Assembly: GCA_964016885.1 (NCBI GenBank)
Contig: OZ024741.1
Span: 164,424,001 to 164,488,000, forward strand
DNA from: Eledone cirrhosa
Lineage: Eukaryota
Reading direction: 5' to 3'
DNA length: 64,000 nucleotides
Below, piece after piece: positions 1-64,000 of this stretch. Within the stretch, counting starts at the first letter, position 1. Each line of letters starts with the position of its first letter. Both the position numbers and the translations under genes were made by a program. Under the pieces are notes generated by a model. The model saw only the letters and a program-made list of their open reading frames with translations, made no database searches and had not been told where the DNA came from.

Positions 1-720
1 AACCAAAATCATGCAAATTGCATTTTTTTAATTTGGTTATATTGCAAGTCAAATGATGGTGATTCCTGTGGGTGATGGGGCTAAGCTTAGTTTGCACTAT
101 TATATATTTTTTTATCCTTAACCCTGCTCTGCACAAGTCAGGACACAGACTATTTTGGGTCACATATAGATGGCAGATACTTAGTTGTAATGATCAGATA
201 CATCTGTGACAATGAAATACTGCCACTTCTGTAGTTTTCTCATTCACAAGGTGTAATATAGGTGTAAACAGTCTCAATTCTTCAGTTGTTAATACTGTTA
301 CACTCTACTTTGAGCTATTCCATAACAGAGATTGTCCAGTTATGTCAACTATGGGCATCATAACAACAACAATGGCTTGGAATTGAGCTGGTGCTAACCC
401 TTTTTATCATTAAACAGACTATTTTACTCAATATATATCCCCCCAATGTTTCTTGTTGTTCTCCAATGTATTTCCCTCATATACTGCCCCAAATCTCTTG
501 GGTCAACAACAAAATATATTATTATTATTATTAATTAATAAAGAAACCATTATTATTAATATTATCATACTTTCTTTTGGGGGTTTTAAACAATTTCTCA
601 TTAGGTCATTACTTATGACTCGAGGCAAGAGAAAGTGTGTGTGTGTGAGAGCAGTTGACTTTAGCTGGGTGTATCGGCTATAAAAACAGCCCTCACAGAA
701 AGAGATGCATGTTTGTATAT

Positions 721-759
<39 letters not shown>

Positions 760-874
760 GTAACAATTTCATAAAGATATCCAAGGTGCAGAGCATTCAG
801 TCAATGGGACCAGTTTTAATATATTATTAAATTCAATACTATAGTGTTTAACCCATCATTTAATCGTCATTTAA

Positions 875-1097
875 CCCTTTAGCATTTACATTACTTTATA
901 TATATATACTTTTATATTTACTATTATATTTTCACGGTAAAGGCTTTAATCTCACATAATATCGAATCTATGAGGTTTTTCTTATTCATTTTGAGAACAA
1001 TACCTTAACGTCAGCATGAGCGACCGGTTACATCCAGTTTGAACTGAAAGAGGTGAGAGAATTCTGGTTGGATATGGCTAGTTTAGATGCTAAAGTG
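875..1097 (+). mobile_element. piggyBac-type MITE
   Basis: The ends read TTAA|CCCTTTAGCATTTA ... TAGATGCTAAAGTG|TTAA, and it belongs to a multi-copy family in this window. Confidence 0.8.
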
Positions 1098-1749
1098 TTA
1101 ATGTCTGCTCTCCATGCTGGCATGAGTTTGATGAGACCACATTTCACTGATACATTCCTTTTGGTCATGATAATAATGTCTAGTATTGGTATAAGATCAC
1201 AAACTAGAGATGATTCACAACTCTTTGCAGTGTGTAAATAGGACAAATGTTATCAACCATGGTAATGGTATATCCCTTAGGTGTAATAACAATGGCAACA
1301 GTAATACTAACAATAATATGTTTAACTAGGCAGAAGGGTGAGGGAATACTTTCAAAGGGGATGATGTCACTGTGGCATTCACCCTTTCTTCCTAAAGCAT
1401 TATCTAAGTGAAATAAAATGGTTTCGGATAAGTAACCACTGTAACATTAGTTTGCCAAGAATTAAATTCTTGGCCTGACATTGCTTTTTAAAACTATGAC
1501 ACAAAATCACAGATTTGTAAGGAAGGAGAGTTATGGTTAATTTAAGCTGATATTACGGACATTACTAGAACTAATTTTATTAACTCTGGTAGGATAGTCC
1601 AGCTTGCTATAACTGTTTGTCCTCCCTACCACCACCACATGACTGTGGTAGTGGCGGCAAAGACGACAATGACAACAGACAGAAATATATAACGATGTTA
1701 AAATTGTCATTTCACTGTTTGCAAATATAATAATAAAAATAATAATAAT

Positions 1750-1926
1750 AATTGTTTCTACTTTTGGCACAAGGCCAGCAATTACCCAGTACATTACTGG
1801 TACTTCATTTTATCGACCCCGTAAGGATGAAAGGCAAAGTTAACCTCGGCGGGATTTGAACTCAGATCATAAAGGGCCGTAACTCTATGCTGCAAAGCAT
1901 GGTGTCCGACCCTCTACTGATACTGT
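1750..1926 (-). mobile_element. tRNA-derived SINE, family A
   Basis: It is the reverse complement of the consensus with B box GAGTTCAAATCC, core GCCGAGGTTAACTTTGCCTTTCATCCTTACGGGGTCGATAAAAT and tail GGCCTTGTGCCAAAAGTAGAAACAAT. Confidence 0.9.
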
Positions 1927-1937
1927 AGGACTGTCAT

Positions 1938-2200
1938 GAGATCAAGGTCATCGCGATTGTCATAGGAGCACTAGGTACTATCTCAAATACTTTTCAAGGA
2001 TGGTTAAGGAACATTAGTCCAGCCCCCTTTTTTGGAACACTTCAAAAAGCATGCGTGCTGGGAACAGCAAGAACCCTCCGATACCTCCTGAATATCTGAG
2101 GCTGCAGGTAGCGGCTTGATGTTCATTTTAACAAACTTTCCAGTTAAATAACATCAATGACTGAGACTCAAAGAATAACAATAACAATTATAATAATAAA
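1938..2200 (+). mobile_element. 3' end of an RLE-type (R4/Dong-like) non-LTR retrotransposon
   Basis: 1938-2099 reads EIKVIAIVIGALGTIS...LQKACVLGTARTLRYLLNI*, followed by a short UTR and a (TAA)-rich tail. Confidence 0.75.
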
Positions 2201-2335
2201 AAAAATGAGAATAATAAAAAATGCAAGTATTTATAGATTTGAGTCAAATATCGTGTAACAAGCAGAACATGCAAGTGTGCATACATCCATGAATAGGTGT
2301 ATTTGTGTGTGTGTATGTATATATATACATGTGTG

Positions 2336-2372
<37 letters not shown>

Positions 2373-2503
2373 GTATGTAAAATGAAAGAATCAAGCAAAG
2401 AAAGCAATATATATAACAGCTATCAAAATATGCAACGCAGGAAGATGGGTGGGGCAGAAATATTTAGTTAAAATGACAACATTCATCATCATCATTTTAC
2501 ATC

Positions 2504-2582
<79 letters not shown>

Positions 2583-2585
<3 letters not shown>

Positions 2586-2796
2586 TGTGGGCCAGAATTC
2601 ACGACTCGGTTGTTAGTTATATTTCTTAACATGCTTATTTTATTGTTACATTTAATGTACACATTTGTGTGCTTACCGTATCTTGTTCATGATCTTATGC
2701 CTGTATATGGTATTATATTCCTTAACTTGTTTTATAACATTTTGTGTTGATAGATGTATAAATAATCAAATGAGTCATGAATTCTGGCCCACCCTG
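2583..2796. mobile_element. Tc1/mariner-type MITE
   Basis: The ends read TA|CAGTGTGGGCCAGAATTCACGACTC ... GAGTCATGAATTCTGGCCCACCCTG|TA. Confidence 0.85.
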
Positions 2797-2805
2797 TATA
2801 TATAT

Positions 2806-3080
2806 ATCATCATCATCATCATCATCATCATCAACGTTTAACGTCCGTGTTCCACGCTTGCATGGGTTTGGACGGGGGTTTTCCCACTTGAGGCAAGAGT
2901 GATTATCTTGCTCGCATAGGACTGTCTGGCGGGTTTTCTACAGCTGGATGCCCTTCCTAACACCAACCACATTTACAGTGTGGGGCTGGGAGGTTTTTAC
3001 CGTGTTGCCTACACGGCCACATTACAGTGTGGACTGTGTCTACACGATCTCATTTGTTTCGGCCTGGATGTTGTGGCACC
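2806..3080 (-). mobile_element. RTE-tail short retroposon (copies at 15612-15916 + and 36393-36668 -)
   Basis: Near-identical copies of about 280 bp end in (GAT)n and share GGTTGGTGTTAGGAAGGGCATCCAGC with the 61003-61780 LINE 3' UTR. Confidence 0.85.
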
Positions 3081-3269
3081 AACATAACTTTACATTGAAG
3101 GGGCGGTGTGGATGGGGTGGGGGTGGTGGGACGGGGGTGTATATATATATATATATGTAGAAGTTCTATTTAAATTGTTGGGATACAACAAGCAAATATT
3201 TTTATAACTGATATAAAGCACTCAACAAATTATTGGAGTAAAAATACGGTATATTAACAAATGGAAACT

Positions 3270-3593
3270 ATATTTATTTCATTATACATATTTCAAGGAC
3301 ACCAAGTCAAATTATGGTGCGCTTTCGTCAGATAAAATATAATATAGATCAGTTTTATAAATAAATATTGACATACCCTTAAAGAATGCGACCATTTCTG
3401 TTGGAAGCTCCCGGATAGTGGGGTTATTAAATTTAATAACCCCACTATCCGGGAGCTTCCAACAGAAATGGTCGCATTCTTTAAGGGTATGTCAATATTT
3501 ATTTATAAAACTGATCTATATTATATTTTATCTGACGAAAGCGCACCATAATTTGACTTGGTGTCCTTGAAATATGTATAATGAAATAAATAT
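3270..3593. repeat. Perfect spacerless palindrome (about 162-bp arms) inside a larger fold-back (about 3160-3770)
   Basis: The centre is GGGGTTATTAAA|TTTAATAACCCC at 3431/3432. The arms match by eye, with imperfect outer extensions and (TA)n flanks. Confidence 0.95.
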
Positions 3594-3819
3594 GGTTTTA
3601 TAAATATAGTTTCCATTTGTTAATATATCGTATATATATATATATATTAAAATATAAGTATTAAAATATAATAAATCCAGAAAATAATTTTTTCCCGTTG
3701 AGTGCTTCCAATCTACTGTAAAACTCATTCTTTGACATAATCATTGAATATTGTTTAACAATTTAATATATATATATATATAAACAAAATTTGTTTTCAC
3801 TCTAACATGGTGAATACCT

Positions 3820-4175
3820 AAATGTATTCATGAGTGAATAATAATATTATTAATATTTGGTTTGCAAGCAAACGGCCTCATAAATCCACGTGTGTTTTCT
3901 AGACGACTGACATCATCCTTTTGCTCCAGCAGTAGCAGAGAGAAAATAGTCAACAATTGTTTCAGAGTTATTGCCCCTTATCAAGGCTATGTATTCCCTC
4001 ATCACTGCTACCCACTGGAGCTGCTGAGAATACATAGTATTCTGAAAGTTAGACATCTGCTACTGCTGGAGTAAAAGGATAGCGTCAGTCATCTAGAAAA
4101 CATACATGCTGTTATGAGGCTGCTTGCTTACAAATGAATTGAATAATAATAATATAATCAGTCACGAATACATAC
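3820..4175. mobile_element. Fold-back element with about 120-bp imperfect inverted arms
   Basis: TTTTCTAGACGACTGAC..ATCCTTTTGCTCCAGCAGTAGCAGA pairs with TCTGCTACTGCTGGAGTAAAAGGAT..GTCAGTCATCTAGAAAA. Confidence 0.7.
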
Positions 4176-4221
4176 ATATATATATGATATGTATGTATGG
4201 TCCCATATATATATATATATA

Positions 4222-4405
4222 TAACGAAGGAAATGTGGTAAGGAACCAGGTGGACCATAACGCACCAAAGTACTCAATACTTAGGGTAGTAGAGTGGGTA
4301 ATAGGAACCAGTAAGACCCCGACGGCTGAGCTCAAGCCGTTTCGACGGCTAAGTCTGGACTAAATTTAGTCCAGAATTAGCCGTCGGGGTCTTACTGGTT
4401 CCTAT
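4222..4405 (-). mobile_element. Short TA-embedded element with terminal hairpin (family also at 34810-34925, 35300-35493, 47797-47947)
   Basis: The copies share CCAGGTGGACCATAACGCACCA-AGTACTC-ATACTT-GGGT-GTAGAGTGGGTAATA followed by a GACCCCGACGGCTGAGCTC hairpin. Confidence 0.75.
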
Positions 4406-4980
4406 ATATATATATATGTGTATGTAGGAGAGACATAGTGGCATATGGCATATCTAGGGCATTTTAAGAGCTCGTCCCTCTCCAAGTCTGAACAAAGCAG
4501 ACTTCTTCCAGAGAAGGATAGAAAGTGAGAATGTGAAAAAGTGAGAAAGAGATATAGAAGAAGAATCGACTCCTGTACTGGTACTTTTTTTTATCAACCA
4601 TGAAATGTTGAAAGGCAAAGTTGACCATGGCAAGATTTGAACTCAGAATGCAGAGAGCTGGGTCAAATACTGCAAAGGATTCTATCTGATGTTCTAATGA
4701 CTTTGCCAATTCACTGCCTAGATATATATATATGTACGTAGTTAAAAATTAAAAGTGAAAAAGCACAGGGGTATATTTAAAGATTTAAAAAAAAAAATAT
4801 TTAACAAAACTTACATCCATTTAATGTAACAATTATAAAAATATTTATTCCATTAGAATAAAGAAAAAAAAAAAAATCTAAATAAACACCTTTTTTTCAC
4901 TTTTAATTTTACCTACAATCTACAGTTTGTATAGAACTTAACGCCCTTTTCAACTATATTTACATATACTTTATATATAT

Positions 4981-5015
<35 letters not shown>

Positions 5016-5106
5016 GTTAAGTATTTCCGTAGAAAAGGTAAAGGAAAAAAGAGTGCTCTATGTATAGAACAGAGCTATTTAATTACATAATAAACAACAC
5101 TTATTA

Positions 5107-5183
5107 TTATTCCATTACCGAAGGTTTCAAGAAACTAGATGATTCTTACAAAAAACATCTAGTACAATCGTCAGACAAAATAA
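5107..5183 (-). ncRNA. Type I hammerhead ribozyme motif, partly degenerate
   Basis: The minus strand reads TTATTTTGT-CTGACGA-ttgtACTAGATG...CATCTAGTttctt-GAAA-CCTTCGG-TA-ATGGAATAA. Stem I (with GU pairs) and stem III pair, but the base of stem II is mismatched. Confidence 0.55.
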
Positions 5184-5272
5184 GTTGATACACAATAAAT
5201 ATTTTTCATATGCAAACGAAACTTCCTCGCTTTTTTCTATTATATATATATATATATATATATATAACAAAT

Positions 5273-5462
5273 TTAATATAGAAATGGCTTGTACAGGACA
5301 CAAACTATTTCATTTGAAGGAAAGTTTTCCTGATGATTTCCTTCGAATGAAACAGTTTTAGTTCTGTAGAAGCCACTTCTATAACAAATTTGTTGTTTAC
5401 ACTCTACTAATGTATTGAGTACCTTACTTACTATGGTTATGCGCAATTGAACCCGGGACTCA
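5273..5462 (+). repeat. Dispersed repeat (second copy about 57098-57292) with an internal inverted repeat around CTGATGA..GAAAC
   Basis: The two copies share AATATAGAAATGGCTT..CTGATGATTT..AATGAAACA..CTGTAGAAG..CACTCTACTAAT..GAGTACCTTA. Confidence 0.6.
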
Positions 5463-5587
5463 TACAACAGAAACACAAACCCTCCATCTCAATTTTATTT
5501 TTGAAAATCACAAGAACTGTGAAACCGGTAAATTAAATAAATAAATATTCTTAAAAGACTCCAGTTGCATTTTCAATTTCTTTTCCT

Positions 5588-5661
<74 letters not shown>

Positions 5662-7884
5662 GTCAAGTGAGGCTTCTGCCTGTTACTGGTACCATGTAAC
5701 CCAGTGCAACCTGCTTCATAGTCAAATGGTTGGCGACTAAACCAGCTCCCCCACCAGACCCAGTCTGGTGAGGAGGGTAAGTGAAACCCCAGCAGCACGA
5801 AAAAAAATAAAAACAAGAGCTGTTAAAAGGGTGTATTAACTCCTTAGAATCAACAACCACCCACCCCAACTATGGATTAATTTGCCTCAACAAACTGCAT
5901 TTAGCCAAGTATGATAAGTACAGTTACACTCCAGACATGACTAAAACAAAACAGAAGGCAGTGGAGGTTAACCAGGGAGGAGTTCCTCCAGCAGGAGTGA
6001 AAAGGCCCTGGATTGGATTGGATATAAGTTTGTGTGGCCTGACAAAGTTCATCTTCTTAGTATTGGTTTTAATTTTAATTTTGTTATGTTATTGTCTTTC
6101 ATTGAGGTGTTTTAATTTCAGATAAAATTTATTTCTTAGTTATGAGTTTCAGGATTTTTTTGATTAGGCATGAAGTATTTGGTGGATCATTTTGCTTATG
6201 GTGGACATTGCTTTTTTTGTGTTAATGATGTGTTATTGTAGCTGAGTAGTTGCAGTTTGTGTGAAGAACTTTGGTTGATTTGGGTTGGTTATATTTGTTT
6301 ACTTTTGTTTTGATGTTGTGAAGGGTTATAAGAGAACAAATTACATATTTTTTTTTAGTGGGGATGAAGCTCTGCATTAGATGTGTTTGCCTCAACTTAA
6401 CTGTTGATTTTCATGCAGACAGCATCTTTGTATTATTTCTCAACTAAACTGAGTATTTTGATTTTGCCCTCTGATGAGGGCTCCACCAAGTGGTGAAGAT
6501 CTGTTTGAGGTATGTTAAGTGTCAGATAAACTATTGAACATCAAACATGATCACCAGATACACAGACATCTAATGGAACACTATTTAATGTCGGATGGAT
6601 CACTGTACCCACACACACAGAATACTTTTACATTTAATGGAACAGACTGATACTCTGGGTAACACTGACAGTTGAAATGCCTTCCTGTTGATATATGCAG
6701 GATTATAAATGTACTTTAATTTTACTGTTTAGTCAGGGATTAAAGGGCCAAACCTATAACTCATTTCAGGGTATCTGAGATCGGTGAGAGGCAGGGAGAA
6801 AAGTGCCCTTAAACAAGGGGTCTGGCCAGGATTCTTGCAACAGAATGGACTCTGAAAGCACCCAAGGACTAAATGGTGATATTAAACTGGGTATTAGATT
6901 AGGCTTACTTCCCATATAGGTCACAGCAAGATTTGAACCTTGAATTACAGCACTTGATTCTCACAGAAGCATGTTGCATCTACCCCTGGTATCTAGTCAT
7001 AGGTATGGTCACATGACAGTGAAACCATAATACATGGTTATAAGTATGATCAGGTGACTGTACACATGTGTAGGTATGTGTACTCTGCAGGTGAGAGCTT
7101 AGTTTTGTGATCACATGATAGTGTTGACAGCAGTATATGAACTGGAAATTCTGCAGTCAATAAAATAATAATGTGCCATTGTGATGTTTAAATTAAAGTG
7201 AGTGCCATAACCAGTTGGGTTAATGTGACCCAGTGAAAATATAATATCCATGCAGTGTACCTAAAATATAGTCAATCTGGTGAAACCTGTCTGCCTGTTT
7301 GTATATATATATATATAACTAGAGGAGAAGTTAAACTCAATGAAACACTAGTCAAATTGATAGTGTTCCCACTGTTTATAGCAGTTAACTTCAGACAACC
7401 AGTCATTCAATTTGTAGCCTAACGTCTGCTAAGTCAAGAATAAGTCTCCAAGATGACACTTCTACTGTTCAGGACATGTAAATCAGCAACAAACAACATT
7501 TATAGTTGCAGAGGTCACCCTAAAGTTTATACAATAAAGAATTAAGCCTTTTGATACCAACCCACCTAAAACAGACCCTGGTTTTATTATACAAAACTTT
7601 AGTGTTCGTACATATAATTCCATGTAAGGACCTTTGTTCAGTAATGCTCTGAACATCAGCAAAATAATAACATAAAAGTTAATTATTTTACTAAATTCCT
7701 CCGAATATTTGATTATTTAAAAAATTAATTGAAACATATAAGTAGTAGTAATTTCAATGAATTTTTTTTCTTTTCTCTTTTTTTTAAAAGTTAGAAGACT
7801 TGTGTATATGTTATATTAGTGATATTTTTATATCACTATGTATTAAAAGTGATATAAACTTTGTTTCATTACATTTAATTTAAT

Positions 7885-8097
7885 ATTTTAGCATTTACAT
7901 TACTGTATATTTACTATTGTATTTCCACACTTTATCTCACAGAATTATCTTACATAATATTGAATCTATGAGATTTTGATACTATATATTTTGAGTATAA
8001 TACCTTAAGATAAGTATGAGCAGCTGGTTATGGCTGGTTTGAACAGAAAGAGGTGAGAATATTTTGGCCGGATATGGCCAATTTAAATGTTAAAGGG
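7885..8097 (+). mobile_element. piggyBac-type MITE copy
   Basis: It has the same body as 875-1097 and ends TAAATGTTAAAGGG|TTAA. Confidence 0.75.
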
Positions 8098-8524
8098 TTA
8101 AAGTCCTTTCTGAAACCTACCATCTATTAATGAAGTAAATTAACACCAAGTAAAGATGTGTGTCCTTATGGTCTTAATGTAGTAAGGTTGGAACCTGGTG
8201 GCTTTTTGTGTAATTGAGTAAGGCACTTATATCATAAGCGTCCATATGCTATATCAAATCGCTTATATAAATGTTCATATATTTGCATCATTATATCATA
8301 ACATATTTCCGTTGCTAATTTTCTCCTTTTTTGTTTTCATTATATTTCATCGTAATGCAGTTTATATATAATATCGTCTTTTTTAAATATATCATGGATT
8401 ACTTTACTGATTACATAAGACAGTGTAACAGACTTTGTTCAATTTCTGTGTATATTGTCAATTACGATTTTATGAGATGTATCATATCTATATGCATATA
8501 ATATCAACATACACACTACACATG

Positions 8525-8562
8525 CTAGCAGAAAACCACCCGAAGGGTGGTTTATCTGCTAG
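8525..8562 (+). mobile_element. Possible Helitron 3' terminus or short hairpin
   Basis: An AAACCACCCGAAGGGTGGTTT hairpin is followed by ATCTGCTAG|T. The 5' end was not identified. Confidence 0.4.
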
Positions 8563-8570
8563 TATATATA

Positions 8571-8618
<48 letters not shown>

Positions 8619-9561
8619 ATATATAAGTTTGTGTCTGTTCAATGTAACTTAGGAGTTTGACAAAATTAGATTGATAAAATAAATACAAGACTTGAAGAAA
8701 TAAGTACTAGTGTTGATATATTCAAGTAAATCGAACTGGTACTCCAGCATGACTGCAGCCTAATGATAAAATCCAGTAAAATAGTATATATACATAAGAT
8801 CCTTATCTCATAGAGCAGTACGTAACAGTAATATTCTGAAACCCACATGAACTGACTATGTCCTTCCTTTATAAATGTGTGGCTTTCTGCCGGTGTAAAA
8901 AAAAACAGCACTATTGTTATAAATATGTATTAAATTAGAAATCATTATTCAATTATGCATATCTCTTTGAAGATTTTGAGTAAGAACTATTTAAAATCTA
9001 ATTTACTTTTGAGTAAGAACTATTTAAAATCTAATTTACTTAAATATGGTAAACAAATTTGAATAGAAAAAATTAAGCGAGGGAATAATTTATATATTTT
9101 CTCATAATTCTATGTATTTTTCTTCTCTTAACACATTTACCCCTTTTGTTACCAAACCATCTGAGACTGCTCTAGTTTCGACAATACAAACCAATATATT
9201 TTTTTATGTTTATATCTATCTAAAAACGTGATATCAAAATTATTTGTAAGAATTTTTGTTGTTCCAATCATACTTAATAATGATAATGTTAATTATTTGA
9301 CTAAATCACTCAAATTCTTGGCTATTTCCAAATTATGTGAAAATAATAGGCAGTGATTTTTATTAAAAATATGGTAAAGAAAGGGCTAAGATATTTTGAA
9401 ATATCTTTTTGAGAATCATGAATGAAAAAATATGAAACATTCCAGTCTGAGGAAAACAATCCGTGATGGTGACCTGCGGTTTCACTGACAGACACATATA
9501 ACAATGTAAAATGTCATATGCAGGCAAGATGGCAGCTTTGTGAAAACAGGAGTTCACTTAC

Positions 9562-9645
9562 ATGTAGAGGGCCATCACTGAGAGGTGGTGGGGCTATAAA
9601 GACAATGAAGGGAGAGAACTCAGCTGTGCGTAAAGCTTTCAGATC
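9562..9645 (-). CDS. CASK: CASK GK exon, variant B (duplicated, candidate mutually exclusive exon)
   Basis: The 84-nt exon is phase 0/0 with ttttttccAG and CAT|GTAAGT boundaries. It reads [28 protein letters not shown] with no stop codon. Confidence 0.85.
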
Positions 9646-10509
9646 CTGGAAAAAACGAAATCAGGACAATGCCATGCATTTTAATACTAAAATATTTAAA
9701 AACAACATGGCTGGGGAAGCAAGAAGCCATCAAGCAAAAATTAGAAATCATAGATGTTATACTAAATATGCGTGCAGTCAGCATAACATGTTTTCATCCC
9801 TTGGGGGTTGGTTTGTGGTGGCATTTGGGTTTATTTGATTTCTTACCTACAAAAAAATATATCTCTGAGAAAAATGAGATGTGTGTGTGTATATATATAT
9901 ATATATGTGTGTGTGTGTAAGTATGAATGTTTCTGCAATTACCTTCCACCTATGCCACTCACCCTACAAAACAATAATGCCTGACTGAAATAGTCATGCA
10001 AGCATTTCAAAAAGCACATCTAACAAACTAACATTCTACTTCAAAATATTGTAAATTCTTCTTAAAGGAATTTGACAATTTTCTTTCCTTTTAAATATCA
10101 AAATTGTTCCATGATTTATATTTAAAGATGAGTCTGTGGGTGCTTGTATCCATCTATATGTATGTATTTATAACACACGTTTTAGGTTATCCAGCATATA
10201 TATACATACTAACACATGTGTGTGAGTATGAATATGTATGTAGCAAGGTATGGATATATTACAAGATTAATTAATTTTTTTCATTAAAACAAAACAACTG
10301 AAGGTTGACATATTTTGAATGTATAAGATTATACACACACACATATTCACATATATATATATATATGCACATACATGTGTATATATATATATGTGTCTGT
10401 GTATGTATGTGGATATGTAGAAAAGCAACAAAAATCAAATAAGGAACAAGAAGGAAACAACAACAGGGGTTAGAGAAAAAAACTGAAAAGCCAAGCTTAT
10501 ATATATATT

Positions 10510-10584
<75 letters not shown>

Positions 10585-10725
10585 TGTATGTATATATATA
10601 TATATATATATATATTCACACACACACACATTCAAAGGTATGTAAAGTTAACAGGAAATAGAAAAGCAATGGGTTAAAAAGGGTTAATATGAGGCATGGC
10701 ATCATGAGGCCGGATCAAATTTTAC

Positions 10726-10806
10726 CTCAGTTACAGCTGGTATCGTAGGGGCTGCAATGAAGACCACAAAGGGAGAAAATTCTGCTGTTCGCAACACCTT
10801 TACTGC
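10726..10806 (-). CDS. CASK: CASK GK exon, variant A (canonical-like)
   Basis: The 81-nt exon is phase 0/0 with ttttcAG and GAG|GTAAA boundaries. It reads [27 protein letters not shown] (human, from memory, [28 protein letters not shown]). Confidence 0.93.
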
Positions 10807-11169
10807 CTGAAAAGATGACAAGTACAAGAAACGTATGAATGCTGATTTGCAGGGAAAATCTGTGGCATTGGGAAAGATAGTGTAGGAATATGTGTGGAAC
10901 TACTTCACACATGGATGCATTTTATGTCTAGCATCTTTAGTCTAGGAATACAATATATTCTTCTCCCTCTTTTCAGAGCTCAGCTTGCTATATATCTATA
11001 TGTGTGTATAGATATCTCTGTTGTATGAATAAAATACATGCTACCGCATCTGCCTTGCTTATCTATTATAACAAATTTTTTCATATTTACTGCAAATAAT
11101 TAAATATTCATTAAAAATTGCTGAGGTGATCAGATGCTTATAGTAAGAGTATTCATTATGTTACATTAT

Positions 11170-11367
11170 TTCGGTAGACTGTCAGACACTATGCTTTGCA
11201 GCATAGAGTTATGGCTCTTTTCATTCTGCGTTCAAATCCCTACAAGGTTAGCTTTGCCTTTCATCCTTACAGGGTCAATAAAATAAAGCACCAGTAATGC
11301 ACTGGGGTCGATTTAATCAACTTTCTCGCACCCAAAATTGCTGGCCTTGTGTTTAGAAATCATTATT
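11170..11367 (+). mobile_element. SINE family A
   Basis: The B box, core and tail are present. It lies about 360 nt upstream (in transcript direction) of exon variant A. Confidence 0.85.
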
Positions 11368-12875
11368 TATGAGTGAAAGAAATTTATATGTGAAAGAAAC
11401 CAGAGTTTTAGAGTAAGGTTATTTTCATACAGAATTATTGCAATAATTTGTAATTTAACATGCTTTTATTGCTACTATTGAATAACCACAGTTATCCCTG
11501 CTTCAGCACACACATTACAGAACACATTGATCGACTGTCTTAGAGCAAACCTCAACTCAACAGACATCCAACATTTTCGTTTGGTCTGACGTTCAACATT
11601 TGGTCGACATTCTAGCTGTCTATCACTTTCTCAGTATGGACATGTTAGTCATTGCAAGTTATAGGACACAGAAACATTGTGATTGCTCTTAGATAGTTTA
11701 TTAAAGTAGATTTTAACTATTACAAATGGACATTAAACGATGATGAACATGATGATTGAGACATTATCATCATTTAACGTCCATTTTCCCTGCTAGAAAG
11801 GACTGGATGGATCGTCACAGACCTACTTAATTGGATTTACTGATCTCCCAGATGTATCGGGGGGCGGGGGATTTCTCATACTTTCTTGGACTCTGCAGGG
11901 TGCACTGGATATATTTTATCATAGCCCCAGTATTTGAGAAGTTGTAGTGACTTTGACACAACTAAAGTGTCCTCTTGACACTTTGTTCTGCTAATTTTCT
12001 ATGGCTGGATGCGCTTCTTATCACATTATGTAATTATATAAACATACTAATTGTTGTTATAACAATACATCTATTAATTCACTCTGCTGTTGATTAACAC
12101 TGGTCACCTTGGTCAATAAATGCTTGGAAAAGAGATGATCACTTAAAGAACTATTAACATTTCAGTTCTAATATTTAGGACTTAAAACATGAAGTCATTG
12201 CTTCAAAAACTGTAGATTAGTGGTTGCTAAGCTTATTTCATCATGAAACCCTTATATGATTTCCTACCATGGACAATAAAAAAAACCCTAATTTTAACAC
12301 GATGTTAAATGAAAAAATTTAAATAAAAAATTACATTTGAATTTTATAAAATTTTACTAAAAGACATGTCATCTCATGGTACCCCAATATTGTTTTACAG
12401 AAATATGAGGTTCCTTAGGACATTATTTGTGAAACATTAAAGTTGAGTATTTGTTGAGGAAGATTTCGTAATGTCTACATAAGTCACGCTCCTTACATAT
12501 CTTGTTTAAGCCCCTCAATACCATATTTCTACTAAATAACATTGTTTGTTATTTTCAAATAATTGCAAATATAATCAAGAATTTGGAGGGATTTAGTAAT
12601 ATAACTTTCTCCATTTTTAGGCTAGAGTCTGGAACATCACTTAAAGGCTCATACATAAGTTTATGATGGAAGATTTTTAGATAAATGTAAAGAATTTAAA
12701 ACAAACAGTTTTGTATCGTAGAACCAAAGCCAGTTTCAAGCAGTATCATATTCAATGGGTTAATGTTCTATTATGTCAGAAAGGTACCATTTAGCAGTGA
12801 AATCAGAGAAATCCTGATGGAACAGTGCAAATTTGTTTAAACTGACCACACCCAGCTTTGTTGACACTTTCGGTT

Positions 12876-13112
12876 TAACTCTTTTTATACCAACCTGCCG
12901 AAATCTGCCTCTGATTCTAAGGAACAAAATCATCAATTTAGAAGGTTCCTATTTAAATTAGCATCTTCTAACATAATTTTATATTAAACAGTTTTTGTTA
13001 TGTTACAAATACCATCTTAATACTTGAAATAATTTGAGTAAATCACTCTAAATTCTCCATTGATTAATTCAAATAGTGTATTTTATCAGGACTATGGTAA
13101 TGAAAGGGTTAA
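12876..13112. mobile_element. Second TTAA-bounded MITE family (related remnants near 7542, 9140, 22075, 55108)
   Basis: The ends read TTAACTCTTTTTATACCAACC ... GGTAATGAAAGGGTTAA. Confidence 0.55.
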
Positions 13113-13577
13113 TATCATACTAAATTATTTATCAAATTATACAGGATATCACAGTATTCTTTGTTTCATCATTTCCTCATCTTTATCAATTAATCAAGTT
13201 CCCATAAGTGAAACATCCATTTGTTGAGGTGCAACTTTAAACATTTGATTGTGTGTCCATCACAGCATTTCAATGGACCTCAGAAATACTTGGCAGTACT
13301 CATCTCCTCTTCAAGTATCCAGTTCCTTTCTAAATTTAACTTGTCAACAGAAGCAGTTATTGAGGTGTGGCTGAAAAATGTCCCAGAGCCGAATGTGAGT
13401 CATTTGAGAACCAGTGCACTCGTGCATCTGTGAGGATTCCACTTCCAGACATTAAGGTATTCTCTCTACCCAAACACCCTAGTTTTGAGGTAATGTTTCT
13501 TCAAATTCTGGATAATACATTAACATAATTAATGTATTCATGTATCTATCTCTCTTCTTCAATATTTGTATGATTAA

Positions 13578-13798
13578 CCTTTTAGCATTTACATTACTCT
13601 ATATATACTAGTGTATTTTTGTGGTAAAGGTTTTATCTCATATAATTATCTCACATAATATCGAATCTATGAGATTTTGATGATATATATTTTGAGAACA
13701 ATACCTTAACATAAGTATGAGCAACTGGTTATGGCCAGTTTGAAGAGAAAGAGGTGAGAGAATGCTGGCTGGATATGGCTAGTTTAAATGCTAAAGGG
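13578..13798 (+). mobile_element. piggyBac-type MITE copy
   Basis: The ends read TTAA|CCTTTTAGCATTTA ... TAAATGCTAAAGGG|TTAA. Confidence 0.85.
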
Positions 13799-14121
13799 TT
13801 AAACATATTTGGCTTATGAAGCACTTGAGAAATTTGAAAATTTAGTGGTCTCAATACAGACAACTTTAACTAAAGTTGATAACTATAAATAATGGTTGAA
13901 AAATAAAGTACCCCCGGAGACAGAAAAAAAGTGGATAGAGATGTCTACAAGGAAATGAATCACAAATCTCTTGGCTGTCAGGTAAGTGCATTAGCCATTA
14001 CTCTATAGGATACCAGCCATAGATTGCCATATTTATGTTTAGAAGATTTAAGCCCACAGCTAGCAAGTAAACATTTGTCTCCAGGGGAATTTGGCCCAAT
14101 TTTTGCAATCATTATTTATAC

Positions 14122-14440
14122 TGGCAATATCGGTAGAGAGTCGGACACCATGCTTTGAAGCATAGAGTTACGTCCCTTTATGATCTGAGTTCAAATCCCG
14201 CCGAGGTTAACTTTGCCTTTCATCCTTACGGGGTCGATAAAATAAAGTACCAGTAATAATACACTGGGTAATTGCTGGCCTTGTGCCAATTATTTATATG
14301 GCAGTAACGGACACTATGCTTTGCCTTTCATCCTTACGGGGTCGATAAAATAAAGTACCAGTAATGCACTGGGGTTGATTTAATTGACTTTCCCTTCGCC
14401 CAAAATTGCTGGCCTTGTGCCTAAAATAGAAATCATTATT
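14122..14440 (+). mobile_element. SINE family A, one full copy plus one deleted copy in tandem
   Basis: The A box TGGCAATATCGG and B box GAGTTCAAATCC are present, and the core occurs twice. Confidence 0.9.
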
Positions 14441-14866
14441 TATAGTGATCAATTATTATTATTATAGTTATATGCATTGGAACCACTACATTTTCATACT
14501 TATCTATATCATATATGATAAGGGTTCAAGTTAAAATATGTTTGTTTATTAATATCTTTTGTTTTTATAATTTGTTTAATATTTGTAGTCTCCATGATGA
14601 TTGATCTCCCTTCCTAAACTAGCCTGACATTTAGCCTGTTTTCTGATTGTCTTCTACCATTATGGAGCAAGAAATAAAGATAATTATTGTTTAATTTCCT
14701 TCTAATATGATACAATTTTCAATAACATTATCCTGAAATAAATGGTCAAATTTTACACTGCTTAAATGTTAGAGATAAAAACATTTGAAGAAGTGCTGTG
14801 TGCATAAGAGAGAGAGAGAGGGAGGGAGAGAGAGAGAGGGAGAGAGGGAGAGAGAGAGAGAGAGTG

Positions 14867-14919
<53 letters not shown>

Positions 14920-15007
14920 AATGAAGTAATTCCGTCGGAAAAGTCCAGGAAAAAAGATGTAGGTAACAGAGCTTAATAGTTATGTAACAAACAACATAAG
15001 GCAATTA

Positions 15008-15067
15008 TTCCATTTACCAGTGGTTTCTTAAAAGCAAAAGATTTTGCTTTCAATCCTCAGAATGAAA
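15008..15067 (-). ncRNA. Mirror copy of the hammerhead motif on the minus (CASK-sense) strand
   Basis: This is the reverse-complement copy produced by the 14976-15223 palindrome. Confidence 0.7.
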
Positions 15068-15131
15068 AAATCCTGGTCTGTTTATTGAATTTGGTTTTTA
15101 AAATCCAAATTCAATAAACAGACCAGGATTT

Positions 15132-15191
15132 TTTCATTCTGAGGATTGAAAGCAAAATCTTTTGCTTTTAAGAAACCACTGGTAAATGGAA
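15132..15191 (+). ncRNA. Type I hammerhead ribozyme motif, structurally complete
   Basis: Stem I is TTTCATT/AATGGAA. The core is CTGAGGA (15139-15145), followed by stem II TTGAAAGCAAA/TTTGCTTTTAA and GAAA (15172-15175). Stem III is ACC-ACT-GGT and the cleavage triplet is GTA (15182-15184). Confidence 0.75.
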
Positions 15192-15232
15192 TAATTGCCT
15201 TATGTTGTTTGTTACATAACTATATATATATA

Positions 15233-15454
15233 CAGGATGTCCCCAAAAATGTATACACACTTTGATTACCTGTACAAGCAATATTTATTAGAATGCATAG
15301 CCTTTCCCCAAAATAAAATGAACTACAGACATAATTCAATTGTATGTAAACACCCAAGATTGTTTACATAATTTAAATAATGCATATAAAGCAGAATTTA
15401 TTTTAATGCATTTTTAAAGATTTTGTTATGTATGCATGTTTTGGGGACATCCTG
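15233..15454. mobile_element. Tc1/mariner-type MITE
   Basis: The ends read TA|CAGGATGTCCCCAAAA ... TTTTGGGGACATCCTG|TA. Confidence 0.85.
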
Positions 15455-15611
15455 TATATATTTCATATGTCATTGTTTAAGTTAACATCCAGTGGGAATA
15501 AACATATATTACAACAATATGAAACATTGTAATACAAATAATAGTTATGTGAAAGTTAATAAACACGCGAGAAGGATTGTTTGAAATGTAAGATATGCAA
15601 CACACAGACAC

Positions 15612-15875
15612 GGTACCACAACATCCAGTCCGAAACAAATGAGGTCATGTAGGTGTCACGACAAAAAAAACACACACAGTCCACGCTGTAATGTGGCCGT
15701 GTAGGTAACACGGTAAAAACCTCCCAGTCCACACTGTAAACGTGGTTGGTGTTAGGAAGGGCATCCAGCATAGAAAACCCGCCAGACAGTCCTATACGAG
15801 CAGGACAACAAATCTTGCCTCAAGTGGGAAAACTCCCGTCCAAACCCATGCAAGCATGGAAGATGGACGTTAAAC

Positions 15876-15916
<41 letters not shown>
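15612..15916 (+). mobile_element. RTE-tail short retroposon
   Basis: It is the reverse complement of 2806-3080 with a long (GAT)n tail. Confidence 0.85.
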
Positions 15917-15917
<1 letters not shown>

Positions 15918-15919
15918 AT

Positions 15920-16285
15920 AGAAAAGATTGTAGAATGAAGTGCATAAATGGGAGAGTGAGGTCTTGCTCCAAGCACACCCAACTGAGGAACCAACCATAA
16001 AAGTTAAAAGCGATATGAAGGTAGGGAAAGCAGCTGGACCATCTTGTATAGTTGTTGAGGTGCTAAAACCATCTGGCATGGTAGGTTACAAGCTAGTCAG
16101 ATGCATAGTTAATCAGGTTGTACAGATTGGTGTCATACTCAATAACTGATGTAGCACTATCATTGTAAATTACTACAAAGGGCAAAGGAGATGAACTAGA
16201 AAGAGGTAACTACAGAGGCATCAAGTTGATTGACCAGGTCAGGAAAGTTACTGAAAAGCTTATGGCACAACTAATTATGGACAAG
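15920..16285 (+). mobile_element. Degenerate RTE LINE reverse-transcriptase fragment
   Basis: It reads MKVGKAAGPSCIVVEVLK..., then YKG(KG)D..GNYRGIKLIDQVRKV. Confidence 0.75.
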
Positions 16286-16650
16286 CTATACATACACATA
16301 CTCACATGATGATAAAGTTATACATACACACACACATGATGATAAAGTTATACATACACATACTCACATGATGATAAAGTTATACATACACACACACACA
16401 CATGATGATAAAGCTATACATACACATACACACATTATGATAAAGCTATACATACACACACACATGATGATAAAGTTATACATACACATACACACATGAT
16501 AATAAAGCTATACACACACATGATGATAAAGTTATACATACACACACACACATGATGATAAAGTTATACATACACATACACACATGATGATAAAGCTATA
16601 CACACACATACACATAATGATAGAGTTACACATACAGACACACACACTAT
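16283..16650. repeat. About 30-bp tandem repeat
   Basis: CATGATGATAAAG(T/C)TATACATACACA.. occurs about 12 times with variable CA length. Confidence 0.9.
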
Positions 16651-17249
16651 GAGTTATTGATTCACTGATCTTCAAATCAATCTTAATCAGACAAAATTAA
16701 ACCACTTAACCAGAAAACAATTGTTAATCATTCTATAAAACAACAACAAAATACAGATTCTAAGGCTGCAGAAAGAAAAAAAAAATTAAATATAAAAAAA
16801 AATAATATTAGAAAATTATTTTTAATGGTGGCTGGAAACTTATAATTGTTTTGTTGTTTTTTTTCTTCAGTTAAAACCAAATATGGTAAAGAAAACTCCT
16901 AAGAATGGTATAAGAAACGAGACATAATTGTGAATATAGGCACAAACATGGCTGAGTGGTAAAGGAGTTCACTCTGGAACCAGTTGGTTCTGGATGGAGT
17001 TCTGCTACATGGCACCTTGGGTAAGTGTCTTGTGAGTGGAATATGGTTGACAGATGATGATGATATATATATATATTCCCTGAAGTCACACAAAATTCTA
17101 TGTTTTGTCTCTTGTCCCTTACTCCACTGGACAGCATTTAGCTTATGTCAAACACTGTGACTCCAGTTCACCAATCAGGTGAAGATGCAAGCCAGATTGA
17201 TTCTACGCTCATTAGAAAATGGAATAGACAGATGGTTATGAATACTATG

Positions 17250-18760
17250 TCCTTACACAGGGAAGAATGCAACAAACAAAATAAACTAGTCATTAGTTAC
17301 ATCAAAATAAAAACCAGATGGAATCAGAAATGTAGGAGAATCTGGAAAAGGAGGCTCTGGACACTATAGGATTTCTCTGCTAAATATAGATTCAGAAATG
17401 TTCTATGTGATGTTTACAGTAAGATTGGGGAGGAGATATGTATGTATAGCAGAGAAATGTTCTATGTGATGTTTACAGTAAGATTGGGGAGGAGATATGT
17501 ATGTATAGCAGAGAAATGTTCTATGTGATGTTTACAGTAAGATTGGGGAGGAGATATGTATGTATAGCAGAGAAATGTTCTATGTGATGTTTACAGTAAG
17601 ATTGGGGAGGAGATATGTATGTATAGCAGAGAAATGTTCTATGTGATGTTTACAGTAAGACTGGGGAGGAGATATGTATGTATAGCAGAGAAATGTTCTA
17701 TGTGATGTTTACAGTGAGATTGGGGAGGAGATATGTATGTATAGCAGAGAAATGTTCTATGTGATGTTTACAGTAAGATTGGGGAGGAGATATGTATGTA
17801 TAGCAGAGAAATGTTCTATGTGATGTTTACAGTGAGATTGGGGAGGAGATATGTATGTATAGCAGAGAAATGTTCTATGTGATGTTTACAGTGAGATTGG
17901 GGAGGAGATATGTATGTATAGCAGAGAAATGTTCTATGTGATGTTTACAGTGAGATTGGGGAGGAGATATGTATGTATAGCAGAGAAATGTTCTATGTGA
18001 TGTTTACAGTGAGATTGGGGAGGAGATATGTATGTATAGCAGAGAAAACAATTGGAAGTTCCTACGGAATCTTCTGCTGATTATTGATAAGATCTGTAAC
18101 TGGATCAAAGTAAGAGCCAGATGAAAGGTGATTGGTGTGGAACAGTGCTGTAGGTATAGACATTAAAGTTAGGAAGACAAGTGAAGAGCATTATCAACTA
18201 GCTAAAAGAGAAGCTCACTTAGACTCATTGATGCTTAGAAGAAAATGGCTAGTAAATGCTTGATGAGAAGTTGATAAATGTGGAGAATTATATGATACCT
18301 ATATGTAAAATGAGAGGTTGCATAGTAGTGAGATATGAGCAGTGAATATAGAGCATATGTGAAGGCTAGAGAGAAATGAAATGAGTATGTGCCGTCATAT
18401 GTAATGTTAATGTACATGAACAATGAAGCACAGATGAGCTGAGTGAAAAAACTGGGTATAAGTTGTGGAGTCTCAAAAGAAAAGATTGTATTAGTATGGA
18501 CATGTGATGCTTATGGATGATGATAGTGGGGTGAAGAAGTGTCACGGGATCTAAGTGGAAGGAATCTTCTGCAGAAGAAGACCCAGAAAGATCTGGGCAG
18601 AAGTGGTGAGAGCTGATCTCAAAATGCTAAACCTCATAAAGGAGATGGCAAAGGACTGCAACAAGAGTGGAGAGAAGCTGAGCTAGAAAAAACACAATCA
18701 GCCCATGAAAACATGGAAAATTGAATGGAAAATGACAATGATGATGATAATGTTGATGAT
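17250..18760 (+). mobile_element. Highly degenerate RTE LINE remnants surrounding a 59-bp minisatellite
   Basis: Fragments include WNSAV..HYQLAKREA (about 18135-18215) and YGHVMLMDDDSGVKKC..RRRPRKIWAEVVRADL (about 18495-18620), plus a (GAT)n-like tail. Confidence 0.6.
17394..18047. repeat. 59-bp minisatellite, about 11 copies
   Basis: The unit is AGAAATGTTCTATGTGATGTTTACAGT(A/G)AGATTGGGGAGGAGATATGTATGTATAGCAG. Confidence 0.95.
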
Positions 18761-18797
18761 AACTCTTGTCAGTGAAGCTGTGTGCAGTCATCATTAC

Positions 18798-19000
18798 CTG
18801 AGGTTCTACATCCAGTATTGCCATTAGACTTTCAGCATGTATATGTCGTATAGTTTCCAGTTTTGTGCCATACATAGCATCTTCATGTGTTCCATATTCT
18901 AAGTATTCGTTAGATTCTATATCTGCCATCATTTTTTTTCGGGTCACAAAATAATAATTTTTCCCATTTTCTTCATCTTTTCGTGGCGGTCGAGTTGTGT
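18798..19000 (-). CDS. CASK: CASK exon, GK domain core
   Basis: The 203-nt exon is phase 1/0, with a (CT)n-ACAG acceptor and a CAG|GTAATG donor. It reads (H)[67 protein letters not shown]. Confidence 0.97.
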
Positions 19001-19061
19001 CTGTAGAGTGAGAGAGAGAGAGAAAGGGGAGATAATTATTTCCATGTAACTATTAATGTCT

Positions 19062-19545
19062 CAATAAAATATACCCAGTACACTGTGTAAAGTGGTATTG
19101 CTGGTGTCACAATAACATATACCCAGTACACTGTGTAAAGTGGTATTGCTGGTGTCACAATAACATATACCCAGTACACTGTGTAAAGTGGTATTGCTGG
19201 TGTTACAATAAAATATACCCAGTACACTCTGTAAAATGGTAGTCCTGGTGTCACAATAAAATATACCCAGTACACTCTGTAAAGTGGTAGTACTGGTGTC
19301 ACAATAAAATATACCCAGTACACTCTGTAAAATGGTAGTCCTGGTGTCACAATAAAATATACCCAGTACACTCTGTAAAGTGGTAGTACTGGTGTCACAA
19401 TAAAATATACCCAGTACACTCTGTAAAGTGGTAGTCCTGGTGTCACAATAAAATATACCCAGTACACTCTGTAAAATGGTAGTCCTGGTGTCACAATAAA
19501 ATATACCCAGTACACTCTGTAAAATGGTATTGTTGGTTTCACAAT
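19062..19545. repeat. 48-bp minisatellite, about 10 copies
   Basis: The unit is AATAAAATATACCCAGTACACTCTGTAAAGTGGTAGTACTGGTGTCAC. Confidence 0.95.
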
Positions 19546-21256
19546 GCATTCAGTATGCCTGGTAAAGTTGTACTGCTGGTGCCAAAATAAAATGTATCCA
19601 ATACATTCTTTAAAGCGGTAGTGCTGGTGCCATGCTAAGATTTGCACACATATACTCATAGACAACATACTTTAGCAACACACAGACAGCAGTAGGACAA
19701 CACAATTTAGCAACACAGATACACAGACAATACAGTTTCATAATAATACACATGTACACATAGAGAACTCAGTTTAACAATACACATATACACATAGACA
19801 AAATACATAGAGTAAGTTGACAACTGAGTTAGAAACACTCAATGCATAAAAAACAGATGGGGTAGAATCTTAGTTTCAGCAATGATGGCTTATCTGAAGA
19901 GGTTGTAGGAGTTGCACAAAGACATATTCATGAGAAATCAATAAATAAATTAGCATGTAGATTATAATTGGCAATAATTAAAGATACTAAAAAACAACCT
20001 ACAAACTCTTTGTATTGATTCAACATGAATTTACCAAACATACTTTATATTATTAAAAGAATTATTATAAATTATTTGATAACGCCCAATACACCAAAAT
20101 CTGTAAGAGTTCCAATAATTAAATTCTTATACCAAGGAAACTACAAGATTTGTTCATTAAATGCTTGTATAAAAAACAGCCAAAAAGAATTCTTAAAATA
20201 AATGTACCAAAAGAATGTAAATAGTTTTATTGATATACAACTAATCTAAAGATCTATGAGTGTTCTATAGATAAATATCAGTTACCAGTTTTAAAAGATC
20301 TGCAAGAGTTCCTTTAATAGATGCTGGTATCCAAAAGTCTAAGAATTACACCAATATATATATATATGAGATGTAAAATATTAGTTTCTCTATCAATTTC
20401 ATGTATCAAGAGATCCATATTATGCTGATATCCAAAAGTCTAAAAATTCTTCAAATAAATAAATATATATGAGCCATAAAATATTACTTCCCCCATCAAT
20501 TGCATGAACAAAAGATCCATATTAGTTCTTCTCTCGTTGACCAGCATCAAAGGATCAAAAGAGCATCTTATAGTCCGAAACTTATCAATACAGCCACTGA
20601 CAGTTTCTCTACTAGTTTCCATTTTTCCATTGTGAAGAAATAATTCCAATAGCAAGCTGCATCTCTTTGATATTAGACTGCTACCCTATTGATTAAACTT
20701 TGAAAGCTAATTATGCGTTTTATCCTCTATCTCCACCACCAGCATTACCATTTCATTTAAGAGACTTCATTCACATTCCACTTTTATGTCTCAGTGAACA
20801 ATGCACTCCTTTGAAACTCTCCCTATCTCTCAACCTTCCATATTTCTATTTTCTCCTAACTCTCTCTCTTTCTCTCTATGACTGTCTCAGGCATTATCCT
20901 TCACTGTTATAATATTGAAGACAACACTGTTTGTTTACCAATATCATCTTTCTTCCTTCCTTATATAGATATTTCATCTCCAGTTGATGGAGAGAGGCAG
21001 AATTTCTGTTGGTTTTACTCTGAGCTATCCATTCTATATTTACCTTGTATTTCAACACCATCAAAACTAGATGTTGCAAATCAATAACATAGATTTCAAT
21101 ATTCGTTTTTAAAAACCTAAGGCAGTAATATTTTAAGAAATGATATTAACATCAGAAAATGTAGATCTTGTGCTTGCTAGGTTTCTAAATTTATTTATCT
21201 TTAAATCAAGTCTTAACATCAGCTGATTTATTCCATACTAATGAAGCTTATATGAC

Positions 21257-21561
21257 ACAAACTATATAGTACTGTATTGTAACTTACAGATCTAATAGCT
21301 TACAGTAACTTATAGTAATATACATCTGTTACAAACTATATAGTACTGTATTGTAACTTACAGATCTAATAGCTTACAGTAACTTATAGTAATATACATC
21401 TGTTACAAACTATATAGTACTGTATTGTAACTTACAGATCTAATAGCTTACAGTAACTTATAGTAATATACATCTGTTACAAACTATATAGTACTGTATT
21501 GTAACTTACAGATCTAATAGCTTACAGTAACTTATAGTAATATACATCTGTTACAAACTAT
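21257..21561. repeat. 74-bp tandem repeat, 4 copies
   Basis: CAAACTATATAGTACTG...CATCTGTTA recurs at 74-bp spacing. Confidence 0.95.
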
Positions 21562-21593
21562 AATGCCTCACAGAAATGGACAATTGATATAGA

Positions 21594-21928
21594 TTAAGGT
21601 CCCACTCGGTCACGAATGACCATGGTTTTGCACCTAGAAAGTTTCCCTCCAAGGCACAAGCCTGGGCAAAGTTTGTTTTGTGGAAGACCAGCAGTCACCC
21701 ATGTATACCAGTCTCCTCTCACCACGTCACCAATGTTGTCCAAGGGGAAGGCAATGGCCGATACAGCTTGGCACCAGTGACGTCACACCTCATTTCTACA
21801 GCTGAGTAAACTGGAACAACATGAAATAAAGTGTCTTGCTCAAGGACACAATGCACCACACGGTCTGAGAATCGAACTCACAACCTCTCAATTGCAAGCC
21901 CAATGCTCTAAGCACTAAGCCATGCACT
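21594..21928 (-). mobile_element. SINE with family B head and core but a different 3' tail
   Basis: It shares CTCATTTCTACAGCTGAGTAAACTGG..GAAATAAAGTGTCTTGCTCAAGG..GAACTCACAACC with family B but has an unrelated 21594-21785 segment. Confidence 0.75.
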
Positions 21929-22235
21929 TTACTTGATATAGTAGTCTACATGTAATGTAGAGTACTGTAGTATCATATAGTATCTTACATCACTACATAT
22001 TTGATTGAGACAGAATGGGAACAGAACAAAAAACAACAGGGGGATGTTAAAAATCTAGGCTAAAACAAACAAGTAACCCTTTTGATACAAACTGTCTCTG
22101 TTTCCTTGATACAAAGCTGTACACTTAGAAATGTTGACATTTACCTAAAAACTTTCCATCATAATGTAATGTAAGAAACTTTAAGATATGCTCCAAACAC
22201 CAGATATTTATTATTTATTTATTTATTCAGTTTAA

Positions 22236-22456
22236 TCCTTTAACATTTAAACCGTCTATATCCAGCCAGAATTCTCTCACCTCTTTCTGTTCAAACCGGC
22301 CTTAACTGGCTGCTTATAGTTATGTTAAGGTATTGTTCTCAAAATAAATAATATCAAATTCTCATAAATTCGATCTTATGTGAAACAATTATGTGAGATA
22401 AAGTGTTCACAGTGAAAATACAATAATAAATATAGAATAATGTAAATGCTAAAGGG
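22236..22456 (-). mobile_element. piggyBac-type MITE copy
   Basis: This is a reverse-orientation copy bounded by TTAA. Confidence 0.8.
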
Positions 22457-22768
22457 TTAAACGTCCATATAGAGCTAGTAAGCCATGACAGACTAGGGGA
22501 AGTATTGGATACTCCTTACAGTTGGTAATCCAAAAAAAGCTAGTGAAACAAATAATATGAAAGTTTATTATACCACTAAAATCCTTCAAACTTTTGATTT
22601 TCATTAAAATTATATGAAAATCATAGTTAGCATTTTTTATTTGGAATATGGTAACAAAAGTGCAAAGGTTATATGTACTGTACTAATATCATACAATATA
22701 ATTTGTTGGTTATCCACCAGTTTTATACTGCTAATTAATATAGAAGGGTATATTGGTACCATACTTAC

Positions 22769-22849
22769 GTGGAATGGGATAAGCAAATTTATTGGGATGA
22801 CTTGTTATTAATGTGTTTTTAATATGCCTTCGTCCAACGCCATGAGCAC
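22769..22849 (-). CDS. CASK: CASK exon, GK domain degenerate P-loop region
   Basis: The 81-nt exon is phase 1/1 with AG and GTAAGT boundaries. It reads (G)[26 protein letters not shown](H), containing the CASK-typical [15 protein letters not shown] motif. Confidence 0.96.
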
Positions 22850-22932
22850 CTATATAAATAGAATATTAATAAATGAACAGATAATTATAATTTAATAGTC
22901 ATTCAAACTTCAATACAAAAATAACCTTATTA

Positions 22933-23635
22933 GGATTGGCAGTATCAGTAGAGGGTCGGACACCATGTTTTGACGCATAGAGTTATGGCCCTTGCCATTC
23001 TGAGTTCAAATCCTGCCGAGGTTAACTTTGCCTTTCATCCTTACGGGGTCGATAAAATAAAGTACCAGTAATGTACTAGTTAATTCCTGGCCTTGTGCCA
23101 AAAGTAGAAACAATTATTAGTTAGAGGGCCGGTTAGAGCAGTGCATTGGCAGTATCAGTAGAGGCTTGGACGCCATACTTTGCAGCATAGAGTTAAGGCC
23201 CTTTACGGTCTGAGTTCCATTCCCAACGGGGTTAACTTTGCCTAGGGTCAATAAAATAAAGTACCATTAATGCACTAGGATAATTGCTGGCCTTGTGTCA
23301 AAAGTAGAAACAATTATTAGTTAGAGGGTTGGATGCTATGCTTTGCATCATGGAGTTACGGCCCTTTACGTTCTGAGTTCAAATCCCGCTGAGGTTAACT
23401 TTGCCTTTCATCCTTACAAGGTCGATAAAATACAGCACCAGTAATGCACTGGAGTAATTGCTGGCCTTGTGCCAAAAGTAGAAAAAATTATTAGTATGGA
23501 TTGGCAGAGTCGGTAGAGCGTCGAACAATATGCTTTGTGGCATAGAGTTGCGGCCCTTTACGCTCAGAGTTCAAATCCCAGTGTACGCTGCTTATCCTAT
23601 TATGTTCCAGTGGTTCATAAAATAAATACCAGTTA
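22933..23635 (+). mobile_element. Head-to-tail array of four SINE family A copies
   Basis: Units start at about 22933, 23145, 23320 and 23497, each with a B box; three retain the core and tail. Confidence 0.9.
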
Positions 23636-24205
23636 AAGAAAGAGATTTATTTTGTACATTTTAAAGAAGACCAAATAGTTGAATCTGACTGAGTTGCTAG
23701 ATTGATAGTATGTGACCTGAAGAGCCAATGGTTTGTATTCCATCACCAGTTTTGCACTGGTTTTATAACCTATACTACATAAGTGCATCATGCAGTAGAG
23801 GTCACTGCTGTAATGAGCGGGAGCACTGTATCATTAATGAGGTTTTACTTTAGACAGTTGATGTAATTATTAACATCCAGTACCACAAGAAACAGCTCTA
23901 GCAAGACATTCTTAGAAAGTACAAAACAACATTAATGAAAGTTTACTTTACTGCAACTTTTTACAATAACAAAAAAACATTTTTAGATATTTTCTGCTAA
24001 ATGCATACAGGATGTTGAAAATTACACACTGAATTCTAATAAAATGAGTCTTTTATTAGTTTCATGTTTTATTCAAGAGCTCAAGTAAATCTGTGGACCT
24101 TATTCAACCAATTCTAACATCTTGATACCACAGTCAATTTCAACACATCCTTACATTATTACAGCTTACAGTATTAGGGTGGAAGCTAATCTAAATAATT
24201 TACAA

Positions 24206-24390
24206 TAATTGTTTCTACTTTAGGCACAAGGCCAGCAATTACCCAGTACATTACTGGTACTTTATTTTATCGACCCCGTAAGGATGAAAGGCAAAGTGAA
24301 CCTCGGTGGGATTTGAACTCAGACCGTAAAGGGACGTAACTCTGCCGGAAAGCATGGCGTCCGACTCTCTACCGATACTGCCAATCCACC
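24206..24390 (-). mobile_element. SINE family A
   Basis: This is a full-length reverse copy. Confidence 0.9.
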
Positions 24391-24690
24391 AATGTTATCT
24401 AGCTACTGCCTCACCTTCATCTAATACAGTTGTTTCCATACAATGTCATTGATAATCTCTAGGTGTGTCCCGAAATGTGATCAATTCTTTAGTAGTGAAG
24501 GATATTAAAGATCTGACAACTCTACATACAATTAGACATGTGACCAGTCATACGAAATATGACATTAAATAGTTAATTTATTAATTTCATGCCAGTAGCA
24601 AGACTTTTTTTCCTGTTTAGTTAGGCTTGATCTGAATGCTTGCCACAGAGTAGACTCTACTAAAAGCAACCAAGGACCAGATGGTCTTAA

Positions 24691-24895
24691 CTCTTTAGCA
24701 TTTGAACTGGCCGTATTTCTCTTACCTCTTTCTGTTCAAACTGGCCATAACCAGCTGCCCATACCAATGTTAAGTTATTGTTCTCAAAATAAATAACATC
24801 AAAATCTTGTAGATTCGATATTATGTGAAATAATTATGTTAGATAATACCTATACCACAAAATAGTATATATAGAGTAATGTAAATGCTAAAGGG
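24691..24895 (-). mobile_element. piggyBac-type MITE copy
   Basis: The ends read TTAA|CTCTTTAGCATTT ... TAAATGCTAAAGGG|TTAA. Confidence 0.8.
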
Positions 24896-25057
24896 TTAAA
24901 CGAGGTGACAGATTAAGTCTACCACATGGAAAAAGATATAAGAAAAAATCTGATTCATGTGTCATGGAAAATGTTATTTTCAAAAAGTGTCTCATCAATG
25001 GGAAAAGGTTGTATTTAATGTTGTATCAGGGTGGTGGGGCCTAGTCTAAAGTCTGTC

Positions 25058-25328
25058 TAAGCCAGAAGGCTCGTTAGGCCGGTGCTTATTCCAGTTTGAT
25101 GGTGTGAAGCAGCTGAGAGTACAAGATTCCTCCTTGGACAGGACGTTGGTCCATTGCAGTGTTAAACCCCCAGCTATTGCTGGTACTCATTTTCAGCTGA
25201 GTATACTGGAGCAATGTGAAATGAAGAGTTTTGCTCAAGAACACAACACGCAACCCAGCCCAGGAATTGAACCTACAACATTATGATCGTAAGTCCAACA
25301 CACTTACCACTAGGCCATGTGCCTCCAC
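25058..25328 (-). mobile_element. SINE with family B-like core and a third tail type (related copy about 63360-63610)
   Basis: It has the GGTACTCATTTTCAGCTGAG..CTGGAGCAATGTGAAATGAAG..TTGCTCAAG core and a tRNA-like head. Confidence 0.7.
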
Positions 25329-25474
25329 TATGGGTGGTGGAGACTGTCTATAAAATACAAGTATGGGTTCTATGATTTCTTTGGAAAATCATATAAGGTT
25401 CCATGACTAAAAGAATTTGAGAACCATGGGCTAAATAAAATAGTAAAGAGCCATTTTTGTATTGTTACTTAGAG

Positions 25475-25679
25475 CAGGCATGTCAAACATGCGGCCCTTT
25501 ACAAGCACACCTGTGGCCCACACAAAGGTTTTTACAGTGCGAGCATGTTTTATCTTCATAATATAAAATAAAAAGAAATATATAGTTGTAATGTGTGCAA
25601 TTAGTTGTCGTGTAGAGCCCTCAGACAGAACATATGTGACCCATGTGGTCCTCGGGGGGCCCTCAGTTTCACATGCCTG
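25475..25679. mobile_element. hAT (Charlie-like) MITE
   Basis: The TIRs are CAGGCATGTCAAAC and GTTTCACATGCCTG, with a perfect 8-bp TSD ACTTAGAG at 25467-25474 and 25680-25687. Confidence 0.9.
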
Positions 25680-26352
25680 ACTTAGAGGATTTAGAGTTGT
25701 AAAGGAAACAGAATGATTAAAATGTATGTAAATCTAAAGACTGTTAGTTCACTGGAAGTTTATTAACTACCATTTCTGATTTTGTTTTCAAGAATATGTG
25801 AGAGTTGTTAAAATTGTCTTTGTATTAGATATTGGTGGTGGTGGTGGTGGTGGTGGTGGTGGTAGTGGTGGAGACTGTTAGGTAACAGTGATGGCAGTCA
25901 GAGTAAAGGTATTGATAGGAATGGGTATGTTGGCTGTAGTGGTGGTGGTGGTGGTGGTGAAGCTAGAGGGTATGTTGGGTGATGGATGTGATGGGAGTGG
26001 TGGTGAATGTGATGGTGGTGGTGGTGGTGAAGGTGGTGAAGAAGGGAGGAGAGAATATTTTGTGCATATGGCTGTTTTACTTTGATACAATTTCTCATAC
26101 TAAATGCATGTCACAAAAGTGACATCTCCTCTTCCTCTCCCCCATAATTCTCTCTTTCTCCATGTCTCTCTTACCTTCCATCTCACCCCTGTCATACTCC
26201 TTCTCTCATCTCCTATTTCTCTCTCTCTCTTTCACCCCTCCCCCTCACATCCATTCCATGGATTTAGGCATACAGCAAGTTTGTGTCAAATTAAATTAGC
26301 TTAAAGAATACTTCTGATAGATTTGTGGCTTTGCCTGGCTAGATGGAACAAT

Positions 26353-27880
26353 ATAGAGAGACAGATAGATAGAGAGACAGATAGATAGATAGATAGAGAG
26401 AGAGACAGCTAGGCAGATAGAAAGACAGCTAGACAGCTGGATAGAGAGACAGCTAAACAGCTGGATAGAGAGACAGCTAGACAGATAGATAGAAAGACAG
26501 ATAGATAGATAGAGAGACAGCTAGATAGATATATTTCTTTATTAGCCACAGGGGCACAAAAGAAGGGGACAAATACAAAGGGGGAAGTTTACATACAATA
26601 AAAACGTGTAAAATGTTATCACAGATGGAATTTAAAAGTTAGTCGATTTTCCCCAATAGAGGGAGACAGTTTATATGGGTAACACAGACCCCCGAAAAAA
26701 ATGTGCAACCCTCATCTCCAGGAGTACGAAGAGCTTGTACTCCCTTCCTCTCCTCCTCCTTTTCCTCAACCTACAGGCTGATATAGAGAGAAGGCCCATT
26801 CACTCGGGCCATTCTCGCCACTTTCACCCACCTTTCATAAAACTTGCTGGGGTACAGCACCTCTCTCTCCATCCTGATTCTTCTTCCAAAGTGGTATTTG
26901 AAAAAAAGAATCAGTTAGATAGATAGATAGAAAGACAGCTAGACAGCTGGATAGAAAGACAGATAGACAGCTACATAGAGAGACAGCTAGACAGATAGAT
27001 AGAAAGACAGATAGATAGATAGAGAGACAGCTAGATAGATAGATAGAAAGAGAGACAGCTAGACAGCTGGATAGAAAGACAGATAGACAGCTACATAGAG
27101 AGACAGCTAGACAGATAGATAGAAAGACAGATAGATAGATAGAGAGACAGCTAGATAGATAGATAGAAAGACAGCTAGACAGCTGGATAGAAAGACAGAT
27201 AGACAGCTAGGCAGATAGACAGATAGATAGATAGAGAGACAGCTAGACAGAAAGACAGATAGATTTCTATTTATTGCCACTAGGGCGCAAAAGAAGGGGA
27301 CAAATACAAGGGGGGAGTTTACACAAAAAGGCGAGTAAAGAAAACAAATAACAAATATAAAATTAACAATAAAGTCCTCAATAAGGAGGGGGCGTTTGGG
27401 GGGGGGGGGGTCCCCCCCCCAATAAAAAGTGTGCAACCCCTTCTCCTCAGGAGCACAGAGAGAGGGTGCACCCTCGTGCCTTCCTCTTTTCCACCTACAG
27501 GCTGATGTAGAGAGAAGGCCCATTCACACGGGCCATTCTCGCCACTTTCACCCACCTTTCATAAAAACGACTGGGGTTGAGCACCTCTCTCTCCATCCTG
27601 ATCCTTCTTCCGAAATGATAGAAAGACAGCTAGGCAGATAGATAGAAAGACAGCTAGGCAGATAGATTGAAAGACAGATAGTGGGACAACTAGACAGAAA
27701 GACAGATAGACACATAGATAGAAAGACAGCTAGGCAGATATCTTTCTTTATTTGCCACAAGGGCGTACAAGAAATGGGACATTACAAGACATGATGGCGG
27801 GGGTTTTTACATGAAATTGTATATATATACGACAGCTAGACAGATAGAGAGAAAGACAGCTAGACAGATAGATATATAGA
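26353..27880. repeat. (GATA/GACA)n compound microsatellite containing 2-3 LINE 3'-end fragments
   Basis: Related inserts at about 26535-26900, 27265-27615 and 27742-27820 are each bounded by GATA repeats. Confidence 0.85.
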
Positions 27881-28144
27881 TACATTCATACATACAGGGG
27901 AGGGGGAGGGATACATACAGGGGAGGGGGAGAGATATTCCTTTAACATATATGAGAGTGCTATTCAAACTGCTGGAATATAATAAGATTAGACAAATAGA
28001 GCAATAAAGGATGTGAGACAGTGAATTGAATTGCATTTGAGTGGAATGGAATGACAAAAGAGAGAGAAGGCATTGAGGGGAAAGGTAATAATAGATAGAT
28101 AAGGAAGAAGTATAGTGGAGGGTCTATCAGGTAGAGAAAGGGAG

Positions 28145-28343
28145 NNNNNNNNNNNNNNNNNNNNNNNNNNNNNNNNNNNNNNNNNNNNNNNNNNNNNNNN
28201 NNNNNNNNNNNNNNNNNNNNNNNNNNNNNNNNNNNNNNNNNNNNNNNNNNNNNNNNNNNNNNNNNNNNNNNNNNNNNNNNNNNNNNNNNNNNNNNNNNNN
28301 NNNNNNNNNNNNNNNNNNNNNNNNNNNNNNNNNNNNNNNNNNN
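28145..28343. other. Assembly gap
   Basis: This is a run of N. Confidence 1.
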
Positions 28344-28449
28344 NATATGTGAGAGGAGGAAGGGGAAATATAACTGTTTTTATATGAATGTAGAAAATAG
28401 AGAGGTGAATGTGGAAACTATTAGTAACTTTGATAGCACACACATACAG

Positions 28450-28992
28450 ATAGGTGGTGCAGTATAAACTGTAAAGTGGTTGGTGATAGGAAGGGCATCA
28501 GCTATAGAAGGCTTGCTAATCAAGGGTTGAGAGGACCCTTCAGTCATGTCAACAACATGACAAGCTTCCTAGTGTGGGTAATCTACACGATAAATGCACC
28601 CAGTACATGCTGTAAAGTGGTTGGTGATAGGAAGGGCATCTAGCCATAGAAAGTTTGCCAATCAAGGGTTGGGAAGATCCTTCAGTTGTGTCACAGACAT
28701 GACAGCCCCCCTAGTGTGGGTAACCTACATGATAAATGCATCAAGTACATGCTGTAAAACGGTTGGTGATAAAAAGGGTATCCAGCCATAGAAAACCTGC
28801 CAATCAAGGGTTGGGAGGACCCTTCTGTCATGTCCTTGACATAACAGCCTCCCTAGTGTGGGTGATCCACATGATAAACACACCCAGTATATGCTGCAAA
28901 GTGGTTGGTGATAGGAATGGCATCCAGATGAAAAAATGTTTGCCAAACAAAGGGTTCGAAGGACCCTTCAGTTGTGTCAAAGACATGACAAC
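28450..28992 (+). repeat. About 145-bp tandem amplification of the RTE 3' tail, about 4 copies
   Basis: CTGTAAAGTGGTTGGTGATAGGAAGGGCATC..CAAGGGTTG..GGACCCTTC recurs four times. Confidence 0.8.
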
Positions 28993-29384
28993 ATCTCCTG
29001 TGCACTTAGTAGAATGAGTGAGACTGTACACAAGCAAGTGTAGATCCCTGGCATGTCTGAGAAATCAGTAGCTCTGCTTCCAACTGACTTAGTTTATGTA
29101 GACCCATCCAGATCTTGCTAGCAGGGGAAGTGGATGTTAAAATGAAGATGATAATGATGATGGGGTGGGTCTGATGTGTATTTGACAAATGTCTGATAGT
29201 TTGATATGTGTTCTGTGCATGAGGTATGTCTGATGCGTATCTGATGTATGTCTGATGCATATCTGATGTTTGCCTAGTCTGTCTGTTTTATCTGTTGTCT
29301 CTGATGTGGGTATCATGTTTTCGATATGTGTCTGTTGTGTTTGATATGTGCCTGATATCTGACTGAAGTTTGTCTGATATGTGT

Positions 29385-31940
29385 TGCCTTTGTTTGATGT
29401 GTTGCCTTTGTCTGATATGTGTCTCCTTTGTCTGATATGTGTCTCTGTCTCATGTGCGTCTCTTTTGTCTGCTGTGTGTCTCCTTTGTCTGATGTGTGTT
29501 TCCTTTGTCTGATGTGTGTCTCCTTTGTCTGATGTGTGTCTCCTTTGTCTGATGTGTGTCCCCTTTGTCTGATGTGTCTCTCCTTTGTCTGATATGTGTC
29601 TCCTTTGTCTGATGTCTGTCTCCTTTGTCTGATGTGTGTCTCCTTTGTCTGATATCTGTCTCCTTTGTCTGATGTGTGTCTCCTTTGTCTGACGTGTGTC
29701 TCCTTTGTCTGATGTGTGTCTCCTTTGTCTGATATCTGTCTCCTTTGTCTGATATGTATCTCCTTTGCCTGATGTGTGTCTCCTTTGTCTGATGTGTGTC
29801 TCCTTTGTCTGATGTGTGTCTCCTTTGTCTGATGTGTGTCTCCTTTGTCTGATGTGTGTCTCCTTTGTCTCATGTGTCTCCTTTGTCTGATGTGTGTCTC
29901 CTTTGTCTGATGTGTGTCTCCTTTGTCTGATGTGCGTCTCCTTTGTCTGATGTGTGTCTCCTTTGTCTGATGTGTGTCTCCTTTGTCTGATGTGTGTCTC
30001 CTTTGCCTGATGTGTGTCTCCTTTGCCTGATGTGTGTCTCCTTTGTCTGATGTGTGTCTCCTTTGTCTGATGTGCATCTCCTTTGTCTGATGTGCATCTC
30101 CTTTGTCTGATGTGTGTCTCCTTTGTCTGATGTGCGTCTCCTTTGTCTGATATCTGTCTCCTTTGTCTGACATGTGTCTCCTTTGTCTGATATGTGTCTC
30201 CTTTGTCTGACATGTGTCTCCTTTGTCTGATATGTGTCTCCTTTGTCTGATATGTGTCTCCTTTGTCTGATGTGTGTCTCCTCTGTCTGATGTGCATCTC
30301 CTTTGTCTGATGTGTGTCTCCTTTGTCTGATGTGCGTCTCCTTTGTCTGACGTGTGTCTCCTTTGTCTGATGTGTGTCTCCTTTGTCTGATGTGTGTCTC
30401 CTTTGTCTGATGTGCGTCTCCTTTGTCTGATGTGTGTCTCCTTTGTCTGATATGTGTCTCCTTTGTCTGACATGTGTCTCCTTTGTCTGATATGTGTCTC
30501 CTTTGTCTGATGTGCGTCTCCTTTGTCTGACGTGTGTCTCCTTTGTCTGATGTGTGTCTCCTTTGTCTGATGTGTGTCTCCTTTGTCTGATATGTGTCCC
30601 CTTTGTCTGATGTGCGTCTCCTTTGTCTGATGTGCGTCTCCTTTGTCTGATGTGTGTCTCCTTTGTCTGATGTGCGTCTCCTTTGTCTGACGTGTGTCTC
30701 CTTTGTCTGATGTGTGTCTCCTTTGTCTGATGTGTGTCTCCTTTGTCTGATGTGTGTCTCCTTTGTCTGATGTGTGTCTCCTTTGTCTGATATGTGTCCC
30801 CTTTGTCTGATGTGCGTCTCCTTTGTCTGATGTGCGTCTCCTTTGTCTGATGTGTGTCTCCTTTGTCTGATGTGCGTCTCCTTTGTCTGACGTGCGTCTC
30901 CTTTGTCTGACGTGTGTCTCCTTTGTCTGATGTGTGTCTCCTTTGTCTGATGTGTGTCTCCTTTGTCTGATGTGTGTCTCCTTTGTCTGATGTGTGTCCC
31001 CTTTGTCTGATGTGCGTCTCCTTTGTCTGATGTGTGTCTCCTTTGTCTGATATCTGTCTCCTTTGTCTGATGTGTGTCTCCTTTGTCTGATGTGTGTCTT
31101 CTTTGTCTGATGTGTGTCCCCTTTGTCTGATATCTGTCTCCTTTGTCTGATATCTGTCTCCTTTGTCTGATATGTGTCTCCTTTGTCTGATGTGTGTCTC
31201 CTTTGTCTGATATGTGTCTCCTTTGTCTGATGAGTGTCCCCTTTGTCTGATGTGTGTCTCCTTTGTCTGACGTGTGTCTCCTTTGTCTGATGTGTGTCTC
31301 CTTTGTCTGACGTGTGTCTCCTTTGTCTGATGTGTGTCTCCTTTGTCTGATATGTGTCTCTCCTTTGTCTGATGTGCGTCTCCTTTGTCTGATATCTGTC
31401 TCCTTTGTCTGATGTGTGTCTCCTTTGTCTGATGTGCGTCTCCTTTGTCTGATATCTGTCTCCTTTGTCTGACATGTGTCTCCTTTGTCTGATATCTGTC
31501 TCCTCTGTCTGATGTGCATCTCCTTTGTCTGATGTGTGTCCCCTTTGTCTGATGTGCGTCTCCTTTGTCTGACGTGTGTCTCCTTTGTCTGATGTGTGTC
31601 TCCTTTGGCTGACGTGTGTCTCCTTTGTCTGATGTGTGTCTCCTTTGTCTGATGTGTGTCCCCTTTGTCTGATATCTGTCTCCTTTGCCTGATATCTGTC
31701 TCCTTTGTCTGATGTGTGTCTCCTTTGTCTGATATGTGTTGCCTTTGTCTGATGTGTGTCTCCTTTGTCTGATGTGTGTCCCCTTTGTCTGATATCTGTC
31801 TCCTTTGTCTGATATCTGTCTCCTTTGTCTGACGTGTGTCTCCTTTGTCTGATATGTGTCTCCTTTGTCTGATGTGTGTTGCCTTTGTTTGATATGTGTC
31901 TCCTTTGTCTGATGTGTGTCCCCTTTGTCTGATATGTGTC
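29385..31940. repeat. 20-bp minisatellite, about 125 copies
   Basis: The unit is TCCTTTGTCTGATGTGTGTC with point variants. Confidence 0.98.
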
Positions 31941-32028
31941 TAATGTTTGTATTTATCTCTTGTTCTCAGGCACCTGCCCTGAATATATAACCACCTTGAC
32001 TATAAGCTGAGATAAGAAAGCCACTTAC

Positions 32029-32169
32029 CTAAGAGGACTAGTGTCTTCCGGAGAAATGCAGGTAATCTCGCGACTTCTTCATAAGTAACTAAATCCAATT
32101 GATCAAATATAGCATTGAGTTTGGCAAGATATTTGTCTTTTTTTTTACGTCCAAACCACGAACAGTGAC
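32029..32169 (-). CDS. CASK: CASK exon, HOOK region and start of GK domain
   Basis: The 141-nt exon is phase 1/1, with a polypyrimidine+AG acceptor and a G|GTAAGT donor. It reads (G)[46 protein letters not shown](G). Confidence 0.96.
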
Positions 32170-33827
32170 CTAGAAAAGAGAGAGAAGAAAGAAATGATTT
32201 TAATATTAGTAGATATAACAAGACATGAGTAATGATATTTAGTTTTTTTTTCTGTATACAGAAGGAATCACAGTTTAGGTGTATATATACATGCATGGGC
32301 CCTTAACTACTGGTTGAGTTGTAGTGGTGCAGTCTTGACATATAGAATGTCTTAGACATTTAAACCTGGCAGAGCCTATCATTCTCCAGGTTTTAACACA
32401 CCTGAGAGAGAGAGAGAGAGAATTATTAGAAGTATTAAGAGAAATCAAAGGAAAATTTACCCTAATTCTAAATAAATACTTTATCAACCTTGAAAAGATG
32501 AAAGGCAAAATTTACCTCAGAGGAATATGAACTCAATGAGCAGAAAGCCAGAACGTATACAAAAATAAAAAAAAAAATAAAACTGGGATAGGCTCCAGCA
32601 TAATCAGTCACTGGGCTTAGGACAGAGTTTAACTTTAAAAAGGAATTTATCAATTCACAGTTGTATAAATAGCATTGCAAATATTGATGGAAATATGAAA
32701 GAAAAAGAAAAAAGAATAAAAATGAAACCAAGCAACAAACAGAGGGAGGAAGAGGTAAAGAAGGGCAGATCTGACTGTATAGGAAAGTAGGAGAAAGGGC
32801 TATAAATGTCACAAGTGAGAGGAAAGTGGGGAGGAGCAAGGACTATGAGGCCATGTAAGAAAGGGATGGGAAGGGAGAGGGTGATAGGCTCTATGGCTAG
32901 GGTGGACAAAACTGCAAAGGCATTTCTGTGGACAATGACCAGTGACACCTGCTGCAACAGCCATCCCACCTTGTGGGGGTTCCTTCCTCAGATGGGCTGC
33001 TGATGATCCAGGGTGAATTAGCAGGGATTTCTAGCAGATTAAATAACAGTAAAGGTTTCCTATTTAACTTATACAATTTTCTTTTTTCAAGTGTTTGTTA
33101 TTGCTGACATATTAAAAGGTTTTCCATAAAACACTCTGATTTCTAAAATCTTTTTCCTGTGACTCTGTTTAAGAGGATAAACTACACAGTATTACTACTA
33201 GCCTTACAAAAGTGAAAAAGATGTCTTAGCTATTTTTCCCCATTATCAACAGTTTATTTTTTCCCAATCACTGTTAGATTTCTTGATATATTGCAGCAAG
33301 TCAGAAGATTTCCAGAAGAAAAAATAAATAGATATTATACTAAGAAAGTAAAAAAACAAAACAAAAAAAAACAAAAAAACAATGATGTAATTGAACAAGG
33401 AACATATTTTTTTTCATATCATCTTAAAAAATGCTGAAATATCAAAGCTACAGATTCTTTATGGCATAGAGTAGGTGGTGGTGGTGGTAGTGGGGTTGTT
33501 TGGAGAAAAAGACCATTAAATATATCTCTGGTTAAACATGGGAAAGGAGTAAGAGGTGGGTTGGGGAAATATGTAAATAGAATAAAAATGAAGAATCTTT
33601 TCACATCAGACAAAAAAAAACATCAATTTAGAAGTTGTAACCATTAGAAGAACACCAGAATGGATGTTAAGGCATGTGGTGATCGAATAGCAATTTACTG
33701 CCAACTGCTGATATAATGTTATTTTATAGTTGCCTTAAGGAAACCTCCTAAATCAACTTAACACTAGCATTATTTATCACATCAACTGAAAGATCTCCCA
33801 CTTTCTCTCACTCATTTTATCCATCCA

Positions 33828-34235
33828 ACTCTCTCCCAAATCAGTCTAACTCTGTCTGTCTCTCTCTCTCTGCCACTCTCTCTCCCAAATCAATCTAACT
33901 CTGTGTGTGTGTCTCTCTCAGCCAATCATTTTCTCTCTTTATCTAACTCTCTGTATGTCTCTCTTTCTCTCTCTCTTCCAATCAGTCTAACTCTGTGTAT
34001 GCCTCTCTTTCTCTCTCTTCCAATCAGTCTAACTCTCTGTATGCCTCTCTTTCTCTCTCTTCCAATCAGTCTAACTCTCTGTATGTCTCTTTTTCTCTCT
34101 CTTCCAATCAGTTTAACTCTCTGTATGTCTCTCTTTCTCTCTCTCCCAGTCAGTCTAACTCTCTGTGTGTGATTCTCTTTCTCTCTACCAATCTCCTTCT
34201 CCCTTTATCTAACTCTGTCTGTGTCTCTTTCTCAT
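33828..34235. repeat. CT-rich tandem repeat, about 42-bp unit
   Basis: CCAATCAGTCTAACTCT(C/G)TGTATG(C/T)CTCTCTTTCTCTCTCTT is repeated. Confidence 0.85.
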
Positions 34236-34589
34236 ATATATATCTTCCCTGTGTGTTTGTTGTAAATCTCTGTCTCATTTCTACATACTGTACAAAGCCT
34301 ATTCAAAATTGAATTAATAGTTACTATTCTGAAACAATGAATTCTATTCGTTTATCATAGAGTGTCAATCAGCCCATTTCAGCTATATTGTCTTTCATGC
34401 AAAGATGACCATGATAAATTCCTGTTATATATATATGTATGGCTGGTTGGCCCTCTTCAGACTCAACCCTTGCTATAATTCAATGACAGATTTATCTCAA
34501 CATTTACTACACTGAAAGCCTTGACGTCACACTTGGAATTTCTGGCATTTTCTTTGAAATTTGAGTCAATATTATGTTATACTTATAAC

Positions 34590-34776
34590 AGTGGATTGGC
34601 AGTAATCGGTAGAGGGTCGGACACCATGATTTATAGCATAGAGTTACGGCCCTTTATGATCTGAGTTCAAATCCCGCTGAGGTTTACTTTGCCTTTCATC
34701 CTTACGGGGTCAATAAAATAAAGTACCAGTAATACACTGGGATAATTGCTGGCCTTGTGCCAAAAGTAGAAACAAT
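34590..34776 (+). mobile_element. SINE family A
   Basis: This is a full-length copy with A and B boxes. Confidence 0.9.
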
Positions 34777-34954
34777 TTTATTATACTTATATTTTTATAT
34801 ATATATATATGAAGGATTCGGGATGCCGACGGCTGAGCTCCTGCCATTTCAATAGCTAAATCTGAACTCAAGTATTAAGTACTCTGGTGAGTAATGGTCT
34901 AACTGGTTTTTACTGCATCCTTTCTGATTTATATATATATATTTCATTCATTCA

Positions 34955-35283
34955 TTTTATTTTACGTCCACTTTTCCCTGCTTGCAAGGGTGGGACGGGA
35001 ACCGATTCTGGCTTGATTTCTACAGCTGGATGCCCTTCCTAACACCAACCTCATTTACAGTGAGTGCTGGGTGCCTTTTTTCTGTGGCGCCTCCACGACC
35101 ACTTTACAGTGGAAAGATAGGGACCCTAGTCCCTATCATCTCATTTCTACAGCTGAGTAAACTGGAGCAATGTGAAATAAAGTGTCTTGCTCAAGGAAAC
35201 AACACATCACCTGGTCTGAGAATTGAACTCACAACCCTTTTAATTGCAAGGCCAATGCTCTAACCACTAAGCCATGTACCTTC
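34955..35283 (-). mobile_element. SINE family B
   Basis: It is the reverse complement of 47411-47796. Confidence 0.85.
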
Positions 35284-35299
35284 ATATATATATATATCA

Positions 35300-35493
35300 G
35301 ATAGGGTGTGGTAAAATACCAGGTGGACCATAACCCACCAGAGTACTCGATACTTGGGTTAGTAGAGTGGGTAATATATGAAAAGATTCAGGACCCCGAT
35401 GGCTGAGCTCTTGCTGTTTCGACAGCTAGATCTGAACATTCGGATCTAGCTGTCGAAACGGCCAGAACTCAGCCATCGGGGTCCTGAATCTTT
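35300..35493 (-). mobile_element. Copy of the TA-embedded terminal-hairpin family
   Basis: It has the same body as 4222-4405 and a hairpin at about 35382-35493. Confidence 0.75.
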
Positions 35494-35494
35494 T

Positions 35495-35525
<31 letters not shown>

Positions 35526-36392
35526 ATATAAATATATATATATAAACTCTTTTACTTTTTTACCTGTTCCAGCCATCTGGCTGAGACCATGCTGGAGCAT
35601 CGCCCTTGATATATATATACATATATATATATAAACCTATACATTTCCAACCATACAACACCCATACACGCCACAAGATAAAAGGAAAAATTCAAGACTC
35701 CAAGGAGCCTCTACTGAAAACAACACTTTCCTTTCCATTTCTTTCATTTTTTTTCTTCTAGAAATTCTTCAGAAACCATTCTTTGTACTCCACTCAAGGA
35801 CCTCTTTCAATTATGTTTATACCTATATTTATATTTATATTTCCCTTATTCTTGCTTTTATCTGCAAACCTTAAAAATAATCTTGATCTCTCGGCATTAG
35901 GTAACCCCTTGTGTATACCCAACCATAAGACGAAAGAAAAATTCTATATCCACTCAATTTTTATTTACTTTCACCAAACCTGAAAATAACTTGACTTTTT
36001 GACACAATTGAACCCCACCTAAATACACTCACACACACAACAAAGATGCCATGTGAACCATTATTAGGAATGATCAAATATTTTTCTATTTTAACCAAGA
36101 GAATTCAATTGAATCCAGACTTGTTGAACCCCACTTCCCACCTTCACCATCACACCTTCATAAAGAACATATATATAAGAAGAAATTTCGAAAGAAAATT
36201 CACATATGTTCTAACTGCTCACAGACAATGAGAACAAACTTCTTTTAATATTTGACAAGATTGATATACCAATAGAAACTGGTAATATCTGGCAAAATAT
36301 AAATCCACTTAAAGAAAAAAATAATCTTTAAATATATCTCTGTGCTTTTTCACTTTGACCTACATATAAATATATACAGTATATACAGTATA

Positions 36393-36668
36393 TCATCATC
36401 ATCATCATCATCATCATCAACGTTTAACGTCCGTGTTCCACGCTTGCATGGGTTTGGACGGGGGTAGTCCCACTTGAGGCAAGAGTGATTGTCTTGCTCG
36501 CATAGGACTGTCTGGCAGGTTTTCTACAGTTGGATGCCCTTCCTAACACCAACCACATTTACAGTGTGGGTCTGGGAGGTTTTTACCGTGTTGCCTACAC
36601 GGCCACATTACAGCGTGGACTGTGTGTCTTTTTGTCGTGACACCTACACGATCTCATTTGTTTCGGCC
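36393..36668 (-). mobile_element. RTE-tail short retroposon
   Basis: It is nearly identical to 2806-3065. Confidence 0.85.
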
Positions 36669-37905
36669 TATATATATATATATATATATAAAATTAATTA
36701 ATACAAAACAAAACTTAGATTGTTGTTAAAATTCCATCTTTAATTTCTACAATTGTTTCTTGGAGATAAATGTAGCACCAGTAGAAAGAATCAATCAATT
36801 AATCTGTCAAACAGTTAATAATTAATAATCTAAATGGCACTCAAGCATATATCCCATTTCGTCAGGAAAAATAGCTAGTCATTGAGTTACTTAACACATC
36901 CAGAAAAAATAGTATTAATTATTTATGCTCTGTGGATTTCACTGTCTTCATCTACCAGTACCATGGAGTGTACCTCTGACTTTAATTGATGCATGCTGTA
37001 AATGTGAATAATGCATCAAGCTTGATGCACCTTACCAAAATAATAGGGGATTATTCCACTCTCATTATCTCTGTATGTGTATATATATATATGTGTGTAT
37101 GCATGTGTGTGTGTGTATGTATATATGTATTGTTTTATGTCCATTTTCCATGGTTTGTCACAGTCCTAGACTGAATGAGGTCAGGAGGACCATGTGTTGC
37201 TCATATGCTCTATTTTTGGCATGATTTCTACAGCATGTTACTCTTCCCAATGCCTTCTACCTTACAAAGTGTACTGAGTGCATTTCCTCATGGCACCAAC
37301 ACTAAAGAGGTTGTTGTGACCTTAACAGGGTGAAGAGTGGCAGTAATGGAAGGTGGTAGGTGATAGTATCATGGAAGAAAACCTGTGGTAGGAGAAGAAA
37401 AGATAGGGAGAGTGATGGGTGGTGAATGTTAGGAGGGAACTTGGGGAGAAAGAGTGATGGCTGGTTGCACAGTAGGGGTTGTAAGTGGGGAATACATTTG
37501 TAAGATTGTAGACAAGGGGAAGGGATTGGATATGTATACAGAATTAAAGGTAACCCTCTTCATGAAGGCAGTAGGAGTCTGAAAGATCCTAAGCTATCAA
37601 AAGTTTTGTGGGTAGTGTAGTATAGAGAATCTGAGAAAAGGTGAATGAGAGAGATTCAGATGATCAGAGAGGGAGCTGTAGTAGGTAGGACACTTGAGAA
37701 GGTAAGAGGGTGTGTTTGGCAGCTTAAGAGAAAAGCAGGGTGTTTAACAAAAGTGTATAGTGTGCCCTGTTGGTAGCAATGGATGAGTTTTTTCTAGCAC
37801 CATGAGCCACCAATCATCAGTCATTAGTTCTCTCTATTATGGGGTCCAGCTTCTTGAGGTCAATTTTCACTACTTTATCCCATGTTGTCCTTTATTATTT
37901 ACAAA

Positions 37906-38099
37906 GGCGTTGGATTGGCAGTATTGGTAGAGGATCGTACGCCATGCTTTGACGCATAGAGTTACGGCCCTCGCCATTCTGAGTTCAAATCCCGCCGAGG
38001 TTAACTTTGCCTTTCATCCTTACGGGGGTCGATAAAATAAAGTAGCAGTAATACACTGGGATAATTGTTGGCCTTGTGCCAAAAGTAGAAACAATTATT
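37906..38099 (+). mobile_element. SINE family A
   Basis: This is a full-length copy with A and B boxes. Confidence 0.9.
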
Positions 38100-38478
38100 T
38101 ACATGTTTCAGAAAGAGATCAGAAATATGAATTTAATGGTAGAGTGAGATATCTGGCACGAGAATGTTTCCCTGGTTTGATCGGAAGATCTGCTGAGAGG
38201 ATATATATGTGTGTGTGTATATATATATATTTATATATATATGTGGTTGTGTAAGTGTCACAATAAAAAGCGCCCAGCACACACTGTAAAGTAGTTGTGT
38301 AAGTGTCACAACCAAAAGCACACAGTACACACTGTAAATGTGGTCAGTGTTAGAAAGGGCATCCAGCCATAAAAATCTAAGCCAAAATCAGTTCTATATG
38401 AGCAAGACATGATCATCTGACCTGGCTTGTCTCACAATGGGACAACTCGTCTAACCCATGCTAGTGATGATGATGATG

Positions 38479-38509
<31 letters not shown>

Positions 38510-38510
<1 letters not shown>

Positions 38511-38810
38511 ACTGGCACTCTGTAGGTTACAGTGGCAAGTGTTCCTGTTGATATGAGCAATGGAACAGCCTGCTCATGAAATTAACATGCAAGTGGCTGA
38601 GCATTTCAGAGACACACTTACCCTCAACAGAGTTCTCAGGCCGATTCAGTATCACACAAAATGCAACAAGACTGTCCCATTGAATTACTGGTACAACTCA
38701 TTTTTGTTAGCTGAGTGGACTGGAGCAAGATGAAATAAAGTGTCTTGCTCAAAGACACAATGCGTACCAGGAAGTGAACTTACAAATACCCTAACCACTA
38801 AGCCTCGTGC
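38510..38810 (-). mobile_element. SINE with family B-like core and a fourth tail type (partial copy about 48645-48775)
   Basis: It has the core GCTGAGTGGACTGGAGCAA..GAAATAAAGTGTCTTGCTC. The tail GGAACAGCCTGCTCATGAAATTAACATG is shared with about 48650. Confidence 0.7.
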
Positions 38811-40087
38811 TTAACATATATATATATATATATATATATACACGCACAAACATACAATTACACATACATATACAGCTGACTTTGCACATTTTCCCTATAC
38901 AAAATCTATTTCATAACATTGGTAAACCCAAGCCTATGGTAAGAAGAGACTTGTCCAAAATGATGCACATTGAAATCAAACCCCAAACCACATTATTACA
39001 AAGCAAACTTCTTAACCACATGGAGATTATAATTTTTGTTTTACTCTTAATCTCATCTTTAGAGATTAAAACTATTTTGATAATCATTTAATCCAATATC
39101 TGTTTCCTATTATAATCATGAATGCCAGTAGTTAGATACATAAAATGTGTAATGCACAACAATATTTTGATTACATAATTATAATGTTCAGAACAACTTG
39201 TAATAAATATTAGCAAATCTCACCAGTCCCCACCCACTATCAATTGTGTTTGTGAGTATTGAAGTATTACTATATTTGCTGATGGTTATAGATTACATAT
39301 AACTAGAGTCAACTAATGCTGTTGTTTGTTATTTGATCAGAATGACACAACTGGTGTATATCAGCAGAACAAACATATCATGTACTCTTAACCTTCTGGA
39401 CACTACAGGTGCATTATGTCGCTAATAGAGTAATCTCCCCTTAACATATAATGCAGTGTCAAGGGAGGCAATTCATACAAATTTCTAACGTGCTAAAGGT
39501 TAAAGAAGAATTGGTGAGGGATTTTCTGACAGCCGTCTATAAGAAGATGTAATAAAATTAAATATAGGCATATTGGTGTGTGTGTCATTAAATATGCCAG
39601 ATAAGATTCATTGTAGCGTTTGTTCTGGGTTCAAATCCAGCTGTGGCCTAATTAAAGGGTAGGCTTGCTCAGTCACATGGCTTAATGTCATCAGCTAGCT
39701 CTTGAATTCCTTTAGCAGAATCCACCCTGTTGGAAGCATTTGGATCAAGTCTCTACATTAGAAATATCTTCTTCCTTTCCTTCCTCCAATCACAGGGCCC
39801 CTTCCCTTCATAACTAAACAGTAAAAATAAAGCAGACACGCACACATATATAGATACATATATATATGAGAGATAGGGGGGATGGAAGAAGGTGAGGAAG
39901 TCTTCAGTTAGTCCCCCCCCACACACACACTTAAAGCAATATGTCTACTTAATAATCACATGTGTTAGTCAATGATTATCAATGTAATATTTTTCTAGAG
40001 AAACAGATCTATTTTGGAATGGATATTTTGAAATAGATTTCTTAGAAAAAAGTCTGAAAATCAAAAGTGAAAAGAGCATGGTTCATT

Positions 40088-42592
40088 TTTACCATCCACT
40101 AACAATACTACCATCACACTCAGAAACTTTACCATCCACTAAGGATAGTACCATCACACCTACCAACTTTACCATCCACTAACAATACTACCATGCCACT
40201 TACCTTCCACTAACAATACGGCCATCACACCTACTAACCTTACCACTCACCAACGATATAGCCATCACACCTACTAACCTTACCACTCACCAACGATATA
40301 GCCATCACACCTACTAACCTTACCATCCACCAACGATATAGCCATCACACCTACTAACCTTACCACTCACCAACGATATAGCCATCCCACCTACTAACCT
40401 TACCACTCACCAACGATATAGCCATCACACCTACTAACCTTACCACTCACCAACGATATAGCCATCACACCTACTAACCTTACCACTCACCAACGATATA
40501 GCCATCACACCTACTAACCTTACCATCCACCAACGATATAGCCATCACACCTACTAACCTTACCATCCACCAACGATATAGCCATCCCACCTACTAATCT
40601 TACCATCCACCAACGATATAGCCATCCCACCTACTAACCTTACCACTCACCAACGATATAGCCATCCCACCTACTAACCTTACCCCTCACCAACGATATA
40701 GCCATCCCACCTACTAACCTTACCCCTCACCAACGATATAGCCATCCCACCTACTAACCTTACCATCCACCAACGATATAGCCATCCCACCTACTAACCT
40801 TACCACTCAGCAACGATATAGCCATCCCACCTACTAACCTTACCATCCACCAACGATATAGCCATCCCACCTACTAACCTTACCACTCACCAACGATATA
40901 GCCATCCCACCTACTAACCTTACCACTCACCAACGATATAGCCATCCCACCTACTAACCTTACCCCTCACCAACGATATAGCCATCCCACCTACTAACCT
41001 TACCCCTCACCAACGATATAGCCATCCCACCTACTAACCTTACCATCCACCAACGATATAGCCATCACACCTACTAACCTTACCACTCACCAACGATATA
41101 GCCATCCCACCTACTAACCTTACCATCCACCAACGATATAGCCATCACACCTACTAACCTTACCACTCACCAACGATATAGCCATCCCACCTACTAACCT
41201 TACCCCTCACCAACGATATAGCCATCCCACCTACTAACCTTACCCCTCACCAACGATATAGCCATCCCACCTACTAACCTTACCATCCACCAACGATATA
41301 GCCATCCCACCTACTAACCTTACCATCCACCAACGATATAGCCATCCCACCTACTAACCTTACCATCCACCAACGATATAGCCATCCCACCTACTAACCT
41401 TACCATCCACCAACGATATAGCCATCACACCTACTAACCTTACCACTCACCAACGATATAGCCATCCCACCTACTAACCTTACCCCTCACCAACGATATA
41501 GCCATCCCACCTACTAACCTTACCCCTCACCAACGATATAGCCATCCCACCTACTAACCTTACCATCCACCAACGATATAGCCATCCCACCTACTAACCT
41601 TACCACTCAGCAACGATATAGCCATCCCACCTACTAACCTTACCATCCACCAACGATATAGCCATCCCACCTACTAACCTTACCACTCACCAACGATATA
41701 GCCATCCCACCTACTAACCTTACCACTCACCAACGATATAGCCATCCCACCTACTAACCTTACCCCTCACCAACGATATAGCCATCCCACCTACTAACCT
41801 TACCCCTCACCAACGATATAGCCATCCCACCTACTAACCTTACCATCCACCAACGATATAGCCATCCCACCTACTAACCTTACCACTCAGCAACGATATA
41901 GCCATCCCACCTACTAACCTTACCATCCACCAACGATATAGCCATCCCACCTACTAACCTTACCACTCACCAACGATATAGCCATCCCACCTACTAACCT
42001 TACCACTCACCAACGATATAGCCATCCCACCTACTAACCTTACCCCTCACCAACGATATAGCCATCCCACCTACTAACCTTACCCCTCACCAACGATATA
42101 GCCATCCCACCTACTAACCTTACCATCCACCAACGATATAGCCATCACACCTACTAACCTTACCACTCACCAACGATATAGCCATCCCACCTACTAACCT
42201 TACCATCCACCAACGATATAGCCATCACACCTACTAACCTTACCACTCACCAACGATATAGCCATCCCACCTACTAACCTTACCCCTCACCAACGATATA
42301 GCCATCCCACCTACTAACCTTACCATCCACCAACGATATAGCCATCACACCTACTAACCTTACCACTCACCAACGATATAGCCATCCCACCTACTAATCT
42401 TACCATCCACCAACTTTACCATCCACTAAAGATACCACCATCACACCAACCAACTTTACCATCCACTAAGGATACTACCATTGCATCTACCAACTTTACC
42501 ATCCACTAAGGATACTACCATTGCATCTACCAACTTTACCATCCACTAAGGATACTACTATTGCATCTACCAAATCTATCATCCACTAAGAT
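40088..42592. repeat. 40-bp minisatellite, about 55 core copies plus diverged edges
   Basis: The unit is GCCATCCCACCTACTAACCTTACCACTCACCAACGATATA with recurring variants. Confidence 0.98.
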
Positions 42593-42984
42593 TCAGCTAT
42601 CAAACCTAGGTTAGTGTTGTGCTATATGGAAGACTTAGAACATTTATTTTTAGTCATTACTTTAGTCTCAGAATCGGTGTAGAATTTGACATGATGGATA
42701 TTATTAACATTCTGCTGAACTGTTCTCACACATAATTTACTATTGTTGGAGAGAGAGAGAGAGACTTCCAAGGAAGAATAGATAATGTAACCATAGAAAT
42801 ATAACAGCAAATGCTAGCTACAATGCTTAGCATAGAAAAGATCAGAGAGGAGATCCAGTTCATTCGGAATGCATTTAAATCATCCTTGCTATTTCAAGAC
42901 TGAAAGTTGATCAGTAAGTTAAGATAGAATTTCTTTGCAAAGTGAACAACCATTATGAAATGTATCTCATAATAATTTCAATAT

Positions 42985-43408
42985 AATTAGGTGCAAAACC
43001 AGCAAGTTGTGGTGTGGGGAAAGTTAATTATATTGACCCAGTATTTGTCTAGTACTATATTTTATCCTCCCAGGAGGAATGAAAAGCAACGTCGACTTTG
43101 GTGGAATTTGAACTCAGAACATAGAGGTTCATAATGATATAATACAATGCATGATCCTGCTAATCCACCACCCTTGAATGTATCTAATAATGGTTTCTAG
43201 TTTAGACACAAGGTCAACAATTTGGGGGGAAGGGAAAGTTTATTAAATCGACCCTAGTGCATTACTGGTATATTATTTTATTGACCTCTTAAGGATGAAA
43301 GGCAAAGCTAACATTGGCAGGATTTGAACTCAGATCATAAAAGGGCGTCACCCTATGCCATAAAGCATGTTGTCTGACCCGCTAACAACACTGCTAATCC
43401 ACCGCCCT
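42985..43408 (-). mobile_element. Two tandem SINE family A copies (older variants)
   Basis: GGATGAAAGGCAAAG and GGATTTGAACTCAG cores lie at about 43080 and 43293, and both copies end in TAATCCACC(A/G)CCC. Confidence 0.8.
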
Positions 43409-44010
43409 AAATGTATTTTAATACTGATTTTCTATATAATTAGGTACAGGCATGGCTATAGACACAGAAGACACTGTGTAGTTATGAAGTTTATTTCGTA
43501 ATCATGTAGTTTCAGGTTCTGTCCCACTGAGTGGAAGCTTATTGTATGCTCACACAAATATATATATGTATGTATGGCATGCATGTCTGGTCCCATAACT
43601 CCTGAGGGAATCATAGGGGTGCTATATTGACATACAGCATTTCTAGGGTATTTTTTTAAGCTGGGAGAGCCCATCTCCTTCGATATCTATATACAGGATA
43701 GAGAGTGAGAGAATTGAAATGAGAAAAAGATATAGAGGAAGAATCTACCCCAGTACTAGACTGGTACTTTTATTATCAGCCTTGAATGGATGAAAGACAA
43801 AGTTGACTTCGGCGGGATTTAAGCTCAGAGAGCAGAGAGGGGAAACGAACACCACAAAGCATCCTTTCTGACATTCTAAGAACTCTACCAATTTGGCGCC
43901 TATTTATATATATGTATATATATATATATTTATTTTGCAATGTTTTTGATATGAGTGTGTTCTATTATTATTTCTGGCAATATTATAACAATATGACCCT
44001 CCCCAAATAT

Positions 44011-44041
<31 letters not shown>

Positions 44042-44045
<4 letters not shown>

Positions 44046-45052
44046 AAGAAAAAGCGAAGTAATTTCAGATGTTAAAGTCCTTTAATGATAATACTGTGAT
44101 TTACGCTCCGTTCTACTGTAAGGTACTATCGTTCAATATGTAGATAATATATCTGTAACATTGATCCCCCTTTCAAAACTTCTTACTATAACTTAAACAT
44201 TTCCCTATTTATTAGTTATTATATGTACTGGATTGGCAGTATCGGTAGAGAGTCGGAAGCCATGCTTTCCAGCATAGTTATGTCCCTTTACGATCTGAGT
44301 TCAAATCCCGCCGAGGTTGACTTTGCCTTTCATCCTTACGGGGGTCGATAAAATAAAGTACCAGTAATGCACTGGGTAATTGCTGGCCTTGTGCCTAAAG
44401 TAGAAACAATTATATGTACATATATTTTTTTACTTACGTCAATCTAGATTCTAACTTGTAATCTTTTTAACTTTTGATTTTTGACTTTTAATTTTTAGTG
44501 TTAATTTCCACTGTGAAACCATAATACCTAGAAATAAGTATATATTCTCTTAGCGGTTGATGGTCAATTCTACTGCCCATGCTTAATTTAGGGGTTGTAT
44601 TAAGACCTATTGATATTCATACTCTCCCACCCCACTAGCTTTCGGCCGGCTGCCACTAACAGGGTGGCTAGCAGTAAGCTATAACCATGTCATATTACAG
44701 GCCCGGATGGGGTCATTGTTTGGTTGAGAGGGGGACCTGCCTAGGCGAGTTTCGTAGAACTCTGCGGTAGTTGATGGTCAACTTCCTTCGGACTTGCGCC
44801 TGCGCAGACCGGTGGGGGTGAATTGGGACTCACAAGGGAACGGGCGAAGAACTCAAGAGCACACGCTTTGTCTGTTCCCATGTCGATTCAATTTGGATTG
44901 CCTCAGAAACATAACCTTATTATGTAACAAGCTGTCTGATGATGTCACTGGGCACACCGAAACGTGTGGCCACTGCCGTCATTAAAATATGTATCACAGC
45001 ATTATCATTAAAGGACTTTAACATTTGAAACTACTTCGCTTTTTCTTATTCG
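44042..45052. mobile_element. About 1-kb element with 50-55-bp terminal inverted repeats in TA tract, probable Penelope-like derivative
   Basis: AATAAGAAAAAGCGAAGTAATTTCAGATGTTAAAGTCCTTTAATGATAAT at the left end has its near reverse complement at 45001-45050. A CTGATGA..GAAACGTGT motif lies at 44936-44967, and a SINE is nested inside. Confidence 0.65.
44229..44412 (+). mobile_element. SINE family A nested in the 44042-45052 element
   Basis: This is a full-length copy. Confidence 0.9.
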
Positions 45053-45313
45053 ATATATACTCTGTCCCTCCTATGTGGAAAAAGTACGTTGAGTGCTTGA
45101 ATTGAATTGCATCAATGTTTATCTTAATATATATACATATATATTTGAGTGCATGTCTGTGATTATGCCCAATAACATAGCTTTTCAATAAATAAAGATC
45201 AATAGAATATGTACTGATCTTGAAAAAAAGGTATTGGGGTCAATATGATTGATTAAATCTCTTGAAAGCAGTAAAAAAAATTAAAGAACACACGCAATAC
45301 ATATATATGTATG

Positions 45314-45348
<35 letters not shown>

Positions 45349-45424
45349 GTTTCTCTTTCTCTTAATTTCGAGTACATTTTTGACTGGCCACCTTCCTGGT
45401 GGCAAGGTTGTAAAAGAAAAGAAA

Positions 45425-45688
45425 TCATCCCTTGAATTGCAAGAATGTTTTGCAAATTTTGAAGGTTCCAGCTATAGCATCCATTTGTACTCTATGAATT
45501 AGGGAGCTGCACTCTGTGTCCACAAATTCGAGTTCAGTTATACTTTGGTCCAAGTGGGTTGGTATATAACCTGTAGCTCCAACAATGATGGGTATAAAGC
45601 TGAAGGTGTATCTTGGATACTGGATCTGCAAACTCCTCATCAATGGTCCGTAGATGTCCTCCTTCTCCTGTATTTTTCTTACAACGTT
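45425..45688 (-). mobile_element. C-terminal fragment of a second RLE-type non-LTR retrotransposon
   Basis: It reads NVVRKIQEKEDIYGPLMRSLQIQYPRYTFSFIPIIVGATGYIP...GTFKICKTFL, showing the EKxxxYxxL and PIIVGAxG motifs. Confidence 0.7.
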
Positions 45689-47199
45689 GAATGTATCTAT
45701 ATATGTATGTATGTGTGTGTATGTACTTATATATATATATTTATGAAATGTGTTGAGGATACTAAACTATAATATAAATCATCATCATCATCATCATCAT
45801 CACCACTGTTTAATGCCCATTCTTCCATACTAGTATGGGTTAGATGAGTTGTCCCATTGTGAGACAAGTGAGATCAGATAACCATGTCTAGCTCATAGAG
45901 AACTGATTCTACTGCACAAGATTTGAGAGTAAATCATGCAACCAATAAAAACATATAAAAATTAGCACTGTTTTGATCATATATAGATATATATCAATGT
46001 GATTGGGTAAAATCCTCTTCCCCGTGGCAATATCACATCACCATAACCAACAACTACAATTACTGGTTTCATCAACCATAGTAAGAGTTTACAGCAACAA
46101 TTCCCTTGACTCACTGAGATACATGTCACTTATTTGCCACTGGAAATATTAGAATAATGAAAATTATTGTGTACAGTGTTCAGGTGCACTACAACTCAAC
46201 AAAGGTACATGTATAGTACATAGAATAATGTACAAATGTCAGGAAAGTGAACAGTGTATGAGTCATAATATACACACAGATACATGCCCGTGTGTATATG
46301 GTGGGTTTATGTTCACGTTTCTAGTTAAGTGATAAGAAACACAGGAACACTCATAGCTGACAACAGAAGAAATTCCATAGCACGTGAATTTAAATTTGGT
46401 TGATTGCCTGACCAACCCATAATGATTGTAAGTGTATATAAAATGGCAGTAAAACTTTATCTAGCAGTGTGACTTATACATGAGTATATACATTACGTGA
46501 AAGATTTAGGATGGCTATCCATAAAATAGAGAGTATTTGAATTAGTGTTAATGGACAGGAGTAAATAAGAGTAGAATCTGACATGTTTGGTGATTAGAGA
46601 GGATTAGCAGTGGATTAGATGATTAGCAGTAATGTTGTGGTTTGTGAATAAAACCAAAACCAAACAACATAGTGTTATTTAGCAAGAATAAACAGAAGAC
46701 AGTCTTAAAATGTTTGTGAGTGATGGTGGTGAAGGGATTAAAGACATTTTCACAGTAAAACCTGAAAGATATTAAAAATGGCTAATCATAATACTGTTTC
46801 TGTTTATGATAATTGTACATATATATATGTGTGTAGGTGTGTGTATACACAAACATACATACCTATATACCTATATACACATTGATATATATATGCAGTA
46901 AATAATATATATATATATATATATGCATACACACACATACATACATACATATTGAGGTATATATATATATATACCACAAACATATGTCAATGCACAACTA
47001 GATACATTATACATACAACACCATACATATATATGTGTGTGTGCTCATCATAGAAACACAATCATGCACATGTGCATGTATGTATGTGGTAAGTTATTAT
47101 ACACATGTACACACACACACATATATATGTATATATATATATATATGTTAAGTATTTCTGTAGAAAATGTAATGGAAAAAATGTGTTGTTTATTATATA

Positions 47200-47252
<53 letters not shown>

Positions 47253-47410
47253 ATACTCATCTTTTTCCATTTATCTGAGGGTTCTAAACCGCACTATCAG
47301 GCTAAAAATTTCTTTAGTCAAAAATACGGTGAAAGCTTATATTTCTAATTTCAAACTCGCTCACTGTTTCAAAACATACTTACATATATATATATATATA
47401 TATATATATA

Positions 47411-47796
47411 GTGGTTAGAACATTGGGCTTGCAATCGAAAGGTTGTAAGTTCAATTCTCAGACCAGGTGATGTGTTGTTTCCTTGAGCAAGACAGACACT
47501 TTATTTCACATTGCTCCAGTTTACTCAGCTGTAAAAATGAGATGATAGGGACTGGGGTCCCTATCATTCCACTGTAAAGTGGTCGTGGAGGTGCCACAGC
47601 AAAAAAGCGCCCAGCTCACACTGTAGAGTGGACGTGTAGGTGCCACAGAAAAAAAGCACCCAGCACTCACTGTAAATGAGGTTGGTGTTAGGAAGGGCAT
47701 CCAGCTGTAGAAATCAAGCCAGAATCAGTTCCCATCCCACCCTTGCAAGCAGGGAAAAGCGGACGTAAAATGATGATGATGATGATGATGATGATG
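47411..47796 (+). mobile_element. tRNA-derived SINE family B with RTE-LINE-like 3' tail
   Basis: The head is GTGGTTAG..GTTCAATTC and the central part is CCTTGAGCAAGACAC..TTGCTCCAG (CORE-like, from memory). The tail is GGTTGGTGTTAGGAAGGGCATCCAGC...(GAT)n. Confidence 0.85.
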
Positions 47797-47947
47797 AGGA
47801 CCGAGATGGCTGAGCTATAGCCGTTTCGAAACGGCCGGAGCTCAGCTGTCGAGGTCCTGACTCTTTTCCTATTACCCACTCTACCACCCTAAGTATTGAG
47901 TACTCTGGTGCGTTATGGTCCACCTGGTATCTTACCACACCCTTTTT
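47797..47947 (+). mobile_element. Copy of the terminal-hairpin family in opposite orientation
   Basis: It is the reverse complement of the 4222-4345 body, with a hairpin centred on TTTCGAAA. Confidence 0.7.
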
Positions 47948-48319
47948 GTTATATATATATATGATAAAGTTATATCTGTATAAATACAGATTGTGTAATT
48001 GATACTGCACCAATGTGTATAATATACACATATATCTAACATGTAGGGAGGTAACTATACCAGAGAAAACAATTTTCCTGGTAAATTGAAAAAAAACTGA
48101 TAATCATTTTTAATTGATTTTCAGAACTTATTGGGCCATCATCATAAGATGTGTATATCCTCCAATCAACCACAAGGAAACATGTATTTGAAGGGTATAT
48201 ATATTCATTCACTCTTAGTATTATCCTGAAAAGAACATACTAATTTGCATATAATTAGTGTTGGTAATTAATTAAGATATATAATAAGAAGTGCACAAGC
48301 AACTGAAGTGTATGATATC

Positions 48320-48566
48320 TTCTTCTTCAGCCACTTATTCTTGAGGGGGTCATGGCCTGATTTCTCAAACACTCCTTCCAGTGGGTCCTGTCAGAAGCAA
48401 CCGTCTCCAACTGATCCGGTTGGTTCCTCAAGCGAGACCAGCCAAGCTCATGGATGTTATCCAACCATCTTGCTTGGCGTCTACTACCCGGTTTCCTGCC
48501 AGTTGGTTTTGCCTGTAAAATCTGTCCAGCAATTTTTTCCTGAGACATTCTAACCACATGCCCAAG
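48320..48566 (-). mobile_element. RTE/Expander-like LINE 3' fragment related to 59946-60530
   Basis: It reads GHVVRMSQEKIAGQILQAKPTGR..RWLDNIHELGWSRL and has a GAAGAAGAT tail. Confidence 0.75.
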
Positions 48567-48958
48567 TGTCAGAGCTTATATATAGTACAATGGAATGGAA
48601 TAGACCACTGCTTGTTTCAACAATGAGTATTCAAGTTGTTCAATGACTGGAATAGCCTGCTCATGAAATTAACATGTAAGTGGCTGAGCATTCAACATAC
48701 ACATGTACTCTTAACTAGGAGATTCAGCATGGCACAGGGTGTGACAAGGCTGGCGTTTTGAATTACAGGTACAGTCTATCTGACAGACTTCCAGGCAGTT
48801 TTTCTGCTCAATTTCACTCACAGGACATGGGTCAACCTGGGACTATGATAAATTACACTTTCAGAAGATACCACACAGAGGAATCAAATCCAGGACCTAA
48901 TGATTGTCAAGCAAACTTCTTTATCATTCAACCATGCTGCATCCAAAGATATATAAAG

Positions 48959-49173
48959 ATTTCTACTATAGGCACAAGGCCATAAATTTTAGTGGAGGGA
49001 AAAATTGAATAAATCGACCCTAGTGCATTACTGGTGCTTTATTTTATCGATCTCAAAAGGATGAAAGGCAAAACTAACATCAGTGGGATTTGAACTCAGA
49101 ATGGAAAGGGCCGTAACTCTATGCTATGAAGCATGGTGTCTGATGTTCTATTGATTCTGCCAACCTACCGCCC
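48959..49173 (-). mobile_element. SINE family A
   Basis: This is a full-length reverse copy. Confidence 0.85.
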
Positions 49174-49814
49174 TTCCAAAGATATATAATACACACAGAT
49201 ATATACACAATATAACACACTCATCCACATATACAGTAGATATATATATAGAAAGCATGCACAGATGTTCTCATAACATCTTAACTTTCATTTGATTCCT
49301 GATGATGTATATTGATTTGTTCATGTTGTAAAACAACAATAATAACAACAACAACACTAGGAACAACAATGAAAGATGAGCTGATGGAGGAAATTATTAA
49401 AATGAAACTGTAGTATATAATATTTCAATGTATGTGAGGAGGTAAATCACAAACACATAATATTTAATGTTCTGAAATACAAGATTCTATTGAACAACAA
49501 AAGCCGGAAGTATTAATCAAAATAACAGTGTTAATTTATATTAATTATACATTTATATGTCCATATAAGGCAATGAATTTGGTAGTTATTAAAGCATTGA
49601 TATTTGCTCCTGGCTTTTATTGGCTGAGTTCAAATCCTGCAGAGGTCCACTTTGCCTTTCATCCTTTTGTGGTTGATAAAGAAAGTATTAGCCCAGTGCT
49701 GGTACAATCCTCTCTCCTTCCAGCTCTCATATACTGGATGTTTGAGAGAGGGTGTGTGTGTCTGTTCGAAACTACAAATGCACTTAAAACCCTTAGCAAA
49801 ATTGTGGTACATAA

Positions 49815-50385
49815 GAGGGTGGGCTGAAAAGTTCATAGGCCGACTATGAATGAATTATGCTAGAGCTGTGAGAAATCATGCATGCATTAATTTCAACTTT
49901 TCTTATTAATAGCTGCATTGTTGCTTTCCAAGTAAACTGACATCTGACTGTTCAAAAAAGACTTCAAAAGTAACTAGTAGCAACCTCTCTTAAAAATGTA
50001 CAAAATTTGGCATTGTGATGTTAACAAGTACCTGTAACAAGAGGGTTCAGCCCCCAAGGACATTCATGCTGACATGGTTGCTACATTTGGGAATGATGCT
50101 CCAGCTTTATCAACAGTGCAAAAGTGGGCAACTGAATTTAGAAGGTGAAGGGAAAGCCTTGAAGATGACCCAAAGTCTGGACATCCTGCAACAGCCACCA
50201 CCAAGGAAAACATTGATTATGTTAACCACATGGTGATCGATGACAGGCGATTGACTATAAATCTATTGGACAATGCTATTGTGTTTATTGACTATCTTCA
50301 AAAGAGCCAAACTATCAATGAAGAGTACCATGCCAACTTGCTGCGGCAGTTACAACACAGTATTAAGACCAAACACCCAGGTAGG
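49815..50385 (+). mobile_element. Internally deleted mariner transposon remnant
   Basis: A TIR-like GAGGGTGGGCTGAAAAGTTC is followed by the HTH region KDIHADMVATFGNDAPALSTVQKWATEFRR*RESLEDDPKSGHP. This is fused to IVFIDYLQKSQTINEEYHANLLRQL, with stops and a frameshift. Confidence 0.85.
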
Positions 50386-50387
50386 TT

Positions 50388-50890
50388 ACAGTGGAACTGT
50401 GTCAGTGACTAAGTGATAGAGTGACTGTAAAACTATGTCAGTGACTAGGTCAGTGTGACTGTAAAACTGTGTCAGTGACTAGGTCATAGTGTGACTGTAA
50501 AACTGTGACGGTGACTAGGTCATAGTGTGACTGTAAAACTGTGACAGTGACCAGGTCATAGTGTGACTGTAGAAATGTGTCAGTGACTAGGTCATAGTGT
50601 GACTGTAAAACTGTGTCAGTAACTAGGTCATAGTGTGACTGTAAAACTGTCTCAGTGGAACTGTGTCAATGACCAGGTCACAATGTGACAGCAGGACTGT
50701 GTCAGTAACTATGTCACAACAGTGTGAGAGTGGGACTGTGTCAGTGACCAGGTCACAGTGTGACAACAGGACTGTGTCAGTAACCAGGTCATAGTTAGTG
50801 CAGGACTGTCAGTAACAAAGTCACAGTGTGACAGTGTCAGTGACCAGGTAATAGTGTGACAGTGGGACTGTGTCAGTGACCAGGTCACAA
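50388..50890. repeat. About 36-bp minisatellite
   Basis: The unit is CAGTGACTAGGTCATAGTGTGACTGTAAAACTGTGT, diverging to the right. Confidence 0.9.
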
Positions 50891-51047
50891 ACTTGTTCTT
50901 CTCTCCAAATTAGATTGATAATATTTAATCTATTTAACTATTAACATTAATATTCATTTGATAATATTTAATTTATTCTATATAAAATGAGGCATGTTTA
51001 GATTCTTGAAACATTTTTGTTTTTCAAATAAGCACACATATTCATAC

Positions 51048-51089
<42 letters not shown>

Positions 51090-51704
51090 ATGCATATGTA
51101 CAGATACACATAGAAAGCAGACATATGATGATGATGATGATATATATGTATGTATACACAATAGTTTATTCTGTTAGGTTCATAATCAGGCTCTAAACTA
51201 TCTTTGATTATGTAACAGTATGGTCTGACTCCTTAGGTCACTGTCTTTTCGTAATGTCATGTAATCAAGGGCAGTTTTGCACTTGATTACCGGTGAGATG
51301 TCATCATCCTGATTGTTTAACATCTATCTTCCACGCTAGCATGAGTTAAATGGAGTGTGTAATAGAATACACATATGTTAAACTGATCTCTCTTTTCTGG
51401 TTTTCATACTCTGCGGTCGTACTTGATATCAGATAGCAGTTATCTCCTGTTACTACATTATTGAAAAATGAGTAATTGTCCCCTAGGGCTGACACTACTT
51501 CACTTTGAAAGTAAACTTGCATTAACTGCAATCTAATAAACTGACATATGTGTGAGTGTGTTGTGTGTGTGTGTGTTGTGTGTTGTGTGTGTGTGTATGC
51601 ATTCTATCTAATTATTTCTGTGAGCTTTGTATATATATATTTATACTTGCCTCCATTTTCTCGTCTGGAATACTTGTCTATATTTTCTTTCTTCGAATAC
51701 TTGC

Positions 51705-51852
51705 CTGCACTTTCCTGTTTGGCTCTTTCAGAAGCTGCTGATGCCACACGACATTCTTGCAACTCTGGAGATGGTATAAGACCAGCTGGCTCAGTGGATG
51801 GAGAATTCCACTTTCGTGCCTGCCACCAGTGCGGGTCATCTTTGTTGATTAC
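51705..51852 (-). CDS. CASK: CASK exon, C-terminal half of SH3 and start of HOOK; ends at a GC donor
   Basis: The 148-nt exon has a tttcAG acceptor and reads [49 protein letters not shown] plus one G. The donor CAG|GCAAGT is phase 1 and joins the next exon in frame. Confidence 0.92.
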
Positions 51853-52968
51853 CTGAAACATATCAAAATAATTTCTCAAATTAACTGCAATCATAACTAA
51901 GTAATATTTTTTTAAATACTGTTTAACTCTTAACTATTAAAATCCTGTATAACATGAAACAATATTAACAAGACATTTTTGAAAAGTACAAAATAACAAT
52001 ATGACTGTATCCTATTAAAAATTAATGATTTGTTTACTAGTAAAGATATTATAGATATTTCAATTAAGAAGCCCATTTTTAGATATTTTCTGCTAAACTA
52101 TTATTAGGATGTTAATAGTTAAAATCCTGTAACACATGAAACTACATAAACAAAACATTAACATAAATTGCAAAACAACATTAAGGCTACATCACATTAA
52201 AGACTTTACTCTAATATTTTCACAAAGATGTGTGCACTAGTAACTACACTATAAACATTTGAATTAACAAATTTTTTTTTAGATATTCTCTACTAAATCA
52301 TTATAGGAACTTAAGATTTAACGAGGCAGTGGAAGGGTAGTACCCATGACTCTTTTCAGAGCCTATAAGACAGGTAGAAAGAGAGAGGAAGGTATCTCCA
52401 AACTGGAGACTTGGCTCAAATGCTTGCCACAGATATTGGTGTTAACTGTGCAACTGTGAGATTTGAATTCAGAATGCAACCATTCAGAACAAATACTGCA
52501 AAACATCTTATCTTATGCTCTAAGAATTCTGCCAATCCACAGCTTTACACTGGTACTTTATTCTAATGATCCTGAAAGGATGGAAAGGCCAAAGCTGACC
52601 GTTGAAGGATTTGAACCCAGACTGAAGAGCATTGGAGCAAATATCACAAAGCTTTTTGACCAATGCTCTAACCACTCAGCTAAAATGGAATATGTATTTA
52701 TACCAATTATAAATTATATTTTGTGTGCTCTATAGATGTAGAAGTAAACTTTCAGTGAATGAAAGTTTGAACAAGGGACTTCAAGAATCAAAATTTCATT
52801 TAAGACATCTATTTTAAACATTTATTAACGACATTGTCAACACCACATAATTACACTTTACTCAAGTCAACTCAGCTGGAAAAATCATATAAGAAAGTCA
52901 TCACCATCATCATTTTATGTCTGCTTCCCATACTGGGTTGTCACAGTCTGAGCATAGATTGGTTAGAG

Positions 52969-53143
52969 CAGTGGTTCCCAAAGTGGATTCTGCAGAACCC
53001 AAGGGTTCTGCAAAGGAGTGTTTGGGGTTCCATGGAAAAAGGTAGAGGAGTATATTTATATTACAACCATATAATATTATTAGAATTTGGGGTTCCTCCA
53101 AAAGTTTCCAAACCAAAAAGAGTTTCAGGTTTGAAATATTTTG
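52969..53143. mobile_element. hAT MITE, degenerate right end
   Basis: It starts CAGTGGTTCCCAAA, with an 8-bp TSD GGTTAGAG at 52961-52968 and 53144-53151. Confidence 0.75.
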
Positions 53144-53334
53144 GGTTAGAGCAACCAATCTTACTCATTTTGTACCATATTTAGCATGGTTTCTAATGTT
53201 TGGATGTTATTCCTAATGCCAACTACCTTAGAATGTACTGGGTCCATTTTTTGTGACACTAGCACTACAATTCTACAAAGGGGATTGGGTCCAGATAGAA
53301 AGGGAAAATAGAAAATAATATTTTTTATTTTTAC

Positions 53335-53433
53335 CTGCAATACATCTCCGATTTTAAATGGAATTCCAGCTTGAGGACAAGGATTTAGATCATCGGATGT
53401 TGGATCATAATCAAACAGAGCCCGAACAAATAT
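53335..53433 (-). CDS. CASK: CASK/LIN-2 MAGUK internal exon, N-terminal half of SH3 domain
   Basis: The 99-nt exon has an AG acceptor (53434-53435) and a GT donor (53333-53334), phase 0/0. It reads [33 protein letters not shown], matching the CASK SH3 start (human, from memory, [33 protein letters not shown]). Confidence 0.95.
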
Positions 53434-53496
53434 CTATGGAAAGAAGAATTAGAAAATAAAATTACAAAACATAATGATGATGATGATCATGAGGAT

Positions 53497-54850
53497 AATG
53501 GTTTCTAATTTAGGCACAAGGCCACCAACTTGAGGGGTGGGAAAAGTCAACTAAATTGACCCCAGTGTGTTACTGGTACTTAATTTTATCAAACCCATAA
53601 GGATGAAAGGCAAAGCTAACCTTGGCAGGATTTAAGTTAATGAAAATAATGGTTTCTGATTTAGGCACAAGGCCAGAAATGTGGGGGCAGGGGAAAGTCG
53701 ATAAAATCAATTCCTGTGCATTACTGGTACTTTTAATTATAAACCTCACCGTGAAAAGTGAACAAATGTAAACATATTTTGTCATTCTGCTGGTAAACAG
53801 AAAACATGTTTGACTGTAAATAAAGGGAATAACAAATTGTGTTTCCATTTGTTTATTTTTTCACAGTAGTTATATTTACATTAAATTTATCTTAGGTATT
53901 GTTTCCTTCCATATACAAAAGAAAATATCTATATTTAGTAGATAATTCTTGAGAAACTTCATGGAAACAAAGAAAGTGGTATGTTTATGAAAAGATTATG
54001 TAATATTGTCTCAATTGAATATGGATGACTGCAGTTAAGTAGAAGAATTTTAGTTTATATTTTGAGCAATTATCATATTCCACCATCACTTCAGAAAAAT
54101 AAAAAATTCTCATTTTCTTCCAAACCTAAATAATAATTTTGACACATGCCCAGCAATTTTAGGCCGATGGGAGAGTCGATTATATTGACCCCAGTACTTG
54201 ATTGGTACTTCATTTCCTCAATCTCAGCTAAAATTGGTCTCATAAAGTAGCAAACCCTAACTAACAATTTATAATCTTGGTACAAGGCCAGCTATTTTGA
54301 GAGGTAAGGGAAAGTCAATTATATCAACCCCAGTACTTGACTGGTACCATTTTATTGACCTCAGAAGAATGAAAACAAAATTAACATTCAGGACACTTCC
54401 AGCTCTAAATAATTGTTTTTGCTTTTGGCACAAGGCCAGCAATTTGAAGGAAAACGGGGAAAATCGACTAAATGGACCATTGTGTATTACTGGTGGTTTA
54501 TTTTATCAACACCGTAAGGATGAAAGGTAAAGCTAACCATGATATAATTTGATCCCAGAAGTTAAAGGCCATAACTCTATGCTGTAAATCATGTTGTCTG
54601 ATGCTCTACCGATATGGCCAATCTACCACTCTAAATAATTATTTCTACTATAGGCACAAGGTCAGCAATTTGAAGGGGAGGGGAAAGTTGATTAAATCGA
54701 CCCCAGTGTATTACTGGTGCTTTATTTTATTGACCATGTAAGGATAAAAGGCAAAGCTAACCTCAGCGGGATTTAAACTCAGAACATAATGGCCGTAACT
54801 CTATGCTGCAAAGCATGTTGCCCGGCGCTCTATCGATACTGCCAATCTAG
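53497..54850 (-). mobile_element. Cluster of about six full or partial SINE family A copies
   Basis: GGCACAAGGCC...ACTGGTACTT...GGATGAAAGGCAAAG motifs recur at about 53510, 53660, 54140, 54280, 54425 and 54650. Confidence 0.8.
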
Positions 54851-56806
54851 CACTCTAAATAAAAATAGGTTATATGCTTCTTGGAGAAAGCTATTAGACA
54901 CTATGAACATATTTATAGTGTCAACAGAGATTTACTCAGTGTATCCCATTCCAAAGATATTATATCTAAGAATGGCTATGTAGTTAGTATATTTTTAATG
55001 TGTGAATTCTTGAGCAAGTTGAGATAAGTTTGACTACTAAAAGTAATAAGAAAAGTTAATTTACAGTAACCATACACTTTATTGAATATTTAACTTTGTT
55101 GAATATTTAACCCTTTTGATAAACTGCCTATTTTAAAGTGTTCATATTTATATTAAAAGCATTTTTTAAAAGAATTTTTGTTAAATGATGTTTCAAATAA
55201 CAGCTTACTACTAGAAATGTTTGTTATTTAATTAAATTTCTGAATTTTTTCTATCATTTTCAAAATTATTTGAAAATGTAGGCAGTGTATTTCATTAGAA
55301 GTACAGTAACAAAAAGGTTGAAGAAAGGTTATTTAAAAACTTTTAGTTGTATTTGTTTGAGAAATTACAATTTATCTATTTATTTTATTAGGGCTTAGTC
55401 AGGGAGGGAAGAACAGTGCTAATGAGAGTTTTCAAGACTTTCTAAACTAGTTGAAAAGCGAAGATTGTACCCAAAGGCCTGGTTTGAATGCTTGAAATAG
55501 AATGGACTCTGCTAAAGGCACATAAGGGTTAGGTAGTGATGACGGTGTTAAATTGAGCAACAGACTAAGTCTATCACCTAACTAGTTGTGTTAAAAACTC
55601 AAGTGGTTAGTGTGGAGAAGCCATCTTAGCCATACAAAAATATGAAAAAAACTATTATATTCACTTTTCATTTATTTCAATATTTTCTTCACACATCTGT
55701 GACCTTGTCACTGACACAAGTCCACCTAGATGAAATTGGGTCAGTGACCTGTGTGATGAAAATATTGACATCTCTCTTTCTCACACGAATGCACAAGCAC
55801 ATGCATACACACACACAATAATATTAAACATAAAATCTAAATCAAAGTAAAAATGGCAGAAATAAAACAAAAATAAGAAGAAAACATTATTTTTAAAGCA
55901 TTCTAGAAACACACACACATACGCATATCAGTATGGAAAGATATATACATAAAGATGATGAGGGTTATACATTATACAGAATGTTGTAACTATCTGAAAT
56001 TCTATAAGCAATTACTTATGGATTGCTTTGTTTGTCATTTTGAAGCCAGGTTAAAGTAAGGTTAATTGAATAGACAACAAGTTATGTAAATGGCTGAAGA
56101 CTGAGATAATTGTGTAACTTGAGCCTTTGTCTACCTGCTCCCTTCATTGTGAGGCATTCATATCACAATTATTGGCCTGGATTGGCTACTGAACTATTGA
56201 AATTGGTAGCTTAGATGGACATTATGATAACATATGATTGCTATATGAAACATATATCCATATGTTTAACTTTTAACATCCTGTAATAATTTTCAGAATA
56301 CATCTCAAAATGCATTTGTTAATTCAAATGTTTGTCTTTACTAGTAGAGATTGTAAACAGATTATTGTGAAAATTTGCAGTAAATTAAAGTAAAGACAAT
56401 TTTTAATATGTTGCAGTCATAATGCTGTCATGTATTTTTAATATTTGTTTCTACTTTTGGCACAAGGCCAGCAATTATCCCTGTACATTACTGGTACTTT
56501 ATTTTATCGACCCCGTAAGGATGAAAGGCAAATGTCTTGCTAATGTTGATTCATATACTAAAAGACCTTAATAGTTAAGTGATAGCATGTACTAGATATA
56601 TATCATATACATATGAAAATGTGTAGTAGGTAAAAGTAATGTAGTGAAGTACACACTGAATACACACAATACACACAATACACACAGACAAAGGTTGCAT
56701 GTGTGTGTGACATCACAGCATTTGACAAAATAGTCAAGCACTGTCCTGGGAGTATTATGACAAAAACAAAACAACCTACAAATATAGGAATTAGATATAT
56801 GTCATT

Positions 56807-57042
56807 TAACCCTTTAGTATTTACATTACTTTATGTTTACAATTTTCACAGTAAAACCTTTAGAGTGTATTGCCAGATATACTATACATACATTGATGTA
56901 TACATCGCTATTTCAGAGCACCAATCCTAATCTTTATCATAATAATTATCTCACATAATATTGAATCTATGAGATTTTGATGTCATTTATTTTGAGAACA
57001 ATACCTTAATGTAGGTATGATCGGCCAGTTACAGACAGTTTG
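56807..57042 (+). mobile_element. piggyBac-type MITE, interrupted or truncated copy
   Basis: It starts TTAACCCTTTAGTATTTACATTAC and shares the family's internal sequence. Confidence 0.65.
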
Positions 57043-57374
57043 GGAGACACCAAAAGAAAGAATGAAAAATTAGATAGATTGAAGGGATAAAGGAAATAAA
57101 TATAGAAATGGCTTCTACAAAATTAGAACCGTTTCATTCATATGAAATCATCAAGAATGCCCTGATGATTTTATACTAATGAAACAATTCTAGTCCTGTA
57201 GAAGTTATTTCCATATTAAATTCTGTTGATCTCACTCTACTAATATAGTGAGTACCTTATTTCCTGTGGTTACTCCCAATTTCACTTGGGATCTACATAT
57301 ATATGTATATGTATATATATATATAAAATTGTATACATACATACATACTTACATTTTTATATATATATATATAT

Positions 57375-58632
57375 ATATAATGTGGAAAGTGATATATCTA
57401 ATAAGACTAAACAATGCAAGATAGACGGTAAGGTAAAGATAATGAAAAAGTTAGTTACCTGTAATCTTTTTTTTTTCTTGTTTCTTTCATCCTAATATTT
57501 TGGGACTTAAAATTCCCTCTGTCAGAGGAAAAAAAAATTTCCAGTCTCTTCTCTTTGAAATTAAATTTAAATTAAAAATTTATAAACCACTTTCAAATAT
57601 TGTTTAATGTTTACTTTACTATCCACAAGAAGCAGGATAATGACATCAATTATCATATGTAATATTTCATAGAATCAAATTTCTTGTGTAAATTGTTGTG
57701 TTTAGGTTGCATTTGTGTGTGCATGTGGGTGTATCTTTTTATGTCAAGTATTGTGTGCTGAGTTCCATACTATTTTTGATTTGTGGGTTAAGTCAACGAG
57801 CAGTACTTCCTTTATTCTTAAATTACCCACATTTCTCTCTCTGACTGTTATACTTTTGTTGGTGTTTCTGCATTTGTCAATGTGTTTTTTGAATGAAGAT
57901 GTGTTGAGGTGTTCTTTAATGTGAATGTGGTGTGCTGGAGTGGTGCTATCAATGTAGAAATCCTTACATTTGTTACATACAATTCAGTATACCATGTGTA
58001 CACAGGCACATACCTGTGTCACGGATAGGGCAGTTAGTCAGTGTGCATTGGTTGTTGTTGTCTCTGGATTGCTTTTTAGATAGGTATCCACGCAGTGAAG
58101 GGCTGAGGGAGTTAATTGTCAAAAAAACACATTGTCAAATGCAGAAACACCAACAAAAGTATAACAGTCAATATTGAAGCCAGAGAGAGAAATGTGGGCA
58201 ATTTAAGAATAAAGGAAGCCTTGTTTATACATAGACTCAACCCACAAATCAATAACAGAATGGAACTTGGCACACAATACTTGACATAAAATGACACACC
58301 CACATGCACACACAATTTATACAATAAATTTGATTCCATGAAATATTACATATGGTAATTGATGTCATCCTCCTACTTCTTGTGGATACTAAAGCAAACA
58401 ACGCTTGAAAGTGGTTTATAAATTTTAAATTTAAATCTAATTTCAAAGAGAAGAGACTGGAACATTTATTTATCTGAGAGTTCCTTATACTTTGATGAAG
58501 GGACTTTTAAGCCCCGAAATATTAGGATGAAAGAAACAAGAAAAAAAAAGAAGATTACCAGGTAAGTAACTTTTTCGTTCCATTCATCTTACTGTCCATT
58601 TTGCATTGTACATATATCACTTTCCACATTAT
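57375..58632. mobile_element. Penelope-like retroelement remnant in inverted (fold-back) arrangement with GIY-YIG endonuclease fragment
   Basis: Imperfect inverted arms of about 500 bp lie between (TA)n tracts. The minus strand near 57870-58050 reads CTLTNCPIRDTGMC../VY*IVCNKCKDFYIDSTT..HIKEHL. The plus strand near 58120-58270 reads ..LRIKEALFIHRLNPQINNRMEL. A degenerate hammerhead core (TTGATGAAGGG..CCCCGAAA) lies near 58492-58519. Confidence 0.8.
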
Positions 58633-58666
58633 ATATTATATACAATGCTTCAAGTAAACAACATTT

Positions 58667-58807
<141 letters not shown>

Positions 58808-58997
58808 GGGCGGTGAATTGGCAGTATCGGTAGAGGGTTGGACGCCATGCTTTCCAGCATAGTTACGTCCCTTTACGGTCTGAGTTCAAATCCCGGCGAG
58901 GTTAACTTTGCCTTTCATCTTACGGGGGTCGATAAAATAAAGTACCAGTAATGTACTGGGTAATTGCTGGCCTTGTGCCAAAAAATAGAAACAATTA
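58808..58997 (+). mobile_element. SINE family A
   Basis: This full-length copy starts GGGCGGTGAATTGGCAGTATCGG. Confidence 0.9.
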
Positions 58998-59057
58998 TAT
59001 ATATATATATGTATACACACACACACACACACATATATATATACACATACACACATA

Positions 59058-59940
59058 CAGGGTGTCATAGGTAAATTGGGACCATTTAAACATCTTTATT
59101 TTAACTGGTATAACTTAGAAAAATAAAACACAGCAAATTTTATGTTTATACCAATTTATTGTGGAGTGTTTAGCACTTATTTCAGTGACCTCCATTTGCT
59201 TTCTTTACCAGTTCATTTCATTTACGGAATGTCTTAACTATTTCTTTCTTTTTCTTTTTATCAAATGCTTGCTTGATCAAAGCCTTCAGTTGTGAGAAGT
59301 TCCATTAGATATTGCTTCAACTGCGTCCCATAGCCAAAAATTACATGGATTCAAATCTGGCAAGCTAGAGGGCCAGATATCTTTAGGGACAAACATGGGC
59401 AATTCCTTCTTCAAAAATTCTTGCAATCTTTTCGAAGTATGGGTGGGTGCAGAGTCCTGTACAAACATGACTGAACTTGCATCATAATTGTTTCTACTAT
59501 TGGCACAAGGCCAGCAATTACCCAGTACATTACTGGTACTTTATTTTATCGACCCCGTAAGGATGAAAGGCAAAGTTAACCTTGGCAGGATTTGAACTCA
59601 GAATGGCAAGGGCCGTAACTCTATGCGTCAAAGCATGGCGTCCGATCCTCTGCCGATACTGCCAATCCACCGCCCTTGCATCATAATGCTTCCTAATCCA
59701 AGACAACAAAACTTCTAAAACTTTGAAATACTCTGTTGTGTTGACTTTAAGACACACTTCAATAAAATGCAGAGGCATCAATTTCCCATCACTTACAACA
59801 GCTCCAAAGATCTTAATGGAAGCCATATTGTTGCTATGCATAGCTGAAGGAAATTTTGAAGTTTTGACGGTTGCATCTTTGTCTAACACAAACTTCTTTT
59901 CATCCATGAAGATGTGGACATATGAATGGAGTTCCACTGA
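59058..59940 (-). mobile_element. Truncated DD37D (maT-type) Tc1/mariner transposon, interrupted by a SINE
   Basis: The terminus TA|CAGGGTGTC is at 59058. Transposase motifs are IFMDEKKF, FVQDSAPTH and WPSSLPDLNPCNF, with 37 residues between the second D and the third catalytic position, which is now N. Confidence 0.85.
59489..59674 (-). mobile_element. SINE family A with 13-bp target-site duplication
   Basis: CTTGCATCATAAT occurs at 59476-59488 and 59675-59687. Confidence 0.95.
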
Positions 59941-59945
59941 AGCAG

Positions 59946-60530
59946 ATGGAGAAGTTCAAGTATTTTGGGGCCATGTATATGAGTGATGGAAGGCAGGAGG
60001 CTGAATTAAGTGCAAGAATTGCAGGATCTGGTGCAGTAATGCACAAGCTTCAACATTAGATAATTAGAAGAAGTAATTAGATAATTAGTAGGTGTAAAAG
60101 CCAAACTTGTTATCTTCAATTTGGTATATTTGCCAACCATTACCCATGTTCATGAATCTTGGGTAATGATAGAAAGAATACAATTGTGAATACAAGCGGC
60201 TGAAATAGAGTTCCTCGAAAGGGTCTTTGAAGTAACATCTGTTAATTGCTTGGAGATCAGAGAGACACTACTGCTCTGGATTGAGAGATCACAGCTCCAG
60301 TACTATGGGCATGTGGCTAGAATGTCTTAGGAAAGAATTGCTGGACAGATTTTATGGGCAAAGAGCAGGAGACCCAGGGGTAGACCCTGAGCAAGATGAT
60401 TAGATAACATCAATGACCTCAGCTGGTCTTGTTTAGGGAAACAGTTACTTCTGACAGGACCTGCTGGAAGGAGTCTTTGAGTACTCTGTCCCCACGTCCC
60501 TCGTAGGAACAAGTGGGCGAAGAAGAAGAT
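59946..60530 (+). mobile_element. Degenerate RTE/Expander-like LINE 3' fragment
   Basis: It reads EKFKYFG..SDGRQEAELSARI, ..HESWVM..IQAAEIEFL and SQLQYYGHVARM..RPRGRP, with stops. Confidence 0.8.
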
Positions 60531-60972
60531 ATATTTGTATATGTAATGAATGACTGATAAGTTTCAAAAAGCCCATACATCGTTGTTTTCCGTTGGGTAG
60601 ATATTTTATGCATCTAAAAGGGAAAAGGGTTGTGATGGTCGAGGGGTTCTTGCACATGGCTATTCTAGCCATCCCACTACCGTGCACAGCACTAACATGA
60701 CTTGTGTTAGCCCTGTATATGCAATTTGTGGTAGTTATTTTTGTTGTACTGTTCATATTTGTTTTGAATCATTTCCATTTCATATATGAAAAGAAAGGTA
60801 TTAGCCCTGAAATATCATGTTGAAATATATTGGGTAAAACATTACTTTTTTTTTTTTTTTTGTCATCCTTTGTCCTTTATATATTTTTACAGCATTGACT
60901 CGCTTTTTGAAATGTGTCAGTCATTTATTATATATCTCACAATGTTTCATATTAATTATATATATGTTCGGA

Positions 60973-61002
<30 letters not shown>

Positions 61003-61003
<1 letters not shown>

Positions 61004-61780
61004 CGGAAAGTACAATAACGAGGGTAAGGACAGGATGGAAGAAGTTCAGGGAGCTACTGCCACTGCTAGCTGCAAAAGGCTTTTCCCTCAAAATGACAGG
61101 CAGACTGTATGATGCATGCATACGCATATCAATATTACATGGTAGTGAGACCTGGGCGCTGTCTGTGGAAGACTTGCGCAGATTAGAAAGAAATGAAGCC
61201 TGCATGCTCCGATGGATGTGTAATAGTAATATACGTGAACGGCAAAGTATAAATGAATTGAGAGAGAGACTGAGCATAAGAGGAATCAAATGCTGTGTGC
61301 AGGAGAGGCGGTTAGGTTGGTATGGACATGTGATGCGTATGAAGGATGACAGCTGCATAAAAAGGTGCAGAGCACTAGAAGTCGATGGAAATCGTGGATT
61401 GGGGAGACCCAAGAAGACCTGGGATGAGGTGATAAAAGCCGACCTTACCCAATTACACCTCTCAAAAGCGATGACACACAACCGTGACCTCTGGCGTCAT
61501 GCAGTAATACAGAAGATCCGACTCCCCATGGGTACAAGCCGAAGCTGAAGCATATAGACAATATGCCCCCACACCCTCCCACGGAAAAAAGCACCCAGCA
61601 CTCACTGTAAATGAGGTTGGTGTTAGGAAGGGCATCCAGCTGTAGAAATCAAGCCAGAATCAATTCCCGTATGAGCAAGGCATAGTCAGCCTACCGGCTA
61701 CTGCCCACAACAGGACAACCCGTCTAACCCATGCTAGCGTGGAAGAACGGACGTAAAACGGTGATGATGTTGATGATGAA
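61003..61780 (+). mobile_element. 5'-truncated RTE-clade LINE: uninterrupted ORF C-terminus, 3' UTR and (GAT)n tail
   Basis: The ORF runs to 61548 and reads ..RVRTGWKKFRELLPLL..GRLYDACIRISILHGSETW..RRLGWYGHVMR..GRPKKTW, typical post-RT RTE motifs. Confidence 0.92.
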
Positions 61781-61868
61781 GATATATATATATAATTAAT
61801 ATGAAGCATGGGAGATCATGCAATATTTTTGTCTAAAATATAAGTGTGTGTGTGTTTGTGTATATAAA

Positions 61869-62760
61869 TCTGTATATATATATAAAATTAAGTATGTGTG
61901 TCTCTGTGTGTCTGTGTATTACCTTTAGGGGCCTACATCTTACGACTGATTTTCATGAAACTTTACAGGTTCATAGATTAGTCATCGGGGAGTTTTTTCT
62001 ATATATCAGCGTATCAGTCTTTTTATTCCGGGGTCATTCTGCAGATAAAATTCATTGGGGGGGGGGTCTCCTTTTTTTAGGTATCGAAAAATAAGATATT
62101 TTGCTCTAGCTCCCACATTTTAAAGCAAAATAGAATTTATCATTACACATGCTGTAATGGCTTTATATTTTGCATTTGTTGTACAGGGACGGCATGGCAG
62201 CCGCTTAAATATTCAAAAATATCACTTTTAGACTCAAATTTCCACTTTTTCGGCTCTAGCTCCCACATTAATCAACCTACTTTCTTCAAATTTTACACTA
62301 CGCTAGATCTGATTATTTCACGTCTTAAAGTGGCTTTACATTTTGGATATTTTGTTCAGGAACGGCGTGGCAGCTGCTTGAATATTCGAAAATACCACCT
62401 TTTCGGCTCTAGCTCCCACATTTTTCAACCGATTTCGTTCAAATTCGAAAGTTCGGCTCCACCTCACACATATATCAATTTATTTCGTTGAACTTTTATA
62501 CTACGATAGAACCTTTCATTGCACATCTTATAGTAGCTTTACACTTTGCATTTTTTGTTCAGGGACGACGTGGCAGCCGTTTAACTCTTCAAACTACGAT
62601 TTTTTCCACCTCCCACATATTCCATACGATTTCACTCAGCATTTCGCCATTTGCTACACCTTACTATCGATTTTGAAGAAACTCACAGTCGCTAAGATCA
62701 CCTTTTCATCAAAGCAGATATTATGTTACCTACCCAGGCAACGCTGGGTACTGCTGCTAG
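61869..62760 (+). mobile_element. Non-autonomous Helitron
   Basis: It is inserted A|TC...CTAG|T, with a subterminal hairpin TACCCAGGCAACGCTGGGTA about 10 nt before the end. The 5' end is TC(TA)n AAAA followed by a GTGTCT microsatellite. Internal subrepeats include GCTCTAGCTCCCACAT three times. Confidence 0.85.
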
Positions 62761-62949
62761 TATATATATAAAAGCAGAGGGGTATGTAGTCTTGACAACT
62801 GCTTATGAGCAAGAAACGGTGACCGTCACTAGATTTACAAAACCAAATTGTAAAATTATAATATAAACTTAAATTAAATTGTTTAATGAAGTCATTCTTT
62901 TCCTTTTTTTAAAATATACCTAACTGTACCAAGGATTCCACACATTTTT

Positions 62950-62989
<40 letters not shown>

Positions 62990-63626
62990 AAATGGGGAGA
63001 AGAATACTGCATGGTTGCACATGGATAACATGTTATAAAATGAGTCCCTCATCAGTGATTTACCAACGATCATAGATATTTCATTGCATTAAAAATCATA
63101 TACCTCACGTTGGTGCAATAATAACTAAATTAAGTTATTAGGACAATTAAAACGCGTAAAGCGAGTGAGACAAGTAAACAACAATATATATATATAAATT
63201 AATAAAAACAATGAAATAAAAACAAAGAGCAAGTTCCTTATATTAAAAAATTATCATTTTACGATCGTTTCTGGGATGTATATGTGTGTTGGTATGTACA
63301 TCATATAGATCTATGTAAAAATATACATACCTATATATATATATATAAAATGTTCTCCCTAGCCCAGAGGCTCATCAGGCTGGAGTTTATCCCAGTTGTA
63401 TTGGTGTTAAGTGACTCAGAATACAAGAGTATCTCCTGACTAGAACACCATTCCATTGTAGAGATATCCCACTCTGTTACTAGAACATATATTTTCCAGC
63501 TGAGAGGGCTGGAGCACCATGGACAGGAGCATCTTTCTCAACGACACAATATGTATCTCAATCAGGAAATCAATCTTACAATCATGAACCCAACATCTTA
63601 GCTGCTAGACCCCTTCACAGTATATA

Positions 63627-63972
63627 TCATCATTCATCATCATTTCATTTTACGTCCGCTTTTCCCTGCTTGCAAGGGTGGGACGGGAACTGATTCTGGC
63701 TTGATTTCTACAGCTGGATGCCCTTCCTAACACCAACCTCATTTACAGTGAGTGCTGGGTGCTTTTTTGCCATGGCACCTCTATGACCACTTTGCAGTGG
63801 AATGATATGGACCCCAGTCCCTATCATCTCATTTCTACAGCTGAGTAAAACTGGAGCAATGTGAAATAAAGAGTCTTGCTCAAGGAAACAACACATCACC
63901 CGGTCTGAGAATTGAACTCACAACCTTTCGATTGCAAGGCCAATGCTCTAACCACTAAGCCATGTGCCTCCA
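63627..63972 (-). mobile_element. SINE family B
   Basis: It is the reverse complement of 47411-47796. Confidence 0.85.
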
Positions 63973-64000
63973 GTGTATTTGTGCCCACCTTTCCATGCTG

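Follow-up and report, generated by a model that had tools for sequence, protein, structure and literature searches.

A tandem pair of homologous, probably alternative exons in the CASK gene of the octopus Eledone cirrhosa and other lophotrochozoans

The CASK locus and its duplicated GK exon

We analysed a window of 64,000 nucleotides from the 3.0 Gb genome assembly of Eledone cirrhosa (contig OZ024741.1, positions 164,424,001 to 164,488,000), the minus strand of which carries exons for the SH3, HOOK and GK parts of CASK; the protein encoded in the window is 96-100% identical to that of Octopus bimaculoides. CASK, encoded by a single gene, is a scaffold of synapses and junctions, and its GK domain has partners in the nucleus and at membranes. 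Of the domain order CaMK-L27-PDZ-SH3-GK, the SH3, HOOK and GK parts were matched in the window, and the N-terminal domains, which lie outside it, are seen in the records of relatives. Read along the minus strand, the locus comprises the first (53335..53433) and second (51649..51852) SH3 exons, a HOOK/GK-start exon (32027..32168) and a GK exon with the sequence GAHGVGRRH (22770..22849), all four with approximate bounds, followed by a GK exon of 203 nt (18798..19000) that ends in phase 0. The donor of this last exon is common to exon A (10726..10806; 81 nt, 27 aa, with a short linker) and exon B (9562..9645; 84 nt, 28 aa, an alternative version of the same segment), which are separated by an intron of 1080 nt (9646..10725). 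The terminal CASK exon starts 461 nt past the window start (locus L002) and is preceded by CAG. Both A and B are counterparts of mammalian exon 25, and a third copy was not found in the window or in the 40 kb downstream of it. The window also holds an assembly gap of 200 N (28145-28344) in the intron that separates the HOOK exon from the first GK exon, a tandem repeat with a unit of about 39 nt (19039-19671) that begins a short way upstream of the 203-nt exon's acceptor, and, in the intron that precedes the SH3 exons, fragments of a transposase-like reading frame (59289-59955, minus strand), which may resemble Tc1/mariner.

The initial annotation, made from the sequence, had described two phase 0/0 exons 1080 nt apart that encode the same segment, and translation of 10806-10726 and 9645-9562 confirmed this. 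The splice sites are good, as had been stated, with a pyrimidine tract and a CAG acceptor before each exon and a GT donor after it (GTAAAA and GTAAGT). Over the first 21 codons, A and B share 40 of 63 nucleotides and 15 of 21 core residues: four codons are identical, 11 differ synonymously and six change the residue. The stretch LRTAEFSPF reads the same in both proteins with synonymous differences in six of its nine codons, again in line with the earlier description. Within the window the A/B cross-match has an E-value of about 4e-6 and the next match one of 1.7, and exon B matches only once in the whole genome. An assembly artefact is ruled out by this level of nucleotide identity, by the single genomic match of B and by the presence of both copies in relatives. 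Three DNA contigs (runs X1-X3, one sample) also span the exon B region unbroken, with one intronic difference; they are not independent of the assembly, since the sample may be its source. The difference is a single base at window position 9657, in the pyrimidine tract before exon B, which departs from the assembly in all three contigs and reflects either an allele or an assembly error.

The exon segment aligns with residues 107-134 of the human CASK GK domain (1KGD). In AlphaFold models of the B and A isoforms of Octopus sinensis, the region forms a helix (857-863), a strand (871-876), a loop and a further helix from residue 889 (B) or 887 (A). The quality of these models is modest (mean pLDDT 65 for B and 59 for A, and about 55-58 in the linker block), so that the shape of the linker cannot be read from them. 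On these models, the exon is predicted to encode a helix and a core strand, together with the linker that leads to the next (lid) helix, and the two copies would share the helix and the strand and differ mainly in this linker, A having a short one and B a longer one. Including both exons would thus repeat the core strand, and skipping both would delete it. From the nucleotide-kinase fold, we take this linker or loop to be the start of the lid subdomain, and the earlier proposal of GK variants near the lid region fits the models. Just after the strand, PALS1 is longer and p55 slightly shorter than the CASK GK domain. As the GK domain of PSD-95 needs all three subdomains for phosphopeptide binding, according to PMC10171801, a changed partner affinity through the A/B swap is plausible by analogy. 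The linker would be the start of a reduced lid subdomain, A and B would be the short-linker and alternative-linker forms of a putative partner-binding GK domain, and the switch between them would tune partner binding while the fold is kept. Among cephalopods, exon A is conserved at 27 of 27 residues and exon B at 18 and 17 of 21 core residues; B is thus the faster-evolving copy in this group, and the invariance of A and the variability of B suggest that A is the main form there.

Use of the two exons in relatives

In the proteins of relatives, we examined the stretch that lies between ILDVEPQ and the last exon, and typed it as A when it had 27 residues from the exon start and as B when it was longer. 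The proteins were taken from three homology searches (the best 120 of 3099, of 3381 and of 658 matches) and from three cluster look-ups with up to 15 members listed per cluster. Our count covers 204 species-named records with a complete segment from 45 lophotrochozoan species; left out are 10 species-named records without a complete segment, including two Dreissena models, a Liolophura paralog (B type), one MetaClust record with A and B, and records without a species name. Record numbers are not equivalent to abundances or read counts, and we assume that the XP_ records, which are automatic models, have RNA support. The Dreissena models P0439 (X7) and P0443 (X6) run on from A into the intron and stop, so that the last exon is missing from the GK domain; in the Eledone window, read-through from exon A into the intron would add VKFDPAS and then stop.

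Of the 204 records among the matches listed, 191 contain exactly one copy, which is A in 71 and B in 120; both exons are present in 11 and neither in 2. Both single forms occur in 22 of the 45 species, and both exons in 26, among these same matches. The 22 species span four mollusc classes (with Octopus, Liolophura, gastropods and bivalves among the taxa), the brachiopod Lingula and the nemertean Lineus. The records with both exons come from Liolophura (four), Crassostrea virginica (two), and Magallana gigas, Mya, Lottia, Tubulanus and Pinctada (one each), and in all 11 listed the order is A and then B; the two listed records that skip both come from Mercenaria and Mytilus galloprovincialis. 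Since both exons are multiples of three in length, the double and the skip forms stay in frame.

In cephalopods, A alone is found in 23 and B alone in 5 of the 28 records among the matches listed, and none has both. The models of Octopus sinensis are divided between the two forms, four of six having B only (X5, X7, X8 and X10) and two A only (X9 and X12), while all listed records of O. bimaculoides (9/9), O. vulgaris (1/1) and Sepia (4/4) have A only. Spliced Logan contigs carry A in seven of eight cases and B in one. Decapodiform-like contigs of about 3 kb, which must be spliced as they encode about 900 residues, and which belong to a cluster whose last exon matches that of Sepia, include four with A (P0009, P0148, P0150 and P0151) and one with B (P0149). 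Judged from these relatives, the two exons are very probably spliced one at a time in Eledone. The proposed either-or use is therefore borne out by the O. sinensis models and the decapodiform-like contigs as far as the choice of one copy is concerned, but it may be leaky, given the 11 records with both exons and the 2 with neither among the 204.

Candidate controls of exon choice

Several known routes to mutual exclusion do not fit the Eledone locus. The donors GTAATG, GTAAAA and GTAAGT, read by eye, are without the U12 donor consensus, which speaks against U2/U12 incompatibility. Nonsense-mediated decay of double or skip forms is rejected, since exons of 81 and 84 nt cause no frameshift. Classic steric hindrance operates when a donor lies within about 60 nt of a branch point, as given in PMC13762713, and the intron between A and B has 1080 nt. 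A distant branch point is not indicated either, since AG dinucleotides in this intron at -43, -67, -118 and beyond leave no long AG-free zone.

A scan for pairings pointed to a predicted stem on the minus strand between 10694..10705 (5' arm, +21 to +32 after the A donor) and 9666..9678 (3' arm, -33 to -21 before the B acceptor), the latter holding the motif TGCATG; the complementary bases of this arm are those at -32 to -21. The 45-nt flanks of the A donor and the B acceptor pair at -23.4 kcal/mol, which only 1 of 1000 dinucleotide shuffles equalled, while the seven other donor/acceptor pairings are unremarkable (50-262 of 300 shuffles). In the ensemble of the whole intron, 10 of the 12 stem pairs have a pair probability of 0.72-0.82. 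Evidence against the stem is that a scan had picked it out beforehand and that, among real sequences, 113 of 1872 acceptor-like 45-mers pair equally well with the A-donor flank; the reverse control gave 8 of 1848. The stem was not found in the bivalve contig L032 (150 of 300 shuffles as good), and among the matches listed bivalves supply double-inclusion models and cephalopods none. A stem of 10-12 bp joining the A donor flank to the B branch-point region would bring the A donor to about 25 nt from the presumed branch point of B, and could in this way block splicing from A to B. That it prevents double inclusion is a tentative proposal, which we rate somewhat below even chances.

A second predicted helix joins a single-copy intronic element, E (11483..11512, minus strand), to an element S_A (10837..10868, minus strand) at -62 to -31 before the A acceptor. 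At -36.6 kcal/mol it is the best pairing in 19 kb, and was matched by none of 60 shuffles and 2 of 120 real controls. In a duplex scan with eight splice-site probes (four from the octopus, four from L032), the octopus A acceptor alone beat all 20 shuffles. Among the inverted repeats in 8500-12000, the 25 longest of 322 gave AT microsatellite pairs. A second selector for E before exon B, as in docking/selector systems, was not found among its six best partners. Exon 17 of Dscam in Drosophila and other insects is reportedly an exclusive pair of two exons controlled by steric hindrance together with RNA secondary structure (Yue et al. 2013). The structures at Dscam exon 17 are reported to be conserved and to have been tested, whereas both CASK helices are predicted from one genome and the stem is absent from one bivalve.

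The motif TGCATG in the 3' arm is, we assume, of the RBFOX type, and when RBFOX binds ahead of an exon the usual outcome is repression of that exon. GCATG occurs before exon B in 3 of 3 acceptors and in 7 of 58 other acceptors of the same exon, a count made post hoc in which two of the three exon-B cases are related bivalves; in both bivalve-like contigs it lies at -38 before B. At acceptor-like sites in the window its frequency is 5%. In neurons and muscle, repression of B by RBFOX at this upstream GCATG would favour A. The A-type entry of Lymnaea (Q869F9) was reportedly cloned from nervous tissue. We consider a neural/non-neural switch acting through this motif doubtful, and it is improbable that the whole chain holds, that is, a switch of Cambrian age between neural and non-neural lids in molluscs, brachiopods and nemerteans, which in cephalopods would be rendered strict by a stem that clamps the A donor to the B branch point and competes with RBFOX for the same twelve bases.

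Age of the pair and what it may mean

Wherever the pair occurs among the matches listed, exon A has 27 aa, and the Eledone A protein is identical to that in records of O. bimaculoides, O. sinensis, O. vulgaris and Sepia pharaonis. Exon B ranges from 28 to 35 aa, with 28 in Eledone, 29 in O. sinensis, 33 in the decapodiform-like contig and 32-35 in other molluscs, Lingula and nemerteans. The genomic arrangement recurs in a bivalve-like contig (L032), which has the upstream exon, 733 nt of intron, A, 1505 nt and B. L031 and L032, which are one contig, are alone in having two copies among 80 metagenome loci with full flanks, most of which are too short or come from other groups. When each clade was scored with itself left out, A matched A and B matched B in 16 of 16 pairs over 27 columns and in 15 of 16 over 21 columns, Lingula being the discordant case. 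A tree of 33 exon peptides over 32 columns requires 2 label changes against a mean of 11.3 for shuffled labels, and none of 500 shuffles was as low. In the exon peptides, A and B therefore group by type and not by species. A single A clade is not rejected (p-AU 0.51), although each type forms one group in only 9% of bootstrap trees over the 32 columns, and in the best tree the nemertean B sits among the A rows. Rather than being particular to octopuses, the pair also occurs in other molluscs, a brachiopod and nemerteans, and it is older than the initial annotation supposed. The simplest reading of the peptide comparisons is that one duplication probably preceded the split of molluscs, brachiopods and nemerteans, which dates to over 500 million years ago.

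Outside these groups, no A/B pair was seen among the arthropod, echinoderm, hemichordate and vertebrate records listed, which have a single version of 27-30 residues. Among the matches listed, the eight hemichordate records are all alike, and the 33 Branchiostoma records have one version plus added tails; alternative amphioxus models (P0190 and P0213) add 9 or 20 residues to the same linker, which is a separate route to variation in lid length. Only a B-length segment was seen in Macrostomum and in the rotifer Didymodactylos, with one record each. In five rotifer-like contigs (L017, L021, L058, L064 and L085) no intron separates a B-length exon from the upstream exon, the two being fused, which leaves no room for exon A, and A was possibly lost there through a B-type transcript. 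The annelid records, two from Owenia and one from Capitella, are all B-length. Worm-like spliced contigs are A-length (L014 and L051) or B-length (L028, L037 and L043), with no A/B pair assignable to one gene among them, and three worm-like genomic loci (L007, L034 and L076) have both flanking exons and one copy each. Worm-like genomic contigs (these three and L011, L025, L036, L060, L061, L018, L039 and L059) represent several CASK paralog types, each with a single copy of the exon, of A length or less; in that lineage, duplicated genes may have taken the place of the splice switch.

The worm-like loci with one copy would agree with separate duplications of the exon in cephalopods, other molluscs, brachiopods and nemerteans, each time converging on a short first and a long second copy, and the short alignment, the nemertean B among the A rows and the discordance of Lingula on 21 columns point the same way. 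Against this stand the constant order, the fixed 27 aa of A, the full concordance on 27 columns and the single clade that the data do not reject; moreover, losses in some lineages would be simpler than four parallel gains. We consider separate origins quite unlikely and prefer the single early duplication.

Two further readings concern the either-or use rather than the age. A and B might be independent cassette exons, with double and skip forms made at real levels and the apparent exclusion arising from opposite tissue regulation. The 11 double and 2 skip records among the 204 listed are compatible with this, no frameshift polices such forms, and L032 lacks the stem; but none of the 28 cephalopod records listed has both exons, the models have the core strand repeated in one form and deleted in the other, and four of the double records, each the sole model listed for its species, may stem from faulty prediction. 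This makes independent cassettes, in our judgment, highly improbable. Alternatively, B might be decaying in octopods, as a rarely used leftover beside an effectively constitutive A. Its shortening to 28-29 aa from 32-35, the branch of O. sinensis B, which at 1.07 is the longest of the tree, and the 23 A records among the 28 listed for cephalopods would agree with decay; yet the frame and both splice sites of B are intact, the core differences are mostly synonymous, and the four O. sinensis models and the spliced decapodiform-like contig use it. Decay of B is accordingly very unlikely indeed, and one-at-a-time use of two intact copies remains the reading we prefer.

Catalogues of tandem duplicated exon substitutions have reportedly been assembled by Martinez Gomez et al. 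We found no description of the A/B pair in CASK in the open literature, covered through titles and abstract openings, with subscription journals and most supplements outside this range; CASK does not occur in the main text of PMC9741552 or in one supplementary file of PMC8373072. The systems in these two sources resemble the CASK pair in that ancient homologous exons lie next to each other, have the same phase and serve one at a time, and in that the choice changes one structural element of a domain. However, the two catalogues are human-centred, whereas the CASK copies differ in length and the pair is seen only in lophotrochozoans. Alternatively used duplicated exons are also known in molluscs, from coq-2 a/e (PMC7434440) and oyster AOX (PMC5589949), which switch enzyme chemistry, while the CASK pair would tune the binding surface of a scaffold. 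The available text of PMC9282427 gives CASK gene counts for Aplysia and Octopus and analyses alternative transcripts only for unc13.

In mammals, CASK exons 24 and 25 have 203 and 84 bp (PMC3447378, Dembowski et al. 2012), and the octopus upstream exon, like mammalian exon 24, has 203 nt and ends in Q. The same paper describes E24a, a mammal-specific cassette of 40 residues, mostly skipped, at the junction Q835/A836 between exons 24 and 25; it is an unrelated insertion, unlike A/B, which is a homologous replacement of the exon-25 equivalent (PMC3447378). Short inserts before the exon were also seen in lophotrochozoans: seven residues, LLG[TS]E[MK]D, in worm-like transcripts of both A- and B-length (L014, L051 and L028), 11 residues in Liolophura (P0011/P0155), 4 in Magallana angulata (P0331) and 21 in Littorina (P0449). 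With these inserts and the independently acquired E24a of mammals at the same junction, splicing appears to have targeted this site repeatedly. Human brain variants of CASK (exons 11, 19, 20 and 23L) alter partner binding by splicing too, but they differ in inter-domain linkers (PMC8208546), whereas the choice of A or B exchanges a piece of the folded GK domain.

We conclude that the homologous alternative exons of this CASK locus are a real and ancient pair, apparently without an earlier description, of a kind that is itself well known. Both isoforms are already present, unremarked, in automatic annotations, and work on CASK in Lymnaea, Aplysia and cephalopod neurons may have used one form only. 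The retention of two GK variants in three phyla suggests that the linker that follows the core strand is a part of the domain that can be tuned; taken by itself, the human structure reveals little about this region.
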